DNA of 64,000 bases, from NCBI GenBank assembly GCA_016839765.1, contig JAEOTP010000043.1, positions 119,655 through 183,654 on the forward strand, in the 5' to 3' direction. The stretch comes from Promethearchaeota archaeon. Its GTDB lineage: Archaea > Asgardarchaeota > Lokiarchaeia > Sigyniarchaeales > SOKP01. Each line of letters starts with the position of its first letter. Positions within the stretch are counted from its first letter, which is position 1. Below the pieces are notes generated by a model. The model worked only from the letters and a program-made list of their open reading frames with translations, was not told the origin of the DNA and did no database searches. Shown one piece after another: positions 1-64,000 of the stretch. The position numbers were made by a program, and so were the translations under genes.

Positions 1-760
1 TCTTTACATCAGCATAATCAATATTTATCAATCCACAGTTATTAATTAGGTTGAGAATTTCGCGAATACACCTGATTAACACTTCATCCATTATTTTAAA
101 ACCAGTTAAGATTGGTATTTTTTTATTGAATCTTAAAAGATTATCATTAGGTATTGGGATTAAACAATCAGTGTTTTCAATAATTTCCTTTAATCCAGTT
201 TTTGCTCTATTCCTTCTCTCTTTACCTTCAGATGTAAAAGGAATTGAACAGAATGTAACCACTGTCGCTTTGTTCTTTTTAGCTTCTCTTGCAATGATAG
301 GAGCTGCTCCAGTTCCGGTGCCTCCACCTAAACCAAAAGCTAAAAAGACCACATCTGCTTTTAATACTTCAGAAATTCTTTCTATATCTTCCTCGGCTGC
401 TGCAGCTCCAATACTAGGGTCATTTCCAGACCCTAAGCCATTACATATTTCTTTACCTATTAGAAGTTTCTTATTCGCATTGGAATAATATAAGTCGTGA
501 GCATCAGTATTAATATTTAAGGTCTCAACGAATTTGCTTCCAATATCTTGCATTCTCGATACAGTATTATTCCCAGCACCACCAATCCCTATTACCAAAC
601 TTTTGATTTTTAATATTTTAAGTAAGTCTGATAAATATTTATCGTCATCTAAATTGGAGGTTTGATTTAGTTTATTTTGACGAGCTATTTCTGTAAATCT
701 TGATCTAACTGATATTCTTGATTTCGCAATTTCAGTTAAATCAAATTCCTTATCACTCAT
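1..760 (-). CDS. ftsZ: Cell division GTPase FtsZ (3' end runs off the window; not in ORF track)
   Basis: Manual translation from ATG at 760: ...VIGIGGAGNNTVSRM...NINTDAHDL...GLGSGNDPSIGAAAAEE...FGLGGGTGTGAAPIIA...PFTSEG...IPNDNLL; contains the tubulin/FtsZ signature GGGTGTG. Confidence 0.95.
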   Translation of the reverse strand, partial: MSDKEFDLTEIAKSRISVRSRFTEIARQNKLNQTSNLDDDKYLSDLLKILKIKSLVIGIGGAGNNTVSRMQDIGSKFVETLNINTDAHDLYYSNANKKLLIGKEICNGLGSGNDPSIGAAAAEEDIERISEVLKADVVFLAFGLGGGTGTGAAPIIAREAKKNKATVVTFCSIPFTSEGKERRNRAKTGLKEIIENTDCLIPIPNDNLLRFNKKIPILTGFKIMDEVLIRCIREILNLINNCGLINIDYADVK

Positions 761-950
761 TTAACTAGCCAAGTCTAATTTATTAATATATAATATCAGT
801 ATTATATCAGAATAATATAAGAAAGTATTATTCTTGTATTATAGAAATAATACATCAACTCTTATACACCAGGGAAATTGATTTAAATAGAATTTAAGCA
901 TGGTTACATTTTTAAACCTCTAAAGTAAATAATAATAACTTCAAAGTTTA

Positions 951-977
951 GGACAAATAAAGATACGGACAAATAAA
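951..977. repeat. Short direct repeat GGACAAATAAA x2 (16-bp period) in the divergent intergenic region upstream of ftsZ
   Basis: Copies at 951-961 and 967-977; partial GGACAA at 1080. Confidence 0.5.
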
Positions 978-1152
978 AGAGGATATAATAAATTTACAAC
1001 TTTAAATTGATATCTTTTAAAGATAATATAATTCTTAGAAGATTTGTTAAAATATTTCAATTTGTTCATGAGAATAATAGGACAAGTTATATAAGAATTA
1101 AATTTATAAGATTAAATTTTCATGTGTAAGATAATAAGGGGTTTTAATTAAA

Positions 1153-1395
1153 ATGGAAATTGATTACAATAAAGACAGCAGTAGACCATCCGTAGATAGC
1201 TCAGAAACTAAAGGATCACTTATAAAAGTTAGAGCTATTATAAGTTGTCCGACTTGTGGGTATATTAAGAAATTCAGAAATCAATTTCCTAGAGAACAAT
1301 TAGAGTTAATGACTGTTGCTGTAAAAGTTTTTGATTGGATGGTTTGCTCTAAATGTGGAGAAATACTTAACTTAAATTTAGAGTTTAATATATAG
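1153..1395 (+). CDS. Small zinc-ribbon protein
   Basis: 80 aa, CPTC...CSKC pairs; divergent from ftsZ. Confidence 0.7.
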   Translation: MEIDYNKDSSRPSVDSSETKGSLIKVRAIISCPTCGYIKKFRNQFPREQLELMTVAVKVFDWMVCSKCGEILNLNLEFNI

Positions 1396-1432
1396 TATTA
1401 ACTCATTTTAGTTTTTCTCAAATATTAGATTC

Positions 1433-2743
1433 TTAAAGATCAAATTTAATTTCTCCGTAGGATCCTCCTCCGCCGGGTGTATATTGGATTTCATTATTCC
1501 TAAAAGCATTTATAACAGAAGCAATATTTTTATCAAATTTTTCGATGCCTGTTATCGGTATATCAATTAAAATCGAAAATTCAGTGCCAAATTTTTCAAT
1601 TAAACTATTATATTCATTTAATACAGTTTTACTATTAGCACTTTTAATCCCTCTTACAGATCGAATTATGTCGATTAGAGGAATAGCGTTAATATACGGA
1701 GGGCGATGTTCTGGATGTTTTGGTTTCTCATAGGAAGAAATCGTTTCAATTCTCTCACTCACACCTAATCTAATTTTAAAATTTTTACCAACTGCTTCCT
1801 TACAGCCGGGACAAATCATTTTTTCTTTTGCTACTTGTTTAATGTAATCTATTCTCGATTTTAAAGGATCATTTGAGAAGAATAGAATAAAATTATCAGT
1901 TATGGTATATTGAGAAAAAATCTCTGAAATACCGCTTTTACTTTTTTTAAATAAAATCCTTCTCCTACATTTATTACAAAACATATTATAATATTTTCCA
2001 AGTTTAGGATGTAATCCTACATTGAGTGTTACTTTCCTCCCTTCTTTTCTTCTCAAGGCAAGTTCAATCTCATCGAAGGAGGGATTATCGATATCTAATT
2101 GATTGAATTCTCGGCCTAAAGAACGTGGATCTTGAGAATGAGCATCACTATTACTTAGAAATGTGACATTTTTTAAAGATTCTAAACGATCAGCCAATTC
2201 TGTATTAGCAGATAATCCTAATTCCAGAAAAGTTACTTTTTTTACAGTATCTTGGTAGCAACTTTCTAATGTATTATATTTATTTTGGCGAAATATTGCT
2301 TTAAATGGAGTAAATGCATGGGCAGGTCCAATCAAACCACCAGAGTCGGTTATTAAATCTACTAACTCTGCACCAAATAGATTCACCCTTGGACGCCCTC
2401 CCCATTCATCAAGAATATTTTTAGAGTAAGGCTTCAGTTTATTTTGTATTTGTTTAACAGAATCAAAATTAGGAAAAAGCACCACATGATGGACACTATC
2501 TTTATCTTCAATTTCAGTTTGTAAAATAAACGAGATATCCTTATAATAATATGCTCTATCACTGTTACGCCTTAAGTTTTCTTCTAAATATTTAAGCCAG
2601 TCTGGTTGTAGAGCATCACCAGTACCCAAAATATGAAGCCCTTTCTTTTTACAGGTTTCTCTCATTGTATCTAAATTTAATGATTTAGATACTGCAATAG
2701 AATGTGGTGAATGAATATGAAGATCACAATTAAACAAATCCAT
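1433..2743 (-). CDS. PHP-domain nuclease, endonuclease Q / TIGR00375-like
   Basis: DLHIHSPHS, GTGD, PAHAFTP, ELGLSA, SNSDAHS, GREFN, LGKY, Zn ribbon (CNKC/CPGC), GGGGSYG. Confidence 0.85.
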   Translation of the reverse strand: MDLFNCDLHIHSPHSIAVSKSLNLDTMRETCKKKGLHILGTGDALQPDWLKYLEENLRRNSDRAYYYKDISFILQTEIEDKDSVHHVVLFPNFDSVKQIQNKLKPYSKNILDEWGGRPRVNLFGAELVDLITDSGGLIGPAHAFTPFKAIFRQNKYNTLESCYQDTVKKVTFLELGLSANTELADRLESLKNVTFLSNSDAHSQDPRSLGREFNQLDIDNPSFDEIELALRRKEGRKVTLNVGLHPKLGKYYNMFCNKCRRRILFKKSKSGISEIFSQYTITDNFILFFSNDPLKSRIDYIKQVAKEKMICPGCKEAVGKNFKIRLGVSERIETISSYEKPKHPEHRPPYINAIPLIDIIRSVRGIKSANSKTVLNEYNSLIEKFGTEFSILIDIPITGIEKFDKNIASVINAFRNNEIQYTPGGGGSYGEIKFDL

Positions 2744-2796
2744 TGTAATTCAATTATTTTAATAAAATAAAAAAGTTAAGAAGACTAATGATTTGT

Positions 2797-3852
2797 TCAT
2801 TTAAAACTCATTTCTCTGCATTTATTAGCTTTTTCATACAGATGTAATTTTTCATAACAAAAAGCTAAAGTTTCACAGAAATCTAAATTTTTAGGTTTCA
2901 ATTTAAGAAGTTTTTCAAAATGTTGAATTGCTTTTCTATAATCTCTTTTAATATCGCAATAAATTTCTCCTAACTTCATTCTTGTAGAAGTATTATTAGG
3001 ATTTTTTAGTAAAGCTTTCTTATAATAATAAACTGCTTTATCGTAATCCTGTAATGCATAATAACTAAATCCCAAATTATCATATAATATTGGATCATCT
3101 GGTAAAATTTCTAAAGCTTCTTGAAAGCATGTTATGGCTTCTTTATATTTTTCTTTTACGTTATAAGATAGCCCTAAATCATTTAAAGCCTCAACACAAA
3201 ACGGATCAATCTCTATTGCTCTTTTGTAATAATTTATCGCTAAATCATAATTTTCTAATTCAAAAAGAATATCTGCTAATTCACACCATAAATCAGCATT
3301 ATCAGAATCTAATTCTAATGCTTTTTTATAATAAAGAAGAGCCTTATCATAATCTTGTTGATCGTAAGAAAGTATAGCAAGATTATTGTAAAGTAAAGAA
3401 TCATCTGGATTAATTTTTAAGGCTCTTTCATAGCAATCAGTCGCCATATGATACTGCTTCTCTCCTCTATATAATAAAGCCATATTATTTAAAACATCGG
3501 TATTACTAGGGTCATATTCTAAAGCTTTCGTGTAATATTCTAATGCGTTAGGATAATCTTCTTTATCTTCATAAGCAAAACCAATATTGTAGTATACAGT
3601 AGCATCTTCAGGTTCCAACTCAAGAGCCTTCTCATAATACTCAATCGCTTTATCTGATTCTCCTTTCATTGAAAGAGCTAATCCAATATTATTCCAAACT
3701 TCAGAAAAATAAGGATATATCTCAACAGCTCTTTGATAACACCTAATTGCATTATCAAAATCATTTTCATTATAATAGGCATCCCCTAAATTAATCCACG
3801 CATCAGGATCGTCTGAATCTAGCTCAGTTGCCTTAATATAACGTTCAATCAT
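2797..3852 (-). CDS. Tetratricopeptide-repeat protein
   Basis: About 10 TPR units of the form AWxNLG..Y...A..YY.KALEL.P. Confidence 0.93.
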   Translation of the reverse strand: MIERYIKATELDSDDPDAWINLGDAYYNENDFDNAIRCYQRAVEIYPYFSEVWNNIGLALSMKGESDKAIEYYEKALELEPEDATVYYNIGFAYEDKEDYPNALEYYTKALEYDPSNTDVLNNMALLYRGEKQYHMATDCYERALKINPDDSLLYNNLAILSYDQQDYDKALLYYKKALELDSDNADLWCELADILFELENYDLAINYYKRAIEIDPFCVEALNDLGLSYNVKEKYKEAITCFQEALEILPDDPILYDNLGFSYYALQDYDKAVYYYKKALLKNPNNTSTRMKLGEIYCDIKRDYRKAIQHFEKLLKLKPKNLDFCETLAFCYEKLHLYEKANKCREMSFK

Positions 3853-3921
3853 AGTTTTTGTTTCTTAATTCTATAATTTATAATGAGGGATGCCTATTAT
3901 TTTTTTAGATTTTACTTAATT

Positions 3922-4962
3922 TTATTCTAAAATCATCATTTTATCTTGTTTTTGATCTGTTAATAATATTCTAAAATATTCCTTATTATTCCTAAAAATG
4001 ACTTTTTCCAACTTTCCCTCAACAAGAACAGTTTCTCCTTTAATTGCATGTTCACAGAATCTTCCTCTGAAGGAATTTATCGTAATAATATCATCCAATT
4101 TAATATTTTTTGAAATGCATATATTATTGTAGGCTTTTATGCATTCTATTTTATAGGAACAAGGTGTAAAGATAGCATTGGAGTCATCAGTGATTTTTGC
4201 TTTTAATTTTATTCTTCCCATATTTTTATATGAATAATCATAGTAAGTTCCTTTCCAATCTTTAGGACTTTTTATATATCTTATAAAAAATTCAAATCTC
4301 TTATACATGCCCTGATGGAGTTTCCTTCTCTCACTTTTTAAAAAATTTTCAAATGGTATTCCTGAACCTCCTACTCTCCATCCATAATGAGTGCGGTATT
4401 CTTCTTTGGAATATTTTCTACAATATTTATCTTTTTCCAGGATAATAGCAAGCTTATTTTGGAAATCTCGGCTTATGTCTGTTCCATAAACAATCAAATC
4501 AATATCAGATTGATTTTTGCTTAATCCAACCATTTGTGAACCTGTTATACCGATTGAACCATATGGGAGTAATGAATTCTCGATAAGTAATTCACAAAGC
4601 TCTTTAGAACATTTTTCAAGATGGTTAGGATTAAATTTCTGAGATAATTCTTTATAGTATTCTCGTGGGGTATAAATTTCTTTAATATCCTCATTTTTAA
4701 CACATTGTAGCTCTAAATCGAATTGTTTAGAGAAGAATAAATAATTTGGATGATTATTTCTTAGGAAGGAGAATCTTTCTTGTAAATCGTAGATCTTTTT
4801 AAATTTCTTTCCATTTTTGATTCGATCTCCATCTAGATGAGGATAAAAACGTATAAAACAAATTTTTCGATCAGAAGGGTGATGGACCCCTTTCACATCG
4901 AAAAAAAAGTTATCATTTTTAGTTTCTATATAATCTCCTTCAATTCCTTTAGGAATTTTCAT
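3922..4962 (-). CDS. Predicted archaeal nucleotidyltransferase (Pol-beta superfamily)
   Basis: GITGS-x9-SDIDLIVYG motif; C-terminal VEGKLE OB-like segment. Confidence 0.75.
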   Translation of the reverse strand: MKIPKGIEGDYIETKNDNFFFDVKGVHHPSDRKICFIRFYPHLDGDRIKNGKKFKKIYDLQERFSFLRNNHPNYLFFSKQFDLELQCVKNEDIKEIYTPREYYKELSQKFNPNHLEKCSKELCELLIENSLLPYGSIGITGSQMVGLSKNQSDIDLIVYGTDISRDFQNKLAIILEKDKYCRKYSKEEYRTHYGWRVGGSGIPFENFLKSERRKLHQGMYKRFEFFIRYIKSPKDWKGTYYDYSYKNMGRIKLKAKITDDSNAIFTPCSYKIECIKAYNNICISKNIKLDDIITINSFRGRFCEHAIKGETVLVEGKLEKVIFRNNKEYFRILLTDQKQDKMMILE

Positions 4963-4982
4963 AAATCTCCCATTAGTAATAA

Positions 4983-6086
4983 TTAATATTTTGAAGGAGT
5001 TTTAGATTTGATTTTATATTTTGGTATCTCTTGAACTTTTTTCAATTCTTTCTCAAAATCTCTTTTTTCTCTAAGGAACCTCTCTTTATCTCTTTCTAAT
5101 TTTTCTCTTTCTCTTCTAATAGCATTTTTTTCAGTGTCTATCATCGACTTTTCTTTTACTAAATGCTTATAATCATTATTTAATCTTTTTTGTTTATCTT
5201 CCAAATCACGAATCTTGCGTTCTAATGAATAATAAGTATCTTCCGCTTTAGGAACTTTCCTATTTAGCTCTTTTAATCTTGTTTCTTGTTGTTGTTTCTT
5301 TTTTTCCAAATTTCTTACATCATTTTCAATTTTATCTCTAAAGTTTTCCAAATCTTCTTTTTTTTTATCAATTTCACGAGCTTTAAGATTTAGATCTTTT
5401 TTTTTAATACGATTTTTTTCTTTTTCATCTTTTAATTTTCTTTTTTCATCATCAATCCGGTTTTTTTCATCAAAAATGTTTTTTCTTAGATCATTGATTT
5501 CTTTATTTAAATTATCCCTTTCTTTTGAAAGATGTTTGATTTCATTTCTCAACTCCATTAATTCATTTTCTAATTTTTCAATTGTTCTCTCTAATGCATT
5601 TTCTCTTCTTTCCATTCCAGGTATTTTGGTTTTAATCTCTTTAACACGAACTTCTGCTCTTGCTTTTTCTCTTTCTAAATATTTTTTCTCACTTTCTAAA
5701 GCGTCTTTTAGTCTATCTAACTTTTCTTGATATTTATCTAGGTCGGCATTTTTTTGATCTAACTCTCTTTCTTTTAAACTTAGATTATTTCTATGTTGCT
5801 TTATTCCATTTTTCATTCTTTCTAATTCACTTTTTAACTTTTCACGTTGGTTTAGAAGATTTTTGACTTCAAGTTCTTTCTCTTTTCTCTTTTTTTCAAG
5901 TTCTTTTATATTATCTTGATACCCTTCAAGTTTTTTAATAACCTTTTCCCAATCGCTTTTTTCTCTGTTTAACTTTATCCTTTCTTCCTTTATCTTTTTA
6001 AGTAGTCTTGTATCTTGAATAATTTCGATTTCTTCTTCTGGCGTTTTCTCTCGAATTTGATACTTAGGAATTGGTTTATCATTCAT
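4983..6086 (-). CDS. Long coiled-coil protein with a repeated terminal IPKY-x4-KTP motif
   Basis: K/E/R/L-rich heptads throughout; IPKYQIREKTP at N-terminus, IPKYKIKSKTP at C-terminus. Confidence 0.85.
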   Translation of the reverse strand: MNDKPIPKYQIREKTPEEEIEIIQDTRLLKKIKEERIKLNREKSDWEKVIKKLEGYQDNIKELEKKRKEKELEVKNLLNQREKLKSELERMKNGIKQHRNNLSLKERELDQKNADLDKYQEKLDRLKDALESEKKYLEREKARAEVRVKEIKTKIPGMERRENALERTIEKLENELMELRNEIKHLSKERDNLNKEINDLRKNIFDEKNRIDDEKRKLKDEKEKNRIKKKDLNLKAREIDKKKEDLENFRDKIENDVRNLEKKKQQQETRLKELNRKVPKAEDTYYSLERKIRDLEDKQKRLNNDYKHLVKEKSMIDTEKNAIRREREKLERDKERFLREKRDFEKELKKVQEIPKYKIKSKTPSKY

Positions 6087-6290
6087 GATATTTCTTTAAT
6101 TCATTTAATTTCTTAATTAAATTATATTAATATTAACTCTAAAGTGTTTGCAATTTGAAATTAGGCTCTTTTTGTATTTCTTGTAGATTCTATTTATATA
6201 TTATAACTTCCATTATTTTTATTAAGAAATTACAAAAAATAATTAAAAAACTCAATAAAATTAATAATTCGAATAATTAGGTGTTTTTTT

Positions 6291-6719
6291 ATGGAGTTTG
6301 ATGAAGAATTTGATGAAGAGTTTGATGATGAATTTGATGAAGAACTTGATGAAGAACTTGATGAAGAATTAGAAGAACCTTCTGCAAAAACTCCAGCGGA
6401 AGAGGTTAAAGCTAAAACTCCAGCGGAAGAGGTTAAAGCTAAAACTCCAGCAGTTAAAGCTTTTTCGGCAGGAAAAAAGATTTCAGTTTATTTTATGTCG
6501 ACAATAGGTCCTGGTGAAAAAAAGCAAAAATTACTCATAAACACAGGAAACAGCGTTGGGGATATAAAAGAGACTGTTGCGAATTTATTTGGTTTAGATC
6601 CTGCTGATTTTCATTTATCTTCAGGTGGAATTACCATGGATGAGAGTTCAAATGTAAGTGAATATAACGTGAATGATGGAGAAGATATACTATTAATTCC
6701 AGCAAGTACTGCTGGTTAA
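6291..6719 (+). CDS. Ubiquitin-like (beta-grasp) protein 1 with acidic repeated N-tail, C-terminus PASTAG
   Basis: Ubl pattern SVGDIKETV...FHLSSGGITMDESSNVSEYNVNDGEDILLI (compare ubiquitin TIENVKAKI...[29 protein letters not shown]); AGGTG RBS upstream. Confidence 0.85.
   Translation: MEFDEEFDEEFDDEFDEELDEELDEELEEPSAKTPAEEVKAKTPAEEVKAKTPAVKAFSAGKKISVYFMSTIGPGEKKQKLLINTGNSVGDIKETVANLFGLDPADFHLSSGGITMDESSNVSEYNVNDGEDILLIPASTAG
6297..6451 (+). repeat. Intragenic tandem repeats: degenerate 12-bp units (F/L-D-E-E), then 27-bp units AAAACTCCAGCGGAAGAGGTTAAAGCT x2.4
   Basis: 27-bp units at 6387-6413 and 6414-6440, partial at 6441-6451. Confidence 0.9.
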
Positions 6720-6736
6720 AAAAAATCATTATCCTA

Positions 6737-7546
6737 TTAGTTTTTCTTTTTTAAATTTTTTTCTTTTCTTGATGGAATCAGAGCAATTTCGTCATCATCA
6801 TCAATAGCATAATCTTTTATTTGTGAGTTTTCATGCAATAATATTCCTCCAGAGGATAAAAGAAAATCTTCTAAATTATAGTCAAATAATGTTCCAATTC
6901 TTTCTTTAACACTAAATATTAATTCTGTTGTATCAATTATAATGATTTTTGTTTTTTCACCTGGCTCAACTAATGATCTTATATAAACTCGTATCTGGTC
7001 TTCCTTTTCAATAAAATTTGTAGGAGGTGTATAAATTATCCCCTCGTCAGTCTTATCCCTGTTTTTCAACATATTTTCGATTAATATTTTTCTCTCGTGT
7101 TTATCAAAATACAACATTTCTCTGATAAACATTATTTTATCCATTTTTGATAATTCTAAAAGATTTATTTTTTCTAATTCTTCCCCACTAAACACAGAAA
7201 AAATATATTTATTAATTATTTCCATATTATCATATGATTCATTTGATTCAACATAATCTTCTATTGAAGGCATGACATCAATATAATCCTCAATAAGATC
7301 AATAGGTTTTTTTTTAATCGATTTTTGTTTTTTGACATATTTTTTCTCGCTTTTCCTCTCATCCTCACTACTCGCAGATTGAATAATTGTATAGATAGTA
7401 CTGGTGGATAGTACTGAGACACTACCGATAACTAGAAAGAGAAATAAAGGAATACTTTCTATATGGAATAAGAAAAAAGCCATATAGATAATTACAAAAA
7501 TAATATAAAGGGTTATAATACTTAAAACTCTATTTTTTTTCTTCAT
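6737..7546 (-). CDS. Membrane-anchored Ubl-domain protein (2 N-terminal TM, C-terminal Ubl without terminal Gly)
   Basis: Two hydrophobic segments; C-terminal VYIRSLVEPGEK...SVKERIGTLF...DFLLSSGGILLHENSQIKDYAIDDDDEIALIP is paralogous to the neighbouring Ubls. Confidence 0.85.
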   Translation of the reverse strand: MKKKNRVLSIITLYIIFVIIYMAFFLFHIESIPLFLFLVIGSVSVLSTSTIYTIIQSASSEDERKSEKKYVKKQKSIKKKPIDLIEDYIDVMPSIEDYVESNESYDNMEIINKYIFSVFSGEELEKINLLELSKMDKIMFIREMLYFDKHERKILIENMLKNRDKTDEGIIYTPPTNFIEKEDQIRVYIRSLVEPGEKTKIIIIDTTELIFSVKERIGTLFDYNLEDFLLSSGGILLHENSQIKDYAIDDDDEIALIPSRKEKNLKKKN

Positions 7547-7601
7547 GATTTTTTATTAAATTATTATCTAAATTTCTAATATATAATTTAAAATTTAAAT
7601 T

Positions 7602-7626
7602 CCATTGGAATGAATTTGAAGTTTTT
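7602..7626 (-). promoter_or_regulatory. 25-bp element, left arm of inverted repeat, upstream of the TM-Ubl gene
   Basis: CCATTGGAATGAATTTGAAGTTTTT is the exact reverse complement of 8467-8491; overlaps dyad ATTCCA-T-TGGAAT at 7599-7611. Confidence 0.7.
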
Positions 7627-7630
7627 ATTT

Positions 7631-8302
7631 TCATACACCTTGCATTTTTTTTCTAACTTTAGAATATTTATCTGTATCTAATTGGAATGTAATTCTTTTT
7701 TTTTCTTTTTCAATTTTTATTAATTTCAGTTTTTTTAAAACATATAAATATTTTTTAATTATATTATGATTCTTTTTTAAGTTAGTTGCTATTTCTGTAA
7801 TTTTTAATGCTTTATCTTCCTTTTTCATAAAATTAATTATTTCTTGAACAATAGCCAAATTTAAATAATAATAGAGCTCGTCAAGTTCTGGATTTGAATC
7901 GTATTTATAAATAATTCTTCGATTGTTAATTTTTTTTGATCTAACAAATCGAAATTTTTCCAAACAAGATAGATGCCATAAAGCTTGATTACTTCCGATA
8001 TTTAGAGCATTCATTATTTCATTAATATTTGACGGATTTTTCTTTATGTAATTAAAGATTTCATTCCTTACTGGATGTTCAATAATATTATTTTTCATCA
8101 ATTTTGTTCCAGGAATGATCATTCTCTTTTTAATAAGATTTTTAATGGTAATTTCAATCCTAGCTTTATTGATAAAGGGATTTGATTTTACCCTATTACT
8201 AATAAATACAACAATGTTTTGTATTGAAAAGAATGGTTTTTTTTCTAAATATTCTTTTACTAATTCAAGAATAATAGATTCGACATTATTCATAGAGTTC
8301 AT
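7631..8302 (-). CDS. Winged helix-turn-helix transcriptional regulator (tandem ArsR/MarR-like wHTH)
   Basis: RNEIFNYIKKNP-SNINEIMNALNIGSNQALWHLSCLEKFRFV and a second unit LKITEIATNLKKNHNIIKKYLYVLKKLKLI. Confidence 0.8.
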   Translation of the reverse strand: MNSMNNVESIILELVKEYLEKKPFFSIQNIVVFISNRVKSNPFINKARIEITIKNLIKKRMIIPGTKLMKNNIIEHPVRNEIFNYIKKNPSNINEIMNALNIGSNQALWHLSCLEKFRFVRSKKINNRRIIYKYDSNPELDELYYYLNLAIVQEIINFMKKEDKALKITEIATNLKKNHNIIKKYLYVLKKLKLIKIEKEKKRITFQLDTDKYSKVRKKMQGV

Positions 8303-8466
8303 AACCCTATACTTTTATAATGTTAAAATATTTGGATTTTGTAAATATATATTCTTTCTGCAACATTATTTTACACCTTATATAATTATTAGGCATTCAT
8401 TCAATTTATAATATCATTTCTTAGGCATCCAAATAAGTTTCTTTTTATTTTAAGTTAAAAAACTAA

Positions 8467-8491
8467 AAAAACTTCAAATTCATTCCAATGG
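8467..8491 (+). promoter_or_regulatory. 25-bp element, right arm of inverted repeat, upstream of the Ubl2-E1-E2-JAB-RING genes
   Basis: AAAAACTTCAAATTCATTCCAATGG, 81-105 bp before the Ubl2 ATG. Confidence 0.7.
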
Positions 8492-8571
8492 GTTTTATAA
8501 TATCGTTTTAATGCGATTTTATTAAACTTAAAAAATAAAAAATTACAAAATAAAAAAAAGTCGTGAAATAA

Positions 8572-8898
8572 ATGAGTTTTGAAGAAGATTTTGATGAGGA
8601 ATTAGAACCTGTTAAATCTAAAACACCATCTACCAAAATTCCTTCAGCAGGAAAGAAATTGACTTTATACTTTACGTCAACCATTGGACCTGGTGAAAAG
8701 AAGGAAAAATTAACGGTAAATGATGCTAATCATGTAAGTGATATTAAGGAAACATTAGGAAATTTATATGGCCTTGATCCTAATGATTTTCACTTATCAT
8801 CTGGTGGAGTTACTATGGATGAAAATAGTCAATTAAAAGATTATAATTTAAATGATGGCGACGATATTCTTTTGATTCCTGCGAGTACTGCTGGGTAA
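8572..8898 (+). CDS. Ubiquitin-like protein 2, acidic N-tail, C-terminus PASTAG
   Basis: Close paralogue of 6291..6719 (shared STIGPGEKK, DIKET, DFHLSSGG, DILLIPASTAG); directly upstream of E1. Confidence 0.88.
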   Translation: MSFEEDFDEELEPVKSKTPSTKIPSAGKKLTLYFTSTIGPGEKKEKLTVNDANHVSDIKETLGNLYGLDPNDFHLSSGGVTMDENSQLKDYNLNDGDDILLIPASTAG

Positions 8899-8977
8899 AC
8901 TTATATAATTTTCTACATAAAGTATAATATGAAGGCATTAAGTCCTTCATTTTTTTTTATTTTTATTATTATTATTA

Positions 8978-10213
8978 ATGGTGATAATATTGGATAAAGA
9001 TTCAGATTTTTTTGCAAAAGCATTGTCAGTAAAAGAGAGAGATTTGTATGATCGCCAGTTTCGTCTCGAGGGCTGGTCCCAAAAATTAGTAAAAAACTCG
9101 AGAGTGTTAATTGTTGGTGTAGGAGGTTTAGGATGTGAAATTGCTAAAAATTTAGCCATGTTAGGGTTAGGCCAATTAGATCTTGTTGATTTAGATATCA
9201 TTGAACATTCTAATTTGAATCGTCAAATTCTTTTCACAGATGCGAAGATAGGAGAACCTAAGGCAGTTGTTGCTGCTCGAAAACTAAAGGAAATTAACCC
9301 TAATATTATTGTTAAGGGATATCATACATCTCTAGAAAGATTAAATCCTGCATTATATCAAGCTGCTGAAGTTGTAATTGGGGGCCTTGATTCAATGAAT
9401 GCGCGCTTGAACTTAAATGCTCAATGCATAAGATTTAGAAAACCACTCGTAGATGCAGGAGTATCAGGTTATCATGGTCATATTTACACTATCTTTCCGT
9501 ATCAAAATGCTTGTTATGAGTGCAATCCATTACCAGTAAGTGAAAGTGATGAAATGGCAGCTTGTACAGTTGTTGGAGTCCCCAGAAAAAGGATTCATTG
9601 TGTTTTTAAAGGAGATATGGCATTTAAAGAAAAGTTTGATAGAGATCCAAATCCAAAAGATATAAATGATATTAAATTTATTCAAAAAGTTGCAAATGAA
9701 TTGGTCAATAAACATAATTTCTTACCTGAATACACTAAAGATGATATCATAAAAATCATTGATAGGCATGATCCTGGAATAATTACCATAAATGCAGTTA
9801 TTTCTGCTTTACAATCACATGAGGTAGTAAAAATTCTTCATTGGAAAAAAGGTCATAAAGGATTAGGAGAACCTATTAAAAATTATGTGATTTTTAATGC
9901 CATGACGATGAAATTATACCATATTGAAAAAACGAGAAATCCAGAATGTTCTCAATGTGGTAAATCTGTTAGAAGAGTAGCTATAAAAATGAGGTCTCAA
10001 TCGCCATGTATAAATATAATTAAGATATTAAAGAAAAACGGATTTGAATTGGAGCCTGATTTTGAACCTGTGCTAACCTTATTGGATTTCAATGATATTA
10101 AAGTAATTGATTTAGAACAGAATACTATTGAAAACGGTTTAAGAAATTACGAATTTATTACAGTTGCAGGGTTTAAGGGTGGAGAAATTTATGTAACCTT
10201 AAAATTAAAATGA
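8978..10213 (+). CDS. E1 Ubl-activating enzyme (ThiF/UBA family, Uba2/Uba3-like)
   Basis: YDRQFRL, GVGGLGCE, DLDIIEHSNLNRQ, CYEC, catalytic-Cys-like CTVVGVPRKRIHC, TINAVISA, CSQC. Confidence 0.92.
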   Translation: MVIILDKDSDFFAKALSVKERDLYDRQFRLEGWSQKLVKNSRVLIVGVGGLGCEIAKNLAMLGLGQLDLVDLDIIEHSNLNRQILFTDAKIGEPKAVVAARKLKEINPNIIVKGYHTSLERLNPALYQAAEVVIGGLDSMNARLNLNAQCIRFRKPLVDAGVSGYHGHIYTIFPYQNACYECNPLPVSESDEMAACTVVGVPRKRIHCVFKGDMAFKEKFDRDPNPKDINDIKFIQKVANELVNKHNFLPEYTKDDIIKIIDRHDPGIITINAVISALQSHEVVKILHWKKGHKGLGEPIKNYVIFNAMTMKLYHIEKTRNPECSQCGKSVRRVAIKMRSQSPCINIIKILKKNGFELEPDFEPVLTLLDFNDIKVIDLEQNTIENGLRNYEFITVAGFKGGEIYVTLKLK

Positions 10214-10319
10214 AATTGTAGTCAAAAAATATATTTTATAAAAGTTTAATGAAAAAAAACATATATAAAAGAGAAAATTTTTATTATAAAAGCAGAGTAA
10301 AACAAAAAGGGTTGAGAAA

Positions 10320-10847
10320 ATGAGTATAAGAAGTAGTCGCGTTTCCCGCGATTTTGCTGGATTAAAAAAAATGCTTAAAGTTGGTACTATAGTTCAACTA
10401 AAACCATTTAATTCTAAAAAAAAGAGCATTGATCATTTAGCTATCACAATTAAAGGCCCTAAAGGTACTGTCTTTGCTGGGGGACTTTTTAAACTAGAAA
10501 TGAGATTCCCTGCTCAGTATCCTAAGCAGCCTCCTTTTGTAAGAATGCATACTCCAATTTGGCATCCAAATTTTTGGCCAAAACCAAGTGAATACAAAGG
10601 AAAGAGAAATATTTGTCTAGCATTAATAGACCCTTCCTTAATTGGGAAAAAGGGTGGATGGAGTCCTTCAAAAACCGCTGTTACAGTAGTTCAAGCAATA
10701 ATTGCTATGTTAAATACCCGGGGTAAATATGTAAACCCAACAGATGTTTTTAATAAAAAAGCAGCAATAGAAATGATGAAAAATCCTAAATTTTTCGAGA
10801 AAAAAGTTAAAAATTTAGTGAAGAAGTACGCTAAGAACAAGTGGTGA
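10320..10847 (+). CDS. E2 Ubl-conjugating enzyme (UBC fold)
   Basis: GPKGTVFAGGLFKLEMRFPAQYPKQPP, WHPN, NICL (catalytic Cys), WSPS. Confidence 0.93.
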   Translation: MSIRSSRVSRDFAGLKKMLKVGTIVQLKPFNSKKKSIDHLAITIKGPKGTVFAGGLFKLEMRFPAQYPKQPPFVRMHTPIWHPNFWPKPSEYKGKRNICLALIDPSLIGKKGGWSPSKTAVTVVQAIIAMLNTRGKYVNPTDVFNKKAAIEMMKNPKFFEKKVKNLVKKYAKNKW

Positions 10848-10854
10848 AATCATA

Positions 10855-11661
10855 ATGAATATTGATGAGAAGAAAAACAATTTAATCAAAGAAGCAATAA
10901 AGCAAAAAATTAAAGAGAAAATTAAAAAAGAATTACTTGAAGAGATATATACCGAATTACAATTAGAAGAAGAATTAAGGGAAGAAATAACTTCTGAACT
11001 TATTGAAACCCAGCCATTAGAGCATTCAGAAACAGTTAAAGCCAAACTTGAACCCATACCAATGGAACCGGTAAAAACATATGCTAAGAATGATAAAGCT
11101 GAAGCAAAAGTAGCTCTAACAGTAAAAGCTGTCCTTAAGATCGCTAGTCATTCATTAAAATATGCTCATTCTAAAATTCGAAGAGAGGAATGGGTTGAAG
11201 TGATAGGATTACTCGCTGGAAAATTTGACAATACTAAAGGAGTCCTTCATGTGGAAGATGCCTATCCAATGGGACATGGTACAGCAGTTTATGCTGAAAT
11301 TAAAGATTATAAAAATTATGTTAGAGCTTTTAAAGACATAAAAAAGAACAGCCTTTTTATTTGTGGATGGTATCATTCCCATCCTTCTTATGGATGTTTT
11401 ATGTCTAAAGAAGATTTAGGAACTCAAGCAAGATACCAAAAATTATGGGATAAAGCAATTGCGCTAGTTATAGATCCATACCAAATTGATGGCACTTCAT
11501 TGGGTTTTGAAATCTATCGTGCGAATTTTAAAACAAATAAGTGGTTTTCAGTACCATTTGATATTAAAGGATATTTAGATGTGAGAATGTTGCCGGAAAT
11601 TTTGGAATTTATGAATCCAATCATTGAAGGTAAACCTGTTTATTTAGAATATGATGAATGA
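10855..11661 (+). CDS. JAB1/MPN+ (JAMM) metalloprotease, Rpn11/CSN5-like, with N-terminal coiled coil
   Basis: EVIGLL...GWYHSHPSYGCFMSKED...ALVIDP. Confidence 0.92.
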   Translation: MNIDEKKNNLIKEAIKQKIKEKIKKELLEEIYTELQLEEELREEITSELIETQPLEHSETVKAKLEPIPMEPVKTYAKNDKAEAKVALTVKAVLKIASHSLKYAHSKIRREEWVEVIGLLAGKFDNTKGVLHVEDAYPMGHGTAVYAEIKDYKNYVRAFKDIKKNSLFICGWYHSHPSYGCFMSKEDLGTQARYQKLWDKAIALVIDPYQIDGTSLGFEIYRANFKTNKWFSVPFDIKGYLDVRMLPEILEFMNPIIEGKPVYLEYDE

Positions 11662-11684
11662 TATTTTTTGGTGAAAATTAAACA

Positions 11685-12836
11685 ATGGTTAAAAAGAAGG
11701 GTTTAGCAATAATATTTATTGTTTTTCTAATAATTGGTATAATACATAGTTCTATCTCAATTTCCTTAAATATTTTTTTAACTTGGATATTTATTGGTTT
11801 ATGGATAATTTTTACGATTAAGATTTTTGAAAATATAAAGCAGCATCGCGAATTCAATTCACCACATAATACTGCTTTTTTTGTAATCATCCCTTTATTC
11901 ATCGGAATTTTTTACTCCATTTGGGGGTATTTTACAGGTATATTGGGTGAAAACCTTCTTGAAGGCTCAAATATATATTTTAGTTGGTGGAGTCTCATTT
12001 TTGGATTTCCATTTATAATATATGGTTCTTATTCTTTATATCGTTGTTTTAAGAAATATAATGTAATCTATTTTGGAACCAAGTCAGTAAAAGCTAGGAC
12101 ATTAGGATATATTTTAACTTCCACAGTTATTCTTTTTATAATAATTTATTGGGTAATGTTTTATAGTGTTATAGAATTTTATGATTCTCTATTAACCCCT
12201 CTTCATTTTTCTTTAAATCTAAATCTTCTATTATTATTCATTGCATCATTATTGATCTTTATTATTTTTGGATTAGCTAGTTCACATAGAACACTTCCAA
12301 CATTAACTCGGGATTACATTGCTCAACGTACTAGAAGAATAAATTCATTAAGTACTCCTACAATTCAAAGGCAAAGGGTACGTACAACAACTAGAACTAC
12401 TCCATCACCTTCAAGAAGAACTGTGACTCAAACAACGAGGTCTAGATCTCATTCATCGAGAACAACACCTACTTCCCAAAGGCAAAAAACTAGAACAACA
12501 AAAACTACTAGAACTAGAGCCGTAAAAACAACTTCAAAAGCTATAAATTTAGATAAATATAAACCAAGAGCATCATATCTGTCAGAAGATGATTTTAAAT
12601 GTATTTTTTGTTTTAAGCTGCCAAAACTACCCGATGATAATGGCAGAGGGATAATTGTATGTCCAAATTGTAGATATCCGGCTCATGCTGATGAATTTAA
12701 AGATTGGCTAAGAACCTCAAATCTCTGTTCAAGATGTAGTACTCCCATTCCATCCAGATTTAAACATAATCCTAGAATAATTAGTATAAAAAATTATCAA
12801 ATAGTCTATAGGCATTTTTTAAAGAAGAAAAGATAA
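11685..12836 (+). CDS. Multi-pass membrane protein with C-terminal RING-variant zinc finger (putative E3 ligase)
   Basis: About 6 hydrophobic segments, R/T/S-rich linker, C-x2-C-x16-C-x2-C-x4-H-x2-E-x3-W-x6-C-x2-C; last gene of the E1/E2/JAB run. Confidence 0.72.
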   Translation: MVKKKGLAIIFIVFLIIGIIHSSISISLNIFLTWIFIGLWIIFTIKIFENIKQHREFNSPHNTAFFVIIPLFIGIFYSIWGYFTGILGENLLEGSNIYFSWWSLIFGFPFIIYGSYSLYRCFKKYNVIYFGTKSVKARTLGYILTSTVILFIIIYWVMFYSVIEFYDSLLTPLHFSLNLNLLLLFIASLLIFIIFGLASSHRTLPTLTRDYIAQRTRRINSLSTPTIQRQRVRTTTRTTPSPSRRTVTQTTRSRSHSSRTTPTSQRQKTRTTKTTRTRAVKTTSKAINLDKYKPRASYLSEDDFKCIFCFKLPKLPDDNGRGIIVCPNCRYPAHADEFKDWLRTSNLCSRCSTPIPSRFKHNPRIISIKNYQIVYRHFLKKKR

Positions 12837-12841
12837 TTAAG

Positions 12842-13795
12842 CTAATTTTTTAATTTGATATTGTTTCTTAAATCTCCGATAGTAGTCACTAACTCTGCAT
12901 AAACATTGTGCGGATGAATTGATTCAAAACTCTCAATTTTAAAGATAACTTTAAAATCATCCTCTAAATTTGGAAAATTTCTTATAATAAAATTCTTAGC
13001 CATTTCTCTAATTACATCTTCGGCAAATAATGGTTTTAAATGAGCACTTCTGACTAGTTTAGCTTCCTCTGGTCTTTTTAATACAGATTGCATTTTTCCG
13101 CTCATTGAATCTTCAATAATTTCAATAATATCTAACACATCAATCTTATGATTATTTAAATCCTTTATTTGCACTATTATAGTTCCATTTGATCTTTGAT
13201 TATGTGAGCTAAAGGGTAAAATGTTGAGAAGTTTTTGTACTGTATCATCAGGAATATTTATATCACTTCTATTTTTAATAATTTCTTCAGCATATTCTTG
13301 ACTCATTTCCTTTGCACACGGACAAACTGTCATTCCAACGGCGCTTGCTCCAATAAAGTAATTAAAGTCAATTTTTTTCTGTTGGTTCTTCCAAGCTTTC
13401 ACAAATGAACTTATATTATACGCTTTTTGTATTGTTCGTTGCTTATCATCTTTTGCTTGGACTATAATTTTGCCCTCTAGTTTAACTTCAACTTTTTCAG
13501 TATATGAATGTTTTTGTAATAATTTTCGAGCAATCCTATCTCCTACTACTTCTACAGAGGGAGTTGGCTTGAATATTACTTCATTTATGATTTCCTCAAT
13601 AGTTTCAGATGTTCGAGACATATGGATTCCTCTTTTGTGTCTAGGTAATGAAATTAATGCGGAAATTATAGGATAAAAAGAATATTTTTTATTTTCTTGA
13701 ATGATATCTACTTTTTTTTCTACTCCTACAATTCCTACTTTATCTATAGGAATGTCTACTGTCGAAATTGAGTCTTGTAAATCCTTTTTAAACAG
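12842..13795 (-). CDS. mptA: GTP cyclohydrolase MptA (FolE2 family); start extended upstream of the track ORF
   Basis: Upstream in-frame DLQD...IDKVGIVGV...RGIHMSR; GMTVCPCA, SHNQR, LKRPEE, ESFESIHPHN; CTG at 13795 after a GGTGA RBS. Confidence 0.88.
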   Translation of the reverse strand: MFKKDLQDSISTVDIPIDKVGIVGVEKKVDIIQENKKYSFYPIISALISLPRHKRGIHMSRTSETIEEIINEVIFKPTPSVEVVGDRIARKLLQKHSYTEKVEVKLEGKIIVQAKDDKQRTIQKAYNISSFVKAWKNQQKKIDFNYFIGASAVGMTVCPCAKEMSQEYAEEIIKNRSDINIPDDTVQKLLNILPFSSHNQRSNGTIIVQIKDLNNHKIDVLDIIEIIEDSMSGKMQSVLKRPEEAKLVRSAHLKPLFAEDVIREMAKNFIIRNFPNLEDDFKVIFKIESFESIHPHNVYAELVTTIGDLRNNIKLKN

Positions 13796-13898
13796 ATTGA
13801 TTAAAAATCACCGATATTTATTTGCTTCTACCAATTCTAATAATTATTATTCAATTAAATTATTTTTTGATATAATGTAAAATTAATTTTGTTTTTTT

Positions 13899-15062
13899 AT
13901 GTACAGTTCAGAAATTTTTAGCAATTATGGTTTAATTGGTGATAACTTAGAACTAAAAAGAGATATTAAATTAGAAATTGATGAAAATGGTAATTTTAAG
14001 GGTATTTCGTATAAAAATGTAGGAAATACGGTCCACCTTTCAGATAATAATTCAAATTTATTATTAGTACCCGGATTAATCAATTCTCACATTCATATAG
14101 GAGATAGTTTTGCCAAGGAACAAGGGTTTAATAAATCTTTAAAGGAAGCTGTCGCTCCCCCAAATGGAATTAAGCATCTCCTATTAAAACAAGCTCCAAA
14201 AGAAGAGAAAATAAAAGGGATAAAAAAGGCAATACAGGAAATATTTTCAAATGGAATTACTTTTTTTATCGATTTTAGGGAAGGGGGATTTGATGGACTT
14301 AAGATTTTATATGAATTTATTGAAAGAGAAAAAATTATTGATTCTTTTATTTTAGGAAGATATAGAGAGAAAGAAGAGATAAAAAAGATTTTCAAATTAG
14401 CAGATGGGGTAGGTTTACCCAGTTATAAAGGTATACATCCAGAAGTTAAAAAAATCCTAAGAAAATGTAAAGCGGAGACTGGAAAAATTGTTGCTTGTCA
14501 TGTTGCTGAATTAAAAAGGAATAGTAGTTTAATAAATCAAATTTTTAATGATAATATAGTCGATATCTTCATTCATGGAACTCATTTCATTAAAAAAGAT
14601 TTAAAACTTTTAGTACAAAAAAATAAAGCCTTAATTTTATGCCCACGTTGTAATGGATATTTTGGAGCTGGTTTTCCACCAATAACTAATATTTTAAAAC
14701 TAAAAATACCCTTAGCAATCGGAACAGATAATGTAATGGCTAATAGTCCTGATTTATTTGAAGAATTGCGGTACTTATACCGGATCTTAAGAGTGATGGA
14801 CAAGAACATAAAAGTAACAGGGAAAGATTTGCTAAAGATGGTTACAATTAATGCTGCTAAAATCTTTAATGTTGAAAGTCGGATAGGTTCGATATCAGAA
14901 GGGAAAAATGCGAATTTCTTTATAATTGATTTAAATAATCCTAATTATTATACACCAAAATTAAATATTGATACGTTTTATGCCTTAATCATTGGAAGAA
15001 CTAATTCATTTAATATTAAAAAAACATATGTAAGGGGTAAACTTGTCCATGAAAAACGCTAA
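13899..15062 (+). CDS. Metal-dependent amidohydrolase (nucleoside deaminase-like)
   Basis: PGLINSHIHIGD, HVAE, IHGTH, AIGTDN. Confidence 0.8.
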   Translation: MYSSEIFSNYGLIGDNLELKRDIKLEIDENGNFKGISYKNVGNTVHLSDNNSNLLLVPGLINSHIHIGDSFAKEQGFNKSLKEAVAPPNGIKHLLLKQAPKEEKIKGIKKAIQEIFSNGITFFIDFREGGFDGLKILYEFIEREKIIDSFILGRYREKEEIKKIFKLADGVGLPSYKGIHPEVKKILRKCKAETGKIVACHVAELKRNSSLINQIFNDNIVDIFIHGTHFIKKDLKLLVQKNKALILCPRCNGYFGAGFPPITNILKLKIPLAIGTDNVMANSPDLFEELRYLYRILRVMDKNIKVTGKDLLKMVTINAAKIFNVESRIGSISEGKNANFFIIDLNNPNYYTPKLNIDTFYALIIGRTNSFNIKKTYVRGKLVHEKR

Positions 15063-15714
15063 AAAACCTTATATTATTTTAAATGCAGCCATGACGATAG
15101 ATGGGAAGATTTCCTCAAAAGAGGGAGATTCTGAAATATCAGATGAAGAGGATTGGAAAGAAGTTCATAAACTTAGAACTCAAGTAGATGCGATTATGGT
15201 TGGAAAAAATACAATTTTAAAGGATAATCCTAAACTTCATATTAAATTTTATGAACATAAAGGTTATTATCGTATTGTTATAGATAGTAACTTATCCATT
15301 CCAATTGATTCACAGGTGATAAATTTTAAGCCAGAAACCTATCCTACAATAATATGTACTACAGAAAATGTACATCAAGAAAAAGTTAAAGAATTTGAAG
15401 CTAAAAACATAAAAGTAATGAGGAACGGAAAAAGTTCACGCGTAGATCTTAAAAAGTCAATGTCAAATTTATATAATTTAGGGATTAAATCTGTTCTTCT
15501 AGAAGGTGGAGGGAATCTAAATTGGAGTTTTATTAAGGAAGATTTGGTGGATGAAATAAGACTAACTATAGCACCATGGATTATAGGAGGAAAAAGTTCT
15601 ATCACGTTAGCTGATGGTGATGGCTTTGAAAATATGCTCCAAGCTCAAAGGTTTAAACTCGTTGATCTTAATCATAGGGAGGATTATGTTATTTTAAAAT
15701 ATAAAAGATGGTAA
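15043..15714 (+). CDS. arfC: 2,5-diamino-6-ribosylamino-4(3H)-pyrimidinone 5'-phosphate reductase (RibD_C / ArfC)
   Basis: AAMTIDGKI, VHKLR..VDAIMVG..T...DNPKL, LLEGGG. Confidence 0.88.
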   Translation: MSMKNAKKPYIILNAAMTIDGKISSKEGDSEISDEEDWKEVHKLRTQVDAIMVGKNTILKDNPKLHIKFYEHKGYYRIVIDSNLSIPIDSQVINFKPETYPTIICTTENVHQEKVKEFEAKNIKVMRNGKSSRVDLKKSMSNLYNLGIKSVLLEGGGNLNWSFIKEDLVDEIRLTIAPWIIGGKSSITLADGDGFENMLQAQRFKLVDLNHREDYVILKYKRW

Positions 15715-15715
15715 A

Positions 15716-16828
15716 ATGAGTAAAAATACAAATTATTATAAAAATCTTTCAATCCGAAAACTAAAAGAAAAAGTAACACAGATAAAATCCTCATTACCAG
15801 ATGAGAGTCGACATACTATCACGTTTTCAAAAAATTTCACCTTATCTTTATCAAATTATTGCCAAAATGAATGTAAATATTGTTTTTATAATTATAAAGT
15901 TCCTAAACTAGAGGGTAACGGTAATGTCATTCTTATAGGAAATGAGCAAATTATTACACTGATTCAAAAAGCCATAAAGTCAAATTGTAAGGAAGCTTTA
16001 TTAATGTCTGGAGAAAGACCAGATAGCTTCATTGAGGTTAAACGAGAATTAAGAGAGAGAAAATGTAATGATTATATGCATTTTATTATTGTTATTTGTT
16101 CTTATCTTTTGGATTTTAAACTCTTGCCTCATACCAACTTTGGAGTACTTACTTTTGAGGAATTAGATAAATTAAAAAATTTTAATGCCAGTATGGGGCT
16201 AATGTTAGAAAGCACTAGCTTAGAATTATTCAAAAAAGGTGGAGTTCATGAATTATCGCCAGGTAAATTACCAGAAAAAAGAATAGCCCATATTAAGAAT
16301 GCGGGAAAGTTAAAAATTCCGTTCACCACAGGTTTATTATTAGGAATAGGTGAAAATTTCGAAGATAGGATTAGAGATCTTAACTTAATCAAAGAAATTT
16401 ATGAAGAATATGGCCATATTCAGGAAGTCATAATACAAAATTTTGTAGGAAAAGAAGGAATTCAATATCATCCAGAATATCCCATATCAATTGAAGAAAC
16501 TCTAAAAATAGCAGGTATTGCAAAACTTATATTTGGAAACGAGATAGCCATCCAAGTACCTCCTAATTTAATACGAGGATATGAGAAAGAAGCAATCGAG
16601 TTAGGAGTCAATGATTTTGGAGGGATATCTCCATTTACAATTGATTTTATCAATCCTGATCATTTATGGCCTCAAATTAATAATTTAAAAACTATTTGTA
16701 GGAATTTAGGTTATAAACTTAAAGAAAGATTTCCAATTTATGAAAAATATATACAAAAATCAGAATTCTGTCCAGTAAATATTAAAAAAATTATAGATAA
16801 TATTAATTTAAATGGTACAGATTTATAG
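15716..16828 (+). CDS. cofG: FO synthase subunit 1
   Basis: ITFSKN, CQNECKYC, LLPHTN, SMGLMLE, PFTTGLLLGIGE, HIQEVIIQNF, QVPPNL. Confidence 0.93.
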   Translation: MSKNTNYYKNLSIRKLKEKVTQIKSSLPDESRHTITFSKNFTLSLSNYCQNECKYCFYNYKVPKLEGNGNVILIGNEQIITLIQKAIKSNCKEALLMSGERPDSFIEVKRELRERKCNDYMHFIIVICSYLLDFKLLPHTNFGVLTFEELDKLKNFNASMGLMLESTSLELFKKGGVHELSPGKLPEKRIAHIKNAGKLKIPFTTGLLLGIGENFEDRIRDLNLIKEIYEEYGHIQEVIIQNFVGKEGIQYHPEYPISIEETLKIAGIAKLIFGNEIAIQVPPNLIRGYEKEAIELGVNDFGGISPFTIDFINPDHLWPQINNLKTICRNLGYKLKERFPIYEKYIQKSEFCPVNIKKIIDNINLNGTDL

Positions 16829-17936
16829 TCAAATTAGGCAAAATATTAAATCGATTTTGAAGAAGACTCTCGAATCAGAAGAAATTACTTCTCAAGAAGC
16901 TTTAGAACTTCTTAATGTGACAGGAAAAGAATTTAGAGCATTACAAGCTACGGCAGATGAAATTTGTTTTAAGAAAAAGCAGAATATTGTCACATTTGTA
17001 ATAAATAGGAATATAAATTTTACAAATATTTGCCAAAAAGGTTGTAAATTTTGTTCCTTCAGTGTTCCTATTGCAAGTAAAGAAGGGTTTTTATTAACCA
17101 TTGAGGAAGTAAGAAAGAAAGTTCAGGAAGCCCAAATTAATGGCTGTTCTGAAGTATGTATTCAAGGTGGCATACATCCTAAATTAAAATTTGATTTTTA
17201 TCTTGATATTTTAAAAACTGTAAAAAAAGTAAATCCAGAGATTCATATACACGCATTCTCACCTCAAGAAATATATTATATGTCTAAATTATCAGGCAAT
17301 AACATTGAAGATACTCTAAAAATTTTGAAAAAATCAGGTTTAGATTCAATACCGGGTACTGCTGCTGAAATTTTGGTTGATAAAATAAGAAAAATTATAT
17401 GTCCAAATAAAGTAAGCACATCTGAATGGATTAACATCATATCTATAGCTCATAACTTAGGAATACCCACCACATCAACAATTATGTATGGACATATTGA
17501 AGAGTTGGAAGACAGAATTAAACATTTAGAAATTATAAGAAATATTCAGAAAGAGACCCATGGGTTTACTGAATTTGTGCCTTTACCTTTTGTTAAAGAA
17601 AAACCAATGTTAGCTAGATTAAAAGATTTTCCATTACGATTGAGTTATGGAATGGCAGACTTGAAATTATTTTGTGTAGCAAGATTGTTTTTTAATAATT
17701 ATATTGATAATTTACAATGTTCGTGGGTAAAATTAGGACCAAAATTCGCACAAGTATCTCTTAATTATGGAGTCAATGACTTTTCAGGAACATTAATGGA
17801 AGAGAATATCTCAAAGAGTGCTGGTGCTGAATTTGGAGAATATTTATCACCAGATGAAATCATTAAAATCATAAAAAGTGCTGGGAAACGACCAGCTCAA
17901 AGAAATACGTTATATAATATTGTAAAATATTTTTAG
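16812..17936 (+). CDS. cofH: FO synthase subunit 2
   Basis: NRNINFTNICQKGCKFC, PGTAAEIL, GFTEFVPLPF, SWVKLG, GTLMEENIS. Confidence 0.93.
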   Translation: MVQIYSQIRQNIKSILKKTLESEEITSQEALELLNVTGKEFRALQATADEICFKKKQNIVTFVINRNINFTNICQKGCKFCSFSVPIASKEGFLLTIEEVRKKVQEAQINGCSEVCIQGGIHPKLKFDFYLDILKTVKKVNPEIHIHAFSPQEIYYMSKLSGNNIEDTLKILKKSGLDSIPGTAAEILVDKIRKIICPNKVSTSEWINIISIAHNLGIPTTSTIMYGHIEELEDRIKHLEIIRNIQKETHGFTEFVPLPFVKEKPMLARLKDFPLRLSYGMADLKLFCVARLFFNNYIDNLQCSWVKLGPKFAQVSLNYGVNDFSGTLMEENISKSAGAEFGEYLSPDEIIKIIKSAGKRPAQRNTLYNIVKYF

Positions 17937-17955
17937 AGTCAGCGCTTCTGTTAAT

Positions 17956-19821
17956 TTAATAAGTTTCATGTGTTTGTAGATAGTTTAAAATATAACGTTG
18001 TGCAATTAAATCCGAGCTAACCTTACCTAAGACTTCACCATCTTTAACTACCGGCATTGCAGATATTTGAAATTGTTCTAATTCTCGAATAATATCTAAA
18101 ATTGCAAAATCAGGTGTGGCGCTAATTACTTCTTTCGTCATAATTTTATCAAGCGAAACATCTTGTATACCTTCAGCAGTAGATTTGGTAATATCCCAAT
18201 CAGTCATAACGCCTACAAGCTTACCTTCAGAGAGTACAGCAACTATTCCACTGTTTTTTTCAATCATTAATGATGCTGCTTCTTGCACACTACTATTTAC
18301 ATCAATAGTAGGTATTGGAACCATAATATCTTTAGCTGTTCTTTCACTTTCTTTTGCTGTTAGGCGTTGTAGACTTATATTTTCTGCTGCAACACAAGGA
18401 AGTATATCTGGGTTCCTTGATAATAAATCCACTAATTCAATCATATTACGGCTAACTACCTCTTTTCTATAACCCTCACCGGCTACTAAACGCTTTTTTG
18501 ATAATTCTTCAAATTCTTTAGCGTGATTAGCTAACCAATTTTCAACAGCCTTACGGTTTCCAAGATATTCTTCAGGTATTTGGAGATGATCAGGTGTTTT
18601 TATTAAATGTTCTTGGGCAGCATAGATTACTCCCCCAGAATTCACTAAGTAGTCATTTGCAATCATAACTCCTTTTTCACGATATACAATTTGTTCCATA
18701 CGTATTCGAGCAGATTTCCTATTTGGGTCAGGGGAATAAGTATTTGCGCCCTCAACTATTACTGACCAATTTCCCATTCTTTTTACTAGCATTGAAGGAG
18801 CTTCAGTTGGCCATACCCCCAAATAATTAAATACAGGAGCTGCAGGTATTAAACAAAAGCCATCTTCGAGTAATAAATTATTTGAATTTGTTGAGAATTT
18901 TGTAGGATGTTTATAACCTTCTAAAATAACATTACTCTGAAAATAGGAAGTAGTAACAAAACCCTCTTTCTTCCATAAATTATATAATTCTAATACTGGT
19001 AAACCGGATTCATTATATAAATACCCTTCTAAGTCGCTAATTCCTGTAATTTTAACTAAAGGAATTCTTTCTTTTAATATACGTGCAGCATGAGCACCAA
19101 CAGCACCAAAACCTTGAATTAAAATTGTGAGTTTTTCTAATTTTGGAATTTTCAAATTTGCGAATTGAGGTAGAACACGCAATCTAGGCATTATTTCTAA
19201 CAGTGTTTGTAGAGCAGTCACTACACCTCCAGCAGCAGCTCCAAGTTCATCAATACGATTTCCACCCATATCTGCTGGTTTTGATACGGCACTATCTAGT
19301 CCATTTTCAATCGCAATTGTTTTCATATCAGAATCATTAGTCCCTACATCAGGTCCAGGTACATATATATCCCTATAACGTTGGATTAAGCGTGCAAATC
19401 CTTTAATTGTCTCATCATGTTGTTCTTTTGAGATGTTTCTCTCTGCAACTATACCTGATTTTCCACCCCCATATGGAAGATTAGCTGCTGCATTTTTAAG
19501 AGTCATTCCACGAGCTAAATTGTAAATATCTGATGGTGTGATATCTGGGAGCATTCGAATTCCTCCCATAGAAGGGCTTCCCATGGCAAGAGAATCTACA
19601 ATTAAATATCCGCCAATTTCTAATGGAGATTTTTCGTCCCACATACAACTAACTAGTTTAGGACCAACTTTATCAGTAATAACTCCTAAACGTGAAAGAA
19701 GATGTACATCTAAATTACTAAATTCTAAATAACACCTTCCATTCTCTCTTTTAAGTCGAGTTTTAAGGGTAACTTCTGGGAGTCTTTCCTTGAGAAAAGC
19801 ATCCATATTTTTTGGAATCAT
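17956..19821 (-). CDS. Glu/Leu/Phe/Val dehydrogenase fused to a C-terminal CBS pair
   Basis: GGIRM, MTLKNA, GGGKSG, GPDVGT, QGFGAVG, EGAN, NSGGV; two CBS repeats at the C-terminus. Confidence 0.88.
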   Translation of the reverse strand: MIPKNMDAFLKERLPEVTLKTRLKRENGRCYLEFSNLDVHLLSRLGVITDKVGPKLVSCMWDEKSPLEIGGYLIVDSLAMGSPSMGGIRMLPDITPSDIYNLARGMTLKNAAANLPYGGGKSGIVAERNISKEQHDETIKGFARLIQRYRDIYVPGPDVGTNDSDMKTIAIENGLDSAVSKPADMGGNRIDELGAAAGGVVTALQTLLEIMPRLRVLPQFANLKIPKLEKLTILIQGFGAVGAHAARILKERIPLVKITGISDLEGYLYNESGLPVLELYNLWKKEGFVTTSYFQSNVILEGYKHPTKFSTNSNNLLLEDGFCLIPAAPVFNYLGVWPTEAPSMLVKRMGNWSVIVEGANTYSPDPNRKSARIRMEQIVYREKGVMIANDYLVNSGGVIYAAQEHLIKTPDHLQIPEEYLGNRKAVENWLANHAKEFEELSKKRLVAGEGYRKEVVSRNMIELVDLLSRNPDILPCVAAENISLQRLTAKESERTAKDIMVPIPTIDVNSSVQEAASLMIEKNSGIVAVLSEGKLVGVMTDWDITKSTAEGIQDVSLDKIMTKEVISATPDFAILDIIRELEQFQISAMPVVKDGEVLGKVSSDLIAQRYILNYLQTHETY

Positions 19822-19936
19822 AATCTAAATCCATTTAAAATATAGGTTATTATTGTTTAGGTATGTTAACTAATATGAGTCTTTCTAATTTAAAAGTGTC
19901 TCGTTTTAAATTTTAATAATAAATTGTATTTAAATT

Positions 19937-19993
19937 TGAAATATTAAATTAGTTTTTATTCAGGAGATGAAATATTAAATTAGTTTTTATTCA
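19937..19993. repeat. Perfect 26-bp direct repeat x2, spacer GGAGA
   Basis: TGAAATATTAAATTAGTTTTTATTCA at 19937-19962 and 19968-19993. Confidence 0.9.
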
Positions 19994-21561
19994 TCTTGAA
20001 TATAAGATTTACCCATAAGTAAGCAATTCTCTGCTTTATTTAGCTCTCTTCCTAAGTAATTTATATGATATAAATCTTCAGTTAGTTTAAATTGAATAAT
20101 TTTTTTACTTAACGCTTCTGCATCATCTCCTATAAAAATTTGATCTAATTTATGCTCATTAGAATAAAATAATACGTAAATTTTCTTAGCATAATGGTTA
20201 ATATATATCCTAAAATACCCATTTTTATCAGGATTATAATCTAGATTTAGTTTCTTTACAATAATAGCTTCCTCTTGATCAATTTTCGGTATTTTTTGGG
20301 ATTTCTTCTTTTTAGCTTTAAAAATGCTAATTCCTAAATTTATTGGAGGCATATTTTTATTTTTTGCCAAATAATTGAGCTTAATACAATCTTTTAACTC
20401 TCTTACACCTCCCATTAATTTAGTGCTATGTTCGACAGTAAAAACAACACCCATATCTAATTCAATTGCTATACTTGCCAAAAGACCATTAATACCAACA
20501 GAATCAATATCCATTAGCTCTACCACATTTGAAATTCCAAAAAACATCGGTAATTCGTATTTTATGTAATTTTCTTTAACCACTTTTTGTTTATATAAAA
20601 AATAGGTTTCCAAAGAATTGCACATTCCTGGAGAAATCGGCGTTTCTAATAATGGATCAGCAATTAATTTCTCGAAACCATGGTTATGAAGTTCGTCTAT
20701 CAAATCAAATAATTTTTTTACTCTTGTTTCCGGTTCTTTAGGGAAATAAGCTGCTTTAACGTTTGTGGGTAAAATCACTATTGGGATATCTTTAGGTAAA
20801 TTTAAACAAGTTTTATAATTTCCAGCATCAAGACTAAGAATCATATCGATGTCTTCATCAACTGCGGCAAAAATCTCATTTTTTTCCATTGAATCTATGC
20901 TAATTAAAACATTAAAATTTTTTCTGATAAGGTTAATAATTTCTTTAATTCTATTTGGATTAGGCTTATTCGAAACACAGCCAAGATCTATAATATCAGC
21001 ACCAGATTCTACATAGTGTTGCACTTTTTTAAGTATGTTTTTATCACTCCTCTCAGTACAGTTAACGATTTCAGCAATAACTGGGGGAGGCAAATTACGT
21101 CCTATTATTAGATCTGATTTTTCTTCATTAATGTAGAATGTATGATGAGATATATTATTTTTTGCTATTCCATATTGTTCTTTAATAATCTCTTGATATT
21201 CTTTTTCACCAGAAATCTCAAAAAGTTTATTAGCAGGGATTTTATTCGATAAATTGATATTTTGTAGGTTTTCAAAAATTACTGGTAATTCTGAGGCAAA
21301 TTCAGGACCTTTTCGTACTTTGAGGGAATATTTTCTTTCTAATGACGAACTTTCCCATTGTACAAACCCAGGAAGTAAAACTAGTTCATAATCAGAAATA
21401 GGGATTTCAGAGATAATTTGGTCTACCATCTCCTCTGATAGAAATGCTGAAATTGAAATCTGAGCTTTATAAACTTCAATTTCTAAATTCTTGATAGGTT
21501 GTACTATTTTTTTTATTAGAGGATAACTATTTAAACCGGTAATGATTAGAATTTTAGGAAT
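19987..21561 (-). CDS. Dihydropteroate synthase-like protein (MJ0107/Orf20 type, C-terminal DUF4346); start extended
   Basis: Upstream in-frame KILIITG...ISAFLS; AEIVN, GADIIDLG, ISIDS, NVVELMDIDSVGIN, YLGRELNKAE; first codon after the upstream in-frame stop is ATT at 21561. Confidence 0.8.
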   Translation of the reverse strand: MPKILIITGLNSYPLIKKIVQPIKNLEIEVYKAQISISAFLSEEMVDQIISEIPISDYELVLLPGFVQWESSSLERKYSLKVRKGPEFASELPVIFENLQNINLSNKIPANKLFEISGEKEYQEIIKEQYGIAKNNISHHTFYINEEKSDLIIGRNLPPPVIAEIVNCTERSDKNILKKVQHYVESGADIIDLGCVSNKPNPNRIKEIINLIRKNFNVLISIDSMEKNEIFAAVDEDIDMILSLDAGNYKTCLNLPKDIPIVILPTNVKAAYFPKEPETRVKKLFDLIDELHNHGFEKLIADPLLETPISPGMCNSLETYFLYKQKVVKENYIKYELPMFFGISNVVELMDIDSVGINGLLASIAIELDMGVVFTVEHSTKLMGGVRELKDCIKLNYLAKNKNMPPINLGISIFKAKKKKSQKIPKIDQEEAIIVKKLNLDYNPDKNGYFRIYINHYAKKIYVLFYSNEHKLDQIFIGDDAEALSKKIIQFKLTEDLYHINYLGRELNKAENCLLMGKSYIQDE

Positions 21562-22645
21562 TTAAATCACTTAATAATTTTTTTTTATCAAATGGAATAT
21601 AAATATCATCTAAAATTGAACCCGTCGCTTCTTTTATTTTTAAATTGTCTATTATTGGTTTAAACCTTCCTCCTAACAATCCATTCGCTATGAAAGCAGC
21701 GCCTTGAGCAGCATGTTTTGATAAGAGACTATATGATTTCATCAGTTTTACAGGGGCAATATCATTTAGATTTACTAAAATCTTTTCTCTTAAATATTTC
21801 AAATCAGCTCCTCTCCCTGCAATAAGTATTTCTTTTATCTTCTGTTTTTCAGAAAACGAGGAAGATATCGCATATACTGCTTTCTTAACACTAGAAATGT
21901 ATGCATTCAGAGCAATATTGGTCTGTTCATCTCTTTGAGCCAATAAAGCAATTTCTTTTAAACTTAGATCTTCATATCCAGCAATATATGATACTCCACC
22001 TTTGTAAATATTCTTCTTTTTAATTGTTTTAATAAGATAAGCCAGTTCTCCATCAAGACTACCACATGCTCTAAATCCCATAATATTAGACCCCCCAATA
22101 CCATCAATTATTTGCCCATTTTCAATTGCTAAAACTGCAGTAAACCCATAACCTATCTCAACCATAATAAAATTAGTTTTTTCAGGACCAATATTTAATC
22201 TTTCCATTTGATCCCTAATTCCTGTAACTGTAGAACATAGCTTATCAGCTGTACCCATATCTATTTTATTGATTTTTCTATATCGTGGAATGGTGGGTAA
22301 ATGCTTGACGCCAGGAACAATTACTCCAGGTATTTTTTCAGATTTTATTAAGCGTAGGACTTCACCTAAACCTATTAATTTATTTTTTTCTTCTTTATTA
22401 AATTTTAAAAGAGTAAAAAAAATGTCTTTTTCAGTCAATTCATCGACTTTTTTGAGAGGAAGGCCAAATCCACTAGGAGCGACCATCAAATCAATATTTT
22501 GAATAGATTTAATGATAGAAATAGCTTTATTTGGTTCTTTTATTAATTCTTTTGAAGGAATAGAAGCATCTAATATAATTTCATCGCTATCTAATCCAAA
22601 AAAATCCCAACTAAGAGAGCCAGGATCTATGCCTAGGACTTTCAT
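21554..22645 (-). CDS. DUF1464 family protein (ASKHA / butyrate-kinase-like)
   Basis: MKVLGIDPGSLSWD, APSGFGLP, NKIDMGTADK, DGIGG, LDGELAY; likely ATG at 22645. Confidence 0.8.
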   Translation of the reverse strand: MKVLGIDPGSLSWDFFGLDSDEIILDASIPSKELIKEPNKAISIIKSIQNIDLMVAPSGFGLPLKKVDELTEKDIFFTLLKFNKEEKNKLIGLGEVLRLIKSEKIPGVIVPGVKHLPTIPRYRKINKIDMGTADKLCSTVTGIRDQMERLNIGPEKTNFIMVEIGYGFTAVLAIENGQIIDGIGGSNIMGFRACGSLDGELAYLIKTIKKKNIYKGGVSYIAGYEDLSLKEIALLAQRDEQTNIALNAYISSVKKAVYAISSSFSEKQKIKEILIAGRGADLKYLREKILVNLNDIAPVKLMKSYSLLSKHAAQGAAFIANGLLGGRFKPIIDNLKIKEATGSILDDIYIPFDKKKLLSDLNS

Positions 22646-22879
22646 CTTGAGCTGAGATATAGATCTTCTCATTCTATTAAAATCAGATATTTTTGAAATT
22701 ATCTATATATGAAAGTATAACAATTCTTTTTATATTTATTAGTTTAAAACTATTGCTTAAGAAATCATTATAACTTAGTCACCAAATATTAAATATCTCA
22801 AAAGTTTTGTTTCTTAAAATTTAAATTAAATCTTAGAATTTCTAAAATTACTAATAAATTAAATTAAAACTATAAATTT

Positions 22880-23425
22880 ATGGTGGAAAAAATTACTATT
22901 GTAAATGTGTTTGTCTGTAAAATTTGTGGAGAAGCTTATATTGGGGATAAAGCTCCAAGTCGTTGTCCCTTTTGTGGAGCTTATAAAAAATATTTGGTCA
23001 AAGGGAAAGATTATAATGATACTGGTGATTGGGATGTTGAACTTAATGGTAAGGATCGAGCTAATGCTGAAAGGGCTTTAGAAGTCGAGGTGTCTAATAC
23101 AATTTTCTATAAATGTGCAAGTAAAAAGACTCCAAAACTAGAGGGTCAAAAGTTATTTAAAATCTTAGCAAAAGTAGAAAACGAACATGCTTCTGTCTGG
23201 AAAAAAATACTCAAATTAGATAAGGTGGAACTTCCTGAATATGATGCATGTGCTTCTGAATATAAACCTAATCTTGAAGAATCACATTCTCGAGAAGAGA
23301 GAGCAATAAAATTTTATAATCAAGCTGCATCAGAATCTTCAAATCCTCGTTTGAAAGAGATTTTTGAAGCATTTGTAGAAGTAGAAACGGATCATCTTAA
23401 TTTATCTGAACAGAGACTCAAATAA
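22880..23425 (+). CDS. Rubrerythrin-like protein (N-terminal rubredoxin knuckle plus ferritin-like domain)
   Basis: CKICG...CPFCG; ENEH and ETDH diiron motifs. Confidence 0.85.
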   Translation: MVEKITIVNVFVCKICGEAYIGDKAPSRCPFCGAYKKYLVKGKDYNDTGDWDVELNGKDRANAERALEVEVSNTIFYKCASKKTPKLEGQKLFKILAKVENEHASVWKKILKLDKVELPEYDACASEYKPNLEESHSREERAIKFYNQAASESSNPRLKEIFEAFVEVETDHLNLSEQRLK

Positions 23426-23447
23426 ATCTTTTTTCTTTTTTTTTTTA
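23426..23447 (+). terminator. Archaeal-type oligo-T terminator
   Basis: T-rich tract immediately after the rubrerythrin stop codon. Confidence 0.5.
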
Positions 23448-23528
23448 CTAATAATAAAATTCTATTTTAGAAAGTTTTTTAGCAATTCAGAACTTAAGAA
23501 TTTAGAGTTCATTTTTCAAGTTGATTTT

Positions 23529-24239
23529 ATGGAAGTAAATTTTCAAGAACTTGGATTTAAAAAAGGTTATTTATATGAAATATTAGCTACTACCTTTTCA
23601 ATTAAAAGAAATGAACTTATCCCAAATACGTCGTGTATGGGAATTAGAATAAGGGACAATAATGAAATAAGCATTGAACCTTATCCTAATACGAATACTT
23701 ATAAAAATTTAAAACAAAATTCTCTGATTTGTATTAATTTTGTAGAAAGCATATTTTTATATGCTTTAGCAGCACTGAAGGGACTACATCTCTCTGAAAA
23801 ATATAGAATTTTCCCTATAGAATATTATAATTATTATGACATTAGAGAGTATAATAAATCAATAAGTAAGATTCCATACATTAATCAAGCGTGGGCAATA
23901 TTATTTTGCGAAATTAAAAAAGAATCACAATTAACTAGGAAAGATATTTTTGGAGAAATTAATCTTTCCGAATTTATATTAAATATTCTATCACTGGTAA
24001 AAATTAAAGAATCATATAAACTCTTTAATAGAGCTGAAAATTTAACTTTAGAAACATTAATTTTGACCACAAGGTTGAAGATTGCCTTTGAAACATATAA
24101 TAGTGATTTAATTACATATTTTCAAGGTAAGATTGAAGAAAATGTTAAGAATATAAGACGGTTTGGTAAAAATCAAGATGCACTTAAAGCTATAGAACTT
24201 ATAGAAGAATATATTCGTGAGTTAAAATCATCTATTTAA
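23529..24239 (+). CDS. DUF447 family protein
   Basis: YEILATT, PNTSCMGI, TNTYKNL, FNRAENLTLE. Confidence 0.7.
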   Translation: MEVNFQELGFKKGYLYEILATTFSIKRNELIPNTSCMGIRIRDNNEISIEPYPNTNTYKNLKQNSLICINFVESIFLYALAALKGLHLSEKYRIFPIEYYNYYDIREYNKSISKIPYINQAWAILFCEIKKESQLTRKDIFGEINLSEFILNILSLVKIKESYKLFNRAENLTLETLILTTRLKIAFETYNSDLITYFQGKIEENVKNIRRFGKNQDALKAIELIEEYIRELKSSI

Positions 24240-24622
24240 GTAATTTTTTCAATATACATTAATGGATATTCAAGTTTTTCTATCCACTCTACTTTCGCTA
24301 GAACTTTTACTGATTTATATTCAACTTCGATCGCTGCTTTAATTATTTTACCTGATATTTCATCATATGCAAATTCAGTTGATTTATCTCCTATTATTTT
24401 ATTTTGATCAAGTTTTATTTTAACACTTTTAACATAAGGTTGGCAAGATATAGAAGCTTCAATTCCTCTCTCAATAGAATTAATAGTCTCTTTATTTGAA
24501 GATATAGGAAGCCCACATAATATATGATAAAGTGCACCTAATTTTATTCCTATTTCAAAACAAGCTCTTTCTCTTTCAGAGAGATCAGATGAAAATAAGT
24601 TTTCATGATTATTTATTGACAT
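24236..24622 (-). CDS. mptD: Archaeal dihydroneopterin aldolase
   Basis: ERACFEIGIKLGALYH..G.P, QPYV, LEYPLMYI. Confidence 0.88.
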   Translation of the reverse strand: MSINNHENLFSSDLSERERACFEIGIKLGALYHILCGLPISSNKETINSIERGIEASISCQPYVKSVKIKLDQNKIIGDKSTEFAYDEISGKIIKAAIEVEYKSVKVLAKVEWIEKLEYPLMYIEKIT

Positions 24623-25635
24623 TAATCATCATCTAAATATTCAATTTTAGCTCCACAGTTATTAGGTTTACAAATATATATATGTCCTCCTGTTCCTTTC
24701 AATCGTATTTGAACTTCTTTTAATAAATTATTGGCTTCAGAGTCAGATTCTGTAATTCCTATTACGCTAGGCCCAAAAGACGACATACCATAAGCTTTCA
24801 ATCCATATTCTTCGAAAAAATTCAAAATATCTTTTACAATATTGTGTTGTAGACTTATTTCAATTTTTTTAAAACCTATATTCTGAATTCTTTTTATGCC
24901 TTCCCCAAAACATTCTAAATCCTGTTTTATTATTCCAGGGATAACTTTCATTAAAATTTGATGAGAGACTTCATTTACTTCTTCTTTCGGAATTGGAGCA
25001 TAATTTTGAAATATACTTATCTCCTCATCTCCATATGCTCCTTTTCCTATATTTGGGATAACAAGCACAAATCTCCAATTTTCTGGGATAGAATATCTAA
25101 TAATTGTCAGCGCAGGATCAGCACTTTTTGAGGCTGAAGAAGGTAAAAAAGTTTCTTTTTCTTTTCCCTTTCCAAAATCATGTCCCGCATCTAAAATAAA
25201 GCCTCCTTTATCAAAACCACGCCACCCAATTCCAGATGTTCCCCCTCTTTCTACAATTTTAGTTAATTCTTTTAGCGATATCTGATTAATATTTTTCAAT
25301 CGAGTTATGGCAGTAGCAATTGCTAAAGATAATTGGGTTTTTGAACCTAAACCTACATGACTAGGATAATATCTTTTTAGATGGAAATGAAAATTTTTAT
25401 TACTAATATTAAATAGCTTAAATACTTTTGAGGCTTTCTCATTGATAACCTCTATTGATTCTCGATAATACTTATGGGCTTCTATTTTAAATTCTTTGGC
25501 ATTATTAGTTGCTTCAAAGACGACATTAGGGCGATCTAACATTAGGCCAATTCCCCCATCTACTCTACCAGTGTAACCGTTTTCATCTATCAGTGAAAGG
25601 TGTATCCTACATGGAGCAGTTATTCTAATTTTCAT
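24622..25635 (-). CDS. mptG: Beta-ribofuranosylaminobenzene 5'-phosphate (RFAP) synthase
   Basis: RIHLSLID..G..GRVDGGIG, HVGLGSKTQ, RGGTSGIG, GMSSFGP. Confidence 0.9.
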   Translation of the reverse strand: MKIRITAPCRIHLSLIDENGYTGRVDGGIGLMLDRPNVVFEATNNAKEFKIEAHKYYRESIEVINEKASKVFKLFNISNKNFHFHLKRYYPSHVGLGSKTQLSLAIATAITRLKNINQISLKELTKIVERGGTSGIGWRGFDKGGFILDAGHDFGKGKEKETFLPSSASKSADPALTIIRYSIPENWRFVLVIPNIGKGAYGDEEISIFQNYAPIPKEEVNEVSHQILMKVIPGIIKQDLECFGEGIKRIQNIGFKKIEISLQHNIVKDILNFFEEYGLKAYGMSSFGPSVIGITESDSEANNLLKEVQIRLKGTGGHIYICKPNNCGAKIEYLDDD

Positions 25636-25747
25636 GATTAATTATTTAAAATTTAGAACTATGAATTAGAATTTTCAAAAAAATATAAATATAGCATAAT
25701 GATTAAGATTCAGATAAGATTTATTTATCCTTAGAAAAAGGAAATTA

Positions 25748-25870
25748 GCAGACCAAACAATTAAGGAACAAGCTCTTTCTATTGGAGTAGAAAGTTTTAA
25801 AGAGAAACCCTTTACCCTAAAAAGATTATTTAATAATATTGAAAAAGTAATCAATACAATTAATGTTTAA
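25748..25870 (+). pseudogene. Remnant of the C-terminal half of a CheY-like receiver domain
   Basis: ADQTIKEQALSIGVESFKEKPFTLKRLFNNIEKVI; in-frame TAA at 25715 upstream, no ATG/GTG/TTG, phospho-acceptor half missing. Confidence 0.6.
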
Positions 25871-25939
25871 TGTATCTTTTCATAATATTGTTATTTTATG
25901 TATTTTTTTTTATTGAACTAATTTCTTAATAGAATATAT

Positions 25940-27343
25940 TTGAATGTGAGAAAATTGAGTGATTTAGAAGGTTTAACTCGGAATTTGTTAAAAAAGGGAA
26001 ATACTGATGAAGAGATTATTGAAAGATTGATCCAAGAATATATTGATTTTAAAATTATAGATGAGGATTTAGCTTCTAAATATGCAAAAGCAATTTTAGA
26101 AGAATGCAAAAAAAGCGATCTGAACTCTGTAGGTGATCCTTTTATAAAGGAATTATTGGAAATTAACATTTCTAATGTATCTGTGGGCAAACAGGGTGTT
26201 GGTTGTCGTGGTGCAGGGGATTTTTTTGTTCATAAATTAATAGCAGAGTTATCAGAAACCGAATATAAAGCATTTTTATCTCCAACTTCTTTAGATGATG
26301 CTGGTGCTGTTCGATTAAGTGACATTAAAGGATTTAGAAATGATTTATCTGATAAAGGGGATTTAATAATTGTTTCGAAAATGGAAGGAATACACTCACG
26401 CCTGAGTGATTTTCCTTTTATATGTGGTTTTCATGTAACTCGTGCTGCATTAAGAGATTTGTATGTGAAAGGAGCAAAACCAATTTCAATAATGATAGAC
26501 GCTCACTTAGGAGATGATGCTGATGTGAGTAAATTATTTGATTTTATGGCGGGAGTTTCTGCTGTCTCAGAATTAACGAAAGTACCCATAACAGCAGGAT
26601 CCACATTAAGAATAGGTGGAGATATGGTTATAGGGGATCGTTTTGTTGGTGGAATTGGGGCTGTGGGATTAACTAAAAGAATTTTAGCTAGGAGAAATAT
26701 AAAACCAGGAGATAGAATACTGATGACAGAAGGAGCAGGTGGAGGTACAATTACGACAACAGCTATTTACTCTGGAAATCATGAGGTTGTGAAAGAAACG
26801 CTAAATATTAAATTTTTAGAGGCTTGTGAATTTATTCTTGATTCTGAGCATGTTAAGGATATTCGTTCTATGTGTGATGTGACTAATGGAGGGTTAAGAG
26901 GAGATCTATATGAAATAAATTATGAAGCTAGATGCGGTGTTGTAGTATACGAAGATATAATCAAAAGATTAGTTAATTCTCACGTTCTGGATATGTTAAA
27001 TAAAGTAGGAGTAGATTATTTAGGAGTTTCTTTAGATGCTCTTCTAATTTATTGTCATGAAGATGCTAGTGAACTAATTATTTCTGATTTTAAAAAACGT
27101 AATATTCAATGTGCAGAAATTGGATATGTGGATAACTCAAATCAAGTTAATATTGTATATGAAAATAACATAAAGGAGGAAATTTTGCCAAGATTTCGTG
27201 AATCTGCTTATACTAAAATAAAACAAGAAATTGGAGAAGATTCTCCCAAACATAAAGAAGAGATGGAAAATCAGATCGAGGAGGCTGCATTGAAAGCCTT
27301 GGAAAAACGTAAAAAAATTATTGAATATATAAAAAAGATTTAA
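25940..27343 (+). CDS. AIR synthase-related (PurM/HypE/ThiL superfamily) protein
   Basis: GVGCRGAGDFFVH, DDAGAV, GIHSRLSDFPF, AALRDLYVKGA, DVTNGGLRGD. Confidence 0.85.
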   Translation: MNVRKLSDLEGLTRNLLKKGNTDEEIIERLIQEYIDFKIIDEDLASKYAKAILEECKKSDLNSVGDPFIKELLEINISNVSVGKQGVGCRGAGDFFVHKLIAELSETEYKAFLSPTSLDDAGAVRLSDIKGFRNDLSDKGDLIIVSKMEGIHSRLSDFPFICGFHVTRAALRDLYVKGAKPISIMIDAHLGDDADVSKLFDFMAGVSAVSELTKVPITAGSTLRIGGDMVIGDRFVGGIGAVGLTKRILARRNIKPGDRILMTEGAGGGTITTTAIYSGNHEVVKETLNIKFLEACEFILDSEHVKDIRSMCDVTNGGLRGDLYEINYEARCGVVVYEDIIKRLVNSHVLDMLNKVGVDYLGVSLDALLIYCHEDASELIISDFKKRNIQCAEIGYVDNSNQVNIVYENNIKEEILPRFRESAYTKIKQEIGEDSPKHKEEMENQIEEAALKALEKRKKIIEYIKKI

Positions 27344-27344
27344 C

Positions 27345-28175
27345 TTATTTATCTTCTAAATTTAGAATTTCATTCAAGGAACCTGACCTATATCCTTCCA
27401 AATCAATTGTAATATAATAAAAACCAAGCTTTTTAAATTTATTTGTGATTCTTTTAAAATTTTCATTATTTAATATAGTTGGTATATCTTTAGATAATAC
27501 TTCTATTCGAGCTAATTTTTCATCATGCAATCTAACTCGTAACTGCTTTAAATTAAATGTTTTTTTCAAGAATTTTTCTCCTTCTCTTATCATCTCTAAC
27601 TTTTCTTCATCAATAATTTGGTTATAGGGAATACGTGAAGAGAAACATGCCATTGAAGGTTTAGATTGCACTTCTAAATTGTAAAACTTTGATATTTCTC
27701 TGATTTCTTCCTTATTTATATTAAAATCAATATATGGGGTACAAATATTTAATTCTTGTAATGCTTGCATTCCTGGTCTATAATCTGACAGATCGTCAAT
27801 ATTTGAGCCATCTAGAATTATATCAAAATTTTTAGATTCTTTGATTTTAATAATGTCATTATATAAACCTGTTTTACAAATATAACATCTATTTTTGGGA
27901 TTATTTTTAAAAGTTCCATCAATTAAGGGGTCACGGTTAATAATAAGATGATTGATATTATAACTATTTGCAAATCTTTTTGCTTCTTCAATTTCTTCAT
28001 CAGGATAAAGAAGAGATTTTTCCGTGATAAGGAGTGTTTCTTTAGCATATTTCTCTGAAAGAAATGCTAAAAGGGAACTATCTACACCTCCTGAAAAAGC
28101 AACTATTACTTTTTTTCCTTCTAAAAAAGAAATTATACTCTTTAACTTTTTTTCCAACTTATTAGGTAAGTCCAA
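27345..28175 (-). CDS. larE: ATP-dependent sacrificial sulfur transferase LarE-like
   Basis: AFSGGVDS, NRCYICK, DGSN.DD..DYRPG, KPSMACFSSRIPY, GYRSGS. Confidence 0.88.
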   Translation of the reverse strand: MDLPNKLEKKLKSIISFLEGKKVIVAFSGGVDSSLLAFLSEKYAKETLLITEKSLLYPDEEIEEAKRFANSYNINHLIINRDPLIDGTFKNNPKNRCYICKTGLYNDIIKIKESKNFDIILDGSNIDDLSDYRPGMQALQELNICTPYIDFNINKEEIREISKFYNLEVQSKPSMACFSSRIPYNQIIDEEKLEMIREGEKFLKKTFNLKQLRVRLHDEKLARIEVLSKDIPTILNNENFKRITNKFKKLGFYYITIDLEGYRSGSLNEILNLEDK

Positions 28176-28343
28176 AGTTTTTCATAAATTATTTACATTA
28201 ATATCTAATAATGAAAATTATTGATCTATACTTATAAAAAAAGAAAAAAAGCATTAATACTCTAGCTCAAAATCCAAAGAATAAGATCATTATTCAGAAT
28301 CACTTTAACAAACTTTATATCTATTAGAACAATAAAAAATCTT

Positions 28344-28475
28344 ATGGAAAAAAAGAATATAATTATTATTAGTGTTGTTGCTTCTATAGTAGTAATCGTT
28401 GCTATAATTTTAATTCTTCTCTTTACTGTAGGTGGTCTTGGCGGCGGCGGGGGCGGCGGCACTATTTTTGGATAA
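28344..28475 (+). CDS. 43-aa single-TM microprotein with poly-Gly tail (not in ORF track)
   Basis: MEKKNIIIISVVASIVVIVAIILILLFTVGGLGGGGGGGTIFG*. Confidence 0.6.
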   Translation: MEKKNIIIISVVASIVVIVAIILILLFTVGGLGGGGGGGTIFG

Positions 28476-28639
28476 TGCTTAGTGAATAATAGTAAAGAAT
28501 TTTAATATTCGAGGAATTTATATGCCTACTAACGGATATATGATTAGTTCAATTTAGGAATTAATTCACATAGAGTAATCATTTTAATTTTAAATAATTC
28601 AATCAAGGTTCTCATTTAATTTTTAAAGCAAAGATTTAA

Positions 28640-28695
28640 ATATAGTATTTTTTTTATACTATATAATACATAGTATTGAATAAACACTATTCAAT
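28640..28695. promoter_or_regulatory. Two palindromes upstream of padR (candidate operators)
   Basis: ATATAGTAT-N7-ATACTATAT (28640-28664) and ATTGAATA-N5-TATTCAAT (28675-28695). Confidence 0.55.
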
Positions 28696-28732
28696 CAAAA
28701 ATTAAAAGAACTAATCAAAGAAGGATGTAAAA

Positions 28733-29251
28733 ATGATAAAACGTGTTAAAGGTTTTGATCCTGAATTTTTTGATTATGCGTCGAAATTTGAATCTGAAAT
28801 AAATAGAGGGATTTCAACCCTTTGCATTTTATCTATTATCAATCGGTATGGCAATGAAGGTGTACATGGGTATCAGATATCAAAAGACTTGCAGGAACAA
28901 ACGAGAGAAATATTAATAATTGAAGAGGGAACATTATATCCAATCTTAAGAAAATTAGAAGACGACGGTATAATAAAGGCTGAAAGGGAAAAAGTTGGGA
29001 GGAAACGGAAATTTTATTTTATGACAGAAAATGGAATAAAAGTATATAATTACTTATCAGGGTTTTTCTCTAAACTTACTGAAGCAATTGCACCTTTATT
29101 TGATGTAAATGTAAATTTAAAACTCGAAAAATATTTATATTGTCCAATGTGTGCAAATAAGATTGATTTAACTAGTGTAGAAGTCAATTTTTGTGATGTA
29201 TGTGGGCATAATATTAGTAAAGAATTAAAAGACCGAGGTTTTGAGAAATGA
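28733..29251 (+). CDS. PadR family regulator with C-terminal zinc ribbon
   Basis: HGYQI, EEGTLYPILRKLE, RKRKFY.MT..G; CPMC...CDVCG. Confidence 0.9.
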   Translation: MIKRVKGFDPEFFDYASKFESEINRGISTLCILSIINRYGNEGVHGYQISKDLQEQTREILIIEEGTLYPILRKLEDDGIIKAEREKVGRKRKFYFMTENGIKVYNYLSGFFSKLTEAIAPLFDVNVNLKLEKYLYCPMCANKIDLTSVEVNFCDVCGHNISKELKDRGFEK

Positions 29252-30237
29252 GTGAAAAAAATATGGATGATTTAGTGGGAGCCTATATTAAAGAAGTCAA
29301 GAAGGTCCTTCCAGAATGGTTAAAAAACAAAAAAGAACATAAAGAAATCTTAGCTGATCTTGAGGAACATATCTGGGAAAAAGCGAATGAGTTATCAGAT
29401 ACAGGGCAGGCTACAGAAGATTCTGTCCAAATGGCTATAGCTCATATGGGGACTCCAAAGAGTATAGCAAAAGAATATAAACGAAGAGGCACACCAAAAG
29501 TATATATTACGAAGGAAATGTGGCCACTTTACCTCAGGGTATTGACTATTGTATTTGCTGTTATAATCATAGTGAATATTATTGGTTTAATAATGAACAT
29601 TGTTTCTGGTACAACTGATTTGGGAGAATTAATAGGTGGTTTATTCTCAAGTATTCAAAGTGGATTATTTATTTCATTTGCAATCATTTCGATTATTTTT
29701 GTAGGGTTATCGATGGAGGGTTATTTCCCTGAAGATTTTAAGTCTAAAAAGCGGGCTGAAAAGGAACAAATCAGAGTTGAGGCGGGATTACCACCAAAAC
29801 CATTCATAAAACCCGTAGGTGAAATTATTGGTGGAGGGATCGGATTAGTTATTGGTATTTTATTTGTATTTCAGCCATTTCCTACCTACTTGTTTGAAGT
29901 TGAATTTCTTTTACTACTGCGTTTTTTTGGGATTTTTATGATTACCAGTGGCTCTCTAGATATAACGAGAGGCATTCTAGGAAATACTCAACCAAGTACC
30001 CATCAAGTAATACATATAATTAAAATAGGACTGAAATTAGGAATTATACCATTTTTGATTATCTTGATGAATCGTCCTGATATCTTTCCATGGTTTTCAG
30101 AACCATGGGTTCATATAGGAATTCCACCCGAATTTCTGGAACCTTATAGGATTGGTATGATCGCATTGATTGTATTCGTTACATTATTAAATCTCGATGA
30201 TATCTATAAAATTTGGAAAATTCAAAAATATAAATAA
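29248..30237 (+). CDS. PadR-associated membrane protein (N-terminal HAAS/DUF1700-like helical domain)
   Basis: YIKEVKKVLP...EILADLEEHI...MGTPKSIAKEY followed by several TM segments. Confidence 0.75.
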   Translation: MSEKNMDDLVGAYIKEVKKVLPEWLKNKKEHKEILADLEEHIWEKANELSDTGQATEDSVQMAIAHMGTPKSIAKEYKRRGTPKVYITKEMWPLYLRVLTIVFAVIIIVNIIGLIMNIVSGTTDLGELIGGLFSSIQSGLFISFAIISIIFVGLSMEGYFPEDFKSKKRAEKEQIRVEAGLPPKPFIKPVGEIIGGGIGLVIGILFVFQPFPTYLFEVEFLLLLRFFGIFMITSGSLDITRGILGNTQPSTHQVIHIIKIGLKLGIIPFLIILMNRPDIFPWFSEPWVHIGIPPEFLEPYRIGMIALIVFVTLLNLDDIYKIWKIQKYK

Positions 30238-30255
30238 ATCAATTTTTTTCTTTTT

Positions 30256-30993
30256 TTATTTTTCTATTTCTTTAATTTGATTTAGCATTATTAGGAGGCA
30301 TGGAATTGCCCAAACTAATGTGGCAAATAACATTATCCACTCGAGAAAAAATCTCGTGACTGAAGGTGGCGGACATAAATATAAAATCCCAGCTGTAATT
30401 GGACCTAATACCATATATATTCCTAAAAATCTAGGAATTCTTGTTTGATTGAGAAAAATGACAATACCAGAAAATAAAGCTCCAAAAATTAAACCCGTAA
30501 AAAGAGTAATTGAGAAAATCAAATGTAATTCTAATATTGTCGGGTGATCTACACTAAATACCCCAACACCAAAGAAACTTATTGAAGAAAGGATTAGAAA
30601 AAATAGACTGATATTGGTTAACCTTTTTATAGTTGAAAATGATACTTTCTTTGAAATCATATTATTTGGATTTAAATTGCTTTTTGTATGATTTATTAAA
30701 GTTCGTTTGATAAAGTAAGAATATATTGGAACTTGAAGAACTGCGGTTATCATGAAAGTAATATCTAATATGAATGGAGCAGGAGTATATCTAAATGATC
30801 CCAAATCACTTATGAAATTATCCCAAATATTATAGCCTCTTGGACCAAAATTAAAAGCAATTACTGTAGCAATAAGTAATCCTAATAAAAAAATGAATAA
30901 TGAACTTATTATACAAAATTTTACAGCTTTTTCATTTATAAATTTGTTATAAATCTTTTTAAATTTAATCATAGTCCGATTTAATTGACTCAT
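30256..30993 (-). CDS. DUF998-like membrane protein
   Basis: YNIWDNFISDLG, GVGVFS, LHLIFS, FLEW; about 6 TM. Confidence 0.7.
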   Translation of the reverse strand: MSQLNRTMIKFKKIYNKFINEKAVKFCIISSLFIFLLGLLIATVIAFNFGPRGYNIWDNFISDLGSFRYTPAPFILDITFMITAVLQVPIYSYFIKRTLINHTKSNLNPNNMISKKVSFSTIKRLTNISLFFLILSSISFFGVGVFSVDHPTILELHLIFSITLFTGLIFGALFSGIVIFLNQTRIPRFLGIYMVLGPITAGILYLCPPPSVTRFFLEWIMLFATLVWAIPCLLIMLNQIKEIEK

Positions 30994-31065
30994 TTACTAT
31001 TATAATTAATTTTAGGCTTTAAAATTGACTAAAAACTAAAATTAAAAAAAAAGAAAAGAAATATT

Positions 31066-32358
31066 TTAATATTCTTTTTTCAAATTCTGAAATTTATAAA
31101 TTTTATAGAAATTGCTAACCATTCCTATGATAATTCCTACTACTATTGCAATTATTACCCAGAAGTAAATAATATATGCTAAATTACTAGAGTCTAATGG
31201 TATGATTGGAACGGTACCACCTGAGAATAAAGAAATTGGAAAAATATGGGGTTTATCTATCAAGAAAAGAAACAAAGGAATATATCCCGCATTATAAATT
31301 GTTAATATTCCTAAAGTTATTTGTTGCCCGGTATAATTTCCAACTCCAGCAGCTAATCTAACAAGATTAAATAAACCACTTATAAAAATCAAAAGTCCAA
31401 ATAATTTAAGCCAATCAAGAAATTCTATATGAAATAAAACAATTTCAGCAAAGGGTTGTATTATTAAGAATAATCCGAAGATTATTCCACCAGCAGCACC
31501 AAAAATCAGTTGTCCTACTGTAACTGGTTGCTTTTTTTTTAATTCTCTTTTTGCTTTGGCAATTTCTTTTTTTTCTTCTCTTCGGCGTTTTGCTTTTTCT
31601 AATCTCTCTTCTCTACGTATTTTTGACTCTAATAACCTTTGTTCTCTGCGTAATTCTGCAGCTGCTAATCTTTCTTGCCTCAAAGCTTCAATTTCAGTTA
31701 ATTTATGTTCTGTTCTAGCTCGAGATTCAGCAATTATAACTTTAGCTCTTTCTCTGGATTGTTCAAGACTTTCTTTAGTATACTCTTTAGTTTCTTGTAA
31801 TTCCCGTTCTGAGAGATGAAATGGAAAAACTAAAGCAAGCCTAGATGGTATAACTCCAAAATCTTCAGGAAGAAACCCCTGCATAGAAAAAAATACAAAA
31901 ACTATAGTTATTACGACTGCTGTGATTAAACAACCAATCCAAATACCAGTAAACATACCTCCTAAGGTTTCCAACCACATCCCGGGTTGGAAGATAAACT
32001 TAAAAATGGCAATTATTATATTTATAATAAGCACTACAGCAAAAAAGAAGAACATTGTTCTTAAATAGAATTCAAAAAGTTCTTCAGTTATATATAGTTT
32101 TGGAGTACCACGTTTTTTGTAAATCCTAGCAATACTCTCAGGAGAGCCAATTTGTATTAATGCTTGTTGAATATCTGCCGCAGTTGGGTCTTCACCACCA
32201 GCAATATTTATTGCTTCATTTAAAATTTGATTATTTAGATCATCTAATATCAGTCTGACTTCTTCTTTTTTTGGTTTTAACCATTCTGGTAATTTCTTTC
32301 TTACTTGTTCAAGATAATTATTAATCATTTCATTTTCCGAATAACTCATATTTATCAA
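31066..32358 (-). CDS. Paralogue of the PadR-associated membrane protein with a coiled-coil insertion
   Basis: YLEQVRKKLPEWLK, GSPESIARIYKKRGTPKLYIT, SMQGFLPEDF shared with 29248..30237. Confidence 0.8.
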   Translation of the reverse strand: MINMSYSENEMINNYLEQVRKKLPEWLKPKKEEVRLILDDLNNQILNEAINIAGGEDPTAADIQQALIQIGSPESIARIYKKRGTPKLYITEELFEFYLRTMFFFFAVVLIINIIIAIFKFIFQPGMWLETLGGMFTGIWIGCLITAVVITIVFVFFSMQGFLPEDFGVIPSRLALVFPFHLSERELQETKEYTKESLEQSRERAKVIIAESRARTEHKLTEIEALRQERLAAAELRREQRLLESKIRREERLEKAKRRREEKKEIAKAKRELKKKQPVTVGQLIFGAAGGIIFGLFLIIQPFAEIVLFHIEFLDWLKLFGLLIFISGLFNLVRLAAGVGNYTGQQITLGILTIYNAGYIPLFLFLIDKPHIFPISLFSGGTVPIIPLDSSNLAYIIYFWVIIAIVVGIIIGMVSNFYKIYKFQNLKKEY

Positions 32359-32535
32359 CTTTAAAATTAATTTTTCCTTAAGGAAATGAGTTTCCCTTTA
32401 TAATAAAAAATAATTCAAATAGTTTATTAAAAAAATTGGAGACCAATTTTCGATATTATCTTTAATTGGAAGTATGGTATTTATAAAAATCCAAAATATA
32501 ATATATGATAATAAAAAAGCATTTTTTCTTAAGAT

Positions 32536-33963
32536 TTGACTAAAAACCCAATGGATTCTCAAGAAATTAGGAATCGTAGAAAATTTGGAATGCATTTAAC
32601 ATCAAAAGACATATTTTATAAATACATCTATCCTGAAATAAAACAAGATTTCAATAACTATATTTGGGTTGATCTTTATGCTGGTGAAGGAAATTTAATT
32701 TTACCAATCTTAAATTTTATCTCTCAAAATGAGAGAAAATATTTTTTCTTAAATCATATCTTTTTATTTGATATACAAAAAGAAATGGTTAATAGATGTA
32801 TTAAAAATGCTGAATCTTATGGAATATCTGAGGTAATTGCAAAACAAAATATTTTGATTAGGGACAATCTTGAAAGTTTTCCAGAATTTCTAAAACAAAA
32901 GAATTTTCCAGTCTACCATATAACTAATCCACCATATCTTTATTTGGGATACATCAAAAAGCATTCTGAAACTCAAAAACTACTCCATTATTTTAAAAAG
33001 GATAATAATGGTTATCAAGATCTATATCAAATTGCTATGCTAAATGATTTAAGAAGCGGAATTGAAGATCTGGTTTATATTATTCCTTCAAACTTTTTAT
33101 ATGGGGCTTCAGTATCCAATAAATTCAGATTAGATTTCTTGAGGCACTATAAAATTCTTAAGATGATTATTTTTGAGACTAAAATATTTGAATTCACCGG
33201 TACAAACATATGTATTGGTTTTTTTAAAAAAAGGAAAAAACCTAAGATAAAAGATTTGAAATTTTCAGGTATGAAAATAAAAAAGCAAAATGAAATTTCT
33301 CATAAAGAATACATCTTAAAATTCCAATATAAATATAGAGCCGGTTATGAATTTGATGAATTTTTAAAGAACTATCGTACAAGCTATCCCTTAAAAGTGA
33401 ATTATTATCTCTTAAAGGATAAAGTGTTAAAAAATTTAGGGAGTAGCGAAATTGACGTAATTGATGCTAATCAATATATCAATAATAAGTATAAAAAGTT
33501 AAAGCTCAAAGTTAATGAAAAATTGAAACAAAAATTAGAATCAAACATATTATATATAAGGACTGTTGATACAGGTTCAAATCATGGGAGAGTTGGTTTA
33601 GGAATCATTAAAGCTGATTTTAATGTTAATGGAATTCTAGTATCTGGAAATACTTATCGAACCCATCCAATTCAAATATTTTTTGAGCCCCAGCTTTCAT
33701 TAGAAGATCAGATTTTAATTAAAGATTATTTCAATTTTATTTTAGAATTATTTAGAGACCATCTGGACAGTGAATTTCTTACTACCTATAAGTATTCAAA
33801 CGCAGATTATACAAGAAAGTATTTAGGATTGACTCAAACAAGAAAATTAATTGAAACCTTCCCATATAAAAATTTAACAGCTGACAAAAAAGAAAGTTTG
33901 AGAAAATCCATAAAAAACAAACAATTTAATGAAATTTTGAAAATATTAACTCTTTTTAACTAA
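32536..33963 (+). CDS. N6-adenine DNA methyltransferase (gamma order), orphan; true start probably 32551
   Basis: VDLYAGEGNL (motif I) followed by ITNPPY (motif IV), YIIPSNFL. Confidence 0.8.
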   Translation: MTKNPMDSQEIRNRRKFGMHLTSKDIFYKYIYPEIKQDFNNYIWVDLYAGEGNLILPILNFISQNERKYFFLNHIFLFDIQKEMVNRCIKNAESYGISEVIAKQNILIRDNLESFPEFLKQKNFPVYHITNPPYLYLGYIKKHSETQKLLHYFKKDNNGYQDLYQIAMLNDLRSGIEDLVYIIPSNFLYGASVSNKFRLDFLRHYKILKMIIFETKIFEFTGTNICIGFFKKRKKPKIKDLKFSGMKIKKQNEISHKEYILKFQYKYRAGYEFDEFLKNYRTSYPLKVNYYLLKDKVLKNLGSSEIDVIDANQYINNKYKKLKLKVNEKLKQKLESNILYIRTVDTGSNHGRVGLGIIKADFNVNGILVSGNTYRTHPIQIFFEPQLSLEDQILIKDYFNFILELFRDHLDSEFLTTYKYSNADYTRKYLGLTQTRKLIETFPYKNLTADKKESLRKSIKNKQFNEILKILTLFN

Positions 33964-34837
33964 TCTTTATGCTAGCAAGCAAGAAAGCTATTAACCCTAA
34001 AAATGCCCCAATTTTTAGAAGTAAACTAATTTTTTTGAAGCTCTCTTTAGTTAGTTTAGAAGAAATCATTAGTAGTACAGCATATCCCACATCAACTAAT
34101 CCAAAAATTATTGAAATCAAAAACAAAATGGGATTAATAATTGGAGTAAAATATGGCAGAATAAAAAATATTATTGCAGTGAGTGAAAAAACAACAGCAA
34201 TTATTGCAGATTTTTTAAGACCAATTCTAATTGCCAAGGTTTTGACGTTTTGCTCTTTATCTCCTTCAATATCTTCACATCCTTTTATGACTTCGCGTGA
34301 TAGGAGTAAAAAAAATGAAGTTATAAAGAAGTAATAAATGTAAGGGGGAATAATTGAATTATTTAATATAGCTCCATAAATTAATCCAATAGAGAAAGAA
34401 ATACTAACGATAATGTTTCCAAGAAAACCGCTTTTCTTTCCCCATTTTGCATAGACCCATCCAATAAATCCAAAGAATACAGCAAGGATGATATTTAGAA
34501 ATCCAATATTAAAGAAAAAACTATGAAAGATAGCTAATCCTACACCTATTCCATAAGTCGTTAAAAAAATTATTTTTGCTTGCTTTATAGTAATTCTCCC
34601 GCTTGGAATTGGCCTTTCTGGACGATTTATTTTATCTATTTCAAGATCATATATATCGTTAATAACCATCCCTGAGCCAGCAACAAAAAAGTAAGTGATT
34701 ACTCCAAGAATTATATTTATTATAACAAGATAAGCTGATATATTAGTTCTTGTATTTAATATACCAATTATAACCGTTAAACTTCCCATAATATCATTTA
34801 TTGGGCGGAGTATTTCAATTATATCCTTGATTTTCAT
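33956..34837 (-). CDS. Digeranylgeranylglyceryl phosphate synthase (UbiA family)
   Basis: INDIYDLEIDKINRPERPIPSGRI, REVIKGCEDIEGD; next to GGGPS. Confidence 0.88.
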   Translation of the reverse strand: MKIKDIIEILRPINDIMGSLTVIIGILNTRTNISAYLVIINIILGVITYFFVAGSGMVINDIYDLEIDKINRPERPIPSGRITIKQAKIIFLTTYGIGVGLAIFHSFFFNIGFLNIILAVFFGFIGWVYAKWGKKSGFLGNIIVSISFSIGLIYGAILNNSIIPPYIYYFFITSFFLLLSREVIKGCEDIEGDKEQNVKTLAIRIGLKKSAIIAVVFSLTAIIFFILPYFTPIINPILFLISIIFGLVDVGYAVLLMISSKLTKESFKKISLLLKIGAFLGLIAFLLASIKIS

Positions 34838-34860
34838 TCCAGGTATAACCTTCTTAAAAT

Positions 34861-35688
34861 TTATTTTAATGGGTAACTCTTTTTACAGTTTTTAGCTGTA
34901 TCCTTAATCTCATCGATTATAGTTTTTAATGAAGAACCATTATCTTTTAAAATATGGTTCTCTAAATATGTACCCATTACTATGATGCCCGCTCCTGCTT
35001 CAACAAAATCTCTAGCAACATCTTCAGTAGTAACTCCTCCTCCCGCCATGATAGGAATATTTAACATATTAGAACAGAGACGAATAGTTTCTGAAGGTAT
35101 TCTTTCACATCCAGAACCAGCTTCTAAATAGAGTAATTTAAAGCCTATCATTTCTGCTGCTAAGGCGTAAGCTGCTGTTAACTTTGGTTTATTTCTGGGA
35201 AGCAATTTAGCTCTTCCAATCCATCCAGCAGTTCCTCCAGGTTCAATTATTAAATAAGCAGTTGAGATAGGTTCAATATTTAATACCCTAATTGTATAGG
35301 AAGCAAGTGCTTGACTTCCAATAATATTATTTGGATCCTCAGAATTTAAAAGAGACATAAACAAAATAGCATCTGCTTCTTTAGAGATATTACTTATTCC
35401 ACCAGGAAATAAAATTATTGGTAAGTCGATTTTTTCTTTTATTGCAATAATTGTATCATCAACAAAACGCTGATCAAAAACAGTACTTCCTCCAATGAGA
35501 ATTGCGTCAGTACCTGCTTCGTGAGCACATTCTGCCATTTTAGCTGCTTTTTTTGGATGTTGTTTAACTGGATCAGGATCAATTAAAGAAAAGTGTAAAG
35601 CACCTTCTTTATTGATTTTATTTATAAGATGTTCATAGGTGCTCATCTCTAAAGATTTACTTGTCAAAATATCAGCCATATAATTCAC
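34861..35688 (-). CDS. Geranylgeranylglyceryl phosphate synthase (group II)
   Basis: HFSLIDPD, ILIGGST, LFMSLLNS, YLEAGSG. Confidence 0.92.
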   Translation of the reverse strand: MNYMADILTSKSLEMSTYEHLINKINKEGALHFSLIDPDPVKQHPKKAAKMAECAHEAGTDAILIGGSTVFDQRFVDDTIIAIKEKIDLPIILFPGGISNISKEADAILFMSLLNSEDPNNIIGSQALASYTIRVLNIEPISTAYLIIEPGGTAGWIGRAKLLPRNKPKLTAAYALAAEMIGFKLLYLEAGSGCERIPSETIRLCSNMLNIPIMAGGGVTTEDVARDFVEAGAGIIVMGTYLENHILKDNGSSLKTIIDEIKDTAKNCKKSYPLK

Positions 35689-35698
35689 TTTTTAATAA

Positions 35699-37093
35699 TT
35701 AATTTACTTTTTTAGTATTTATTAACATTTTTCTAATTTTATCATAAACTTGAGTTACTTTATTTTTCCATTCTTCAAATTCATGAATATTTTTAGGAAA
35801 GTTCCTATACAACTTTGAAATTTCTTTCATTCTAATTCTTAAATAATTTAAATCTAACAATAAATTAGGTTGAGCGATTCCTTTAATCGCTTTATTAACC
35901 ATATTTAAGAGTGATAAATTCAAACCTCCAGTTGATGAGATTTCTAATATTTCTTCCCCACTTAATAAATCTTTTTCTAAGCCAAAATTTAATTCAGCAT
36001 TAGTCATAACTTGTAAAGTCATTCTAAGTAAATCCAATGCAGCAAATTCTGCTCCAAAGCTAGTCATAACCTTATGATTATAATCCCACAGAGAATTAAT
36101 AGTGAGATCCCCGTTTTCAATAGCGTTTATAGCAGTTTTTGCAGCAAATAAGCCAGCCCTCATTGAGGGATCTATGCCCCCGCCATGCAATGGATTAACT
36201 TGGCAAGCAGCATCTCCTATAATTAGTATCCCATTAGCTGTGCAAGACCAAAGCGGCCTTCTTACAGGCACTAGACCTCCTCCAGAAGAGATTATATCAT
36301 AATTCGATGTTAATATGAATTGATTGAAAACATTTTTCTTATAATACTCCTTTATTTCACTTTTGTATTCAGGAAAGGTGCCTATACCTATATTTACAGA
36401 AGATTCATTTTTTGGAAAATACCAGATATAACCACCAGGAGCTTTTTCTTGATCTAAGATGATTGAAATGTACTCTGGATCTTGAACTTGAAGATTTTGA
36501 GGTGAAAATTTAACTATTTCTCGGAAGCATAAAATTGTATCTTCACGAGAAATTGTTTTTTCGATTAATTCGCTGTTTATTTTTTTCCTTAAAGGTGAAT
36601 AAAAACCAGATGCATCAATTAGGATTTTAGATTTTAATTCTGTCTTTTCTCCATTTTTTAATTTAACTATTACACCAGATACAGTATCTTGTTTATATAA
36701 TAAATCTAAAGCCATTGTCTTATCTAGAAATTGCTTTACTCCCGCATCCAATGCTTCATTTAGGAGTCTTTGTCCAAATTCCAGTCTATTCACAATATAA
36801 CCTGCTTGTTTTGGATCAAATAAATCAATACATTTTTTTAAATTAGGTGAATACAATTTAGCCCCCTTGATATGACAAGAAAGCTCTTTTCCTCGTGGGG
36901 CATTTATTTTAAGGAATTCAAATACTTCAGTCCCTACAGCATCCCCGCATATCTTATCGCCGACTTTATCTTTTTCTTTACTATCAAGGAGACAAACCTC
37001 TAATCCTTTTTTAGCAGCAAATCTAGCTGCTGTAGCACCTCCAGTTCCAGATCCAACAACGATTATATCAAAAAATTTTTTAATTGGTTCCAT
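35699..37093 (-). CDS. Geranylgeranyl reductase (DGGGPL reductase)
   Basis: VGSGTGG, KICGDA, GGYIWYFP, IGDAACQVNPLHGGGI. Confidence 0.9.
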   Translation of the reverse strand: MEPIKKFFDIIVVGSGTGGATAARFAAKKGLEVCLLDSKEKDKVGDKICGDAVGTEVFEFLKINAPRGKELSCHIKGAKLYSPNLKKCIDLFDPKQAGYIVNRLEFGQRLLNEALDAGVKQFLDKTMALDLLYKQDTVSGVIVKLKNGEKTELKSKILIDASGFYSPLRKKINSELIEKTISREDTILCFREIVKFSPQNLQVQDPEYISIILDQEKAPGGYIWYFPKNESSVNIGIGTFPEYKSEIKEYYKKNVFNQFILTSNYDIISSGGGLVPVRRPLWSCTANGILIIGDAACQVNPLHGGGIDPSMRAGLFAAKTAINAIENGDLTINSLWDYNHKVMTSFGAEFAALDLLRMTLQVMTNAELNFGLEKDLLSGEEILEISSTGGLNLSLLNMVNKAIKGIAQPNLLLDLNYLRIRMKEISKLYRNFPKNIHEFEEWKNKVTQVYDKIRKMLINTKKVN

Positions 37094-37146
37094 TATACGT
37101 GAATATTTGTTATTTGGGTTATATGAAATAAAAAGAATAATTTGAA

Positions 37147-37896
37147 TTATATTAAAGTTAAGAGAAATATGATTAAAGTTGTTAAAATCGGTACTGTTAA
37201 ATCATCCCAGGTACTTGGAGAAAAAAGTTCAATTATAGTTGCTAATGCACTAGTAATTAATGATAATATTAAAGCAGACTCGATGGGAATATGTACTTGA
37301 GTTATTGGATTTGTAACCCCTAGTACCGTAAAAGCAATAAAGCATATGATGAAACCGCTTACAAAAAAGGTTAAAGAGCCTTCTAAAGTTCTGGTAGAAT
37401 TTATCCATGGTATTTTTATTTTTATCTTTCCAAATCTTTTTCCTATTATAGAAGCAAGGGTGTCAGAAATTATCATTAACATTATCCCTGCAATTGGGAA
37501 ATAAAGCTGATTAGGGGCAAAAATAACGAAAGACATTATTAATATTAAAATAGATAGACAATAATGAAATGGTCCTTGAAGATAACCCACTTTTTCTTCT
37601 GCTTCTTCTCCAATTGAATCGTATAATTCTTTTAATTGTTTAATTTTAGATTTTTTTGAACTTAATAATACCAAAACGGTAAGAGTACCCGCAATTATAA
37701 CTGGCCACCATTTCCAATTAAAATAAGGACTTGAAAACACAGATAATCCGGCAAATAAGTGTACTGCCTTTCGAGCATGAAATTTTGAAATTTTTTCTCT
37801 TTTTTTTAATTGAACAGGTAAAAGAATAGTAGCAAATATATAGAGATAAGTTATTAATACAATCAGTAAATCGAATAAATAATCCATTGAAATCAA
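37147..37896 (-). CDS. Polyprenol/phytol kinase-like CTP-dependent membrane kinase (SEC59/DGK1 family)
   Basis: RKAVH, SDTLASIIGKRFG, RTLEGS, WDDLTVP; multi-TM. Confidence 0.8.
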   Translation of the reverse strand: MISMDYLFDLLIVLITYLYIFATILLPVQLKKREKISKFHARKAVHLFAGLSVFSSPYFNWKWWPVIIAGTLTVLVLLSSKKSKIKQLKELYDSIGEEAEEKVGYLQGPFHYCLSILILIMSFVIFAPNQLYFPIAGIMLMIISDTLASIIGKRFGKIKIKIPWINSTRTLEGSLTFFVSGFIICFIAFTVLGVTNPITQVHIPIESALILSLITSALATIIELFSPSTWDDLTVPILTTLIIFLLTLI

Positions 37897-38161
37897 GGAG
37901 ATTTTTAATTATTATTTTAATTATGCCAGAGAAAATTTTATTTTTTAAAAATAAAATCCCACTAACTATAATATTAAGTGTTACAATTATGATGAGAATA
38001 AAAACCTAACTAATAAAGGGAGAAATCAATACACTACCAATTAAATTTTACCAATTTAACCGATAAATATATCTTTTTAATTCCAAATTATTTCTTTTCT
38101 TCAATAAATATTAATTTCTTTGAAATATTTTGAAGAATTATAACTTTTCGAGGAATTATTA

Positions 38162-40198
38162 ATGGTTGAAGAGATTTCAGAGGAAGAATTGAAAAAACTT
38201 CCTTTTATGAACTCTAATCTTGATTTAGAAGAGAGAGTAGATGATTTATTGCAAAGATTAACCATTGAAGAGAAATTTAAACTCTGTTCAGGAACTCGTG
38301 GATTTGAAACAAGGAAAATTAACAGTTTGGGGATTAAGCCTTTTAAAATGACTGATGGGCCTCATGGTATCGCTTTTGATAGTTCAATTGGTAAATTAGG
38401 AACATATTTTCCAACAGCAATTTGTAGATCTGCTACTTGGAATCCTGAGTTATCACGTAAGTTTGGTATAGCTTTAGCAGAAGAAGTAAGAGATATCGGG
38501 TATCATATGCTTTTAGGGCCTGGAATTAATATCATTAGAACACCCTTATGTGGGAGAAATTTTGAATATCAAACAGAAGACCCCTTTTTGAATATTAAGA
38601 TGGCGATACCTGTTGTAAAGGGGATTCAAAGTCAGAAGATTGCTGCCTGTGCAAAACATTACATATGTAATAATCAAGAAACAAATAGACTAAGAGTTAG
38701 TTCAGAAATAAGTGAAAGAGCACTCCAAGAAATATATCTTCCAGCATTCAAAGCAGTTGTGAAGGAAGGAGAAGTTTGGTCTGTCATGTCTTGTTATAAC
38801 AAAATAAATGGAATATATGGTAGTGAAAATAAGGACCTTCTAAGAGAAAGATTGATGGAAGATTGGGGTTTTCTTGGTTTTGTAGTTTCTGATTGGGAAG
38901 CTACAACGTATATTAATAAGACAGAAGATTGTGTTAATGCGGGTTTAAGCCTTGAAATGCCAATAGCTCGTAGATACAGAAGAAAGAGGCTCAATAATGC
39001 ATTAACTGTTGGTAAAATTAGCGAAAAAACAATCAATAGCAATTTAAAGAGATTATTACGGGTTATGTTTTTTACGGGGTTGTTTGATAATGAAGATTCA
39101 TTGCCTTCAGGAAGTCGAAATTCTAGAGAACATCAAGATATTGCGCGAAAAATAGCTGAGGAAGGAATAGTTCTTCTTAAAAATGATAATAATTTACTTC
39201 CTCTCAACTTAGGCAAACTTAAAACAATAGCAATACTTGGTCCTAATGTTGATAAGAAAATGGCATATGGTGGTGGTAGTTCAGGAATACAGTGCCCTTA
39301 TGAAATCACTCCACTTCAAGGAATAAAAGAAATTTGTAAGGAAAAAGTTGAAATAAATAGTTCTCCGGCAGATGCGAATCTTGCTATTATAGTGGCTGGT
39401 TTTAACCATGAGCGAGGAATGGATTCTGAATTTGTGGATAGAAAATTGTTTAATTTACCAGAAGATCAAATAAGATTAATAAATAAGGTTACGGATGAAA
39501 ATTCTAATACGATAGTAATTTTGATCAATGGAGGACCTATAGGAATGGAAGATTGGATTGATAAAGTCCCAGTACTAGTAGAGGCATGGTATCCCGGTAT
39601 GGAAGGTGGGCGTGCTATAGCAAATATCATTTTTGGTGATGTAAATCCTTCTGGTAAATTACCTGTTAGTTTTCCAAAAAAACTTACAGATTCCCCAGCC
39701 CATAAATCTTCAAAAACTTACCCCGGTAATGATAAGGTATATTATGATGAAGGAATTTTTGTGGGATATCGTTATTTTGATAAGTATAATATTGAGCCTC
39801 TTTTTCCATTTGGCTATGGATTATCTTATACTGAATTTATTTATGAAAGCCTTAAAATAGATAAACTCAAATTTGCAAAGGGGGAAAGAATAAATATTTC
39901 TATAGATATTATAAATTCTGGTGGCTATTTTGGTGCAGAAATTGTCCAATTATATATTCAAGATATTGAATCCAGTGTAGAACGTCCAATTAAAGAGTTA
40001 AAGGGTTTTAAGAAAGTGAATTTAAGACCCAATGAGAAAAGTACCTTAAGATTTGAATTAAGTGAAGAAGATTTTGCATTTTTCGATGAGAGAATTAATT
40101 CTTGGATAATAGAAAAGGGTCTTTTTAATATTTTAATAGGAAGTTCGTCAAGAGATATTAGATTACAAGCTCAAGTTGAATATATAAGTACTGAATAA
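38162..40198 (+). CDS. Glycoside hydrolase family 3 (beta-glucosidase) with FN3-like C-terminus
   Basis: DGPHG, GRNFEY, KHY, VVSDW, GDVNPSGKLP, FPFGYGLSY. Confidence 0.93.
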   Translation: MVEEISEEELKKLPFMNSNLDLEERVDDLLQRLTIEEKFKLCSGTRGFETRKINSLGIKPFKMTDGPHGIAFDSSIGKLGTYFPTAICRSATWNPELSRKFGIALAEEVRDIGYHMLLGPGINIIRTPLCGRNFEYQTEDPFLNIKMAIPVVKGIQSQKIAACAKHYICNNQETNRLRVSSEISERALQEIYLPAFKAVVKEGEVWSVMSCYNKINGIYGSENKDLLRERLMEDWGFLGFVVSDWEATTYINKTEDCVNAGLSLEMPIARRYRRKRLNNALTVGKISEKTINSNLKRLLRVMFFTGLFDNEDSLPSGSRNSREHQDIARKIAEEGIVLLKNDNNLLPLNLGKLKTIAILGPNVDKKMAYGGGSSGIQCPYEITPLQGIKEICKEKVEINSSPADANLAIIVAGFNHERGMDSEFVDRKLFNLPEDQIRLINKVTDENSNTIVILINGGPIGMEDWIDKVPVLVEAWYPGMEGGRAIANIIFGDVNPSGKLPVSFPKKLTDSPAHKSSKTYPGNDKVYYDEGIFVGYRYFDKYNIEPLFPFGYGLSYTEFIYESLKIDKLKFAKGERINISIDIINSGGYFGAEIVQLYIQDIESSVERPIKELKGFKKVNLRPNEKSTLRFELSEEDFAFFDERINSWIIEKGLFNILIGSSSRDIRLQAQVEYISTE

Positions 40199-40284
40199 TT
40201 GTTTTTGTTTTTTATTGTAAAAATTAATTTTTTATCGGTCAAAATCTATTATCACATGTTAAAAGAAAAAAATCTAACACAATT

Positions 40285-41493
40285 ATGAAACCCTTTTCAT
40301 TATTGATTAAACCTGCCTCTGCTGATTGTAATTTAAGGTGTGATTATTGTTTTTATATCAATCATCTCAATGATTTTGGTTCAACACCACGTATGCCCAA
40401 AGAAGTCCTTGAGCATCTAATTGCTACTTATATGGAAACTGATCAAAATGGTCATTATATTTTTGGCTGGCAAGGTGGAGAACCGACACTTATGGGTTTA
40501 GCATTTTTTAAAAATGTTTTTGAACTTCAAATTAAATATGCTCCTCGAGGAGCTACTATAAGTAATGGACTTCAAACTAATGGAACGCTAATTACTGACG
40601 ATTTTGCAAAATTTTTTGGGGAATATAAATTCCTTCTCGGAGTTAGCTTAGATGGTCCAGCTGATTTACATGATTATTATAGAAAAACTATAGGTCAAAA
40701 AGCTACTCACTCGTTAGTTATGCGTGGAATAGATCGTTTGAGGAGATTTAATGTTGAATTTAATATTTTAACTTTAGTTAACAATTTAACAGTAAATAAA
40801 GGAGGAGAAATATATCAGTATTTAAGAGAAAATAATTTTCTCTTTCATCAATATATCCCATGTGTTGAGTTTGATGATGATAATAAACTTTTACCATATT
40901 CAATAACTGGAGAGGAGTGGGGTAGATTTCTCTGTGAGATTTTTGACGAATGGTTTAAAGAGGACATCAATAACGTATCTGTTCGTTTGTTTGATTCTAT
41001 TCTTGACTACTTAATTAATAAAAGATATAACGTTTGTCACATGGGAGATAATTGTTGTCAATATTTTCTTATTGAATATGATGGTAGCGTGTATCCTTGT
41101 GATTTTTTTGTAAGAGATGACTTGTTTCTTGGAAATATTTTAAATAAAACTTGGGAAGATTTATTAAACTCTAATAAATACCAACAATTTGGGAAACAAA
41201 AAACTTATTATAATAAAGTTTGTAATTCTTGTCCATATTTATATTTGTGTCATGGTGATTGTCAGAAATTCCGACCTGAGGTCATTCAAAACAAATATAC
41301 TTTAAGTATACTATGTAAAGGCTGGAAAAAGTTTTTTACCCATTCATTACCATATTTTAAGTCAATAGCAAAAGAAATAATGGAATCTAAATCTTTAGGC
41401 ACTCCATTATCAGGTCAAAGAAAAAAAATTGGGAGAAATGAACCTTGTCCATGTGGAAGTGGCAAAAAATATAAGAATTGTTGTATGCATTGA
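40285..41493 (+). CDS. Anaerobic sulfatase maturase (radical SAM/SPASM) with SEC-C tail
   Basis: KPASADCNLRCDYCFY, WQGGEPTL, YPCDFFV, GRNEPCPCGSGKKYKNCC. Confidence 0.88.
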   Translation: MKPFSLLIKPASADCNLRCDYCFYINHLNDFGSTPRMPKEVLEHLIATYMETDQNGHYIFGWQGGEPTLMGLAFFKNVFELQIKYAPRGATISNGLQTNGTLITDDFAKFFGEYKFLLGVSLDGPADLHDYYRKTIGQKATHSLVMRGIDRLRRFNVEFNILTLVNNLTVNKGGEIYQYLRENNFLFHQYIPCVEFDDDNKLLPYSITGEEWGRFLCEIFDEWFKEDINNVSVRLFDSILDYLINKRYNVCHMGDNCCQYFLIEYDGSVYPCDFFVRDDLFLGNILNKTWEDLLNSNKYQQFGKQKTYYNKVCNSCPYLYLCHGDCQKFRPEVIQNKYTLSILCKGWKKFFTHSLPYFKSIAKEIMESKSLGTPLSGQRKKIGRNEPCPCGSGKKYKNCCMH

Positions 41494-41563
41494 GATTTAT
41501 ATAAAACTTTAAAATTTTAAGAGAATTTGATAAAATATCAATATTAATTCTTTTTATAGGATT

Positions 41564-42835
41564 ATGCTAAGAGTAGGTATAATTGGATGTGGAGATATCG
41601 CTAATTTAAATGTATTAGGATACTTGGGTTCTCAAGACACTGAACTTATTGCTGTTTGTGATACTGATATTAAAAGTGCTGGAGAAAAATTAGAACGATG
41701 GGGATTAAGATCCATTAAAATATATAAAGATTATAAAAAGATGATAGACCATGAGGATCTAGATATTGTAGAAATTTTAACACCGCACCACCTTCATTTT
41801 CCAATGACAGAATACTGTGCTCAAGCAGGAGTTTCAGGCATTTCAGTTCAAAAACCTTTGGCACATACTATTACAGATTGCGAGAAAATGATCCAAGTTT
41901 GTAAACGAGAAAATGTAAAACTAAAGTTATTTGAGAATTTTAGGTTTTATCCCATTTTTCTATATGCAAAAGAACTTCTTGATCAAGGAATTATTGGAGA
42001 ACCACTTAACTTTCGAATAAACAGTATAGGAACTGGAGGTCCTGGTCTCACCTTATTTTCAAGAGATTTAAATTCGCTTATATGGAGAATGAAAGTAGAA
42101 ACCTGTGGGGGTGGTCCTTTTATTTATGATGATGGAATACATAAATTTTCAATGGCACTTTGGTTAATGGGAGAACGACGCGTCGAGAAAGTTTATAGTT
42201 GGATAAATTACTTTACAGGAGTTGCAGATACTCCAAATTATATTTTTTGGAAATATCCTAGTAAAAATTCAGATGAGCCTCCAAAATATGGCTCAATGCA
42301 GTTTACATTAGCTCCAAATTTGTATTATCCTAGTAATTATTATGATTGCGACGAATATATTGAAATTTCGGGAACTAAAGGTATAATATGGTTGAATCAG
42401 TGCACTTCAGGAGGAAATTATATTTCTAGAAGTCCACAGTTTCCACCTGTGGTTGTATATGTGGATGGAGAGGTAAAATCATTTGGAGAAAATTTACCAA
42501 GAGACTGGAGATATTCATTTATTAATTCTACTGAGCATTTTATTGACGTCATTAAAAGTGGTGGAAAACCCATTTATACAGGAGAAGAAGGGAAAAATCT
42601 ATGTATTTTTGCTAAAATGCCCTACATTTCTCAACAACAAAAGCGTCCAATTTATTGGGAGGAGATCACCGTAGAAAATGAGCAAAATGGGGAGTGCGTT
42701 GTAGAACAACCCGAAAATCAGGATTTTAGTGGCTTAACAAAATTTAATAGGATGAAAAAAAGAGATATGCGTAAAGGTATTAGAGATGGATTGAAGCATC
42801 AACAATTCAAATTTCAATATGAATATGAGGAATAA
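41564..42835 (+). CDS. Gfo/Idh/MocA oxidoreductase
   Basis: GIIGCGDIA, TPHHLH, VQKPLA, DDGIH. Confidence 0.88.
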   Translation: MLRVGIIGCGDIANLNVLGYLGSQDTELIAVCDTDIKSAGEKLERWGLRSIKIYKDYKKMIDHEDLDIVEILTPHHLHFPMTEYCAQAGVSGISVQKPLAHTITDCEKMIQVCKRENVKLKLFENFRFYPIFLYAKELLDQGIIGEPLNFRINSIGTGGPGLTLFSRDLNSLIWRMKVETCGGGPFIYDDGIHKFSMALWLMGERRVEKVYSWINYFTGVADTPNYIFWKYPSKNSDEPPKYGSMQFTLAPNLYYPSNYYDCDEYIEISGTKGIIWLNQCTSGGNYISRSPQFPPVVVYVDGEVKSFGENLPRDWRYSFINSTEHFIDVIKSGGKPIYTGEEGKNLCIFAKMPYISQQQKRPIYWEEITVENEQNGECVVEQPENQDFSGLTKFNRMKKRDMRKGIRDGLKHQQFKFQYEYEE

Positions 42836-42854
42836 TTTAAACAGTTTTCGTAGA

Positions 42855-43958
42855 TTACATATCATCAAGTAAAATTTCTTTTCCCAATTCTGTTGAGTTG
42901 ATAGCAGCTAGGTTAAATTTCAAAATCTTTCTTGCATATTCTCCAGATAAATTTGGTTCTCTATATCCTTTTACTGCTTCAATAAAATGGTGAGTTGCAT
43001 TTATAAAACTAAATTTCCAATCATTATCAAAATCTCTATAAGTTTCTACTTTACCATCTCTTATTATACTAACAGGAGGAAAAATTTCTGAATCGGTCAT
43101 AATGTTTCCTATTGAAGTTCCTTGATTAATACGCATTATTCCTCTGCTTGCTATTATTTCAATAAATTCATCAGTAGGATAATATTTTGAAGGGATTGTC
43201 AAGTCTGGCATCAAAGAGAATTCCATATGACCATATTGGGGGATAAGGTGTTCATTATTTTGTTTGTATTTAAACATAACATATGCGGGAGCATCCCTAC
43301 CTTGATATGTGTCTGTCCACGCAAATACTTTCTCAATCTCTTCACTAAACAACCAATGGGCAAGAACAAACGCATGCCATCCATTATCAAGTAATACTGG
43401 AGAACCAGTTTGAGCCCCTCCAACCTTTGTAGGATTTTTTCTCCAAAATTCTGCGCTTTCTGGAGTTTTCCAACCTCCCTTTGTACCCAATGCTACTTTA
43501 ATTCTTATAGATGAGGGGTCTCCAATATAGTCTTGATCTATTAATTCCTTTGCTTTTCTAATATGCGGAGCAAAAATAAAATTCTCATAAATGGATAATA
43601 TTGTTCCAAATTCTTTACAAGTTTCAATCATCAAATCTGCTTCTTCTAGAGTCAATGCCATGGGTTTTTGGACAGAAATACCTTTAATACCACTTTTAGC
43701 GGCTGAGATTGTTGCTTCAGCATGTAAATGATGAGGAAGAAGAATTTCGACAATATCTAATTCTTCTTTTTTTAACATTTCTCTATAATCCGAGTATAGA
43801 TTAATATCTTTCCCTAAATTAAATTTATTAATTTTATTTTTTGCTTTTTCTATTGTTCTATTACATAATGAGACAATTTCTATTTCTTTATTATCTAAGT
43901 ATCCGAGGATATTTAAATCAAAAATTACACCTGTTCCTATGAAACCTACTTTGAACAT
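42855..43958 (-). CDS. Gfo/Idh/MocA oxidoreductase (paralogue of neighbour)
   Basis: GFIGTG, LPHHLH, VQKPMA, DNGWH; shared SFINxTxHFI. Confidence 0.88.
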   Translation of the reverse strand: MFKVGFIGTGVIFDLNILGYLDNKEIEIVSLCNRTIEKAKNKINKFNLGKDINLYSDYREMLKKEELDIVEILLPHHLHAEATISAAKSGIKGISVQKPMALTLEEADLMIETCKEFGTILSIYENFIFAPHIRKAKELIDQDYIGDPSSIRIKVALGTKGGWKTPESAEFWRKNPTKVGGAQTGSPVLLDNGWHAFVLAHWLFSEEIEKVFAWTDTYQGRDAPAYVMFKYKQNNEHLIPQYGHMEFSLMPDLTIPSKYYPTDEFIEIIASRGIMRINQGTSIGNIMTDSEIFPPVSIIRDGKVETYRDFDNDWKFSFINATHHFIEAVKGYREPNLSGEYARKILKFNLAAINSTELGKEILLDDM

Positions 43959-44115
43959 AACGATTATTAAAGTGGTTTATTAAATTTATATAAATCTAAA
44001 ATTTCCAATCAGTTGATTTTTCTCTATTTGGATCAGATTGAAGAGTGAAAATTGCATATGTGTTTATAAAGAACAATTGGTTTTCATCTAATAGTTAAGT
44101 AAATAGTAAAAAATT

Positions 44116-44877
44116 ATGTTCGAATACGCCATTGTTAGAAAACCTTGTAGAAACTTTAAATATGGTCTTACAGACGCAGATTTAGGAATCCCTGATTACA
44201 AAAAAGCTCTTTCTCAACACAGTGTTTATGTTCAAGCTTTAAAAAGGTGTGGGCTTCAAGTGATTGAATTGAAAGCAGATGAGAGGTATCCAGATTCCAC
44301 ATTTGTGGAAGATACTGCTATTACAGAAAAAAATTTTGCGATAATTTTAAACATGGGAGCATCAAGTAGAAGGGGAGAAGAAAATGATATAGAAAATGTG
44401 TTAAATGATTTCTATGATAATATAGAGAGAATTAATCATCCTGGAACCGTTGATGGTGGGGATGTCATGAAGGTTGAGAATCATTATTATATAGGAATAT
44501 CAAAAAGAACAAATTTGGAAGGAGCAGATCAATTAATTAAAATTTTTAAAAAAAATAATTATTTATGTTCTAAAATTTCATTAACCAATTTACTCCATCT
44601 GAAAACAGGGATATCATACATTGGAGATAATAATATGATAGCAGTTGATAAATTTAGAAAATTACCGTATTTTAAAAGATTCAATATAATTTATACTAAT
44701 GAAAGTGAACAATATGGTGCAAATAGTATAAGGGTCAATGAATATGTTCTAATCCCTAAAGGTTGTAAAATTTTAAGCAACTCTTTAAAATCATTAAGAT
44801 ATAAATTATTAGAGTTGGATCTTTCAGAATTTAGAAAAATGGATGGAGGAATTTCTTGCTTATCACTTAGATTCTAA
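44116..44877 (+). CDS. Dimethylarginine dimethylaminohydrolase
   Basis: PDSTFVEDTA, RRGE, DGGDV, HLKT, DGGISCLSLRF. Confidence 0.9.
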   Translation: MFEYAIVRKPCRNFKYGLTDADLGIPDYKKALSQHSVYVQALKRCGLQVIELKADERYPDSTFVEDTAITEKNFAIILNMGASSRRGEENDIENVLNDFYDNIERINHPGTVDGGDVMKVENHYYIGISKRTNLEGADQLIKIFKKNNYLCSKISLTNLLHLKTGISYIGDNNMIAVDKFRKLPYFKRFNIIYTNESEQYGANSIRVNEYVLIPKGCKILSNSLKSLRYKLLELDLSEFRKMDGGISCLSLRF

Positions 44878-44973
44878 AAATTTTATCTAAATTCAAAAAC
44901 TAATTTTATTTGAATGAACTTTTTAAGAAATATTAAAATAGTAAAATTATAACTGTTGAAATGAGTTTTTTTA

Positions 44974-46638
44974 ATGAAAATAGATAAAGAATTGATTCCA
45001 AATAAGTCGTATGAACGAGCTTTATATTTAGGTTGTGGTTATACTTACGAGGATTTGTTAAAACCTAAAATCGCAGTTGTGAACTCTTGGAATGAGATAA
45101 ATCCGGGTCATATTCATTTACGAAAACTTGCTGAACTAGTTAAAGAGGGAATTAAAGAAAAAGGTGGAACTCCCATGGAATTCAATACCATTGCTACTTG
45201 CGATGGGATTGCAAATTCAGGAAATTTTTCTAAATATGTTTTACCTACAAGAGATATAATTGCTGCTTCAGTTGAATGTACAGTAAAAGCATATAACTTT
45301 GATGGAATGGTAATGTTATGTTCTTGTGATAAAATTATCCCAGGAATGCTCTTAGCAGCTGCTCGATGCAACATACCTACCATCTTTTTAACAGGAGGAA
45401 TAATGGAGCCAAAACACTTCGAAGATGGACCACTAAAAGGCAAAACGTTTGTCACTTGTGATATAAAGGAAGCCATTGGAAGATTTAAAGCAGGTGATAT
45501 TACTGAAGAACAATTTTTCCTCATAGAATCTCACACTTGTTGTTCCCCAGGCGCATGTAATATGATGGGGACAGCGAATACCATGGCGTGTATAATCGAG
45601 GCTATGGGACTTTCATTACCAGGTTGTGCAACTTTAAGTGCAGTTGGAAAAAAACGGGAAGAACTAAGTAGAGAAACAGGTAGAGTCATTATGCAATTGG
45701 TTGAAAAAAGAATTACGGCATTAGACTTGATTAATTATAAATCAATTGAAAATGCTTGCAAGGTTGCTCTCTCATTTGGTGGCTCTACAAATATGGTTTT
45801 ACATATGTGTGCTTTATCCCATGAAATAGGTGGAACATTAAATCATTTTGATTTTGAAGATTTAAGTAAATCGGTTCCATTGCTGGCAAAATTTAAACCT
45901 GCTTCAGAATATAATCTCTCGGAATTCCATGAAGCAGGAGGAATAAGGGTTTTGATGAAGAAATTGTCAAAATATTTGGATTTAACAGCTAAAAACGTTT
46001 CAGGAGAACATTTAAAAGAACTTCTTCAAAATATTGAGTATGACGACTATCACATTATCCGGAATTTAAATGATCCTATTAAAAATGAAGGAGGAATAGC
46101 GGTTCTAAAAGGAAATTTAGCACCAGAAGGAGCTATAGTAAAGCAAAGTGCTATAAATCCTAAAATGTATTATCATAAAGGTAAAGCTAAGGTTTTTAAT
46201 AAAGAAGAAGAGGTTAGAGAAGCATTGTTAACAAATAAAGTAGAAAGGGGGGATGTTTTAGTCATAAGGAATGAAGGGCCAAAAGGATCACCCGGGATGA
46301 GAGAATTATCGATACCAGCAGCATTATTAGTTGGCATGGGATTTGGAGATTCAGTTGCAATGATAACAGATGGTCGCTTTTCAGGAGCAACTAGAGGTCC
46401 TTGTATCGGTCATGTATGCCCTGAAGCTTATGAAGGTGGTCCAATTGCTCTAGTTAAGGAAGGAGATCTTATTGAAATTGATATTAAAAATCGAAAATTA
46501 AATTTATTAATCTCCGATAAAGAATTAGAGGATAGATTACAAAATTGGAAACAACCAGAACCAAAAATTAAAAAGGGTTATTTAAATACGTATAGAAAGA
46601 TTGTAAGTTCTGCTAAATATGGAGCGTACATAGAATAG
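44974..46638 (+). CDS. ilvD: Dihydroxy-acid dehydratase (IlvD/Edd family)
   Basis: [41 protein letters not shown]. Confidence 0.85.
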
Positions 46639-46657
46639 ACAAAATTTTTTAATAAAA

Positions 46658-47842
46658 ATGATTGATGAAAAACGTATAAAAGAAAATTTAGAATTATTTT
46701 CATTTCCAAGGTTATCTGGTACTGATGGTGAGAAAAAGGCATTCAACCTGGCTTTAGCAAGAGTAAAAAGTTTAAATTTAACGCCTAATATTCAAATGTT
46801 TACATTTAGTAACTATTTTGCCAGATACTATCCCAAAATTGTTATCTCAATAGGTTTTTTCCTACTTTTATTATTCTATTTAAATATAGCCACCATTATA
46901 TTTCCAATTTTATATTTAATTAGCTTATTTTTCTTAGCTATACACTTTATTTTAGCAAAAAGGCCTCAGAACATTATAATAGGGAAAAAATTGAAGTCTC
47001 AAAATCTATTCATTACTTTATCGTCAAAACCATCAAAAAAAAATTCTAATGACGGCAAAAGTGAAAGTTCTGAAAGAAATTTTCTTTTTTTCTGTCATTT
47101 AGATTCAAAGAGTCAAAAATTGACTATCCTAACTCGTATAAGAGCAGCTAGATCATGGGTTTTTTCATCTCTATCATTATTAATTATTACAATTCTCAAA
47201 AATTATGTTTTAATTCAATTCTCGTTATTATTTTTTATTATAGGGGCTATACCTTTAGCAATTAATGTTTTAGCAACATTATTAATCATTTTAAATACAA
47301 CAAGGAATGAATCTAAAGGAGCAATAGATAATGCGTCTGGTATTGCGTGTGTTATAGAATTGTTAAATTACTACTTAAATACTGATTTTAGATTAAATAA
47401 TTTCAACTTATACTTTGTTTTTAGTGGAGCTGAAGAGTCTGGAACAATGGGAATTCGATATTTTTATCAGAACATTAAGGAACTCGATCGAAATAAGACG
47501 ATCATCTTTAATTTCGACGCGATAGGCAAAAATGTGTACTTCTTCCCTGGAAAACCTATTAAAAAGAATGTTCAAATACTCCTTCAAAAATTTTTAAATA
47601 ATTCAGAAAAGTTTAATATTAAAATAATTTCTAAACGATTTTATATAGGTTCACGTTCTGATGGCTATTTTTTGAAAAAAAGAGGATTTCAAGGGGTTGG
47701 AATTGGAGATATAGAATCTTATAAATTCATTCATTCTACTAATGATACTATAGATAAAATAGATCCTTCAATATTAAAGGATCTTTGTGAAGCAATTATC
47801 ACAATATTAAATGATTATGACACAAGTTTTAATATATCTTAA
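46658..47842 (+). CDS. Membrane-embedded M28 family peptidase
   Basis: HLDS, GAIDNASG, AEESG, NFD, IHS..D; TM insertions. Confidence 0.8.
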   Translation: MIDEKRIKENLELFSFPRLSGTDGEKKAFNLALARVKSLNLTPNIQMFTFSNYFARYYPKIVISIGFFLLLLFYLNIATIIFPILYLISLFFLAIHFILAKRPQNIIIGKKLKSQNLFITLSSKPSKKNSNDGKSESSERNFLFFCHLDSKSQKLTILTRIRAARSWVFSSLSLLIITILKNYVLIQFSLLFFIIGAIPLAINVLATLLIILNTTRNESKGAIDNASGIACVIELLNYYLNTDFRLNNFNLYFVFSGAEESGTMGIRYFYQNIKELDRNKTIIFNFDAIGKNVYFFPGKPIKKNVQILLQKFLNNSEKFNIKIISKRFYIGSRSDGYFLKKRGFQGVGIGDIESYKFIHSTNDTIDKIDPSILKDLCEAIITILNDYDTSFNIS

Positions 47843-47896
47843 GCTTCTTTTGAATTCAGAAGCAACAAATTTAATTAATTTATTTTAGATTTAAAA

Positions 47897-49441
47897 TTGT
47901 TGAAGTATAAGGAATTTAATGAAAAAGAATTAGGCTCGGTTGTAACTCCTCTAAAAACAGCTAATTACATAATATCGAAGCTAGGGATAATAAAATCGTC
48001 TCAAAAGATATTAGATCCATGTGTAGGTCCTGGAGTCTTTATTAGAGCTTTATTGACGTTAGGAGTAGATCAAAATCAAATCTATGCTTATGATATCAAC
48101 CCAGATTATAAAAAGGATATTGAATATTTAGGAATACATTTTGAAGTAAGAGATACACTTTTGACAATAAATTCTAATTCTTTTAATGAGTTTGATTTTA
48201 TAATTGGAAACCCTCCATATTTAAATAAAGCTAGTTCTTATATTCGGAAGAATAAATCGAAATTGAAAGAGCTGTACGGAGATATTAATGCTCATGAAAC
48301 GTATTCTATGTTTATCGTAAATAGTATTTGGAGATTAAAAGAAGGTGGCAAATTAGGCTTTATAACAAGCGATTCATTTTTGACCTTAAGCACACATAAA
48401 AAGCTTAGAAAATTTATCTTGGAAAACTGCTTAATTGATGAAATTTTACTCCCTCCTAAAGATTTATTTTCAAAACAAAGAGTTAGCACAAGTTCCGCCA
48501 TAATAATATTAACAAAATCTATTGGGGAAAAAAATAAAAGAGTTAGAGATAAACATCTAATAAGGGTTGTACCTCGCCTTGAAAATGAAGTACAATACAT
48601 TAAACTAAAACATGTTTTTAATATAATGCAAAAAAAATATTATAGTTTACCCTTTAATATCTTCTTCATAGATATAGAACCTGAAATTATTGATCTATTC
48701 GAAAAGTCTCCTAAATTAGAAGATTACCTTAAAGGATATATTGGAATGCATACTCATAATAATAGAAAATATATTGCAGCAGTCGATGGGACATCGTTAG
48801 CAAATATTTTTGAAAACAGGAATGCTAAAATTTTAGACTCAGATAAAAAATATAAAATAATCTCAAAAATAGAGTTGAACTCCGAAAACTGGAAACCTTA
48901 CTTAAAAAGAGGAGGAGCAGATCAATATTATCGGCCTATAATGGAGGGTCTTATTTGGGATGAAGCCTCAATCCCCATTTATGATATTCCCAAAAATGTG
49001 CCTTTTGAACAGGAGGGGATTGTAATAAGTGGAGTTAGCTCGAGATTGGCAGCTCGATATATGCCAAAAGGGTGTTATTGGGATTCTAATAAAGCAATAG
49101 GTTTCATACTAAAAAATAAAACAATTTCAATACATTACATATTAGGTCTATTGAATAGTTCCTTATATAATTATCTCGCAAAAGGTATTATCAATAACAC
49201 CAACAGCATTCAAATTACCGGGGTTCACTCATTACCGATAATTCCTCCTGATATAAACATAAAAGAATTAGTCGAAAGTCTTGTAGATATAATTATTAGA
49301 AATAAAATGAAAAATTTGAATTTTCAATTTAAAAGTCAACAAAAAGAAATTGATAATTTGATTTTTAATTTTTATTCTCAAAAGTTTCATTTTCCAGAAG
49401 CTTTAAAGGAAAAATTAGATAAGAATTATTCTATTTATTAG
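47897..49441 (+). CDS. N6-adenine DNA methyltransferase (gamma class, TaqI/Eco57I-like), orphan
   Basis: ILDPCVGPGVF, IIGNPPY, LGFITSDSFL, YILGLLNS. Confidence 0.85.
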   Translation: MLKYKEFNEKELGSVVTPLKTANYIISKLGIIKSSQKILDPCVGPGVFIRALLTLGVDQNQIYAYDINPDYKKDIEYLGIHFEVRDTLLTINSNSFNEFDFIIGNPPYLNKASSYIRKNKSKLKELYGDINAHETYSMFIVNSIWRLKEGGKLGFITSDSFLTLSTHKKLRKFILENCLIDEILLPPKDLFSKQRVSTSSAIIILTKSIGEKNKRVRDKHLIRVVPRLENEVQYIKLKHVFNIMQKKYYSLPFNIFFIDIEPEIIDLFEKSPKLEDYLKGYIGMHTHNNRKYIAAVDGTSLANIFENRNAKILDSDKKYKIISKIELNSENWKPYLKRGGADQYYRPIMEGLIWDEASIPIYDIPKNVPFEQEGIVISGVSSRLAARYMPKGCYWDSNKAIGFILKNKTISIHYILGLLNSSLYNYLAKGIINNTNSIQITGVHSLPIIPPDINIKELVESLVDIIIRNKMKNLNFQFKSQQKEIDNLIFNFYSQKFHFPEALKEKLDKNYSIY

Positions 49442-50730
49442 CACAATAGATACTTTTTCAGTTCCCAGCTTGTTTCATTTCCAGCCTTTTGTGCCTTTTT
49501 ATATTCCTCAAGTTCATTTTGTTTTAAATTTAAAAATACTTTTTTTAATTCTTTTCCTAAAACTTTTTCAATGAAATTACTTTTTTTAAAAGCCGTTAAA
49601 GATTGATCAAAACTACGTGGTAATTCTGTCACTCCTAATTTTATTCTTTCTTCTGTAGTTAATTGATCTATATTTGTGTTAATAGGATCTTTTGGTTCAA
49701 TTTTGTTTTTAATCCCATCTAGACCTGCTGCAAGTAAAAGAGCAGTTCCAAGATATATATTCATCGCAGCATCTCCTGCACGATATTCTACTTTTGCTGA
49801 TTTTTCATATCCAGGAACTCTGATTAAAGCGGTTCTATTGCCTATACCCCATGTATCATAAACTGGAGCCTCATTGTTAGGTATAAGTCTTTTATATGAA
49901 TTTGTAGTAGGATTTAAAATAGCTGAAATAGAATCAAGGCGCTTTTGTATTCCTCCAATATAATATCTAAGAAAATTGCTAATACCTTTTTCTTCATCAG
50001 TAAAAATATTTCTGTCATCTTTAGTAAGATATTGATGAATGTGTAATCCACTCCCTGCTTCTGATGAAATTGGCTTAGGCATAAAAGTTGCAATTAAATC
50101 ATCATAAAAAGTCTCAGTTTTCACAATCATTTTTGCAGTTTGAACATTATCAGCTTGATAGAGAGCATTATACGGTAATAACTCGATTTCATGTTGTCCA
50201 GTACCAACCTCATGATGTATTGTTTTAAGTCCAATTCCCATTTCCATCATACTGTCAGAAATTTGACGCCTTAATTCATGCAGTTTATCAGAGGGTGGTA
50301 TATCCATATAGGATCCATTATCAGCGGGTCTTAAGTCGTTTGTTAAAAAATACCATTCTAATTCTGGTCGTGTTAAAAACTCATATCCTAAAGATTTTGC
50401 CTTGTTTAATTGAGATTTTAATATACCACGTGGACATAACGAATAAGCATTTCCATTATTATCTGTAATATCACAAATAAACCTCCCTATTCTATTATTC
50501 CAAGGAATAATTGCAAAAGTGTTTAAATCTGGTACTATTTTCATATCACTCTGCTCTGTCTTTAGAAATCCTAAGCTTGAACCATCGATACCCGTACCTT
50601 CTCCCATGTCCTCCCAAATTTTTGCAGGAAATTCAACTTCCTTAAATTCACCAAGAATCGAGGTAAATTGAAATTGAACATAATCTATCCCCTTCTCTTC
50701 AAACAATTTAGTAAAATCAGTCATAACCAT
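49438..50730 (-). CDS. glnA: Glutamine synthetase type I family
   Basis: IDGSS, PELEW, HHEVGTGQHE, FMPKP, GSGLHIH, NSYKRL, NRTALIRVP. Confidence 0.8.
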   Translation of the reverse strand: MVMTDFTKLFEEKGIDYVQFQFTSILGEFKEVEFPAKIWEDMGEGTGIDGSSLGFLKTEQSDMKIVPDLNTFAIIPWNNRIGRFICDITDNNGNAYSLCPRGILKSQLNKAKSLGYEFLTRPELEWYFLTNDLRPADNGSYMDIPPSDKLHELRRQISDSMMEMGIGLKTIHHEVGTGQHEIELLPYNALYQADNVQTAKMIVKTETFYDDLIATFMPKPISSEAGSGLHIHQYLTKDDRNIFTDEEKGISNFLRYYIGGIQKRLDSISAILNPTTNSYKRLIPNNEAPVYDTWGIGNRTALIRVPGYEKSAKVEYRAGDAAMNIYLGTALLLAAGLDGIKNKIEPKDPINTNIDQLTTEERIKLGVTELPRSFDQSLTAFKKSNFIEKVLGKELKKVFLNLKQNELEEYKKAQKAGNETSWELKKYLLC

Positions 50731-50775
50731 TAAATAAAAATATTGAAAAGTAAGAAATAAAAAAGAGTAATAAGA

Positions 50776-52611
50776 TTAAAGTTTTTCCCCTTTAATTTCA
50801 TCCTCATACTTTTTTCTTCGATCCTTTAAGTATTCTGGTATGGGGACATCCCACCAGCCAACGGCGGGACTACCAGTAAATGGAAATTCTCTCTGTACCT
50901 CAATTTCTATAACAACTGGCTTGTTGGACTTAGTAGCTTGCTCTAAAGCGGGAATTATTTCATCCTTTTTAGATATTTTTTCTGCATAACAACCAAATGC
51001 TTCACCAATTTTTGCGAAGTCGGGACTGTAGCTATTACCATCTTTATCTTCAAATGCGGTCCCATACCCGCGATCTACTCCAAAAGCAGCTTGTTGTAAA
51101 TCTTTTATAGCTATCCAGCCATGATTATTTAACACAATAAAGAAGATATTAGTTAAACCTAGTTGCACAGCAACAGAAAGTTCCGAGATTGTCATCATAA
51201 AATCTCCATCACCAACAAGCGCTACAACCTGACGATCTGGTTTTCCAATATCTATAGAACCTAATTTAGCGCCTATTGCGGCGGGAATAGAATATCCCAT
51301 TGTTGAAAATCCTCCCGCTGTTAAGCATGTTCTTGGTTCATAAAACTCTAACTCTTGAAGCATTTGAGCTTGGACATTTCCAGAGCTCATAACTATTACA
51401 GCATCTCTTTCAAAGAACTTTCTTATTTCCCTAATCACTGTGGAAATCATGACTGGAACTTTGGAGTCATCTCGATGTTTATCAAGAAACTCAAACCACT
51501 TTTTCTTTTCTTCTTGCATTTCTTTATAATAATCGGATTTCTCATAATTTCTTGAAAAGTCCTCGTGATTTAATTCTTCTATGATCTGTTTTAAGCAAGC
51601 CTTAGCATCTCCATAGATTCCAACTGTTATAGGGTAGTTTTTTCCAATTTCATGAGGATCTAAATCAATTTGTATTAATTTTGTAGGCGGAATTGAAAAA
51701 CTTACACCCTCCTTATACGAACTGGCAGTCTCATCTGCAAACCTACACCCAACAGCAAGAAGTACATCAGCTTCAGAAGTCATTTTTAGCCCTACAGTTG
51801 TACCTTTACTTCCCGCACTCCAACAAAAGAGAGGATGATCATTTGGAAAGGCGTCTTTTCCCATCATTGTGACAACGACAGCGGCTCCAATCTTTTCTGC
51901 TAATATTTTAATTTCTTCAGTTGCATTAGAAGTAATAGCACCTCCCCCTAAAAATAAGACGGGTCTTCTAGCTTCTTTTAGCAATTGTACGGCTTCTTTA
52001 ATTAAAGTTGGATCACCTAAGATCTTTCCCGTTGGCCTTCTTTTTAATGGTTCTGGAATTTCTGTGTCAATAGCAGACGCTTGCGCATCCATTGGAAGAT
52101 CAATATGCACAGGTCCCCTTCTGCCCGCCATCATTTGATTAAACGCTCTTTGGATTATTGAAGGGATATGGCCAACAACATCAACTTGATAACTACGTTT
52201 TACTATTGGTTCAAGTATTCGAGGCATATCTGAGTCTCTTTTGCGCTCAATTTCTTGAAGTACTCCTTTTCCACGCATGTGGGTATGTGTATCTCCTGTA
52301 ATAACTAAAACAGGCATGCTATCCACGTAAGCATCAGCAACTCCAATAGCAGTATTAATTGCTCCTGGCCCAATTGATGTAAAAACAACAAGGGGTTCTT
52401 GAGTTATTCTATAGTATCCTACAGCCATATGAACAGCTGACATTTCCTGTTTTGGTTGAATTAAGGTGAGGTTATCTTTCTCCTTGAAGAAACTATCAAC
52501 TAAAGGCAGATTTCCATGTCCAGGGATTCCTATAACATATTTTATACCTTCTTTTATTAAATATCTTGTAATTATCTCACTTCCAGTGTATCTAGGCATT
52601 TTAAATACCAC
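50776..52611 (-). CDS. Thiamine-diphosphate enzyme, acetolactate synthase / IolD-like
   Basis: GIPGHGN, SIGPGAIN, FSTMGYSIPAAIG, GDGDFMM...NN. Confidence 0.82.
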   Translation of the reverse strand: MVFKMPRYTGSEIITRYLIKEGIKYVIGIPGHGNLPLVDSFFKEKDNLTLIQPKQEMSAVHMAVGYYRITQEPLVVFTSIGPGAINTAIGVADAYVDSMPVLVITGDTHTHMRGKGVLQEIERKRDSDMPRILEPIVKRSYQVDVVGHIPSIIQRAFNQMMAGRRGPVHIDLPMDAQASAIDTEIPEPLKRRPTGKILGDPTLIKEAVQLLKEARRPVLFLGGGAITSNATEEIKILAEKIGAAVVVTMMGKDAFPNDHPLFCWSAGSKGTTVGLKMTSEADVLLAVGCRFADETASSYKEGVSFSIPPTKLIQIDLDPHEIGKNYPITVGIYGDAKACLKQIIEELNHEDFSRNYEKSDYYKEMQEEKKKWFEFLDKHRDDSKVPVMISTVIREIRKFFERDAVIVMSSGNVQAQMLQELEFYEPRTCLTAGGFSTMGYSIPAAIGAKLGSIDIGKPDRQVVALVGDGDFMMTISELSVAVQLGLTNIFFIVLNNHGWIAIKDLQQAAFGVDRGYGTAFEDKDGNSYSPDFAKIGEAFGCYAEKISKKDEIIPALEQATKSNKPVVIEIEVQREFPFTGSPAVGWWDVPIPEYLKDRRKKYEDEIKGEKL

Positions 52612-52751
52612 TCTACATGTAGTTTTTTATTTTATATAATTTGTTAAATAAGAAATAGATTTATGTTTGGTTACCGATATTAATCTTTAACTGATAAGGC
52701 AAAGAAGTTTCTTTAAAAATTTATTCTAAAAAAGATAAAAGAAAGATTACA

Positions 52752-53531
52752 CTATACTATTTTTGCGAAAATCTGTTTTGCTTCTTGATAGGATTGATTA
52801 TTTTCGGATAATTTGAGTAAATTACCTCCCGTAAGATTTACTTCACCAATTTCATCGTTATTTGAAATAAATCCTAGTAATTTTACATTATCTTTGTTCA
52901 AACTTTCTACTTCCTTTTTTAAAATTTCTCTTAAATTTTTGGGGAATCTGTTACCTAAAATCCAAATATTCTCAAATTTCAATTCCACTTCATCTGAAAT
53001 CTCAAGGATGCGTTTCATGGTATGAATACCCATTTTACTGGGATCTGTTACTATTACTAAATCAGTTACATCTCGACCTGTTTTTCTGGCAAAATGTTCC
53101 AACCCTGCGGGTGAATCAAGTAACGTTATATCATAATTTTTAGATAATGTGTCTATACAATTCTTAAGAACAGAATTAATATAACAGTAGCAACCTTCAC
53201 CCTCCTGCCGTCCCATTTCTAAGAGGTCAAATCTATCCATTTCAATCAAACACCGATAGACATCTCCCTCGATAATTTGATTCTTAGGGACATCCAACGG
53301 AAGTTGGCGCTTCTGAATCTTTTCTTTTAACACTCTCATCTTGCCCCCGATGGTTTCCCCAAAACTAATTTCTTTCCCTATCACATCTGCAACATTTGCA
53401 TCAGGATCAGAATCGATTACTAAAATATCCTTCAAATCTTCTTTAGTTTCAAGAAGATATTTCAAGAAAAGGGCAAGATTTGTTGTTTTCCCTACCCCTC
53501 CTTTTCCTGCAAATGCAATTATTTTCTTCAT
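52752..53531 (-). CDS. cooC: CooC-type nickel-insertion ATPase
   Basis: GKGGVGKT, DSDPD, EGEGCYC, AGLEHF. Confidence 0.85.
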   Translation of the reverse strand: MKKIIAFAGKGGVGKTTNLALFLKYLLETKEDLKDILVIDSDPDANVADVIGKEISFGETIGGKMRVLKEKIQKRQLPLDVPKNQIIEGDVYRCLIEMDRFDLLEMGRQEGEGCYCYINSVLKNCIDTLSKNYDITLLDSPAGLEHFARKTGRDVTDLVIVTDPSKMGIHTMKRILEISDEVELKFENIWILGNRFPKNLREILKKEVESLNKDNVKLLGFISNNDEIGEVNLTGGNLLKLSENNQSYQEAKQIFAKIV

Positions 53532-53690
53532 TATATTTTGATTTATTTATGTAATTATTCTTATATAAAAAAAATTGAAGAATAGTTAAAAATTTGTCCT
53601 ACATAATCTAAAAAGGAATAAAGCTCAAGGCAAAATAATGTAAAATTAAGAACTATAAACAGTTAATAATTAATAAATGGTTATAAGAGG

Positions 53691-54497
53691 TTAAGATTTT
53701 TCTTGACGATAAACTGGTACAATTTTCGAAGTGAAGTCTTCAAGGGTATAAGAAAATTCATCCTCTCCTGAAATTTTACCTAATTCCAGCAAAATTTGTC
53801 TTGCTAATAGCCAAAATGCTAACCCTAGAGCTTTCTTACCACGGTTATTTGCTGGAACTGCGAGATCAATACCATTGAGTACATCATCGGTATCAAATAA
53901 TGCTACAACAGGAATACGTGCTAATTTTGCTTCTCGAAGGATTACTTTATCTGCATGGGGATCAACAATCACTACGACTGAAGCATCTTTTATATAATCA
54001 TCAATTTGAGGATTAGTAAGAGAACCAGGTATAAATCTATTAACAATTGCCTTGCATCCTAAAGCTTCACAAAATTTTCGAACTGGTTCTTTACCATATC
54101 TCCTAACAGACGATACGATAACCCGATCGCTTCCTTCCTCGATGTATTTACTTAGAAATTTAGCTGCAATTTTTAATCGGGAATCAGTTTTTGTTAAATC
54201 AATAACATAAAGTCCATAATTAGTCTGTCTGTAAATAAACCTCCTTGCATCCCCTGATAATAGTTTAGTACCAATATGTATCCCACAACTTAAGTATAAT
54301 TGTTTCTGTTCTTCATCTTTGTCAATAATCTTTTTTACCGCTTCAGCTTCCTCCTCAATACTTTCTGTATCTAGCAGATCAAGTTCTTCTACCAAATCGA
54401 GATCATCTTCGAAATCCTCTTCAAAGTTAAAAATTTCTTTTTTTTCCTTTTCTTCGGTTTTTTTAGGAGCATCGGTTTTTTTCTTCTTTTTAGCCAA
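53691..54497 (-). CDS. rps2: 30S ribosomal protein uS2 with charged N-terminal extension
   Basis: GIHIGT, RFIPGSLTNP, PANNRGKKAL. Confidence 0.95.
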   Translation of the reverse strand: MAKKKKKTDAPKKTEEKEKKEIFNFEEDFEDDLDLVEELDLLDTESIEEEAEAVKKIIDKDEEQKQLYLSCGIHIGTKLLSGDARRFIYRQTNYGLYVIDLTKTDSRLKIAAKFLSKYIEEGSDRVIVSSVRRYGKEPVRKFCEALGCKAIVNRFIPGSLTNPQIDDYIKDASVVVIVDPHADKVILREAKLARIPVVALFDTDDVLNGIDLAVPANNRGKKALGLAFWLLARQILLELGKISGEDEFSYTLEDFTSKIVPVYRQEKS

Positions 54498-54694
54498 GGT
54501 ATAACCCTAAATTAATAAGTTAATTTAATAATCTTAAATATATTAAATAAAATACCATAATTTTAATATTTTATTAAAAGAAGTCAACTACTTGCTTTAG
54601 AACTAAAGAGTTAAAACGTGATATTAATTTTTATTTATAATAAATTTTGTTTATTTTAAATACAAAACAAATTCTATTTATTATGGTTTAGACT

Positions 54695-55183
54695 ATGGTA
54701 TCATACCGATTGGTAATTGGGATCATTGTTGGGGTAGTTTTCAGCTTTTTTACTGTGTTTTTCTTTAATATGCATAGTATTTTTGAAGTCATTCGAACTA
54801 CTGCAGAATCGGATTTTTTGAAATTAGTTACATTATTAATTGGAGCAAATTTTAAATTTGACATTATTTCATTCTTCACTGGAACCCCCTCTTTTGCAGA
54901 CTTTTTTGCTTCACAACTTCTAGCAATGATCTTTATTGGATTTTTAAGTGGGTCTATTTCAAAAGGATTAAGAAGAGGTTTGATTGCTAGTGCTTTAGTA
55001 ATTGTGGTCAATCTATTAATTTGGATGTTACTTAGTGTAATAGGTGGAGAGGATCTAATGGCATTATTTCAAGGTCCTCAATTAGTTTCAACCATAGGAG
55101 GAATTCTTACTGCTATTATTGGAGCTCTCTTAGGTGGTCTTCTTGGAGGCTTAATAAGTGGCCCGTATGAGGAAGTATATTAA
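54695..55183 (+). CDS. Gly-rich multi-TM membrane protein
   Basis: Four hydrophobic segments with GxxxG motifs. Confidence 0.75.
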   Translation: MVSYRLVIGIIVGVVFSFFTVFFFNMHSIFEVIRTTAESDFLKLVTLLIGANFKFDIISFFTGTPSFADFFASQLLAMIFIGFLSGSISKGLRRGLIASALVIVVNLLIWMLLSVIGGEDLMALFQGPQLVSTIGGILTAIIGALLGGLLGGLISGPYEEVY

Positions 55184-55336
55184 AATAAAGATATTTTAAT
55201 CCTTTTTTATTATTAAGAAAGTTTATTTATTTCATTTTACAAGCCAATTTTTATTTATTTTTGGATATTTAATAAAGAAGTCATTAATTCAGCATTTGAC
55301 TAAACCTTAAAGCTTATTTTTAATTTATAAAAAATA

Positions 55337-55870
55337 ATGGTTGATAATCAGACATTACCATCTAGGGAATTTGCGTTTGATTTATTAAAGAAAATGAAAG
55401 TCCCATATCATGTGCGGCGTCATTCTCTTAAAGTTGCTGAAAAGGCATTAGCTATCGCTGAAAAGATAACTAAAATGAAAATAAACCTTAATCTAATTGA
55501 AATAGGAGCATTATTACACGATATTGGCCGATCAAAAACACATGGATTTAAACATGCATTAATAGGTGGTAAAATAATAAGAGAACGTGGTTTTTCTGAG
55601 AAGCTGGCGAGAATTTGCGAAACTCATATTTTAGGTGGGCTAGATAAAGAAGATGCTAAGGCAGTTGGTCTTCCTGAAAGAGATTTTTTACCCAATTCTA
55701 TAGAAGAAAAAATTATTTGTTTAGCTGATAAACATATGGCTGGAACTCGCGATGTTTCAATTGAGCAAAGGTTTAGTAGGTGGTTCTTGAAATATGGTAG
55801 GACAAAAATACTTCTAAAATCAAAAAAAAGAATTGAAAATATTCAAAAAGAAATACAAAATTTAATGTAA
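55337..55870 (+). CDS. HD-domain (HDIG) phosphohydrolase
   Basis: RHS, ALLHDIGRS, EEKIICLADK. Confidence 0.88.
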   Translation: MVDNQTLPSREFAFDLLKKMKVPYHVRRHSLKVAEKALAIAEKITKMKINLNLIEIGALLHDIGRSKTHGFKHALIGGKIIRERGFSEKLARICETHILGGLDKEDAKAVGLPERDFLPNSIEEKIICLADKHMAGTRDVSIEQRFSRWFLKYGRTKILLKSKKRIENIQKEIQNLM

Positions 55871-55987
55871 TTTATACGTTTAAAATAATTCCTTCTTCTT
55901 TTAGTATTTCTATGAAAAAATCTGTTAATTATTTGATAAAATTTTGTAATCATCATTTGGAAATATCCAAATATTAATAAAAATTTA

Positions 55988-56614
55988 TCATTTATGATTT
56001 TTAATTATAAATCCTTTTTCTTTTAATTTATCTAGCACAATTTCTTGAATTTTTTGCTGTACAAATTCAATTATGTCATTGGTATTGATAATAAAATAAT
56101 CTTCTTCCTTAGCTCGTGAAAGATAAAGATTTCTGACCTTATCTAAAAAAGAAATATATTCAAATTTTTCTAAGTTCTCTGAAGTTTTTCTTGCTAATGA
56201 GATTTTAGGGTCAATATCTAATATAATTGTTAAATCTGCTTTTCCTGCAAACTTATTAATGATTTTTACCCAATCAATAGAAATTTCATCCGATTGTAAA
56301 GATTGATACACTATGGAAGATTCAATATACCTATCAGAAATAACAATATAACCTTCAGACAATTTCTCCTTAATCTCATTCTGATAATGAAAATCCCTAT
56401 CAGCCGCAAATAGTAACGCATCTGTAGTAGGAGGCACATTTCTATCTTTTAAGTATTTTCTGACCAGTTTTCCTATATCACTTTCAGATGGTTCCACAGT
56501 TAAATGAACTTTGAAACCTTTGCTTTCTAAAAATCCTTTAAGGAGGTTACTGTGAGTGCTTGTACCGGATCCATCAATACCTTCTAATACTAAAAAGAAA
56601 GATTTTTGAGCCAA
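55988..56614 (-). CDS. tmk: Thymidylate kinase
   Basis: EGIDGSGTST, LLFAADR, ISDRY..SS..YQ. Confidence 0.92.
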   Translation of the reverse strand: MAQKSFFLVLEGIDGSGTSTHSNLLKGFLESKGFKVHLTVEPSESDIGKLVRKYLKDRNVPPTTDALLFAADRDFHYQNEIKEKLSEGYIVISDRYIESSIVYQSLQSDEISIDWVKIINKFAGKADLTIILDIDPKISLARKTSENLEKFEYISFLDKVRNLYLSRAKEEDYFIINTNDIIEFVQQKIQEIVLDKLKEKGFIIKNHK

Positions 56615-56809
56615 CTTAATCTATAATGATATTAGTTATTTAATAAAAAAAATTGTAAAACGTTCCTTAAATTATTAATTATTTTTTCATTACTTTCTTC
56701 GATTGATTTTAGTCTAAATTCTGGATTTTAATGTAAAATAATTAGAATTATATTAAAAAAGTCATATTTATTACTTAAATCCTAAGTCTATTCTTATTTA
56801 AGACAAATT

Positions 56810-57133
56810 ATGACTCAAATAAGTTATTGTCCAATTTGCAGAAAAAATGTAATGACTAATAGAGGAAAATTTAGCTACTTGTTAGCTTTTCTTTTGGCAC
56901 TTACGGGTATTGGTCTAATTATTTATATTTTACATTATATTGATCGAAAACCTAATCATTGTGTTCATTGCGGCACAGTTTGTCAAGTTCCTAAATTAGA
57001 AAATCAAATTGAACATGAAGTATATCAAAAAGAATCAATAGTTACTAAAAAAATAAATTATTGTCCATATTGTGGTGAACAATTAGAAAGGGAATATGCT
57101 AAATTTTGTTATAAATGTGGCTCAAAAATATAA
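56810..57133 (+). CDS. LITAF-like zinc-finger membrane protein with C-terminal zinc ribbon
   Basis: CPICRKNVMT, hydrophobic stretch, NHCVHCG; then CPYC...CYKC. Confidence 0.7.
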   Translation: MTQISYCPICRKNVMTNRGKFSYLLAFLLALTGIGLIIYILHYIDRKPNHCVHCGTVCQVPKLENQIEHEVYQKESIVTKKINYCPYCGEQLEREYAKFCYKCGSKI

Positions 57134-57159
57134 GAATATAAAAACAATTTTATTTTTTA

Positions 57160-57414
57160 TTATTGTTTAGTTAAATATATTTGATGATTCGATAGATAAA
57201 GCTTACATCTTATACTAAAAATATTTTTTTCATGGATGGAATAAACATTATTTTCTTTTTCCTTACGTAGATGATTTTTTGTTTTTGATAAGATTTCGAT
57301 TACTCTAAAATAAATACGATCATTTTCAAGCCAGATTTTATCAACTAACAAATTAAGATCTACATGAGCTTCTTGGTTATATACCTGAAATGATTTTAGC
57401 TTTTCCGTTTTCAA
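57160..57414 (-). CDS. Hypothetical protein
   Basis: 84-aa ORF with a TTG start next to GAGGAG; no recognisable motif. Confidence 0.5.
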   Translation of the reverse strand: MKTEKLKSFQVYNQEAHVDLNLLVDKIWLENDRIYFRVIEILSKTKNHLRKEKENNVYSIHEKNIFSIRCKLYLSNHQIYLTKQ

Positions 57415-57613
57415 CTCCTCAAAATTGATCTACATAGGAAAGTATAAAATTAATTATAATAACTACACTTTTTCTAAAAATAAAAAGTTAGATAAACGAG
57501 CAGAATTGAATTTTAAATTTTTTAGGTTAAAAACTGGACTAAAAATTTTTTTTATATTACTATTGGTATTCATTATTTAACTGATATAACTAAATAAAAA
57601 TGAATGAAAAATA

Positions 57614-57976
57614 GTGAGTGAAATGGCTTCATATGGGTATTGTCCTAATTGCAAAAAAAATGTAACTACTAAACGAGAACAATTTAGATATTTATTAGCT
57701 TTTCTTTTAGCATTTACGGGTATTGGTCTGATTATTTATATTTTATATTATATTGACCGAAAACCTAATCATTGTATTCTTTGTAATACTGTTTGTCAAG
57801 CTCCTAAATCAGAAGTTCAACTAGAACAAAAAGTAGAACAAAAAGAAGGAACTGAGTATCAAGTATTTAAGCAAAACCATGAAGTACAATCAAAATTCTG
57901 TCCTAACTGTGGAGTGGAAGTGGGAGAACGAGGAGAAATAAAGTATTGTGCTTTATGTGGAAGTAGTATTGCATAA
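57614..57976 (+). CDS. LITAF-like zinc-finger membrane protein (paralogue)
   Basis: CPNCKKNVTT...YLLAFLLAFTGIGLIIYILYYIDRKPNHCILC; then CPNC...CALC. Confidence 0.7.
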   Translation: MSEMASYGYCPNCKKNVTTKREQFRYLLAFLLAFTGIGLIIYILYYIDRKPNHCILCNTVCQAPKSEVQLEQKVEQKEGTEYQVFKQNHEVQSKFCPNCGVEVGERGEIKYCALCGSSIA

Positions 57977-57989
57977 AAATCTTTTCTTT

Positions 57990-58889
57990 TTATTTTTTTA
58001 AAATTTTCATGAACTCATAAAAATATTTATAGGATTCTTTAAAGTGATTATCCTCCTTTGAATAATTTAACCCTTTAGTAAAAATATCGAAAAATCCCTT
58101 TTTATCTTTATTTTGTATGATTTTTTTATAATCTTTTAATAAATCTTCAAATTCATCTAATAATTTATAGAATTCTTTATTTTGCATTTGAATATCTCCA
58201 AACATTTCCATTTCTCTTTGAATAATACTTTCTGCGAAAACTTTTTGGAGCAAAAATGTTGTTCCGGTATAATTTGTTAATTCGTTTAGTGGTTCATTCA
58301 ATCTTCTTAAAAGATTTAAAAAAAGAATGTTAAACATATGTGGTACACCTAATGTCATTGCTATTTTTTTATCATGAAATTCGGGTGTGGTTTCATTAAT
58401 AACTAAACCATCAGATTTGAATAAATCTAATAAGTTTTTTACGATTTCATTGTAATTTAGTGTACCACCTACTCTTAAAACAAGCATAACATAATTCCTC
58501 ATGTCTTTTATTCCTGGACCAAACATAGGATGCAGTGAAAGGCAATTTATAGGATATTCGTTTTTAATTCCTTCATATACTTTAATTATATCATGTTTTA
58601 AGGATGTAATATCAAAAATTAATGAATTGGGTTTCAATAGAGGAACAACTTCTTTTATTATATCTACTGTGGATGTAATTGGTACTGTTATCATTATTAT
58701 ATCAGCATCTTTAACACTTTCTTTAAGTGATAAGTTATATTTTACATTTAATTCACTTGCTGTTTGTTCTAGCTTTTCTTCATTACGAGCATAAAGTATT
58801 ATCTTAAAACCATGCTTTTTGAAATATCTAGCAAAAACCCTACCCATACCTCCTGAGCCACCGATTATTGTTAAATTTTTTCCTAACAT
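57990..58889 (-). CDS. tyrA: Prephenate dehydrogenase
   Basis: IIGGSGGMG, DITSLK, HPMFGP, HDKKIA. Confidence 0.9.
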   Translation of the reverse strand: MLGKNLTIIGGSGGMGRVFARYFKKHGFKIILYARNEEKLEQTASELNVKYNLSLKESVKDADIIMITVPITSTVDIIKEVVPLLKPNSLIFDITSLKHDIIKVYEGIKNEYPINCLSLHPMFGPGIKDMRNYVMLVLRVGGTLNYNEIVKNLLDLFKSDGLVINETTPEFHDKKIAMTLGVPHMFNILFLNLLRRLNEPLNELTNYTGTTFLLQKVFAESIIQREMEMFGDIQMQNKEFYKLLDEFEDLLKDYKKIIQNKDKKGFFDIFTKGLNYSKEDNHFKESYKYFYEFMKILKK

Positions 58890-59758
58890 TATTTCATCCC
58901 AAGATATTCAATTATTTTTAATTTCATTAATTCTAAATTAGGCTTTCTATTTGTCCACCATTCAAATGCTAATGCTCCTTGGTTAACTAGCATATCTAAA
59001 CCACTAAGCGTTTGACAACCAATTTCCTTTGAATCCTTAATTAATTGGGTTTCTAAAGGATTATATATTAAATCAAAAACAAATAAATCGCTATGTAATA
59101 TCTTTTTTGAAACAGGTGATATGTCTATTGCTGGAAACATACCTATAGGAGTAGCATTTATTAATATGTCAGCATTACTTATTTCTTCTTTAAGTATATT
59201 TTTACTGTATTTCTTACTTTCAATATTTAAACCCGCTCTGCTTTTTAATTCACTTGCTAATTTTTTAGCTCGAACTTCTGTTCGATTAATTATCGTAATT
59301 TTATTAGTATCAGATACTAAAGAATAAGAAACAGCTTTCGCAGCGCCTCCTGCTCCAATTAGAACAACATTTTTTCCAGTGATTTCACATCCCGCATCTA
59401 TTAGAGCCTTGTTTGCCCCTTCTGCATCTGTATTTCTCCCCATTAAGAAACCACCTTCATTTTTTATTGTATTTATAGCTCCGATTTTTTGAGCAATTTC
59501 ATCAACTTTATCAATAAAATTTATTGCGTTTTCTTTATGTGGAAGAGTAATATTTATTCCTTTAATGTTAAGAGTCTTTAATCCTTTTAAAGCTTCTTTA
59601 AGTTTATTAGGTGGAACATCAAAAGCTATGTATAAATAATCCAGACCAAGATCCTGGATAGCGGCATTATGCATAATGGGACTCATACTATGCTCAATTG
59701 GGTGCCCAATAACACATAATATTTTAGTATTAGCTGTAATAAAATTTCTTACTGACAT
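58889..59758 (-). CDS. aroE: Shikimate dehydrogenase
   Basis: HSMSPIMHN, NITLPHKE, GAINT, NTD, GAGGAA, DLIYNP. Confidence 0.95.
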   Translation of the reverse strand: MSVRNFITANTKILCVIGHPIEHSMSPIMHNAAIQDLGLDYLYIAFDVPPNKLKEALKGLKTLNIKGINITLPHKENAINFIDKVDEIAQKIGAINTIKNEGGFLMGRNTDAEGANKALIDAGCEITGKNVVLIGAGGAAKAVSYSLVSDTNKITIINRTEVRAKKLASELKSRAGLNIESKKYSKNILKEEISNADILINATPIGMFPAIDISPVSKKILHSDLFVFDLIYNPLETQLIKDSKEIGCQTLSGLDMLVNQGALAFEWWTNRKPNLELMKLKIIEYLGMK

Positions 59759-59856
59759 TTACAAATTAATCTATAAATTAATAACTATTAATATGTTTAA
59801 GATTAAAATTAATTTATAATTATTTAGCTAATATCAAGATAAAATAAGAAGGAAAT

Positions 59857-60417
59857 TTGAAAATGAAAAAAGTGACTCTAGATTCTGGAATTACAGTTTT
59901 TCCTATGCCTGCAGCAGTTATTTCTGTAGGAAAAGGAGATGATGCAAATTTAATTACTCTAGCATATGTTGGTAAAGTGTGCTTAGAACCTCCCATTGTT
60001 GTTATCTCAATTCAACCCAAACGTCATTCTTATCACCTAATTGAAAAACACGGTGAATTCGTAATTAATTATCCAACGATTGACCAATTAAAAGAAATTG
60101 ATTATTGTGGCACACGTTCAGGAAGAAATGTGAATAAATGGAAAGAATTAAATTTAACAAAAGAGCATGCCTCTATTGTCCAGGCCCCCATGATAAAAGA
60201 ATTTCCATGGAATATGGAATGTAAGGTGATCAATCGAATTAAATTGGGTTCACACGTATGTTATTTTGGAGAAGTGGTGGCTACACATTCAGATTCTAAA
60301 TATGTTAAAGATAATGAGTTAAATCCTGATGAGTTTGATTTCTGTGCATATGTCTCAGGAAATTATATTGGATTAATGAAGGGAGCTTTAGAAAAGCATG
60401 GTTTTTCTGAAGATTAA
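59857..60417 (+). CDS. Flavin reductase-like FMN-binding protein
   Basis: PMPAAVIS, GEFVINYP, DYCGTRSGR, MECKV, GSH. Confidence 0.88.
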   Translation: MKMKKVTLDSGITVFPMPAAVISVGKGDDANLITLAYVGKVCLEPPIVVISIQPKRHSYHLIEKHGEFVINYPTIDQLKEIDYCGTRSGRNVNKWKELNLTKEHASIVQAPMIKEFPWNMECKVINRIKLGSHVCYFGEVVATHSDSKYVKDNELNPDEFDFCAYVSGNYIGLMKGALEKHGFSED

Positions 60418-60468
60418 TAACACTTAATTTAACTTATTCAAAAGGTATTTTAAATAACTGGATGAATT

Positions 60469-60999
60469 ATGACTAGAGATTCTATCGCCCTTATTGGATT
60501 TATGGCAACTGGTAAGACAATAATCGGTAAAGAATTAGCAAAACAGTTAGGAAACGATTATCAATTTATAGAGACTGATCAAATTATTATTAAAATGGCT
60601 GGTAAATCTATAACTAGAATCTTCAAAGAAGAAGGAGGTCCAATCTTTAGACGCTATGAAATAGATGCTTGTAAAAAAATTTCAAAGTTAAGGAAAGCAG
60701 TTATTTCATGTGGAGGGGGTGTTGTTTTAAATGAAACAAATATCATAAATTTGAAAAAAAATTGTCATATTGTTTTGCTAATAGCAACTGTAGATGAAAT
60801 TTATAGCAGAATAATGAGGAATGGTAAAAAGAAGAGACCATTAGTGGATAAAGAAAATCCTAAGAAAGAAATAGAAATTATTTTACAATATAGAGAACCA
60901 TTCTATAGATCCGCTGCAGATATCACAATTGATACCACAAATAAAGAAATAATTGAGATTGTTCATGAAATTATAACTAAAACCAAGATAAATGAATGA
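60469..60999 (+). CDS. aroK: Shikimate kinase, bacterial (P-loop) type
   Basis: LIGFMATGKT, FRRYE, SCGGG, RPL, REPFY. Confidence 0.9.
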   Translation: MTRDSIALIGFMATGKTIIGKELAKQLGNDYQFIETDQIIIKMAGKSITRIFKEEGGPIFRRYEIDACKKISKLRKAVISCGGGVVLNETNIINLKKNCHIVLLIATVDEIYSRIMRNGKKKRPLVDKENPKKEIEIILQYREPFYRSAADITIDTTNKEIIEIVHEIITKTKINE

Positions 61000-61114
61000 T
61001 ATTTGGTTTATACTTAAAATTTAAAGATAACATAACGAAAATTTATTCAAATAGCCATATTTAAATTCAAAAAATCTTACTAATTTATAAAAAATAAATT
61101 AATCGAAAAAAATC

Positions 61115-61288
61115 ATGACAGAATATAAACGTTTTAGATGTGGAAATTGTGGAGAAGAAAACCCTAGAAAATTACATGAAGAACCAGATAAAACTCAAGT
61201 TCTTTATTATTCCATGCAAGGCGCTCCTGTTTATAAAAAGAGGATCAAATGCGGAAGTTGCGGAAATACCTTTGATAAAAGCCAATAA
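61115..61288 (+). CDS. 57-aa zinc-ribbon protein (not in ORF track)
   Basis: MTEYKRFRCGNCGEENPRKLHEEPDKTQVLYYSMQGAPVYKKRIKCGSCGNTFDKSQ*. Confidence 0.75.
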   Translation: MTEYKRFRCGNCGEENPRKLHEEPDKTQVLYYSMQGAPVYKKRIKCGSCGNTFDKSQ

Positions 61289-61344
61289 AAAGAATTATTA
61301 ATTAATAATTGTTTCTTATTCTTATTTTTTCAATTTTAAGAAAA

Positions 61345-62556
61345 TTATAATGTTAATACTATTTTATTCTGAGCTTTTAACATATCTTTCATAATTAATT
61401 CCATAGCTTCTTTAATATCGGGGATATTATCTGGTATGCTTCTTTTTGCGTTTACACTTGCCATTAATACTTCATTTAATCCACGAAGTATCATATCAGA
61501 AGAATACCATGGTCTCTTCGAGGCCCACCATTGTGAGCAGGAATGTATACCCCGATCTAATAGATTTCGGGCATTATCAAAAATCCTTTTTCTCTCTTCG
61601 TCCATACTTTCTCGATATTTCGTAGATAAATGAATTAAAGTTAAGGCATACATAAAGAAGCGGTGTTGTTCTATATGTATTTCATTTTTAGGATTGAACC
61701 AGAGAGGGAAAGGAACATCATGGGCTATATCATATGGCATTGTTGACCAACTCGAGGCTCTTGGTATTTGTTTTTCCCCTTTTGGGAATTTATCAACTAT
61801 TTCAGAAACAGTACAAAGTTTTATATCCTGTCTATTAGGTAATGTATCAAATAAAGGAATTAAGAAGTTATTGATAGCATGCTTGACATGATGCCCAAAA
61901 GTCTCCCCGTCAAATGCTAACGTGATGTGCATATCTTCATTTATATTTTTATATCTCAAGCGATTAAGGAACACATCCACATTATTAATCTTATCAAACG
62001 CGCAATCAATGGAAATGTAATCATCCCTAAATATAAGTTTTAAACCATTATGGTGTAAAGATATATAATTAGTGGGAAAATCTGGGAGTGTATTAGCGAT
62101 ACCACTCATGATTATCCAGTTAAAACCCATCTTTTTAACAACTGATAAAACTTCTTCAGATACAGCCATCTCAGGCGGAAAAAATCCCTTTGGTTCATAT
62201 AATTTTCCAAAAAATTGATGATTTGTATCATGATTAAGTTTAATTTGACGTTTAATTTCTGGTTCGGGAATTAAGGGGAGTAAGGGGTGAAATTTTGCAG
62301 AACCCGTGAATTCTATTTGCCCTCTGGACGCAAGAAAAGTTATTAATTCGATTAAATCATCATACCCAAAATCATGAAGTTGTTCTGTTAATGTGCCGTT
62401 AATATTTAATGTGATCTTTGCTTGAGGGTGATTATTAAGTGCATCCATTATAGGCTTATATGATTCATTTACAATTTGTTTAATTACGGGAGGAATCTGT
62501 ACTGGTGGTTGATATATATGAAATAAAAATGCGAAATGAACAACCATATAATTCAA
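61345..62556 (-). CDS. Glycoside hydrolase family 57 protein
   Basis: HIYQP, HPLLPLI, FFPPEMA, FDGETFGHH, SSWS. Confidence 0.85.
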   Translation of the reverse strand: MNYMVVHFAFLFHIYQPPVQIPPVIKQIVNESYKPIMDALNNHPQAKITLNINGTLTEQLHDFGYDDLIELITFLASRGQIEFTGSAKFHPLLPLIPEPEIKRQIKLNHDTNHQFFGKLYEPKGFFPPEMAVSEEVLSVVKKMGFNWIIMSGIANTLPDFPTNYISLHHNGLKLIFRDDYISIDCAFDKINNVDVFLNRLRYKNINEDMHITLAFDGETFGHHVKHAINNFLIPLFDTLPNRQDIKLCTVSEIVDKFPKGEKQIPRASSWSTMPYDIAHDVPFPLWFNPKNEIHIEQHRFFMYALTLIHLSTKYRESMDEERKRIFDNARNLLDRGIHSCSQWWASKRPWYSSDMILRGLNEVLMASVNAKRSIPDNIPDIKEAMELIMKDMLKAQNKIVLTL

Positions 62557-62614
62557 TATAGGGTAGGGATATTTTAATTTTCAGTATTTGTTTAATATAA
62601 TAATTTAAAATAAG

Positions 62615-63364
62615 CTAATCATTAAACAATAATTTATACATTTGTTGGAGTGTATCAATTTTTATTTGTCCTGGTGCTGTTGGTTCTTCCAATGCAGCAT
62701 AAGTAAGAAATGAACCTAATTTTATGTTCAATATTCTTGATAATATCCCTAATTCGCCCATGCAAAAAGAAATTACTTTTTTGTTATTTTTTGAAAATTC
62801 TTTACAAAGTTCTAATGGAATTAAATTATCTTCAAAATTTTGAGCTGTAAAAATAAGCTTATATATGCTTTTACCCAAAATGTCAAATTCATTTAATTCA
62901 TTTTTAGTTATTCGTTCTTCAAATCTTAAAATTATTCCTTTCGCCATTATATTTGTAAGAGTCTTTTCAAAATTATGATAGGAAAAGATTAAATTTACTT
63001 TTTTCATATAAGATAAACTTATAATATTGCTAAGAGTTTCTATATCTGAATTCATTTCTATATCAAAAAATTCTGGTTGACTATCCATTAACACTTTTAA
63101 AATTTTTAATCTTTCATGCTCATCAATTTTGATTTGTCCTCCTTCAGAATGGTGTCTGAATGTTAAAATGATATTACTTTTATTTTTAATAAAATTTTTC
63201 AAACTCTCAACAAAATCTGGTGTTATATTCTGAAACGTATCAATAAAATCAAACCTAAGTTCAATAAACTCAGGATTGAATAGCAAGGCTCTATCAACTA
63301 CTACTTTAATTTCTCCTAAGTTGTTAGATTTAATCGGAATTGGTATACAAATATTGTATGTCAT
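62615..63364 (-). CDS. aroD: 3-dehydroquinate dehydratase type I
   Basis: IELRFD, TFR...EGG, SYHNF, MGELGILSR, TAPGQ. Confidence 0.92.
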   Translation of the reverse strand: MTYNICIPIPIKSNNLGEIKVVVDRALLFNPEFIELRFDFIDTFQNITPDFVESLKNFIKNKSNIILTFRHHSEGGQIKIDEHERLKILKVLMDSQPEFFDIEMNSDIETLSNIISLSYMKKVNLIFSYHNFEKTLTNIMAKGIILRFEERITKNELNEFDILGKSIYKLIFTAQNFEDNLIPLELCKEFSKNNKKVISFCMGELGILSRILNIKLGSFLTYAALEEPTAPGQIKIDTLQQMYKLLFND

Positions 63365-63397
63365 TATATTATCTAAAGAAAAATAAGAAAAATAAAT

Positions 63398-64000
63398 TTA
63401 TAGTTCTAGTACTTTTATAATATCTTTTTCCGTTAATTTCTTTTCATAATTAATGTCTTTTACTTTTCCTTTGCTCCTATAATAATCAAGAATAGGATTA
63501 GCGTTTTGTTTATATACATTTAGCCGATTTCTTAAAGTTTCCTCGTTATCATCGCTTCTTTGTTCAAATTTTATCAAGGCCCCGCACTTATCACATATTC
63601 CTTCTTTTTTCGGTTTCATAAAATATTTATTATAGATTTCTCCACAATTTGGGCACGAATATCTTCCTAGTATCCTTTTTATTATAATATCCTCATCAAC
63701 TTCTAACAATATCACATAATCTATCTCAGTTATATTCGATAGGGCTTCTGCTTGATATAAAGTTCGTGGAAATCCGTCTAAGACAAATCCTTCCTTTTTA
63801 ACATCCTTTTTGTTTAATCGATCTTTTACCATTTCAATGACGACATCATCAGGTACCAGTTCTCCTCTATCCATATATTTTTTAGCTCTCAAACCTATGG
63901 GTGTTTCATTTTTCAAGTTTTCACGAAATATATCCCCTGTACTAACATGAATTATCTCTGGTAAAGCTTGCTTGATTTGTCCTGAAAATGTGCCTTTTCC
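63398..64000 (-). CDS. adk: Adenylate kinase (5' end off window)
   Basis: Upstream in-frame GKGTFS...HVSTGDIFR; GELVPD, LDGFPR, Zn lid CPNC/CDKC, QRSDD. Confidence 0.93.
   Translation of the reverse strand, partial: GKGTFSGQIKQALPEIIHVSTGDIFRENLKNETPIGLRAKKYMDRGELVPDDVVIEMVKDRLNKKDVKKEGFVLDGFPRTLYQAEALSNITEIDYVILLEVDEDIIIKRILGRYSCPNCGEIYNKYFMKPKKEGICDKCGALIKFEQRSDDNEETLRNRLNVYKQNANPILDYYRSKGKVKDINYEKKLTEKDIIKVLEL

Follow-up and report, generated by a model that had tools for sequence, protein, structure and literature searches.

The window analysed here, a stretch of 64,000 nucleotides from a Lokiarchaeial genome (contig JAEOTP010000043.1), contains an operon that encodes, in order, a ubiquitin-like protein (Ubl), an E1, an E2 and a JAB metalloprotease, and whose last gene specifies a protein, here called TM/RING, composed of a transmembrane (TM) domain, a basic linker and a RING finger. 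The genes of this operon and the parts of the TM/RING protein are given below, each with the evidence for its assignment.

8572..8898, + strand: operon Ubl, with an acidic N-terminal tail and an -STAG end (ORF translation)
8978..10213, + strand: E1, ThiF family (Pfam 4.4e-60)
10320..10847, + strand: E2 (UQ_con), bearing HPN...Cys as well as the motifs for RING binding, PxxPP in loop 4 and WSP in loop 7 (Pfam 1.2e-25, motifs)
10855..11661, + strand: JAB/MPN (JAMM) metalloprotease, directly upstream of TM/RING (Pfam JAB 1.7e-15; HxH-x7-S-x2-D intact)
11685..12836, + strand: TM/RING gene (383 aa plus stop), comprising a 6-TM domain, basic linker and RING finger (ORF list, full-length homologues)
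11685..12299, + strand: membrane domain (aa 1-205) of six TM helices, with a cytoplasmic beta-hairpin (AF2 model, hydropathy, positive-inside count)
12300..12563, + strand: disordered basic linker, aa 206-293 (88 aa), rich in Thr, Arg and Ser (composition)
12564..12833, + strand: folded C-terminal domain, aa 294-383, consisting of a lead-in containing P294, which is invariant, then the RING core and a helix at the C-terminus (AF2 model, pLDDT 91.1)
12600..12737, + strand: RING core, aa 306-351, C4-H-E-C2 (column counts, RNF24 profile match, hhalign to srfp, alignment)
12693..12695, + strand: codon of Glu337, the residue homologous to ligand 6 of a RING (column counts, alignments)
12786..12830, + strand: C-terminal helix, aa 368-382, which packs against the RING (DSSP of the model)

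The TM/RING open reading frame (ORF) runs from an ATG start to a TAA stop, begins 23 nt past the stop of the JAB gene and has a GGTGA box resembling a Shine-Dalgarno sequence on its 5' side. A search of 90% clusters recovered full-length homologues of 58-99% identity and, at E<=1e-3, 375 homologues in all; at 50% identity the family forms 120 clusters, with an identity floor of about 24%, and relatives are present in 160 species-representative genomes. These numbers, together with the conservation of the finger, for which columns were counted over 101 family representatives, indicate that the architecture is more than a product of chance. A first-pass annotation of this DNA had proposed an ORF with six TM segments, a linker and an atypical finger, and this description is borne out by the ORF at 11685-12836, by hydropathy, by structural models and by the homologues. 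Members that seemed by regular expression to be finger-less (P0177, P0162) were rejected as variants, being contig-end fragments or frameshifted; 32 short matches considered as stand-alone small proteins near the finger all proved to be pieces of the long form cut off at contig ends; and recoding through an in-frame TAG in three homologues of family f24 was rejected, since the TAG sits 5' of the real start.

Linkage of TM/RING to the Ubl system extends well beyond this genome. Among close loci with enough flanking sequence to read it, all 80 show the order Ubl-E1-E2-JAB-TM/RING; in divergent loci, drawn from at least seven families, E2-JAB-TM/RING forms an unbroken run in 16 of 16, and JAB adjoins TM/RING in all 96 loci examined, much of this synteny coming from related genomes and hence not being independent. 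Family f7 has its Ubl and E1 genes moved downstream, with E2-JAB-TM/RING still contiguous. The acidic N-terminal tail and Ala-Gly-type end of the operon Ubl recur in the 16 divergent loci, and E2s at least 53% identical to the operon E2 were found solely in families that also have TM/RING. Neither TM/RING nor such an E2 was found with these queries in G040 and G089, genomes that are 100% and 92% complete. Families f5 and f17 carry instead operons of the form srfp-Ub(-GG)-E2-E1, where srfp is the small soluble RING of archaeal ubiquitin operons, so that the RING slot is filled in both operon types. Membership in a Ubl/E1/E2/JAB operon makes an E3-type role the natural reading of TM/RING. The same genome also encodes soluble RING proteins, paralogues included, that could act as E3, an observation that favours another reading, in which TM/RING is a non-catalytic membrane receptor or scaffold; the evidence for and against that reading lies chiefly in the finger and is weighed there.

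Hydropathy reveals five strong hydrophobic segments and a weaker sixth. In the AlphaFold2 model of residues 1-209 (mean pLDDT 94.8), TM helices span aa 4-25, 28-56, 64-80, 101-123, 137-163 and 179-197, and a beta-hairpin at aa 127-136 is cytoplasmic by predicted topology. The four predicted cytoplasmic segments hold 1, 2, 6 and 6 Lys plus Arg and the three outer loops hold 0, a positive-inside count that predicts an N-in/C-in topology and thereby places linker and RING in the cytoplasm, on the same side as E1 and E2. Among closer relatives the TM-core motifs HREFNSPHNT, YSIWG and SLYRCFKKYNVIYFG vary little or not at all. Such strong conservation of the core would suit a transporter, channel or sensor with a regulatory zinc finger, a protein that is chiefly acted on by the Ubl system or regulates it, rather than being its ligase, and whose linker is its modified or phosphorylated segment. 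We regard this as very unlikely: over the wider family, conservation is far lower in the TM domain than in the finger, reaching at least 70% at R55, F66, P109 and Y125 only, and no charged or polar residue within the membrane is conserved that would point to a transport path.

Searches for relatives of the membrane domain gave no match in the PDB by Foldseek (best E 1.9, TM-score <=0.32), no convincing relative in the wide structure search by VIA (top Z 7.5, to designed proteins) and no usable match in the ESM Atlas, while the exhaustive sequence search with TM/RING returned its own family only and its members matched none of the Pfam families for TM domains of eukaryotic ligases; this lack of an identified relative does not show the TM fold to be new. 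The Pfam entry PFF1_TM (vacuolar protease TM domain), matched by 9 of 101 members, was rejected and judged compositional because the match of P0196, at 19 bits, falls short of the 32.3-bit cut-off and lies on the last helix and the low-complexity linker.

These searches bear on the suggestion of the first-pass annotation that TM/RING is the prokaryotic counterpart of Hrd1 and gp78, with a putative role in membrane-protein quality control or sensing. The layout of a TM domain followed by a RING stands; for a relationship between the TM domains the searches gave neither a Foldseek match nor a link in sequence. That TM/RING should be a true homologue and forerunner of the Hrd1/gp78 ERAD ligases, with the TM bundle serving as a retrotranslocation or substrate cavity in the clearance of misfolded membrane proteins, is extremely unlikely in our judgement. 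The shared order of TM domain and cytoplasmic RING-H2-like finger speaks for it, as does the presence of the HRD1 RING among the weak sequence and fold matches of the finger, and VIA aligned HRD1 chain 9uav_B with TM1-4 (Z 7.0, rmsd 4.0 A, 113 residues). The last of these, however, scores no better than designed helical bundles with the same Z, which puts it at noise level for helical proteins and well under what the tool treats as meaningful for helical bundles. Hrd1 has eight TM helices, against the six of TM/RING, and the nearest relative of the finger is the archaeal srfp (below), which suggests a fusion within the archaea.

Residues 206-290 of the linker include 25 Thr, 17 Arg and 10 Ser among 85 and carry a net charge of +19; from aa 205 to 267 there are 15 Arg and 0 Lys. 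The ratio K/(K+R) is 0.27 in the linker versus 0.62 in the finger region and 0.69 for the window's ORFs, Lys being halved and Arg enriched four-fold. A strict 'lysine desert' was rejected as a description, for the depletion of Lys is suggestive and not absolute. Although the linker sequence itself is not conserved across the family, a net charge of +9 to +39 is found in 58 of 58 full-length members, at linker lengths of 67-170 aa. The Arg/Thr/Ser-rich, basic composition pointed out in the first-pass annotation is thus upheld, whereas the TP/SP sites remarked on with it, which lie here at 224, 239, 241 and 261, are no family trait: they range from 0 to 10 per linker, and phospho-sites were rejected as a conserved feature. 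Richness in Ser and Thr, with many TP/SP sites in some members, would fit the transporter or sensor reading; the variability of those sites counts against it, and the scarcity of Lys argues against the linker as the main Ubl acceptor. Both the basic linker and the acidic Ubl tail are kept in distant lineages, a pattern compatible with capture of the tails by the linker. Putative roles of this segment are the binding of acidic Ubl tails or of anionic lipids, or the avoidance of self-modification by virtue of its few Lys residues.

The finger reads C306-x2-C309-x16-C326-x2-C329-x4-H334-x2-E337-x3-W341-x6-C348-x2-C351, in which the spacings between ligands 3 and 4 (x2) and between ligands 4 and 5 (x4) are the same as in srfp. 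Seven of the eight canonical Cys/His ligands of a RING are present and ligand 6 is Glu, one short of the full set; the seven ligands and Trp341, the RING-typical Trp noted at the outset, are conserved in 101 of 101 representatives. Glu337 is kept in 99 of these and the adjacent Asp336 in just 62. In alignments the residue opposite Glu337 is His in srfps, in P0229 and in L083, a paralogue from the same genome, and Cys in the canonical paralogue L082; the original placement of a Glu at ligand 6 is confirmed by the srfp, paralogue and profile alignments. Zinc site 1 would be formed by C306, C309, H334 and E337, and site 2 by C326, C329, C348 and C351. Glu337 most likely completes site 1 as a carboxylate ligand, in the place of the second His of srfp. 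Beyond the core, Y371 of the C-terminal helix is present in 99 of 101 members.

In its model (pLDDT 91.1) the finger shows the beta-beta-alpha order of a RING: the C326/C329 knuckle lies between two strands, aa 323-325 and aa 332-334, and a helix, aa 335-344, begins right after H334 and bears E337 and W341. The top Foldseek matches in the PDB were all RING/U-box E3s (3lrq at 4e-3, LubX, Bmi1/Ring1b, RNF4, Rad18 and the HRD1 RING). VIA, which is independent of Foldseek, returned RING/U-box E3 domains in 50 of its 50 top rows, over model residues 10-96 and with Z of 5.1-7.8, values that are each in a range the tool calls common, the weight being carried by the uniformity of the match list and by sequence homology. 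In the PDB, the family profile matched the RNF24 RING-H2 along the entire finger (E 0.0075), and single members matched the Pfam families Prok-RING_1 (39/101), zf-RING_16 (38/101) and zf-RING_2 (27/101). P0229 passes the zf-RING_2 cut-off (28.6 vs 27.3 bits) and P0218 scores 26.2; the window's own protein lies below every Pfam RING threshold (best zf-RING_16 E 0.053, Prok-RING_1 E 0.066). The ligand pattern resembles the C4-H-x-C2 of a PHD domain, though none appeared among the listed Foldseek or VIA rows. PHD and plain zinc-ribbon assignments were both rejected, there being just weak Zn_ribbon_15/DZR matches in Pfam to set against the RING/U-box fold matches and the homology to srfp. By its model and its sequence relatives the finger is a true RING and most probably neither a PHD nor a zinc ribbon, and fold prediction, proposed earlier as the check on a RING rather than a PHD fold, has come out on the side of the RING.

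The genome context of families carrying srfp operons led to the closest relative of the finger, one that the first-pass annotation had not named. Two examples, both read in genome context, are used here:

L113:3515-3775, - strand: srfp of another Asgard lineage
L114:3700-3948, - strand: second srfp example

The TM/RING finger matches the srfp of locus L113 by BLASTP at 4e-10, and the family profile does so by hhalign (97.7%, E 2e-12). Both proteins bear the signature C-x2-C ... C-P-x-C-x-Y-P-A-H-x2-[H/E]-x3-W-x6-C-x2-C, and on sequence grounds the finger is homologous to srfp. An srfp-type RING acts as an E3 in Caldiarchaeum (PMC5654768), and so does the RING of a Helarchaeial operon (bioRxiv 10.1101/2023.07.25.550441). 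Mutation of I30 or W58 impaired the activity of the Caldiarchaeum srfp (PMC5654768); these residues correspond to I307 and W341 of TM/RING, the candidate E2-contact positions, which are Ile in 88 and Met in 10 of 101 members and Trp in all 101, respectively. In srfp, at R69, as in eukaryotic RINGs, a 'linchpin' Arg/Lys directly follows the last Cys (PMC5654768). The usual linchpin Arg is absent from the TM/RING finger, where position 352 is Asn in 36, Asp in 33, Ser in 13 and Gly in 9 of the 101 members and never Lys or Arg. R350, within C-S-R-C, is kept in 89 of 101, and the residue after ligand 7 is Ser instead of Pro in 79 of 101. Thus CSRC[N/D/S] stands where srfp has CPxCR, with both the Pro and the linchpin Arg lost.

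Cue1 and MUB proteins are E2 recruiters, and the RINGs of GATOR2 and IFT-A are structural. TM/RING might by analogy be the non-catalytic receptor or scaffold raised above, its RING-like domain holding the E2, the Ubl or another partner, or structuring a zinc-finger assembly, without activating E2~Ubl. The missing linchpin, the mostly Ser residue after ligand 7 and the Glu at ligand 6 would all be in keeping with such a role, and sequence and structure neighbours of the finger include the non-catalytic fingers of WDR19/IFT121 and GATOR2: Pfam Zf_2nd_IFT121 is matched by 25 of 101 members, the family profile matches WDR19 in the PDB at E 0.027, and Foldseek aligns 8bbg_A at 28% identity to the finger. 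Yet the Ile and Trp positions for E2 contact are kept as strongly as the zinc ligands, and the srfp-type RINGs to which the finger is homologous have shown E3 action. Moreover, the srfp of L114 (CPNCSR) likewise lacks an Arg directly after its last Cys, so that this position is not strict among srfp-type RINGs. On balance we hold the scaffold reading to be unlikely.

Our preferred reading, drawn from sequence and models and in our view probable, is that TM/RING is the operon's own membrane-integral RING-type E3, or an E3-like E2 recruiter, on the inner, cytoplasmic side. Six TM helices would anchor the protein with both termini in the cytoplasm, and a flexible tether rich in Arg, Thr and Ser would hold the srfp-homologous RING. 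With Ile307 and Trp341 as its contact residues, this RING may engage the charged operon E2~Ubl and help to pass the Ubl, with its Ala-Gly end, to proteins at or near the membrane, while the conserved TM bundle and cytoplasmic loops would supply localization and probably recognition of a substrate or partner. A bolder form of this idea makes the Loki-type Ubl system a membrane-surface tagging machine, in which the sole RING encoded by the operon is an integral membrane protein whose bundle recognizes lipids or other membrane proteins, the acidic tails of Ala-Gly Ubls (or of E2~Ubl) are caught by the Arg-rich, Lys-poor tether without self-tagging, and the carboxylate at ligand 6 tunes the finger. 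Taken whole it is quite unlikely; if it were true, the polytopic RINGs of ERAD and organelle quality control would have had a functional, perhaps ancestral, archaeal counterpart.

Archaeal ubiquitin operons offer the best available view of the origin of eukaryotic ubiquitylation. To our knowledge, the membrane-bound ubiquitin-type ligases described so far are mainly eukaryotic, and the RING ligases described so far in archaeal ubiquitin operons are small and soluble. The operon RING of Lokiarchaeia and of several related Asgard families is built into the membrane, as part of what is, by its sequence and models, probably a membrane-bound ubiquitin-type ligase. The literature searched gave no published description of this membrane RING, an absence that is not proof. 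That the protein is retained in 160 or more species genomes suggests that membrane-proximal tagging is a core job of the system. TM/RING is an expressible candidate for asking whether membrane-protein ubiquitylation, in sorting or quality control, predates the eukaryotes, a question made directly testable by cultivated Lokiarchaeia and by in-vitro reconstitution, for which Caldiarchaeum and Helarchaeia provide precedents. The invariant Glu at a zinc-ligand position, together with the lack of a linchpin Arg, is also a natural experiment on RING chemistry.

Among known systems, the fingers of IFT121, IFT144/WDR19 and GATOR2 have the motif C-P-x-C-x-[FY]-P-A and the fold in common with the TM/RING finger. 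These proto-coatomer fingers are scaffolding parts of large soluble coats and, unlike TM/RING, have no E2 or operon context; WDR19 has no His at ligand 5 in the alignment. RNF121 and RNF175 are six-TM RING proteins. They and the roughly 49 other human TM RING proteins (review PMC4021871) are alike in overall idea, a small polytopic domain with a cytoplasmic C-terminal RING; the exhaustive search with TM/RING surfaced no sequence similarity to proteins of the RNF121/RNF175 type. Hrd1/SYVN1, gp78/AMFR, TRC8 and RNF145 resemble it in having a multi-pass membrane domain and then a cytoplasmic RING-H2-like finger, and the eukaryotic ER RING-H2 ligases have, as TM/RING does, a Trp four residues past ligand 6. 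TM/RING differs from them in its number of helices, in its disordered region between membrane and RING, in the Glu at ligand 6 and in a membrane domain to which theirs bear no detectable relation. Closest is srfp, which also lies beside genes for E2, E1 and Ub/Ubl and in which the Ile and Trp positions important for activity are those kept in TM/RING. Whereas srfp is soluble and about 80-100 aa long, with His at ligand 6, TM/RING is a protein of 383 aa with six TM helices, a long basic tether and Glu at that position; its operon, unlike those of srfp, has a JAB gene in line, does not lie beside ESCRT genes and encodes a Ubl ending in Ala-Gly in place of a Ub ending in Gly-Gly.

The gene for the six-helix membrane protein with a C-terminal finger (TM/RING) closes a close-packed run of five genes (8572-12836, + strand) in a window of about 29% G+C:

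8572-8898, + strand: Ubl, C-terminus -STAG
second of the run, + strand: E1 (ThiF; Pfam 4.4e-60)
third of the run, + strand: E2 (UQ_con; Pfam 1.2e-25)
fourth of the run, + strand: JAB/MPN protease (Pfam 1.7e-15)
11685-12836, + strand: TM/RING ORF, starting 23 nt past the JAB stop

The E2 carries HPN...Cys together with the loop-4 PxxPP and loop-7 WSP motifs, and the JAMM motif of the protease is intact. Within the 23-nt spacer (11662-11684), a GGTGA box lies approximately 10 nt upstream of the TM/RING ATG, consistent with translational coupling on one transcript.

The first-pass annotation described transmembrane helices, a linker and a C4-H-E-C2 finger with its Trp, an account that ORF, hydropathy and model bear out. 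The finger (residues 294-383) contains C306, C309, C326, C329, H334, E337, W341, C348 and C351. Its model (pLDDT 91.1) follows the RING order of strand, C-x2-C knuckle, strand and helix, with H334 closing strand 2 and both E337 and W341 within the helix. The top Foldseek matches in the PDB were solely RING or U-box ligase domains (best 4e-3). A Foldseek-independent aligner returned RING or U-box domains in 50 of 50 rows over model residues 10-96, and it is this uniformity that carries weight, the single Z values (5.1-7.8) being modest. The family profile found its best PDB match in the RING-H2 of RNF24 (E 0.0075), spanning the whole finger, and individual members match Prok-RING_1, zf-RING_16 and zf-RING_2, with P0229 passing Pfam's cut-off. 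Gene context supplied the decisive evidence: the small soluble RING ligases of other archaeal ubiquitin operons (srfp), as found in two Asgard families, share the signature C-P-x-C-x-Y-P-A-H-x2-H-x3-W, and match the window finger by BLASTP (4e-10) and the family profile by hhalign (probability 97.7%, E 2e-12). Fold searches, profile match and srfp homology thus agree that the finger is, as proposed, a RING.

The hhalign alignment places Glu337 opposite the second His of srfp, and the same column holds His in P0229 and the soluble paralogue L083, and Cys in the canonical RING-H2 paralogue L082; the earlier placement of Glu at ligand 6, the sixth zinc-ligand position, is therefore right by homology, beyond pattern-matching. 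Both paralogues belong to the window's own genome. L083:1147-1677 (+, contig C91) encodes a soluble protein of 176 aa with a C-terminal srfp-type C4-H-H-C2 finger, and L082:1495-2067 (+, contig C4) one of 190 aa in which an N-terminal RING-H2 precedes a helical TPR-like region. No ubiquitin genes adjoin either within the 3-kb loci. The seven Cys/His and Trp341 show no exception in 101 family representatives. Glu337 is retained in 99 (the others having one Ala and one His), the adjacent Asp336 in only 62.

The family is large. A 90%-cluster database yielded 375 relatives, all unnamed and devoid of Pfam domains, from MAGs labelled Loki-, Hod-, Hermod-, Thor- and Odin- (Asgard). Exhaustive HMMER searching of 1.84 billion representatives gave 120 clusters with identity down to about 24%, every complete sequence among them having the same architecture, and 160 species-representative genomes encode relatives. 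The best 80 loci, with a single exception, derive from records labelled Asgard or uncultured archaea. One contig, L037 (DATKTW010000176.1, 65% identity), bears the label 'Candidatus Nanopelagicaceae bacterium' and a complete Asgard-type Ubl-E1-E2-JAB-TM/RING run; most likely this contig is of Asgard origin and was mis-binned. Proteins 92-93% identical (L002, L055 and other loci; P0003, P0009) stem from Hodarchaeota-, Odinarchaeota- and Promethearchaeota-labelled MAGs, and record phylum labels are therefore inconsistent.

The order Ubl-E1-E2-JAB-TM/RING recurs in the best 80 loci wherever the flank permits. This synteny is weak by itself, since unrelated neighbours such as folE2 are also common to these genomes, and 16 divergent loci (22-45% identity, at least seven families) were therefore added. 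E2-JAB-TM/RING is contiguous in 16 of 16, family f7 included, related genomes being non-independent samples in such counts. In f7 (L098, L099, L100, L111) the operon has been rearranged, Ubl-E1 now lying about 1.7 kb downstream on the same strand, one or two genes intervening. E2s at least 53% identical to that of the window were found only in families having TM/RING. Two genomes that lack it although fairly complete (G040, G089) yielded no window-type E2, only a 40% paralogue. The window's own genome (G000:C23:10002-10502), like most genomes of the genus, also encodes a further E2 paralogue with about 40% identity to that of the operon.

Two Asgard families without TM/RING (f17, f5) carry their E2 in an srfp-Ub(-GG)-E2-E1 cluster of the classical type, with UEV-Vps23-like genes alongside. 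At L113:4488-6877 (+, f17) and L114:4597-5154 (+, f5), a UEV-like/Vps23-like gene stands head-to-head with the cluster, accompanied by further helical genes, an ESCRT-I/II-like arrangement. The window's Loki-type operon, unlike these clusters, has no UEV/Vps23-like neighbours.

In the divergent loci the Ubls retain an acidic tail at the N-terminus, a motif of the SKTP type and a terminal -STAG. The window's two Ubls terminate exactly at -STAG; several operon Ubls of L097, L098, L102, L103, L104, L109 and L110 continue for 1-4 residues (for example, -STAGVW, -STAGK, -STAGSIN) and are likely pro-forms that would need C-terminal trimming by the JAB protease. Ubl domains with a final -SRAG or -STAGFF also form the C-terminus of much longer frames (L105:~14075-14317, -; L109:~11819-12151, +). 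Extended crudely from stop to stop, these frames measure about 500 and 300 aa; they may encode Ubl fusion proteins or have starts set too far upstream.

Hydropathy of the 383-residue TM/RING protein marks six hydrophobic segments, of which five are strong and one is weaker. The AlphaFold2 model of residues 1-209, built with 69 diverse relatives (pLDDT 94.8), has six helices (4-25, 28-56, 64-80, 101-123, 137-163, 179-197) and a short hairpin at 127-136. Lys plus Arg number 1, 2, 6 and 6 in alternate segments, both termini included, whereas the remaining three loops have none, a distribution that predicts cytoplasmic N- and C-termini. Conservation of this domain is high in closer relatives and far lower over the whole family; among the former, the best-conserved parts are TM3-TM4 and two loops on the cytoplasmic side, one around R55-N58-P60 and one at Y119-K133 together with the hairpin, which hints at a cytoplasmic docking face. 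Foldseek with this domain gave no match (best E 1.9, TM-score at most 0.32), an ESM Atlas search no usable one, and in a wide structure search the top Z (7.5) went to designed helical proteins. HRD1 (chain 9uav_B, residues 142-266) superposes on TM1-4 with Z 7.0 and rmsd 4.0 A over 113 residues, a value that helical models can also reach by chance and that is therefore taken neither for nor against kinship. We consider a true Hrd1-type homologue highly improbable. The sub-threshold Pfam match PFF1_TM falls on the linker and was rejected as compositional.

The linker (residues 206-293) is of low complexity (25 Thr, 17 Arg and 10 Ser of 85; net charge +19). Its sequence is unconserved and its length varies from 67 to 170 aa, yet all 58 full-length members have a basic one (net charge from +9 to +39; Ser/Thr about 27%, Asp/Glu about 4.5%). 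The TP/SP sites noted in the first-pass annotation range from 0 to 10 per linker and are no family trait. Linkers are rich in Arg and poor in Lys: their K/(K+R) is 0.27, whereas the finger region has 0.62 and the ORFs of the window 0.69. Between residues 205 and 267 there are 15 Arg and 0 Lys. This composition would fit avoidance of self-modification beside an active RING, and equally binding of anionic lipids or of acidic partners such as the Ubl tails (net charge -4 to -10).

Taken together, TM/RING is probably a membrane-anchored RING E3. The bundle would hold the protein in the membrane with the finger on the cell-interior side, the long tether would allow the RING-E2~Ubl complex to reach membrane-near targets, and Glu337 probably completes zinc site 1. 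The main rival, a membrane receptor or scaffold that binds E2 or Ubl without being catalytic, draws on the missing linchpin and on the finger's resemblance to the scaffold RINGs of IFT-A and GATOR2; we judge it unlikely. Still less likely are Hrd1-type homology and a transporter or sensor serving mainly as a target of the Ubl system. For the E3, a non-canonical residue, perhaps R350, may substitute for the linchpin.

Archaeal ubiquitin operons with RING E3s have been described before, and activity has been demonstrated for these small soluble proteins (PMC5654768; bioRxiv 10.1101/2023.07.25.550441). In Caldiarchaeum srfp the linchpin is R69, directly after the last Cys, and R69A impaired activity (PMC5654768); across the TM/RING family that position is never Lys or Arg, and Ser mostly replaces the Pro that follows ligand 7. 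The E2-contact residues tested in the same srfp, I30 and W58 (PMC5654768), correspond to I307 and W341, both conserved. Surveys of Asgard ubiquitin genes relied on InterPro signatures (PMC9192718), none of which the window protein matches, and we found no published description of a membrane form of the operon RING. What sets the TM/RING family apart is that the operon's own RING gene encodes a polytopic protein, with Glu at ligand 6.
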